Source: Eledone cirrhosa (taxonomy: Eukaryota). From it: a stretch of DNA of 64,000 nucleotides. The stretch covers positions 94,736,001-94,800,000 of the forward strand of contig OZ024746.1 of NCBI GenBank assembly GCA_964016885.1, read 5' to 3'. Both the position numbers and the translations under genes were made by a program. The notes under the pieces were generated by a model. It saw only the letters and a program-made list of their open reading frames with translations. It searched no databases and had not been told where the DNA came from. Each line of letters opens with the position of its first letter. The stretch's first letter is position 1. Shown here in pieces: positions 1-64,000 of this stretch.

Positions 1-14975: not shown

Positions 14976-15184
14976 CACTGCTGTTTTCTTTCTCTTCCAC
15001 CCAGTTTTCACTAAAGTTGCACCTGTCGTATTGTGACTGTTACTTCCAACACACACGGTCACAGTAAGTAAATATATAAATAAAAACAAGTTTTGCGGTC
15101 CGCCAGTTACAGCGAACAAATATATACACGTATATATATAAATATATATATATATATAATATATATATATATAATATATATAGA

Positions 15185-15489
15185 TAATTGTTTCTACTTT
15201 TGGCACAAGGCCAGCAATTATCCAATAGATTACTGGTACTTTATTTTATCGACCCCGTAAGGATGAAAGGCAAAGTTAACCTCGGCGGGATTCGTACTCA
15301 GACCGTAAAGGGACGTAACTATGCTAGAAAGCCTGGCGTCCGACCCTCTACAGATACTCTACAGATACTGCCAATATAATATAATTGTTTCTACTTTAGG
15401 CACAAGGCCAGCAAATTATCCAGTGCATTACTGGTACTTTATTTTATCGACCCCGTAAGGATGAAAGGCAAAGTCAACCTCGGCGGGAA
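15185..15489 (-). mobile_element. Two SINE family A copies (one full, one 5'-truncated)
   Basis: Homologous to 12925-13113. Confidence 0.88.
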
Positions 15490-15918
15490 TATATATAAGT
15501 ATTGAAGTTTCCGTTGAAAATAGAAAAAGTCATAAGAGTGAAGAGTGCTCTATGTAAGTTACAGAGCTTGTATAATAAACAATACAATATAATTACCTCA
15601 TTACCAGAGGTTTCCCGAATAAGACCAATACAAGAAACGCCCTCATTCGTTCGTCATACAAGGCAATTTAAAACATAGTGAAATTTTTGCCCTCATGTAT
15701 TTACTTACGCACACATTTTTTCACTATACACATGCATTGTACATACACACATATGTACATTTGTAGGTGCATATACGCACATTTATACACATACCCTTAC
15801 TATATTTCCTTATTTTATTTTTATATATCTCTTGCATTACTTTTATTTATATTTTTTTTTTGCCCGTTAAACTTTTGCCTTTCTTGAGGAGATTTTTCAA
15901 AAATTTCACTATGTTTTA

Positions 15919-15996
15919 AATTGCCTTGTCTGACGAACGAATGACGACGTTTCTTGTATTCGTCTTATTCGGGAAACCTCTGGTAATGAGGTAATT
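15919..15996 (+). ncRNA. Complete type-I hammerhead ribozyme
   Basis: AATTGCCTTGT-CTGACGA-stem II (CGAATGA..TTATTCG)-GAAA-CC-tct-GG-TA-ATGAGGTAATT; 11-bp stem I with GU pairs, GUA site; inverted copy at 15591-15669 has C3 changed to A. Confidence 0.88.
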
Positions 15997-16019
15997 ATAT
16001 TGTATTGTGTATTATACAT

Positions 16020-16053
<34 letters not shown>

Positions 16054-16062
16054 TATATATAT

Positions 16063-16133
<71 letters not shown>

Positions 16134-16621
16134 TATATATATATTATATATAAATGTTATGCTATATATATATATATATAAATAAATGTGTGTGTGTGTG
16201 TGTGTGTGTTATATAGCATGAATGTATAACTTTTGTGAAATTTTGGAGAAGACACCTGCCAGTCATGCTGTTTGTTAGAGAAGGTAATGGTGGCGGTGAT
16301 GTGGTTGTCGTATTGATGGAGGTGGTGGTGGTGGTGATGGTGGTGGTGGTGGTGGTGGTGGTGGCTGTGGTAGTGGCTATGGTGCTGGTGGTAGTGGTGG
16401 CGGTAATGGCTATGGTGGCGGCGGCGATTGTGGTGTTGTTGTTTGTGGTTGTGTATGGTGTTGATGGTTGTTCTATGAATGTATTTGTGTAAGGTAGCCC
16501 TATGCTGTCTCTTTGTTTAACCCCAGGCCTTCCCCGGGCGAGCTGACCTATGATGAAAGTCCATTCCAACCACGACCAATCAGCCTATATTTCATCAATG
16601 GTATACTCGGATTTCCTTAAA

Positions 16622-16963
<342 letters not shown>

Positions 16964-17556
16964 TGTGTTTGAACAATAAAAACAAAAGTCAGGTGTAGGT
17001 AGATAGTTCATTGTTTTACGATCGTTTCTGAGTGTCGATTGATCGATGGAGATGGAGGTATCTACTAACATATTAATGGTTATGTTACTACCCATTCTCC
17101 GTCTCGAAAACCCTGTTCAATCGGCTGTCCTCCTCAGAAACACACACACATTTATATATATATATTTATATATATGTAAGTCCAAAGAATCATTAGATAA
17201 AATATATACAGTATTTCCTCTCCCAATCAGTATAAATTAACCAGATAAAAAAATCATTTAAACGAGGCTATAAGTTTAAAATGTACTTATGAAGAAATAA
17301 TAGACAAATGATACAGATTATTTTCCGCGATGTACAGCCATATGACACTTATCTAATTATTTCTTCTAGCCTGTAGAAATTGACTAGACAAATAGTTAAC
17401 TACACGGAATTAGGTACAAAATAGAACTTTGAAGAAAGAATGCACATAAATTTTACCAGAATTCTCTAATTCTTCATTGAGCCACACCGTGAATGGTTGC
17501 CAAACTCATATATGTATCTATGACTATGTCTAATTATATATATATATACCCTTTGA

Positions 17557-17602
<46 letters not shown>

Positions 17603-18025
17603 AATGTAATCTGAACCCTTCATTCTTGCTCTTGTGTTGGCATGGGAACAGAACTGCAGACACTAATGTTTCTGGGTATCACCCTTCATCAGTACATTTC
17701 ACTGTTCACCTGCCAAACTGTCAGAGCTAGTGAAAATATATGCTATTTTTCTAAAATACTCAGTGACTGATCGGCCTGATTTGCTTATTAGCAGACTGGC
17801 TGATCAGTCAGATCTGCATATTAGCAGATCCACTGATCAGCCAGATGTGCATATCAGAAGACTGGCCAATCAGTTTCCTGTATACGAGCGATAAATGACC
17901 GACTTTGCTACATTCAAATAAAAAAAATTTTTAAAGAATTTTCGCTCTACATGGCTGAATACAATGAATGTAATCAGAGTTTTTCGAATATTAATAATTA
18001 CAATCGATTCGTTACAAACAACCCT

Positions 18026-18078
<53 letters not shown>

Positions 18079-18110
18079 TCGTTAACAATCGATTCGTTAC
18101 AAACAAGCCT

Positions 18111-18147
<37 letters not shown>

Positions 18148-18484
18148 TATATATACTATATATAGAGTTATAAACTCAAACAGTCTTTTACAATTAAATA
18201 GCTCAAAGAAAGAGATATTTCTGAGCCGTGAAATACAAATTAATATAAATTAATATATGATAAACACTAATACAAGTATATAAGTGTTTGTATTGCAAAT
18301 GACCAAGTTAGCTAGATTGAAAAATACTAATTAAATTAATACAGTTTGCCTGTCTCGATTTAAAATAATAAATCAATAAAAACAAACCCATATTGGCAAT
18401 TGGTCATTTGCAATACAAACACTTATATGCTTGTATTAGTGTTTATCATATATTAATTTATATTAATTTGTATATATATATATA

Positions 18485-18602
<118 letters not shown>

Positions 18603-18633
18603 TATATATACTATATATATATATATATATATA

Positions 18634-18693
<60 letters not shown>

Positions 18694-19243
18694 TTACAAT
18701 TCAATCTATACACGTTTAGCAGAACATTGAACCGAACTTACTTGCGTGTGTATAGGGTTGCGGTTGACCCAATGTTTTCCAATTTACATCGTCAAATTGA
18801 GATTTGACCAATATAACATTTGTTGTCTTTGTAAACTAACTTTCGGTGAATACTATGTTGGTATATTTTTTATTTTTTATTTAACCTTGTGTCGGTGTGT
18901 GTGAGTGTGTGTGTGTGTACACACTCACACTAACTGTGGCCGTCTATAGTTCTACAGATTTGATGGTGTGTTGGTATGTGTATATATTTTTTTTCTTTGA
19001 CCTCGCGTCATGTATGTGTGAGTGTGTGTGTACCCACTCACATTAACTGTGACCGACTGTAATTCTACAGATTTGATTGATGTCCAGCGTTTTTTACAGC
19101 TATTGGGAGATAGAGACTTGATAGTTTTATGACCCTAACTGAGGACGATAGGAGTCGCCGTGTTCTGACTGCTTGATCTTCATATGAGGGACTAAACACC
19201 GTTAATTTTCTCCCTCATATCAATGATTTGAAGACAATTCATT

Positions 19244-19319
19244 TTCACCTGACGAGTTCAGTGATAATCGATCATGGCTACACGATCGATCTATCTCTTA
19301 TTGAAATATATGTCGTGAT
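19244..19319 (+). ncRNA. Type-I hammerhead-like motif
   Basis: TCAC-CTGACGA-..ATCGATC..GATCGAT..-GAAA-TATATG-TC-GTGA; GUC site; base of stem II is imperfect. Confidence 0.6.
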
Positions 19320-19718
19320 TAACATGATTGGAAATTTATACCATGCCTTCGGGTCTTTATTTTGATATATATATATATATATATATTTCTGAGAAGCACA
19401 GCCGATTTAAACTGTTGCCACCACTGTTGGTCAAAACTAACAGAAAACGAAAGAAAATTACAGGCCTAAATGTGAACTTTCCTCCCTAAATATGTATGTA
19501 AAAACTAAAAAAGAATTTTTTTCTCCATTTTATTATTATTCGTATGAAATTCAATTGCTCTATACACTTCCGTCGTTGAAAAAGCATATAAAGCTGAAAC
19601 CGGTACAATTAAATGCGGAAATTCCTACTTTGTAAATAAATGTTTTGATGTTATACTGGAAAAATCTCTCTAGCATTTTCTACTGTATTTTTTCCTTTTT
19701 ACTATTTGTTATATATAT

Positions 19719-19870
19719 AGGCGCATGGCTTAGTGGTTAGAGCATTGGGCTTGCAATCGTAAGGTTGTGACTTCAATTCTCGGATCGGGTGATGTGTTGT
19801 TTCCTTGAGCAAGACACTTTATTTCACGTTGCTCCAGTTTACTCAGTTGTAGAAATGAGTACCAGCCTGA
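19719..19870 (+). mobile_element. SINE family B copy
   Basis: Homologous to 5553-5700. Confidence 0.75.
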
Positions 19871-20746
19871 AACCCAGCCAGTGAGATGGCGTTATTTTAT
19901 GGCTAAAACAGCACGACGTGCTGTGACCAGCGGCGCCATTTGGCGCCCGACAGACTGGCCGGTCAAGGTGATCAAGGTGATATATATATAAAGAGAGAGG
20001 GAGAGGGAAGAGAGAGAGAGAGCATGTAGTGTGTGGATTAGACGGTGAATTGGCGGAATCGTTTAGGCGTCGAACTGAAAATGATTCGGTATTTGTTCTG
20101 GCTGTCTGCGCTCTGAGTTCATATCCCACGAAGGTCAACTTTATCCTTTCGGGGTTAATAAACAAAAGAACAAGTCCGGTCGATTCTCTCTTCCGTTTCT
20201 GCAAGAAATTGGCTGTGGCCTGACCTTGAGAAGGATGGGTTCTGCCAGGTTTAAAATGCTCGGCGTTCTCAAGACTCCATCAAGAATTAAAGGGCCTTTT
20301 ACAACTGTATGGATTGATGGAGACTTCGGTGCTGTTTCTAGTAGGTCAAGAGTTGTGTAAAGGATCCGTCGTTGATGATGATGATGATGGTGGTGGGGGG
20401 GGGGTCGTCGTCGTCGTAAACAAGTTAGTAATGAGATGAGGTTAACTTTGCCTTTCATCCTTATGGGGTGGATAAAATAAAGTACCAGTATTACACTGGG
20501 TAATTGCTGGCCTTGTGCCAAAAGTAGAAACAATTATTAATAGTGGTGATGGTGATCGTCGTCGTCGTCGTTGTCGTAAACAAGTTAGTAATGAGATTTA
20601 TCCATATTATTAGTAGTGGTAGTGGTGGTGGTGGTTTTAGTTTTGTTATTGTTGTGGTGGTAGTTATTTTGATGTTGTTGTTGTTGTTGGTGGTGGTTCT
20701 GGTGGTGGTTTTGTTGTTGTTGTTGCTGCTGCTGCTGCTGCTGCTG

Positions 20747-20778
<32 letters not shown>

Positions 20779-21098
20779 GGTTGGTTTTGATGTTGTTGCA
20801 GTTTATCCCTATTTCTGCCTCGTTTGAACTGATTTAGGATCAAAATATTCCAAACGTTACCATCCTGACTATATAAAATCATGTCAACATCAGGTGTGAC
20901 CTTTCTTCAACTCTAACTGGCAAGATGCGATTTGAGTCAATTTGACTACTATTCCGTACAGGTCAAGAGACCACCCATGTTTTCACGTGGTGTTGTTTGT
21001 GGTTAGGGTTAGGTGGTGGTATGTCAGTGGAATATCCACCGGTTTGGTAATAGAAACTTGGCTGCTATTTCTAGTAAATCAAGCGTCATATGAAATCT

Positions 21099-22222
21099 CA
21101 CGTTGATGGTGGCGTAACGGCCCTGGCGTTGATGTTGGCGTAACGGCTCTGACGTTGATGGTAGCGTAACAACTCTGACGTGAGTGGTGGTGTGACGGTT
21201 GACCTTGGTGCTACTGCGACAGCTTTGACGTTGGTGGTGGTGTGATGGCTTTGATGTTGATGGTGGTGTGATGGCTTTGATGTTGATGGTGGTGTAACGG
21301 CTCTGACGTTGGTGGTGGTGTGACGGCTCTGACATTGATGGTGGTGTGACGGCTCTGACGTTGATGGTGGTGTGACGGCTCTGACGTTGGTGGTGGTGTG
21401 ACGGCTCTGACGTTGATGGTGGTGTGACGGCTCTGACGTTGATGGTGGTGTGACGGCTCTGACGTTGATGGTGGTGTGACAGCTCTGATGTTGATGGTGG
21501 TGTGACAGCTCTGACATTGATGGTGGTGTGACGGCTCTGACGTTGATGGTGGTGTGACGGCTCTGACGTTGATGGTGGTGTGACGGCTATTGTTTATGGT
21601 GGTGTAACGGCTCTGATGTTGATGGTGGTGTGACAGCTCTGATGTTGATGGTGGTGTGACAGCTATTGTTTATGGTGGTGTGACGGCTCTGACGTTGATG
21701 GTGGTGTGACGGCTATTGTTTATGGTGGTGTGACGGCTCTGACGTTGATGGTGGTGTGACGGCTCTGATGTTGATGGTGGTGTGACAGCTATTGTTTATG
21801 GGGGTGTAACGGCTCTGATGTTGATGGTGGTGTGACGGCTCTGGTGTTGATGGTGGTGTAACGGCTCTGACGTTGATGGTGGTGTGACGGCTCTGACGTT
21901 GATGTTGTGTAACGGTTCTGACGTTGATGGTGGTGTGACAGCTATTGTTTATGGTGGTGTGACAGCTCTGATGTTGATGGTGGTGTGACGGCTCTGATGT
22001 TGATGGTGGTGTAACAGCTCTGATGTTGATGGTGGTGTGACAGCTCTGACGTTGATGGTGGTGTGACGGCTCTGACGTTTATGGTGGTGTGACAGCTCTG
22101 ATGTTGATGGTGGTGTGACAGCTATTGTTTATGGTGGTGTGACAGCTCTGATGTTGATGGTGGTGTGACAGCTATTGTTTATGGTGGTGTAACGGCTCTG
22201 AGGTTGGTGGTGGTGTGACGGC
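21099..22222. repeat. 26-bp minisatellite GACGTTGATGGTGGTGTGACGGCTCT, about 43 units, with a 24-bp variant
   Basis: Seen directly. Confidence 0.95.
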
Positions 22223-23114
22223 ACTATAGATGGTGGTGGCATAACGACTGTTATTGGTTCTGGTGTGCCTGGAATTGTTATTGTGGTAGGTAATGGTTGT
22301 GGTGGGCGACGGTTTATAAGGTTCTAAATCCAAGTAAAAACGATCAGTCTTACTCAGAAAGTAAATATTTGGTCCCAATGGAATGGACATCCGTCGGTGT
22401 CGACGATGCGTGTTCCAATTATTCGGTCACTGGAACAACCTGCTCATGCAAGTGACTGATCATTCGGTAGATACGTTACCTATAATGTAACTCAGAGGGA
22501 GAGTCAGTATATCACGGTGGACCTTTCAATTACAGCAATGGTTCCCAAACTTTTCCAAATTTTTTTCTCGGCGGTACCCTTACCATTTTTTGGATGCCTC
22601 GCGGTCCCCTATCATATTATGGCAGCATTTCCAAAATTTTTCAAAGACAAACTTTTATGAAATTGATTTAGACAGTACTATCTTTGAAAGTGTTTCTAAT
22701 TATTTCGTGTTGATCACTAACTTTTGTCCTCTATCGGAAAAATAATTTAATTTCACTGGGTCTATAACAAGAATGATTAAGAGAAGTGAGGAGCGTAGGT
22801 GGTAGAACATGGCGGCAAGGACGGTAAGAGCAAGAAAGGCAGGTATGACAAGCTTGCCCGGGTGACCAGAGAATTGAATTAGTTCAGTGCTTCTCAAACC
22901 TTTTCTTAACAAGGACTTTATTTATTTAAATGAATTTTCCCACGGACCCCAGACTTTTGAAATGTTTGTCTATTCACTATTAAATAACAACAAACTTGTT
23001 TTTCAAGTCTTTTTTTTTTTTTTTTACTTTCGAACATTCATTTATATCTTTATCGGTCTTATCATTATCTAATTCTATACTTTACACTGAATGCATGCAG
23101 CACGTTCAGCTGGT

Positions 23115-23367
23115 GCTTATCTCGGTTTCATTGCATGAAACGACTGAGAGTACAAGAGCCTCTCCCCACCCCATCCCTGGACAGGACGCCAGTCCATCGC
23201 AAGGTTAAACCTCCAGCTATTGCTGGTACTCATTTTCAGCTGAATATACTGGAGCAACGTGAAATGAAGTGCTTTGTTCAAGAACACAACACACAACCCA
23301 GCCACGGAATTGAACCATTGACTTTATGATCATAAGTTCAACACCCTTACCACTAGGCCACGTGCCT
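23115..23367 (-). mobile_element. SINE family B variant with a different 3' part
   Basis: tRNA-like head and CORE-like block, followed by GCGATGGACTGGCGTCCTGTCCAGGG. Confidence 0.7.
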
Positions 23368-23519
23368 CTTGAAATTTTAAACTAAACCATAAATGGCCGG
23401 TAATACGTCTGAGGGCTCACAAGGATTCACAGACCGCAGGAGTACGCAGACCAAAAGCTGAAAATTAGATCAAGCTGGTTCAGAGGAGCAGAGACCCTTT
23501 GTCTTATATGAGAGCTCTA

Positions 23520-23960
23520 ATTTTAACAAAAGGCCAGACGGTATGACCATCTTCCCGTTCCGCGGTGGTACTAAAACCCCTCGTCTGCGATGCCACTTGC
23601 AGCGACACTTTCTCCAGCCGCAGCCTAGTGCAGTCTGCGACTAACCCAGGTTCTGCTGCACATCAGGCAGAGGAGGGAAAACTCTCCAAGTACCAGTCGC
23701 TCTCCGACAGGTTTGCAGGTGTGCCCTTCGCAGTGGAGACTTCTGGTGGCCTTGGCCCTAGGGGATACCTCCCTACTCACCACCATAGGCGCTGAGCTGG
23801 CCAGCCGCTGGTGTGAGCCTCGCGAGATGGAATGGCTCTTCCAACGCATCACCCTTACCATCCTCCGGGGAAACGCCTTCTCCATTCTGTCCGCCGGGGC
23901 TGTGGGGTGGCCAGCATGTGGGACCCCATTTGCTCCTCATACAGAGAGATGGTGGCGATG
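23520..23960 (+). mobile_element. CRE-clade non-LTR retrotransposon 3' fragment (restriction-like endonuclease)
   Basis: RPDGMT..DATC..AEEGKLSKY..FAVETSGGLG..LFQRITLTILRGNAFSI across frameshifts. Confidence 0.8.
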
Positions 23961-24606
23961 ACAGTTTAACTATATTATCATTCAGACTGTTATAATAGTC
24001 GGCCTCTGTAGGAGCGTTTTGAATTATTTACTTTTCTGAGTCAGTTTATATATATATATATCAAGAATATTAATAAATGGAAAATATCTTTATAAAACCA
24101 TATTTATTTTATAAAGATATTTTCCATTTATTAATATTCTTAATATAAATGATACTCCAGATAAAACTGTAGAGTGCTTCTAATCTGTTGTAAAATTATC
24201 CTTGTTTAATAATCAACAAACCATATAACTCATTGTTTATATTTATATATATATATATATAAATATAGTCCTGACTCTTTTCCTATCACCTACTCTACTA
24301 CCCTAAGTATCGAGTTCTCTGGTGCGTTATGGTCCATCTAGTATCTTACCACACCTTCTTTGTTACATACATATATACATGTAGGAACACATACGTTTAT
24401 TATTATTCTCCCCAACGGTAGAGAAACCTTTGGTCATTTGAACAGCTGCTATTTTTAGTAGCAAGAGATTGACCTGTCCATCTTGCTTTCAGTCTTTGCA
24501 CACGGTACTAGACAAAATTGTTTCATCATTCATTTGCTGGGGCAGTTTTGTATGGCGCCAGTTTATAATTTGAACTCGGGAATTTTATATTCTCCGAGGG
24601 AGAAAA

Positions 24607-24688
24607 GCCTTCTTGCGAGGATCTCTTTCTCAATGGAAATCCGCTTGGATTATCTATTTATTTGGGGATCTGAAACCGCGGTAAAGGC
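24607..24688 (+). ncRNA. Hammerhead with degenerate core
   Basis: GCCTT-CTTGCGA-GGATCTCT..GGGGATCT-GAAA-CCGCGG-TA-AAGGC; the 3' half recurs at 41403-41620 (minus). Confidence 0.65.
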
Positions 24689-25277
24689 ACATATAGTAAG
24701 TACAGTGAATTTTTTTTAGTTTATTTTAAAATTTTTTCTTTATTTGCTTTCCCTTGATTTTATATATGTATGTATATATATTTCACTCACCCCCTCTGCT
24801 AGTCATCCTCTCTCGGCTAGCCTCTTCCTCGCACTTTCACTCACTCACTCTCTGCTACCCACCCTCTCTCTCACTCCCTCCATCGTCCAACTCTGAACGC
24901 GGTCTTTCTTCTCGCTCACACCCGTACGGACAAGTCTTGTCTTTTTCTTCTCGTCAAAATTTGCCCGTTCTTATGTTCGAAATGAATTATTGACTTCATT
25001 TTTTCATTTTTTCCTCTCTTTACGTTGCTTCACCCATCGTGTCTCTTCACATGTCTTTCTCTTTCTCCACTCACATCTTTTTATCCCAATAACTTACTTT
25101 AGTTATTGTATCGCCCTAGGTGGAGGTATATTGTCTCTAACGCGAAGAAATACCTATGATGGCTAGTAGACAACTGATGATGGATAATCCTAACTTCTAT
25201 TTCTAATTTTTGATTTTTCATTATACTTATTTGCAACAACACAGCTCGCCATTTTTGATTTATATATATATATATAT

Positions 25278-25352
<75 letters not shown>

Positions 25353-26471
25353 CAAAGCCAGGCATTTGTGTGATGGAACTGTCGATGATATCGACCCAGT
25401 TATAAGACTTGTATTTATTTTCGTGACACCGGAAGGATGAAGGGCAAAGTAAATCTGGTCGTACTTAGTCTCAGAATGTGAAAGAACTGTATTTAATACA
25501 ATATTTAATATTGTATTTAATATCCATCCCTCCACCAACTCAGTTAATCCATCACCCTCGTTTAGGGGAGCCTCTATATCAGACATGTCAAACCGAGGGT
25601 TCCCCGAGAGCCACATGGGTCACATATGTGTTGTCTGAGGACCAGACACGACAACTAATTGCACACATTACAACTAATTTATTTATTTATTTTACATTAA
25701 GAAAGTAAAACATGCTCACGCTGTAAAACCTTGGTGCGGGCAGCAGGTGTGCTCGTAAAGGGTTGCATGCAACCCGCACGCCGCATATTTGACATGCCGG
25801 TTCTATATAGTCTCATGATCTGCTAAAAATGTCAACAAAATCTCCTTAAATCAGACACCACCGTTTTGAAACTGAATAATGTAGCCTTAGGTACATTATT
25901 GAATAATTTAACAACAGAAACATTATTGACTGTGAATAAGATACATTACTAGACACATTATTAAACCAGGTTGTCCTTGGGACGTTGAAAAATCTTGTCC
26001 TAGATACATTATTAAATGATGTTGTCCTAGATATGTGATTAAATGATGTAGTCCGAGATACGTTAGTTAATAATGTATCCCAGACACGTTATCGAATAAT
26101 GTAGACCTAGATATTCTATTAATAATGTAGCCATAGATACATTGTTGCATAATGTAGGCGTATATCAATTATTCTTGAAAACAAACATTGTTGGAGAGCC
26201 ATGAACCAAGGGTCTGATCAATAAAGGTGGGCTGGGGATGAACAACTAAAAGTAGTAATGCGCACAAATGTGTGTGTATGTATGGGGCGGGGGTGCAGCT
26301 CAAATGATGAATATATCTATATATGTACGTATGCATTTACGAATGTATATAGCAGTTTATATATATATATATATTGCATATATATATATATATTGCATAT
26401 ATATATTGTGTACATATATGTATATATATATATATATTGCATATATATATATTGTATATATATATATATAT

Positions 26472-26910
26472 TCATCATCATCAGGTCGAGCTTGCTCGGC
26501 TTTCTACGACACGCTTCCTCCATCCATTTCTGTCTCTCCTAGCATTTGCCAGTTCTTCCGCAGTGCATCCAGTATCGTCCTCAAGTTGCTTGACGTATGT
26601 CTTCTTGGGACGACCAGCGTTTCTTGCTCCATGAGATGGACTCCATAACAACACATCAGCTGCTATTTCTTCCTTGCTGCGCCAACAGTGGCCAGCAAAT
26701 GTGAGTCTCTGTCCACGTATTGACCTGGAAAAAATATGGAAATCAAACCTGCCGGCCAAACTGAAAAGGAATTTCTTCAGAGCTGCTGTGGAATCTGTGC
26801 TTGTTTATGGCTCTATCACTTGGACGCTAACGTCGAAACTGGAGAAAATCTAGACGGGGCATACACACGTATGCTCCGTGCTGCTTTAAACGTGTCTTGG
26901 AGGGAACACC

Positions 26911-26917
<7 letters not shown>
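26472..26917 (-). mobile_element. RTE-group LINE 3' fragment with 5' inversion
   Basis: Minus: QRLTFAGHCWR..GRPKKTY..DRNGWR plus a (GAT)n tail. Plus 26730-26917: ESVLVYGSITWTL..LDGAYTRMLRAALNVSW. Confidence 0.85.
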
Positions 26918-26964
<47 letters not shown>

Positions 26965-26969
26965 CGCGT

Positions 26970-29835
26970 GGTGGCAGTATTGTACACCGCGACTGCTCTC
27001 CTGCAGTGCTACCGTGGAAGCAAGTTTCAGTTTCCTTTTCCCTCGCTCCATCTCTATGCGTAATACTCGTCTTCAGAGTGGGCGATCATTAGCGACCTCT
27101 TCCCATCTCTGGACGTCAAGATCTATTGATTTCATAACTCTCTTGCAGACGTTTTTGAAACAAAGGAGGGATTGTACTCGTGCTCTTGTGACGGATGGCC
27201 AGTTCGCTTTACAGTTCGTCATTTGGGCCCCACTCCGTCTGGCATATGATGTACGTGACCTAGCCAGCGCTTACGGCGCTTTTGGAGTTGGATAAAGATG
27301 CTGGGTATCTTGGCACAGTTAAGAACTTCAGTACTGACGATTTGGTTGGTCATCTTGATGTCCAAAATGAGTCTCATGCTACGAAGGTGAAAGATGTTGA
27401 GACGCCGGTCCTGTCTGGAGTAGAAGTTCCATGTCTCGCTGTCGTAAAGTAGTGTGCTAATGACACATGCCTTATAGACAGCAATTTTGGTGTTTGTAGT
27501 AAGTTCCCTGTTTTCTCAGGTTATTTTGGTCAGCCTGACAAATGTGGAGGCCGCTTGTCCAACTCACCTACTCCAAGGAGATGTTATCAGTGATAGTAGA
27601 GCCGAGGTAGACGGATTCGTGGACTACTTCCAGCCCGTAGTTGTTGATGGTGATGGTAGTGGGGGTTGCTTGACACTTTAGCCCAGTACGTTGGTCTCTT
27701 TCAGACAAATGGTCAGGCTAAGTTCCTGGCAGGCCTTCGTGAGATTGTCCATGAGGCGCTACATCCACTACTCAGCGTGCGTTACAAATACTGCGTTACC
27801 CTCAAACGGTATTTCTTTCATGAGTACCTGACGAACCCTGGATTTCGCTTTCAGCCTTGACAACCTAAACAGCTTCCCTTCTGATCTGGTGAAGAGATAG
27901 ACACTATGTGTTGGTATTCCAAATGCGTGTTTTTAGGTTGACTACGAAAAAAATACCAAAATGGGTGGAGGCAAGCACACAGCGCTGCTTCACATATTTG
28001 CAGATGTTAAACGCCATCAAAGTGAACGACACCTTTCATATCCGCATGAAACGACTGAACTAATCTGGGAAGTCTTGGATGACAACCAATCTTGGCAAGT
28101 ATTTTGAACAGGCTGTCTCTACTAACTAGGTCGGATGCTTTGGTGAGGTCAATGCCGTCTCTACTAACTAGGTCGGATGTCTTGGTGAGGTCAATGCCGC
28201 CTCTACTAACTAGGTCGGATGTCTTGGTGAGGTCAATGCCGTCTCTACTAACTAGGTCGGATGTCTTGGTGAGGTCAATGCCGTCTCTACTAACTAGGTC
28301 GGATGTCTTGGTGAGGTCAATGATGTCTCTACTAACTAGGTCGGATGCCTCGGTGAGGTCAATGCCGTCACTACTAACTAGGTCGGATGCCTCGGTGAGG
28401 TCAATGCCGTCTCTACTAACTAGGTCGGATGCCTTCGTGAAGTCAATGCCGTCTCTACTAACTAGGTCGGATGCCTTCGTGAGGTCAATGCCGTCTCTAC
28501 TAATTAGGTCGGATGCCTTGGTGAGGTCAATGCTGTCTCTACTAACTAGGTCGGATGCCTTGGTGAGGTCAATGCCGTCTCTACTAACTAGGTCGGATGC
28601 CTTGGTGAGGTCAATGCCGTCTCTACTAACTAGGTCGGATGCCATCGTGAGGTCAATGCCGCCTCTACTAACTAGGTCGGATGCCTTGGTGAGGTCAATG
28701 CCGTCTCTACTAACTAGGTCGGATGCCTTGGTGAGGTCAATGCCGTCTCTACTAACTAGGTCGGATGCCTTGGTGAGGTCAATGCCGTCTCTACTAACTA
28801 GGTCGGATGCCTTGGTGAGGTCAATGCCGTCTCTACTAACTAGGTCGGATGCCATCGTGAGGTCAATGCCGCCTCTACTAACTAGGTCGGATGCCTTGGT
28901 GAGGTCAATGCCGTCTCTACTAACTAGGTCGGATGCCTTGGTGAGGTCAATGCCGTCTCTACTAACTAGGTCGGATGCCTTGGTGAGGTCAATGCCGTCT
29001 CTACTAACTAGGTCGGATGCCTTGGTGAGGTCAATGCCGTCTCTACTAACTAGGTCGGATGCCTTCGTGAGGTCAATGCCGTCTCTACTAATTAGGTCGG
29101 ATGCCTTGGTGAGGTCAATGCTGTCTCTACTAACTAGGTCGGATGCCTTGGTGAGATCAATGCCGTCTCTACTAACTAGGTCGGATGCCTTGGTGAGGTC
29201 AATGCCGTCTCTACTAACTAGGTCGGATGCCATCGTGAGGTCAATGCCGCCTCTACTAACTAGGTCGGATGCCTTGGTGAGGTCAATGCCGTCTCTACTA
29301 ACTAGGTCGGATGCCTTGGTGAGGTCAATGCCGTCTCTACTAACTAGGTCGGATGCCTTGGTGAGGTCAATGCCGTCTCTACTAACTAGGTCGGATGCCT
29401 TGGTGAGGTCAATGCCGTCTCTACTAACTAGGTCGGATGCCTTGGTGAGGTCAATGCCGTCTCTACTAACTAGGTCGGATGCCATCGTGAGGTCAATGCC
29501 GCCTCTACTAACTAGGTCGGATGCCTTGGTGAGGTCAATGCCGTCTCTACTAACTAGGTCGGATGCCTTGGTGAGGTCAATGCCGTCTCTACTAACTAGG
29601 TCGGATGCCTTGGTGAGGTCAATGCCGTCTCTACTAACTAGGTCGGATGCCTTGGTGAGGTCAATGCCGTCTCTACTAACTAGGTCGGATGCCTTGGTGA
29701 GGTCAATGCCGTCTCTACTAACTAGGTCGGATGCCTTCGTGAGGTCAAAGCCGTCTCTACTAACTAGGTCGGATGCCTTCGTGAGGTCAATGAAGGTGAT
29801 GTAGAGTGGTTGCCTTTACTCTAGGCACTTTTCGA
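26970..29835 (-). mobile_element. Degenerate RTE (BovB-like) LINE interrupted by a 42-bp array
   Basis: EKC..PLYITFIDLTKAxDLVSR..LFKILAKIGC, VKQRCVLA, SLTICLKETNVL, YLGSTI motifs. Confidence 0.85.
28113..29792 (-). repeat. 42-bp minisatellite, about 40 copies, encoding IDLTKASDLVSRDG
   Basis: 14-aa periodicity in the ORFs on both strands. Confidence 0.97.
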
Positions 29836-29980
29836 GTAAAAATTCATGTAGATTCCCGAGTTGTGTCAGGGGTTAACCACAGTTAAGAAAAAGGTACTCA
29901 ATACATTGGTAGAGTATAGGCATTTTTTATTTCATATGTTTCATTCGTATGAAATCATTATCCTGATAACTTCATAAGTC

Positions 29981-30113
<133 letters not shown>

Positions 30114-30152
30114 ATATTAAATAAATGGAAACTATATTTATAAAGCCATATT

Positions 30153-30213
30153 TATTCTATAATATATATTTCAAGGGTACCAATACTTTGGTACGCTTTC
30201 ATCAGATAAAATA
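30153..30213 (-). ncRNA. Complete type-I hammerhead ribozyme
   Basis: TATTTTAT-CTGATGA-AAGCGTACCAA-agta-TTGGTACCCTT-GAAA-TATATA-TT-ATAGAATA. Confidence 0.85.
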
Positions 30214-30660
30214 CAAAGTTTGTTTTATAAATTTTGACATAACCATAAAAATACTTTAACGGTTCAAGTTTTCCTTGGATAATGAAGGGATAAGAGAAGA
30301 AAAGTCAGATATTTCAAATTATTATATAATTGGTGTTGGATGCTTAAAGCGTCATAGAGCAGAGTATGATATCACAGAAAAAAGAGAATCAGTGTTGCGA
30401 CGAAAGGAATTTATTGGAAAATCTACTTCGTAGAATCGAGACGTATCCGAGGACAGCGCGATTTCAGAGTCAGGTTTGATCACCATATCGATCGTGCCTC
30501 GTGCTGGTCCCCCGAGAAACAATTGTAATATGTCTAGTAAATTCCTTTCGTCGCAACACTGATTCTCTTTATTTTGTGATATATATATATATATATACAA
30601 ATACATACATAAATATAGATATCTATCAATTCAGCTATCTCTCATTCTCTCTGTGTGTAA

Positions 30661-30708
<48 letters not shown>

Positions 30709-30857
30709 CACAAACACACATATATATATATATAGGAAAAAGTATGACCCCGACGGCAGAGTTCAAGCCGTTTCGACGGCTATTTCTGTCCAGAAATAAC
30801 CGTATTGAGCACTCTGGTGCGTTATGGTCCATCTGGTTCCTTACTACAACTCCTTCG

Positions 30858-30932
<75 letters not shown>

Positions 30933-30941
30933 ATAAAATAA

Positions 30942-30985
<44 letters not shown>

Positions 30986-30989
30986 TGTA

Positions 30990-31440
30990 TATATAGTGCA
31001 TTTTGCAATACACTGTATGCTTAATTAAAAGCATTTCGAAGACCTAACGCTATTGTTTTAGAGTAGTGACAGTGTCACTTACTTTAAATGTTCAGCAAAC
31101 AGTGGAGATAAAGCTGACAGAGCTCTGTTTCGTACTGATTGGTACTTATCAAAGCCAAGTACTCCACCTGTTTGCTGAAAATCATGAATGTTTGATTCTT
31201 ATATAATTCTAGTAATAATCAGGAACTGATTATACAGAGCGGTTGCCGGTCAGCCAGAAAACAGGTGGAGTACTTGGCTTTGATAAGTACTAATCAGTAC
31301 GAAACAGAGCTCTGTCAGCTTTATCTCCCCTGTTTGCTGAAAATTTAAAGTAAGTTGCACTGTTACTATTCTAAAACAATAGCGTAAGGTCTTCGAAATG
31401 CTTTTAATTAAGCATACAGTGTATTGCAAAATACAGTATA
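30990..31440. mobile_element. Fold-back element with arms of about 185 bp, each carrying a hammerhead
   Basis: Arms at about 30990-31177 and 31250-31440; (TA)n flanks. Confidence 0.8.
31276..31320 (+). ncRNA. Type-I hammerhead with U3-A8 variant core (mirror copy 31112-31156 minus)
   Basis: GGCT-TTGATAA-GTACT-aatc-AGTAC-GAAA-CAGAGCTCTG-TC-AGCT. Confidence 0.8.
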
Positions 31441-31483
31441 TATACATTTATATATATATCGCTATTTCAGAGCACCAATTCTA

Positions 31484-31622
<139 letters not shown>

Positions 31623-31728
31623 TATGAGGGAGAGAAAGGTGAGAGAGAGAGACAGAGAGAGAGAGAGACGGCACAAAACCAATAAACCAAATAGAAAACG
31701 AACGAGGCAAATAGATATTCTGCAATGA

Positions 31729-31790
<62 letters not shown>

Positions 31791-31794
31791 AATG

Positions 31795-31883
<89 letters not shown>

Positions 31884-32124
31884 ATATATATATATATGTG
31901 TGTGTGTGTATATATATACATATGTATATATGTATATATGTGTGTGTATGTATGTATATATATATATATACATAGGGATTGTAACGTACAGTTATTGTTG
32001 GTAACCCTAAGAGGTTCATTCTATCATTACCACAACAGAAGCTTTTGATTCCAGAGTCGGGCTAGATAGATACAGATCGAACCTTGAGCTGATCAATAGC
32101 GAAACGCGCGTCATATTGTGTATT

Positions 32125-32217
<93 letters not shown>

Positions 32218-32268
32218 TTGTAGTGTATATATATATACATATGAGTGTGTATGTGTGTACGTGTGTGC

Positions 32269-32299
<31 letters not shown>

Positions 32300-32457
32300 C
32301 GCGTGGGCATATATATGTATATGTATATAAACATATATGTGTGTGGGTACGTGTGTGCATGTATGTGTGTATACATATATAATGAATAAATAACTAAGTA
32401 TTAAAACAGTATTTCACTTTTAATTGATTACCACGGGTGTAAATCAATTATATAATA

Positions 32458-32628
32458 TAATTGTTTTTACTTTTGGCACAAGGCTAGCAATTATCCCAGT
32501 GTATTACTGGTACTTTATTTTATCGACCCTGTAAGGATGAAAGTCAACGTCAGCGAGATTTGAACTCAGATCATAAAGGGCCGTAACTCTATGCTGCCAA
32601 GCGTCCGACTCTCTACCGATACTGCCAA
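32458..32628 (-). mobile_element. SINE family A copy
   Basis: Homologous to other copies. Confidence 0.85.
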
Positions 32629-32970
32629 ATGACCCTTGGTTCCCTATTTATTACACACACATATTACACACACATATTACAAACCCATTTGTAATTTCTT
32701 TGTATGCTTTTTTGAATGCGATGTCCTACACTATAACTGAGCCTTCCTGTGACCAGGTGACATTCTAACCGGGATATTCATCCGTCGTACTGTCGACTTG
32801 TAAGATTAAATTATCCAATATATCGATTAACTTCGCCACTGGGGCCCTTCTGAACTTTTCAATGACACTATGTTGTGACTTGAGGGAAATTCTAGGGTTA
32901 GTCCTAGCAGCTCTAGAATCCACGAACAGCGTCCCTCGCCGTGTATACACACACATATATATATATAGTT

Positions 32971-33009
<39 letters not shown>

Positions 33010-33010
33010 G

Positions 33011-33085
<75 letters not shown>

Positions 33086-33267
33086 AATATAGTTACACAC
33101 ACACACGCATATATTTTTTTTCCCTACCGGTGGCATATCACAAAATGGAATTTCATCTGAGGATATCCTCCTCACAATAACAACAGATGCATGATTTACA
33201 TCTTGATTGCATGGGAGAACCGTTGAAATAATTATAATAAATAAACGATTTATGTAACATCAGCATA

Positions 33268-33432
33268 GGGTCGGACGCCATGCTTTGACGCATAGAGTTA
33301 CGGCCCTTGCCATTCTGAGTTCAAATCCCGCCGAGGTTAACTTTGCCTTTCATCCTTTCAGGGTCGATAAAATAAAGTACCAGTAATACACTGAAATAAT
33401 TGCTGGCCTTGTGCCAAAAGTAGAAACAATTA
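33268..33432 (+). mobile_element. SINE family A copy
   Basis: Homologous to other copies. Confidence 0.85.
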
Positions 33433-33451
33433 TTACTATAGATATCTTTCT

Positions 33452-33487
<36 letters not shown>

Positions 33488-33524
33488 ATACATATATATA
33501 TTATATATATAGGTCCATATATAG

Positions 33525-33580
<56 letters not shown>

Positions 33581-33591
33581 TAGATAGATAC

Positions 33592-33624
<33 letters not shown>

Positions 33625-33881
33625 CACGCACCCACTCCATATATTATATATATATGATAGGTACATAGATATCTTTCTTTAGATAAATAGATAGAAAAAT
33701 AGATGGATAGATACATACATATATATATATATATATAGGTGCATATATAGATACATATATAGATATGTATATATACATATATATATATGTGTGTGAGTAT
33801 ATATATATATATGTGTGTATATATATATATATATATAATTATATATATATACACGCAACCACTCCATCTTATATATATATA

Positions 33882-34053
<172 letters not shown>

Positions 34054-34234
34054 AAAATTACATTAAGTAACTAATGTGTGTTTTATACTCTTTTCAAATT
34101 ATCCCCTGTAATTGTTTGATGTTTTTATTCTATATATATGTGTAGTCCTACTTTTAATTTTATATATATATATATATATAGGTATATATATATATATATA
34201 TACATATATATAGGTATATATAATATTTGGAATG

Positions 34235-34275
34235 TACTGTCCTGGTGATCTCATACGAACGAAACCGTTCTAGTC
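34235..34275 (+). ncRNA. Degenerate hammerhead in a PLE terminal fragment (34230-34380)
   Basis: CTGGTGA-TCTC-atac-GAAC-GAAA-CCG-TT-CTAGT; same family as 4551-4585. Confidence 0.55.
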
Positions 34276-34389
34276 ATGTAAATATCATTTCTATATAAAA
34301 TAAAGATGGCCATAATCTATTAACATATTGAGTACTTCTTTTACTGCGGTCACCTCCCGATAACCATCAGGAATCCATCCATTATATAT

Positions 34390-34548
34390 ATATCCTTGAA
34401 GGACATATATGTGTGTGTGTGTGTGTGGGGGGGTGTATGAGTGTGTGTAAATATATATATATATATATATATATATCCTTGAAGGATATATATATATATA
34501 TATATATATCCTTGAAGGATATATATGTGTGTGTGGGGTGTGTGTGTG

Positions 34549-34587
<39 letters not shown>

Positions 34588-34808
34588 TTGAAGGACATAT
34601 ATGTGTGTGTGGGGTGTGTGTGTGTAAATATATATATATATATATATATCCTTGAAGGACATATATGTGTGTGTGTGTGGGGGGGGGGGGGGGTGTATGA
34701 GTGTGTGTAAATATATATATATATATATATATATATCCTTGAAGGATATATATATATATATATATATATCCTTGAAGGATATATATGTGTGTGTGGGGTG
34801 TGTGTGTG

Positions 34809-34845
<37 letters not shown>

Positions 34846-34882
34846 TTGAAGGACATATATGTGTGTGTGGGGTGTGTGTGTG

Positions 34883-34917
<35 letters not shown>

Positions 34918-35060
34918 TTGAAGGACATATATGTGTGTGTGGGGTGTGTGTGTGTAAATATATATATATATATATATATATCCTTGAAGGACATATATAT
35001 GTGTGTGGGTGTGTGTGTGTAAATATATATATATATATATATTTATGTCCTTCAAGGATA
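34390..35060. repeat. Compound satellite ATCCTTGAAGGA plus (TG)n/(TA)n
   Basis: Near-palindromic core repeated with microsatellite spacers; last core inverted at about 35047. Confidence 0.92.
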
Positions 35061-35266
35061 TATATATAACAAAGAAAGTGTGGTAAGGAACCAGGTGGAC
35101 CATAACGCACCAGAGTACTCGATACTTAGGGTAGTAGAGTGGGTAATAGGAAAAGAGGCAGGACCCCGACGGCTGAGCTCCAGCCGTTTTCGGATCTAGT
35201 TGTCGAAACGGCCGGAGCTCAGCCTTCGGGTCCTGACACTTTTCATATATATATATATATATATTA

Positions 35267-35314
<48 letters not shown>

Positions 35315-35442
35315 AATATATATATTATAAATATATTATATATATATTATATATATTATATATATATATATATGTATGTATATATAAATATATATATTAT
35401 AAATATATTATATATATATTATATATATTATAAAGATATAAG

Positions 35443-35478
<36 letters not shown>

Positions 35479-35585
35479 ATGTTATAAATATATTATATAT
35501 ATTATAAATATATATATATTATAAATATGTATAAATATATATATATAAATATATATATTTATATATATATATTTATATACCTTTC

Positions 35586-35620
<35 letters not shown>

Positions 35621-35675
35621 CTGATCTTATTTTTTCATTTTAACGTCATTGAAATTAATAAACTGTAAATAGAAT

Positions 35676-35728
<53 letters not shown>

Positions 35729-36166
35729 ACATATATATCCGAATCCTGCTAGAAATAGCAGTCAAATCTCCATAAAATCATCCTCCCTACAATTATCTTT
35801 AAAAAAACACCACAATATAAAATGATACATTCAATAATGTAGTCTTAGATAGACTTAGAGGCTGGTGTGTGTACACGGTTGGAACGTCTTGAAGACGTCT
35901 GTGTCAACTTAAACCTTAGAGACTAAGAAACAACGAACAACAATACTTAAAATTCGACAATAATCAATAAGAAAATAATATACCAGTAATATCTGGGGTT
36001 AAATAGTGTAAAATTAATTGCTCGACTCACCTACTACGTTCGTTTAGAATCTTCCGTTTTTCACAACTGGATGCAGTCGGTTGATTTAACGATATTTCTT
36101 TTTTGTTTGTTTTCCATTTAGTGTTTATCTTCCTTTCTTTTCTTTTTATTTATTTATTTATTTATA

Positions 36167-36212
<46 letters not shown>

Positions 36213-36641
36213 TTTGTTGTTGTTGTTACTCTTTTGTTAATGATCTACATAGGTCTGCCCTCCTACAAGGTGTCTGTATGTGTCTGTATGTAAGTATGTG
36301 TGTGTATGTTTATGACTGTATATCTTTGTGTGTGTGTGTGTGTGGTGCTTTGGGTGATGTGTGTGTATATGTATATATGTATGTATTCATATATATACAT
36401 ATATATTTGTATATACCTATATCTTTCTATCTCGCTATATATAATATATAAATACTCTGTATGTATATATGTATGTATACATATATATTTATATGTACAT
36501 ATATATATATTAATATATATATATTTACACAGACACACACACACATATATATATACACACATATATATATATATATATATGCCACACTTAATCTGTCTTT
36601 TTCAGAGTTAATATGTATGCCTGGCTGTTTTACTCTTTGCT

Positions 36642-36701
<60 letters not shown>

Positions 36702-36802
36702 CCTTTCCCTTTTCTTCACTTCTTCCTACACCCCTCCCCTCTCTCCCCTCTCGCCCTCACGTCTTTCCTTCATTTTTCCTCTGTTTTTTTCCTTTCTCCC
36801 TT

Positions 36803-36905
<103 letters not shown>

Positions 36906-37574
36906 TCTTAGCTGTCAATCTCTCGAGTTTCTTTCTTAATCCCACTCTCTTCCTTTCGCGCCCTCTTTCGCTAACTTCGTGTCTTGTTCAATGTCCTGCA
37001 TACATACATATGTATATGGTGGCTGCCAACTCGTTTTCGAGTACGGCCACTACTATATATCCATGTAGGAGAACCCCTACTGATGCGCTGAACGAGTGTG
37101 ACTTTTTAGTCCAGCCAGCGACTTGAAAACTCTGGTACAAACACTACACTTGTGACAATTATTGACACATAGTGCTGGGCCCATGGTACCCTGTGACGAC
37201 AAGAGCAGAGAGATCTCCAGATATAAAGCAATGCCTGTGCCGTGAAGCTTTTATAGTGAGCAAAGGCACTGCACAAAGCCAGTCCCACTCTCTTAACCAA
37301 GATGATATTTACCAAAAAGAAGAACAGGTCAACATCATTGGATACCATCAGGGTTGCAGGTGTTATATCAGAGTTTTCCTTCTCCTAGAATTCTGCCTTG
37401 ACAAAAGCTAAGGGGTAATCTCTCTCGGTGACTTTGGATGGCCATTGACTCTTAAGAGATCCTTTGCCCTTTGACAGGTTTTGTTTTTAGTCCTGCAGGA
37501 TATCCAAAGTCACCCTCCTCACATATATATATATACACATATATACGCATACATATACATACATACAAAGGCTC

Positions 37575-39590
37575 TAGATCGGCATTTGTGCAGCACACAC
37601 ACGCGAAGCCGAGCCGCTGGGCTACACTGATGCAAAATGCACTCATCATCAAGAAGGGTACCTGTTGGTGGGAATAGCAGCGAATTGAGCCATGTGCAGC
37701 CCTTTGGCTGCGATGCAGAACGGAGGTAGTCGAGATGGTGTTAGTCTAAGGAGAACTCGATTCGCCTGAAGTTCAACCTGCACTTGATGTACGTCCCAGA
37801 TGCGTTGGTCAACTGCAAGGACAGCGAGGCCTTCATCGATTCAATCAGCCAAAGCTGACTTTAGTTCCCGGTCTACGTCTGGTTCTGTTGTCGCGCACAG
37901 GAGATGAGCTCGTTGATGAGGGTACGGTTGGAGGTGATTGAGGATAGGTAGGCCGGCAGTGCTAGATCACATGGAGCCCGGAGGCTGCGGCCAGGGAATT
38001 TCACGGAGAATCTCGCTTGTTGCCAGCCAACGCTGTCGAAATTAACATAATTGATGAGTGCAGCACCGTGTGGTATACTGGTGTCAAGTTCGACGTGGTG
38101 ATCCATGGTAGGGTGACAAAGGACACTGTGCAGGTGGACGAGATTGAGGAGAGTGAAACAGTTCCTCAGAAGGAAGAGCACAGGATGTGCGTCAATGAGT
38201 CGCAATCTCTCTGTTATCCTCATCAGTTTAGTGTGCTTCGTCTCCAGACACTCTCCTATGTTCTTTGAGGGGATTGGAGGGCCGGGAATGTATGAGACAT
38301 CTTTCAATGTTAGCCTGTCCCAGTCAGAACAAGTTAGATGCTGTGTAGAGCATGTTGAAATTCAGTTTCACTGTAGCTCACAATCATTACCTCGGATTTG
38401 TACAAGATCTCAACTCCAAAGAGCGATAATGTTGGGATGACTTACTGAAATATCCTCGATGACAGACTCAACTGAGACACCCAGTGTCGCGTCATCCAGG
38501 TACCAAACATTGAAAGGTGAGCGAACTGAGTGAGCAACATCGTCAAGACCCAACGCACACACGAGTGTGGCAAGTAGGCCACCTTGTTCGGCGTCTGTGG
38601 TGGAAGTGATATTGTTGTCTGCAACAATAATTATGCTTAGTATCCCACAAGAGAGATCTGCAAGTGGGAACATAGGAGCCTGTCTTAGACACATCTCTAG
38701 ATGTAATCTCGCCTAACATCGTTAACCCTCTAATGTTCAAACCAGCCAAAACCGGCCAGAATTCTCTACCTCTTTCTGTTGAAACTGGCTGTAACTGGTC
38801 ACTCAAACTGATGTTAAGGTATTGTTCTCAAAATAAATACTTTCAAAATCTCATAGATTCGATATTATGTGAGATAATTATGTGAGGTAAAGCCTCTACC
38901 ATGAAAATATAATAGTATATATAGAGTAATGTGAATGGTAAAAGGTTAAAAGTGTTTTGTATGTCCAGCTTTACCATGAGGTGAGGTGTCGAATGAAGTG
39001 TCTGGCAACATGCGTAGCCGCCTTACATCTGCGCTTAACCCCTACTCAGAACTGGACAGAGCATAATTCCTCGCCAAGGTCCACTTTGATTGAATGCAGT
39101 CTATTTTGGCCGCAAGTCGCTGAAAGACGTTGCTCCCTGCTATGGGCCGGATGTCTTCCTCATATTTCACCAACACAATCAGATGTACTCCCACGTTAGT
39201 GGAATATGGTGAGATTAGATCTTTTAGGTGGCCAAGGTGCAGGCCATTGCTTCCATCACTGCTACTGGTGTCAAACACCTTGTCGAAGACCGACAATAGT
39301 GCTTCGGCCGCAAGAATGCGGGCAGCTTTCGGGATCCTATATGTTGATGTTCGTACTTGAATGGAGACTTCTGGTATATTTGGCCATAGAATCACCTCCC
39401 TACTCACCATCATCGGCAAGGAGCTGGCTACCCGCAGATGTGAGTCTCAGGAGCTGGAAAGGCTCTTCCAACGCGTCTTCCTCACCATCCTCCGGGGAAA
39501 CGCTTTCTCTATTCTGTCCGCCGGAGCCGCGGGGCGGACAACGCATGGGACTCCATTTACTTATAATAGTGAGAGATGGGGGAGAGTGAG
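37575..39590. mobile_element. Degenerate CRE-clade retrotransposon with inversion
   Basis: Minus 37575-39355: GHLKDL..DIRPIA..QRLAAK, EQGG..WYLDDAT, LFLLRNC, LALPAYLSS, ISVAQRLG. Plus 39361-39590: ETSG..LFQRVFLTILRGNAFSI. Confidence 0.8.
38726..38945. mobile_element. piggyBac-like MITE inserted in the CRE element
   Basis: TTAA on both sides; imperfect TIR CCCTCTAATGTTC / GAATGGTAAAAGG; interrupts the CRE RT homology. Confidence 0.6.
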
Positions 39591-39639
39591 AGATACGGAG
39601 GCAGTTACTATACCAACATTGTTGAAGAAGCTTACTTGG

Positions 39640-40350
39640 CACATGAAAAAATATCCGTAGGTGGCACGATGGCAGTGGCCAGAAATTCTTACTCTCCTCT
39701 TACGTATAAGGACAGATATGCGTGGGAGGCCGGCATATATCTCTCTCAAAGTCAGATGTCACCAGCTTATGCTCTGAATGCGTTGAAGCAGGTGAGTGTA
39801 GGTGCCTCAAGGTAGTAGTAGTGTAGGTACCATCAAGGTAGTAGTAGTAGTGTAGGTGCCATGAAGGTAGTAGTAGTGTAGGTGCCTCAAGGTAGTAGTA
39901 GTGTAGGTGCCATCAAGGTAGTAGTAGTGTAGGTACCATCAAGGTAGTAGTAGTAGTGTAGGTACCATCAAGGTAGTAGTAGTAGTGTAGGTACCATCAA
40001 GGTAGTAGTAGTGTAGGTACCATGAAGGTAGTAATAGTGTAGGTTCCATCAAGGTAGTAGTAGTGTAAGTGCCATGAAGGTAGTAGTAGTGTAGGTGCCA
40101 TCAACGTAGTAGTAGTGTAGGTACCATCAAGGTAGTAGTGTAAGTACCATCAAGGTAGTAGTAGTGTAGGTACCATCAAGGTAGTAATAGAGTAGGTGCC
40201 AGCAAGGTAGTAGTAGTGTAAGTGCCAGCAAGATGCTTTTGTTGTTTGCATGAAAGCGTCCATGTTTCACTTCCATGTAGCAAAATTGGTTGAATTGTTA
40301 CTTGGAAGAGTCTGGTTTTGTAGTCGTAATGATTAGTTTGCCACCAGAGA
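39640..40350 (-). mobile_element. RTE-group LINE fragment containing a 26-bp array (39797-40228)
   Basis: ILLHGSETWTL..L(A/D)GTYT, then the array, then HLLQRIQSISW..RRVRISGHCHR. Confidence 0.78.
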
Positions 40351-54973: not shown

Positions 54974-55206
54974 TTCTGTTAGACGATTGAAATTTTTTAC
55001 ACAAAATGTTTTAAAACAGGTTTTTCACCTCTAGGAGGGGTAAAGATGAGCTGACCCACCGCCTGACAGTTCAGACGGAGGGTCAAGCTATACAACTGTA
55101 TCAAAATTAAGTTTGAACTCACAAAATTTCCTCAATAAATTTGAACAAAACTTCTGTGCGAAGTGAATGACATCCACACTGTAGAACAGACGACAGCTAG
55201 ATATTT

Positions 55207-55279
<73 letters not shown>

Positions 55280-55292
55280 GCGAGAAAGATAT

Positions 55293-55334
<42 letters not shown>

Positions 55335-55835
55335 TCAGGTAGAGAATGAGGATTAGAGAATGAGTGAAGGAGGGAGAGAGAGAGAGAGCAATGTATGGAT
55401 GAGGGGGTGGGGTGGGGGGAATGTGTGAGAATGAGGACAGAAGAAATGAGATGGAAAAAGAAAAGGAATGTAATATAGAGGAAGGAAGGGAGGTGGTGGT
55501 GGTGGTGGGGAGAAGAACCTAGTTGACGGCGAGGCTGATGTAGAAGTTAGTTGTGGGGGGTGGAGGAAAGGGTCAATGGTGTAGCGATGGAGGAGGCGGT
55601 TAGGGGGGGGTAGAAAGACGGAGTGGTGGGGGAGGGTTAATGATATTTCTGTGTTATTTGTCCCTCTGAGATTTTTTGGCGGGGATTGCTTTTCATTTGT
55701 TTCTTATTGCGACTTTATTTCTTAACGCCGCCATTCCTTCACCTCTTTTATTCCTTACCTCCTCCTCCACCTCCACCACGCTCCCTTTATCATCCTTCCG
55801 CCGCGAAACAACCTCCAAGAAGCCATCCATCCTGT

Positions 55836-56056
55836 TCACCACCACCACCATCAGGACCAACACCAACACCACCACCACCACCACCATCAGGACCAACACC
55901 AACACCACCACCACCACCACCACCACCACCACCACCACCACCACCACCACCACCAACACCAACACCAACACCACCACCACCACCACCACCACCACCACCA
56001 CCACCACCACCACCACCACCAGGACCAACACCAACACCAACACCACCACCACCATC
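55836..56056. repeat. (CCA)n trinucleotide tract
   Basis: Seen directly. Confidence 0.95.
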
Positions 56057-56236
56057 AGAATCAGTTACCGTTTCCCCACCACGTCTTCTCTCTCTCTCTT
56101 TCTCTCTCTCTCTCAAATTCCCTACTTACACACACGCACATGTATATGTTTGCATATATATAATACATATATATATATGAATATATACATGAGTGCGTAT
56201 GTTTGTTTGTATATATATATGTATATATGTATATAG

Positions 56237-56286
<50 letters not shown>

Positions 56287-56394
56287 GTATACATACATAT
56301 ATATACATATATATATATATATATACATACACACAAACATATATATATATATATATATGTATATAAGTATATATATATATATATATATATGTAT

Positions 56395-56443
<49 letters not shown>

Positions 56444-56500
56444 TATATATATATGTATGTATGTATATATATATGCATATGTATGTATGTATATATGTAA

Positions 56501-56560
<60 letters not shown>

Positions 56561-56597
56561 ATATATATGCATATGTATGTATGTATATATGTAAATG

Positions 56598-56704
<107 letters not shown>

Positions 56705-57159
56705 GTATATATATGTATGCATATAGGTATGTATAGCCCTCCCTAATTCTCGCCTTTTGTTATCCTTTTCATTCTCACACCGGAAAAAGGAAGCCGGTTT
56801 TTTACGCTTTGTTTCGTTGCTGTTAGTTTTACTACCACCATTCTTAGTGTGATGAAGTTAGTACATATGATAGAGGGAGCGAGAGCGGAAGTAAAGCGTG
56901 TAAGAAAAAGAGGGGAGAGTGGAGAAAGAGAGAGATAGAGATGGGGAGAGAGAGTTGCATGGTCTTTGTTCTGCTATTTGATTTCGTTCAATATCCCATT
57001 GTTCCTAGTTCAAATCCTTACCTTTGTCTTTTCATTCCATTCTGTGAGAATCTATGATAGACAAAATCAACAGAGCAGCAGGAAAAATGCCATGCGGTTT
57101 TTAATCTTGTCCCCTTTACATTCTAACTTTGCCTCCCATCCTTCTGGATCGATACTACT

Positions 57160-57703
57160 TTGACGTAAACTCCGCCAGTTGCAGACTGCGCATCAACATG
57201 AGATATTTTTCTCCACAAAGTTCTATCACCAGCAGCAGAGTTTAAAGAGCAAAGATCAAGTCCAGTCCATAAGTTGACATTATCAAGCCATCGTTTTGGC
57301 TGCTGGCCTCTGCTTCTCTTACCAACCAACCTTCCTTCCAGGCATAACCTACTCACACCACGAGTTAATCTTTTTATATGACCGTATAGTTTGAGTACTC
57401 TTGACTTGACAATTGATGTAATTGGTCTAAGTTCGGTAATGTTAAGCAGCTCACTGATGCAGATACGGTCGCTGAGCCGCTTGCCAGTCATAAGTCTCAT
57501 GATGTGGTTCTGGAATGTAGAGAGCGCCTGAAGTAACCTTGTCGTCTAATCAACACCGTCAAGATCATATAATACAACTAGTCGGATATAAGTATCGAAT
57601 ATCTTAGCCTTCAAATGATAAGAAACTCGTTTTGATATTGGCACGTGCTTGTTCTTGTTGAAAGCTGCCCAACCTAGAGCTATGCGATACTGCGCAGCAA
57701 CCT
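57160..57703 (-). mobile_element. RTE-group LINE 3' fragment
   Basis: RIALGWAAF..KAKIFD..FQNHIMR..LKLYGHIKR..LEGRLVGKRSRG..RWLDNV..DRTLWR. Confidence 0.82.
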
Positions 57704-58083
57704 TTTAAATATATATTTTATTTCAATGGAAGGCATAACCACAATGTATCTAAGATATTCATGTAAAAAGAAAAGACGAAAAGAAAACAGTAGGAGAAAC
57801 GATGCACATTCAATTACACTCCACAACAAACGGCGTTGGGGTTTCTAACTAATTAAGTTTTAGGCAAGCGCTGCCATTGATGATAGCGAGGCTAAGATGC
57901 TGGAATAGCCAAGCACGCTCACGGGCTACACCTAATACGTCAGTAAGGCGAGCCGCCAACAATGACAAGAAACTCTTGTCAACAGCTCAGCGCCTCCAAA
58001 TATCTCGAACGTCAAAATTTGAAAAATTAGTTTGCCTATTCTTCCTGCTATTTTAGAATTTTATTCGTGAATTTTATATCGAA

Positions 58084-59055
58084 CTAGACCGCCCGTGACC
58101 CAGAGTTTTAGTAGTATACTAAACCAAACCGTGACCCAGAGTTTTAGTATTATACTAAACCAAACCGTGACCCAGAGTTTTAGTATTATACTAAACCAAA
58201 CCGTGACCCAGAGTTTTAGTATTATACTAAACCAAACCGTGACCCAGAGTTTTAGTAGTATACTAAACCAAACCGTGACCCAGAGTTTTAGTATTATACT
58301 AAACCAAACCGTGACCCAGAGTTTTAGTAGTATACTAAACCAAACCGTGACCCAGAGTTTTAGTATTATACTAAACCAAACCGTGACCCAGAGTTTTAGT
58401 AGTATACTAAACCAAACCGTGACCCAGACTTTTAGTAGTATACTAAACCAAACCGTGACCCAGAATTTTAGTAGTATACTAAACCAAACCGTGACCCAGA
58501 GTTTTAGTAGTATACTAAACCAAACCGTGACCCAGAGTTTTAGTAGTATACTAAACCAAACCGTGACCCAGAGTTTTAGTAGTATACTAAACCAAACCGT
58601 GACCCAGAATTTTAGTATTATACTAAACCAAACCGTGACCCAGAGTTTTAGTAGTATACTAAACCAAACCGTGACCCAGAGTTTTAGTATTATACTAAAC
58701 CAAACCGTGACCCAGAGTTTTAGTAGTATACTAAACCAAACCGTGACCCAGAGTTTTAGTAGTATACTAAACCAAACCGTGACCAAGAGTTTTAGTAGTA
58801 TACTAAACCAAACCGTGACCCAGAGTTTTAGTATTATACTAAACCAAACCGTGACCCAGAGTTTTAGTATTATACTAAACCAAACCGTGACCCAGAGTTT
58901 TAGTAGTATACTAAACCAAACCGTGACCCAGAATTTTAGTAGTATACTAAACCAAACCGTGACCCAGAGTTTTAGTAGTATACTAAACCAAACCGTGACC
59001 TAAAGTTTTAGTATTATACTAAACCAAACCGTGACCCAGAGTTTTAGTATTATAC
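58084..59055 (-). repeat. 36-bp tandem array (27 units) of fused Helitron termini
   Basis: Minus-strand unit TATACTACTAAAACTCTG + GGTCACGGTTTGGTTTAG. Confidence 0.92.
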
Positions 59056-59340
59056 TAGACCACCCGTGACCCGTTGGGTCACGTTCACTTCATAATATTT
59101 TTTTAAAATCATGTTCACTTAAAAATAATTTTTAAATAATTAAAATATACGCAGACATGTATATAATGTGAAATGAAACTGGAAGGCCCATATATATACA
59201 AGTGTGTGTATGTATGTATATGTAAATATATATGTATGTGCGTGTGTATATTATATATATATGTGGGTGTCTGTGATCTATATACACTGGTCATAGACAC
59301 ATACGCACATATACACACACACACACATATATATATATAT

Positions 59341-59415
<75 letters not shown>

Positions 59416-59608
59416 AAGAGGTGTGGTAAGGAACCAGATGGACCATAACGCACCAAAGTACTCAATACTTAGGCTAGTAGAGTGGGTAATAGGAAAATGT
59501 TTGACTCCGACAGCAGAGCTCAGGCTGTTTCGACGGCTATTTCTGGACTAGTAGTCCAGAAGTAGCCGTCGAAACGGCTTGAGCTCTGCCATCGGGGATA
59601 AACTTTTT

Positions 59609-59659
<51 letters not shown>

Positions 59660-59801
59660 AACGAAGGAATTGTGGTAAGGAACCAGATAGACCATAACGC
59701 ACCAGAGTACTCAATACTTAGGGTAGTTGAGTGGGTAATAGGACGAGTCCAGAAATAGCCGTCGAAACGGCTTGAGCTCTGCCGTCGGGGTTATACATTT
59801 T

Positions 59802-59861
<60 letters not shown>

Positions 59862-60117
59862 ACAACACTACCAGCTCTCTTTCTCTCCATCCTTCTCTCT
59901 CTCTCTATCTCTACCCCCCCCCCCCTCTCTGTTTATGAAGGTACCCAGAAAACCCCATATCTCGGGAACCCGTGCTTCGATTTACGCGAAACTTGTTTTA
60001 TTCCATTTGTATTCCCATTTCAGGGGCAACTTCCTTTCAAAGTATTTCCCCATTATGAGCCCTATTGGCTGTATTGCATTACAGACAAACAAGCAATCAC
60101 AGACTTTTAGTAATAGA
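59055..60117 (-). mobile_element. Non-autonomous Helitron, with PLE-like hairpin inserts in its internal (TA)n (59412-59805)
   Basis: A|TCTATTACTAAAAGTCTG at the 5' end; CGTGACCC..GGGTCACG hairpin and CTAG at the 3' end; colinear with 43107-43795. Confidence 0.87.
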
Positions 60118-60333
60118 TAATTGTTTCTACTTTAGGCACAAGGCCTGCAATTTAGCGGGAGTGGAAAGTCGATTAAATCGATCAGTGTATTGCTGCTGCT
60201 TAATTTTATCGACCCAGTAAGGACGAAAAGCAAAGCTAACCTCGGCGAGATTTGAACTCAGAACGTAAAGGGCCATAACTCTATGCTGAACAAGATGGTG
60301 TCTGACGCTCTACTGATACTGCCAATCCGCCGC
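60118..60333 (-). mobile_element. SINE family A copy
   Basis: Homologous to other copies. Confidence 0.82.
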
Positions 60334-61042
60334 ACAATACTGGGTTCGTTTTGCAAGTGAAAAGCCGAATTCTAATTCTGTTTTTAGAATTTCATTCCTT
60401 CTCGATAAATTAATGTTCGTTCAAGTCCAGAAATGGAGACAATTATCCCTTAGGGGTGAAGTATAATTATACGTAGAGGCCGAATTGCCAAAGTTTATGA
60501 TTGTGGATATCTTCTTGTTGACAAGCGGCAAGTCAACAACTAAGAATTCACAATGTTCGTCACAAGTATGAAAATACACTCTTGGTACAATGTGTACGAA
60601 CACGGAAGAGCCGAACTTCCACCGTCATCGACCCCATTTCTCTCGCCCTCCACATCTCTCTGGATAGTGAGCAAGTGTGGTCCCAGGTGCTGACCGCCCC
60701 ACAGTCTCGGCGGACTACTTCAACATTTCTGGTCATCATCTATCTTAGAATTTATTATTTTATTCTCTCCCTCTCTCTCCCTCCCTCTCTTCCAACCTCT
60801 CCCTTCTCTCTTTCTCCCACCCTTTCCCTTCTCTCTTTCTCCCTCTCGCTCCCCCTCTCTCGCCTCTCTCTCCTCTCTCCCCCTCTCTACCCCCCCCCCC
60901 GATTGGCAGAATTGGTAAAGTATGATATTTGGTCCGATTCTTTACGCTTGAGTTTAAATTTCGATTTTGCCTTTCAATCTTCCGGGCTTGGTAAAGTGAA
61001 GTATTGGGGGTCGATATAATTGACTTTCCCGTCTTGTACATA

Positions 61043-61750
61043 TGTCTCATGATGTGGTTCTGGAATGTAGAGAGCTTCTGAAGTGACCTTGTCGTCCAGT
61101 TAACACAGTGAAGACCATATAACACAACTGGTAGGATGGAAGTATCAAAGATCTTAACCTTCAAATGGTAGGAAACTCGTTTTGATGTTAGTACTTTCTT
61201 GTTCTTATTGAAAGCTGCCCAACCTAGAGAGATGCGATACTGCGCAGCAACCATTCCATTGTATCTGGTATCTGGTATCTGGTATCTGGTATCTGGATTC
61301 TGACTGTATATTGTATCTGGTATCTGGTATCTGGATTCTGACTGTATATTGTATCTGGTATCTGGATTGTATCTGGTATCTGGTATCTGGTATCTGGATT
61401 CTGATCGTATCTGGTATCTGGTATCTGGATTGTATCTGGTATCTGGTATCTGGATTCTGATCGTATCTGGTATCTGGTATCTGGTATCTGGATTGTATCT
61501 GGTATCTGGTATCTGGATTCTGATCGTATCTGGTATCTGGTATCTGGATTGTATCTGGTATCTGGTATCTGGATTCTGATTGTATCTGGTATCTGGATTG
61601 TATCTGGTATCTGGTATCTGGATTCTGATTGTATCTGGTATCTGGATTGTATCTGGTATCTGGTATCTGGATTCTGATTGTATCTGGTATCTGGATTCGT
61701 AACCGACGAGATGTGATTGAGACCGGAGACCGTGTCACAACATGTGCCAT
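61043..61750 (-). mobile_element. RTE fragment (same family as 57160-57703) with an internal (GTATCTG)n-based array at 61259-61697
   Basis: VAAQYRISLGWAAFNKNK..ILPVVLYG; 7-bp unit with GATTCT variants. Confidence 0.8.
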
Positions 61751-61757
61751 GTTATAT

Positions 61758-62112
61758 TGGGGATTGGCAGTATCGGTAGAGAGTCGGACGCCATGCTTTG
61801 CAGCATAGAGTTACGGCCCTTTATTATCTAAGTTCAAATCCCGCCGAGGTTAACTTTGCCTTTCATCCTTACGGGGTCGATAAAATAAAGTACCAGTAAT
61901 GCACTGGGGTAATTGCTGGCCTTGTGCCAAAAGTAGAAACAATTATTACCGTCAGACATCATGCTTTACAGCATAGAGTTATCGCCCTTTACGTTCTGAA
62001 TTCAAATCCTGCCGAGGTTAACTTTGCCTTTCTTCCTTACGGGATCGATAAAATAAAGTACCAGTCACGCACTGGGGTCGATTTAATCGACTTGCCCCTT
62101 CCCCAAAAATTG
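61758..62112 (+). mobile_element. Two tandem SINE family A copies
   Basis: Homologous to other copies. Confidence 0.88.
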
Positions 62113-62748
62113 CATTTTATATTAGGGATTTATCCCCACACGACGAGTACATGAAACAAAGAAGTAAGAGTATCAACAACAATAAAATAGGGATAACGTT
62201 TAACAAAACATGAGCAACAATAGTAGCGACGACAATACGATAGAAATATCTCACAACCCTGTAGAGGGGTCAATCGGTACCTTCTGATCAGTTGAGTATA
62301 TAGGAGAGAGCAGGGTGTGATGAGATAAAGGAGCTAAGGATGTATCCCTTTTTTCTCTCTCTCTCACGCTCTCTCTCTCTCTTCCCTCTCTCTCTCTCCC
62401 TCTATCCCTTCTCTCACTCTCACCCTTCTTTCTCTCGCTCACTCTCTCTCTCTCTCTCTACCTCGCTCTCTCTCTCTCAGCCTCTCTCTGGCTCTCTCTC
62501 ACCCCCTTCTCACACTCTCTCTTTCTATATATATAAATATATAGCCTCCTCCTCAACTTTCACTCACTCATTCTCTGTCACTACCTCTCCTCCTCCTCTT
62601 TCCTCCTCCTCCTTCAAGTTTGACCTGTGTGTAATTCTTTTCTCGCGCGGTCTTGACCAAGCTGGTATGGAATTTTTTTCTCTCTCTCTCTTTCGTCTGC
62701 GACTTCACAAAACTTATGTTTACCGAATTCGTAGACCAGACCCCTTTA

Positions 62749-62845
62749 TCTTCTTCTTCTTCTTCTTCTTCTTCTTCTTCTTCTTCTTCTTCTTCTTCTT
62801 CTTCTTCTTCTTCTTCTTCTTCTTCTTCTTCTTCTTCTTCTTCTC
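62749..62845. repeat. (TTC)n microsatellite
   Basis: Seen directly. Confidence 0.98.
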
Positions 62846-63187
62846 TTTTTTTCCCCCCGTCAGACCTGTGCGAAATTCTTTCCTTGCTCACATTTCAACC
62901 AGGTTTGATGGTCTTTTGTCTCTTGTTCACGATTTCACCGAGTTTATATTCATAGAGATCTGGGACTTGTCTATTTCTTCTCACTTTCCGTTGCTTAAAC
63001 CTTTTTGTTTGTTACCCTGGCGTCCCCTTTGTTTACGTGTCCCAACGACTTTTTTTAGCCGTTGTTCGCACCAACCTGAGGCATATGGCCCTTAAAGCGA
63101 TGAAATGCCTGGGACGGTTGGAGGGTCACTGATGAAGACTTACTTTTTCATATGCACCACCATTTGCAACGCGCAGCCATCATTATT

Positions 63188-63243
<56 letters not shown>

Positions 63244-63413
63244 CATAATTGGAGGAAGCTAATAGCGATACTCCGGCCAAATTCTAACTCACTCAACAAA
63301 CATTAGGAAATACCTGAGTATATTCCCAATTAAACGTTCAGGGTGCTAACTAAATGTATTGTGTGGAAAATTGGCTGTATTATTTCATATGAGATATATC
63401 AAATATATCACTT

Positions 63414-63530
63414 CCCAGACGGACGTCTGGTTTCACTATAAGATTTCTACAAGTTGGGTGAAATTATGTAGAAGCTTGTATAAGATCAACAGGTACTTAT
63501 TCAAGTGGGCTCTTATAATTCTTCAGTGGG
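63414..63530 (-). ncRNA. Type-I hammerhead with an expanded stem II
   Basis: CCCA-CTGAAGA-ATTATAAGA..TCTTATAGT-GAAA-CCAGACGTCCG-TC-TGGG; its downstream tail (63250-63400) is homologous to 46335-46480. Confidence 0.7.
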
Positions 63531-64000
63531 TGCCCAATAATATTAATATTGATAACTAAATCAACATCAATATTTAGCGATAATCACCATCAGTGCCTGA
63601 GGGAGCTGCTAGGTTGTTAGTCCAGCAGTTCTAAAGAAAATCTCACACTGTCTCGAAAATAGGAGGAAGCAGATTACTGCCAAAAAGCAATACATGCGCA
63701 GGTCAATGAATTCTGAAAAGAATTCAAGCCACGTGCTAGAACTCAATTGGATATGAAAAAATAACCATATGAGTGCATCGCTTGATGACACACATAGATA
63801 TTTTCTCGGGCAAATTAACAGTATGAGATACAAGAACAAACAATCAATATTCATATAAAAAAATAAACAAAGAGAGTCATACCTTATATCGGGAAAGTTC
63901 ATATCTGTTGCTCCAAGAGTAAATATATAAATACATAATCGGAGAAAGCTAAATATACACACATACACAATATGACAAAAGACGAAAGGTAACAACTTAC

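Follow-up and report, generated by a model that had tools for sequence, protein, structure and literature searches.

How can a tandem repeat come to be built from little more than the two ends of a Helitron? The question is raised by a minisatellite on the minus strand of a 64,000-nucleotide stretch of the Eledone cirrhosa genome (the window), where positions 59054 to 58084 divide into 26 units of 36 bp and one final unit of 35 bp. TRF reports a period of 36, 27.2 copies and 96% matches, in agreement with the 27 units of 36 bp given in a preliminary description of this DNA. The array begins right after the CTAG (59058-59055) of a Helitron termed here host B, and its other edge is a CTAG-T junction at 58084 (hyphens mark junctions). 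Both boundaries had been placed correctly, as had the overall composition of the unit, namely the two Helitron ends without the terminator hairpin, adjoining a Helitron 3′ end. Chance is excluded as a source of this composition by reversed-pattern controls, which gave 0 matches. The array is small and local, and no function is known for it. Open frames across it are mechanical, 36 bp being 12 codons, and were rejected as genes.

The unit joins Helitron nucleotides 5-22 to an 18-nucleotide, derived version (TTTGG, TTAG) of the family's 17-nucleotide 3′ end. Its 5′ half had been described as identical to a Helitron 5′ terminus at 43111-43128. The match is real, but that stretch is nucleotides 5-22 of an element that starts with TC at 43107, and the unit therefore lacks the first four bases, TCTA. 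All 27 units start at nucleotide 5 and none has a 5′ TC. Likewise, the 3′ half is Helitron-end sequence but not, as had been proposed, the last 18 nucleotides of the element, since the family end has 17 and the 18 in the unit are derived. TTAG closes 26 of the 27 units, so that a 3′ CTRR is not the rule in the main array. Only the right hairpin arm is present in the units, the left arm being absent. The same deletion junction occurs in 27 of 27 units here and in 7 of 7 units of a second array described below, three units having 1-2 substitutions.

At its edges the array has a different form. The first unit (59019..59054, minus strand), with A at position 5, meets host B through a TCTA-less CTAG-TATA junction, a type frequent among family members. 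The last unit (58084..58118, minus strand) has a 3′ end of canonical 17-nucleotide length closed by CTAG-T, and is likely the original end of a deleted inner element. The end of host B and the last unit thus carry the canonical form, unlike all 26 internal units.

When the flank plus the last unit served as the query, two of four raw-read runs yielded a 36-bp back-joint (4 reads with 2 starts, and 3 reads with 1 start), and tandem units are therefore present in other samples under the same species label, although these reads specify neither copy number nor which array is represented. The other two runs (X1, with a small word share, and X4) gave 0 reads on the array. Two internal stretches of the array fold more stably than their shuffles (z -2.3 and -5.5), which may favour slippage, and a short hairpin that is extended by TTAG and by the A allele can form at the unit junction.

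Host B (59055..60117, minus strand) is a non-autonomous Helitron that runs from a slightly contracted 5′ TCTA to CTAG, with a subterminal 8-bp hairpin at 59065..59083 (minus strand). Helitrons make no target-site duplication, and judged from its flanks host B appears to occupy a single A^T site that is not duplicated. It aligns with a solo copy of the same family, copy A (43107..43795, plus strand), whose 5′ TC stands four bases upstream of its match to the unit. The 17-nucleotide 3′ end of the family, GGTCACGGGTGGTCTAG, has 842 exact copies genome-wide when C or T is allowed at one site, and a pattern of hairpin plus CTAG, with CTAG built into it, has 224 matches; controls gave 0 in both cases. 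T follows the 3′ end in 29 of 30 sampled ends, and free 5′ ends converge on TCTATATANTACTAAAANTCTG, with an A preceding the TC. The TTTGG form occurs as a Helitron end only at this locus and one other. The preliminary description had called for a search for an autonomous RepHel partner, and coding copies of ~7-8.5 kb were found with both family ends (L209, L210) or the 3′ end only (L208). PF14214 (Helitron_like_N) is matched in L208 and L210 and PF05970 (PIF1) in L208 and L209, in split frames. The hairpin and CTAG, the TC ends and the coding partner therefore identify a canonical Helitron family, whose partner is represented by copies with split frames.

The family's ends were not found within the stretches fetched around three long RepHel frames (L211-L213). 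One of these is an uninterrupted frame of 1718 amino acids with a Helitron_like_N match (L211:2658-7811), again with the family's ends absent from the fetched stretch, and the element is possibly a recently active Helitron. Many RepHel matches with near-equal scores are also present (L188-L207, on G000:C16, C19, C20 and C27). Those on C20 and C27 are spaced ~100-170 kb apart in one orientation, a pattern that suggests either a young family or RepHel genes carried within large tandem units. Within the window, the (TA)n tract of host B holds two copies of another short repeat (59413-59610 and 59658-59803), one of which contains a long near-perfect inverted duplication, and two long open frames lie in a GC-richer stretch, one of 754 codons (49706-51970) and one of 533 (53423-55024), both on the minus strand.

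The array was initially interpreted as a concatemer produced by rolling-circle replication of a minimal Helitron, a hairpin-less circle of 36 bp. Such an origin would explain why both ends lie head to tail in the unit and why the array closes at CTAG-T. A double-stranded circle of 36 bp is below the size into which DNA bends easily, which was counted against it. According to the summary in PMC12628747, Xiong et al. (2016) proposed that plant Helitrons form tandem arrays without a terminator, and one assay found aberrant junctions in about half of Helraiser circles (available text of PMC5876387). Where circles of Helraiser and of wheat Helitrons are described in the available parts of PMC4778049, PMC5876387 and PMC13286980, CTAG is joined directly to TC. 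This precise CTAG-TC junction has 1 match in the genome and is found in 0 of the 27 units. The TCTA-less CTAG-TATA junction has 150 matches genome-wide, or 93 by a longer same-family pattern, this locus included, so that about one-tenth of family 3′ ends adjoin a family 5′ end minus exactly TCTA (93 versus 842, counted with different patterns). Chains of at least three copies exist at L056/L057, L065 and L072/L073.

The sequences that meet at these junctions can be unlike each other. Of the 150 matches, 70 junction loci were examined; six join the 3′ end of another family to 5′ sequence of the present one, and seven have RepHel-coding DNA upstream, joined to non-coding elements. Junctions between unlike elements are not products of one circle. 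Median identity among the 70 loci is 80%, and the only near-identical pair is a segmental duplicate, the others being independent, so that read-through copying of other dimers was also rejected as their source. Seven loci (L055, L056, L060, L061, L070, L147 and L164) have the last 7-11 nucleotides of the 3′ end placed on truncated upstream sequence with the hairpin lost, and L056 includes a ~16-bp unit built from both ends.

If one copy inserts into another at TCTA^TATA, an additional TCTA should remain at the outer 5′ end of the pair. At least two TCTA are present there in 11 of 16 legible dimers versus 4 of 18 solo copies (Fisher p=0.014); with illegible ends counted, the figures are 11 of 31 versus 4 of 29 (p=0.07), the 31 dimers including seven false anchors in coding DNA and two entries for one locus. 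A single TCTA is found in 5 of the 16 legible dimers, and host B has no doubled TCTA. Both nested coding copies in which the 5′ end was reached have multiple TCTA, three and five. Extra TCTA at the outer ends of dimers, together with the unlike partners, points to insertion into the family's own 5′ end.

The target sites used by solo copies offer a reason for this behaviour. TAAA starts at +8 or +9 in 18 of 43 solo flanks, and anywhere from +6 to +11 in 23 of 43, compared with 7.9 in shuffles (0 of 5000 shuffles reach this count; the interval was chosen post hoc). A preference of the family for sites that have T at +1 and TAAA close to +8/+9 is well supported, and Helraiser prefers AT-rich sequence 3′ of its insertions (PMC4778049). 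After TCTA, the family's own 5′ end has T at +1 and TAAA at +9. It therefore fits the target motif, and copies nest there and leave CTAG-TATA junctions. The origin of TCTA-less junctions by self-insertion at the family's 5′ end is well supported, and the junction between units is of this same kind. The rolling-circle interpretation is thus largely refuted by the junction test.

These observations point to a probable origin of the array by nested insertion, internal deletion that leaves direct repeats spaced by 36 bp, expansion in place, and transfer of one copy to a second site. The first step is well supported, and would have placed a copy at the A^T that lies four bases inside the 5′ end of another. 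The inner copy would then have lost its body from nucleotide 22 to the right hairpin arm, with a 1-nucleotide G overlap, presumably producing 9-nucleotide GGGTCACGG direct repeats one unit apart. Slippage or unequal exchange of host DNA may subsequently have expanded and shuffled the units. The deletion intermediate was seen nowhere, which counts against this history. The window holds other minisatellites, at 28115-29792 (42 bp x 40), 21096-22222 (26 bp x 44), 8917-11029 (~28 bp x 72) and 39795-40232 (26 bp x 17), and because short tandem arrays are so common there, expansion of the seed needs no special mechanism.

Canonical edge units flanking a derived interior were counted in favour of nested insertion. 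By the same token, first and last ends that are unlike the interior speak against replication from one circle, and the units, ends included, do not look like copies of one template, though later turnover could blur an older signal. An unproven reconstruction of the edges begins with a chain B-X-E in which X may have had a TTTGG end, so that the interior would have been TTTGG from the outset. The body of X would later have been lost at the main locus, and the second locus could descend from a chain that was copied at an earlier time and terminated at an internal CTAG.

Variation among the units is consistent with part of this history. Position 5 is C in 16 units and A in 11, and the six variant alleles are all confined to the 5′ half (positions 5, 14, 16 and 18). 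In 26 of 26 units the 3′ half shows no change, even at its CpG (post hoc p 0.002-0.016). Across 107 family 5′ ends, strong polymorphism is restricted to positions 5 and 14; the part of this sample that was selected by junction is biased towards A or C at the former. Variants are common to several units, and all four combinations at positions 5 and 14 (A or C with C or T) are present. Such shared and recombined variants match turnover. Variation confined to the 5′ half is not predicted by neutral slippage; a few donor ends or a constraint by RepHel are possible causes of this pattern. Position-5 alleles are unclustered along the array (14 runs, p=0.58), which was also counted against the favoured history. 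Independent drawing of each unit from the family pool is ruled out by T at position 5, which is found at 29 of 93 junctions and in 0 of 27 units (hand count). At position 14 most units have C, in contrast to the G in the own 5′ ends of both hosts, host B and the host of the second array. The 5′ half is therefore not derived from the host, a further point against the circular precursor.

The preliminary description had suggested searching the genome for the same unit. The inner junction that defines it is present at two loci only, this array and a 7-unit array 261 kb away. The latter is in the opposite orientation, sits at the 3′ end of another Helitron and closes with a unit-type CTAG-T. TTTGG with an intact CTAG is found in 7 of 7 units and in the host's own end. 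The TTTGG form common to both arrays indicates a common origin. The units of the second array start with the same five bases as its flank, and a change at conserved position 2, in agreement with the local flank, is fixed among them. No solo units were found elsewhere in the genome, nor were dispersed independent insertions at A^T sites. A genome-wide satellite or mobile micro-element was rejected, since the unit is confined to this pair of neighbouring arrays; two near-matches located on a different chromosome belong to an unrelated minisatellite of ~68 bp, and seven further matches to the 3′ half belong to an unrelated repeat.

The preliminary description had also proposed that the unit would define the minimal cis sequence. 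This is not borne out, as the unit lacks a 5′ TC and is not dispersed, and a 3′ CTRR is general in the second array only (7 of 7 units). The TCTA-less self-insertion junctions (93-150 matches versus 1 precise junction), the non-uniform units, the mismatch with the host and the absence of solo units therefore argue that the array does not define such a sequence, and they leave replication of a minimal circle a highly improbable origin.

For the last step of the favoured history, in which nested insertion and deletion supply the seed, the second array itself records that the unit reached another Helitron end 261 kb away. The route may have been read-through to an internal CTAG, and ectopic conversion is equally possible. 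The 5′ segment of the second host ranks as the nearest of 120 to that of host B, and the middle and 3′ segments rank 33 of 110 and 89 of 121. The two hosts have no private variants in common, and the comparison did not bear out the second host as a direct copy of host B.

These comparisons also bear on a different account of what happened after the same seed had formed, in which RepHel nicks junctions that resemble ends or targets, resynthesis proceeds out of register, and read-through of the host hairpin continues to an internal CTAG. We regard this account as unlikely. It would fit the concentration of variation at two positions that the family tolerates, the closure of the second array at a unit-type CTAG-T, and the close rank of the 5′ segment of its host, and bypass of the end has been shown for Helraiser (available text of PMC4778049). 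It is harder to reconcile with the replacement of CTAG by TTAG throughout the 26 internal units of the main array, with the fixed position-2 change that matches the local flank in the second, and with the middle and 3′ segment ranks and lack of common private variants in the hosts. In addition, local hopping of Helraiser was seen in 0 of 701 events (PMC4778049). It is rather unlikely that RepHel itself builds and spreads terminus-only repeats, such that 36 bp reflects a footprint, the 5′ motif constrains the units, and the 261-kb jump occurred by read-through to a hairpin-less CTAG. If true, Helitron proteins would be direct generators of minisatellites, and the array would be a natural record from which their binding motif could be read.

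A period of 36 bp has arisen at one other Helitron 3′ end, where the last 33 nucleotides, including the hairpin, and three flanking bases are triplicated (L126:1466-1587 on G000:C6, ~5.5 Mb from the window). This triplication arose independently and lacks 5′-end sequence. Although the shared period could be taken to favour RepHel action, its recurrence is based on two independent origins only. A templated inverted and direct duplication, also without 5′-end sequence, is present at the 3′ junction of another Helitron (L216:1490-1560, minus strand). These two small duplications of local origin were also counted in favour of the nested-insertion history. The search for second ends covered canonical spacing only (periods 12-41 and 42-71), so that the present array is itself unmatched and the result is an undercount. 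A short CTAG-repeat pattern gave 9011 matches versus 1324 in the control, with generic minisatellites swamping the matches listed.

The duplications at L126 and L216 show that direct or inverted templated copies can form at Helitron 3′ ends, which raises the prospect that the array was seeded in one step by repair. Microhomology-primed template switching at the 3′ junction would have copied a small part of a family 5′ end, with no full inner element involved, and the five bases that the second array's units share with the flank would agree with this. However, the 5′ half starts exactly at nucleotide 5, the nesting site used 93-150 times in the genome, and it is unlike the host's own 5′ allele, and the last unit closes with a separate end of canonical form. 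An origin by templated insertion is therefore very unlikely.

Rolling-circle concatemers are often invoked on the evidence of head-to-tail Helitron junctions (as in the available text of PMC5876387). The present family provides a base-level test of that reading, since ~100 of its head-to-tail junctions are missing precisely TCTA and connect unlike partners, as expected of self-insertion by a transposon whose target motif resembles its own 5′ end shifted by four bases. It also provides a testable target motif for RepHel, and an instance of the step from transposon ends to minisatellite in which the ancestral edges can still be read. A literature search, mostly of open-access main texts, found no minisatellite composed only of Helitron termini and no fixed self-insertion site between nucleotides 4 and 5; the available portions of PMC4224331 and PMC11934779 held nothing further on junctions.

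Several known systems share individual features with this locus. Copies of FoHeli in Fusarium (PMC5148889) and of Helibat in bats (PMC4778049) insert into or beside the 5′ end of another copy to create multiple 5′ termini and composites, as here. Those self-insertions, as described in the accessible text, are single cases, whereas the present family has used one fixed site 93-150 times and seeded a minisatellite from it. The truncated plant Helitron arrays (Xiong et al. 2016, summarised in PMC12628747) are likewise tandem pieces without a terminator, but that summary describes many intact 5′ ends with one 3′ end, and each unit here has a 5′ end minus TCTA plus a 3′ piece. DINE-TR1 and the oyster Cg170/HindIII repeats are Helitron-associated arrays that, like this one, can be carried to new loci; according to the same summary, their repeats are internal or captured, in contrast to the present array of termini outside the hairpin of its host.

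The closest parallel is the formation of transposon dimers by double insertion (McGurk & Barbash, 10.1101/158386, in the portion available). Site preference makes dimers in both cases, and an alternative given by those authors for Bari1, in which deletion at the junction is followed by expansion so that every unit has the same deletion, corresponds to the history proposed here. Their double-insertion route needs target-site duplications. None is found in the present junction, the motif within the element's own 5′ end serving instead, and unlike double-insertion arrays the unit keeps only ~18 + 18 nucleotides. The double-insertion route to satellites is thereby extended to a transposon that makes no target-site duplications.
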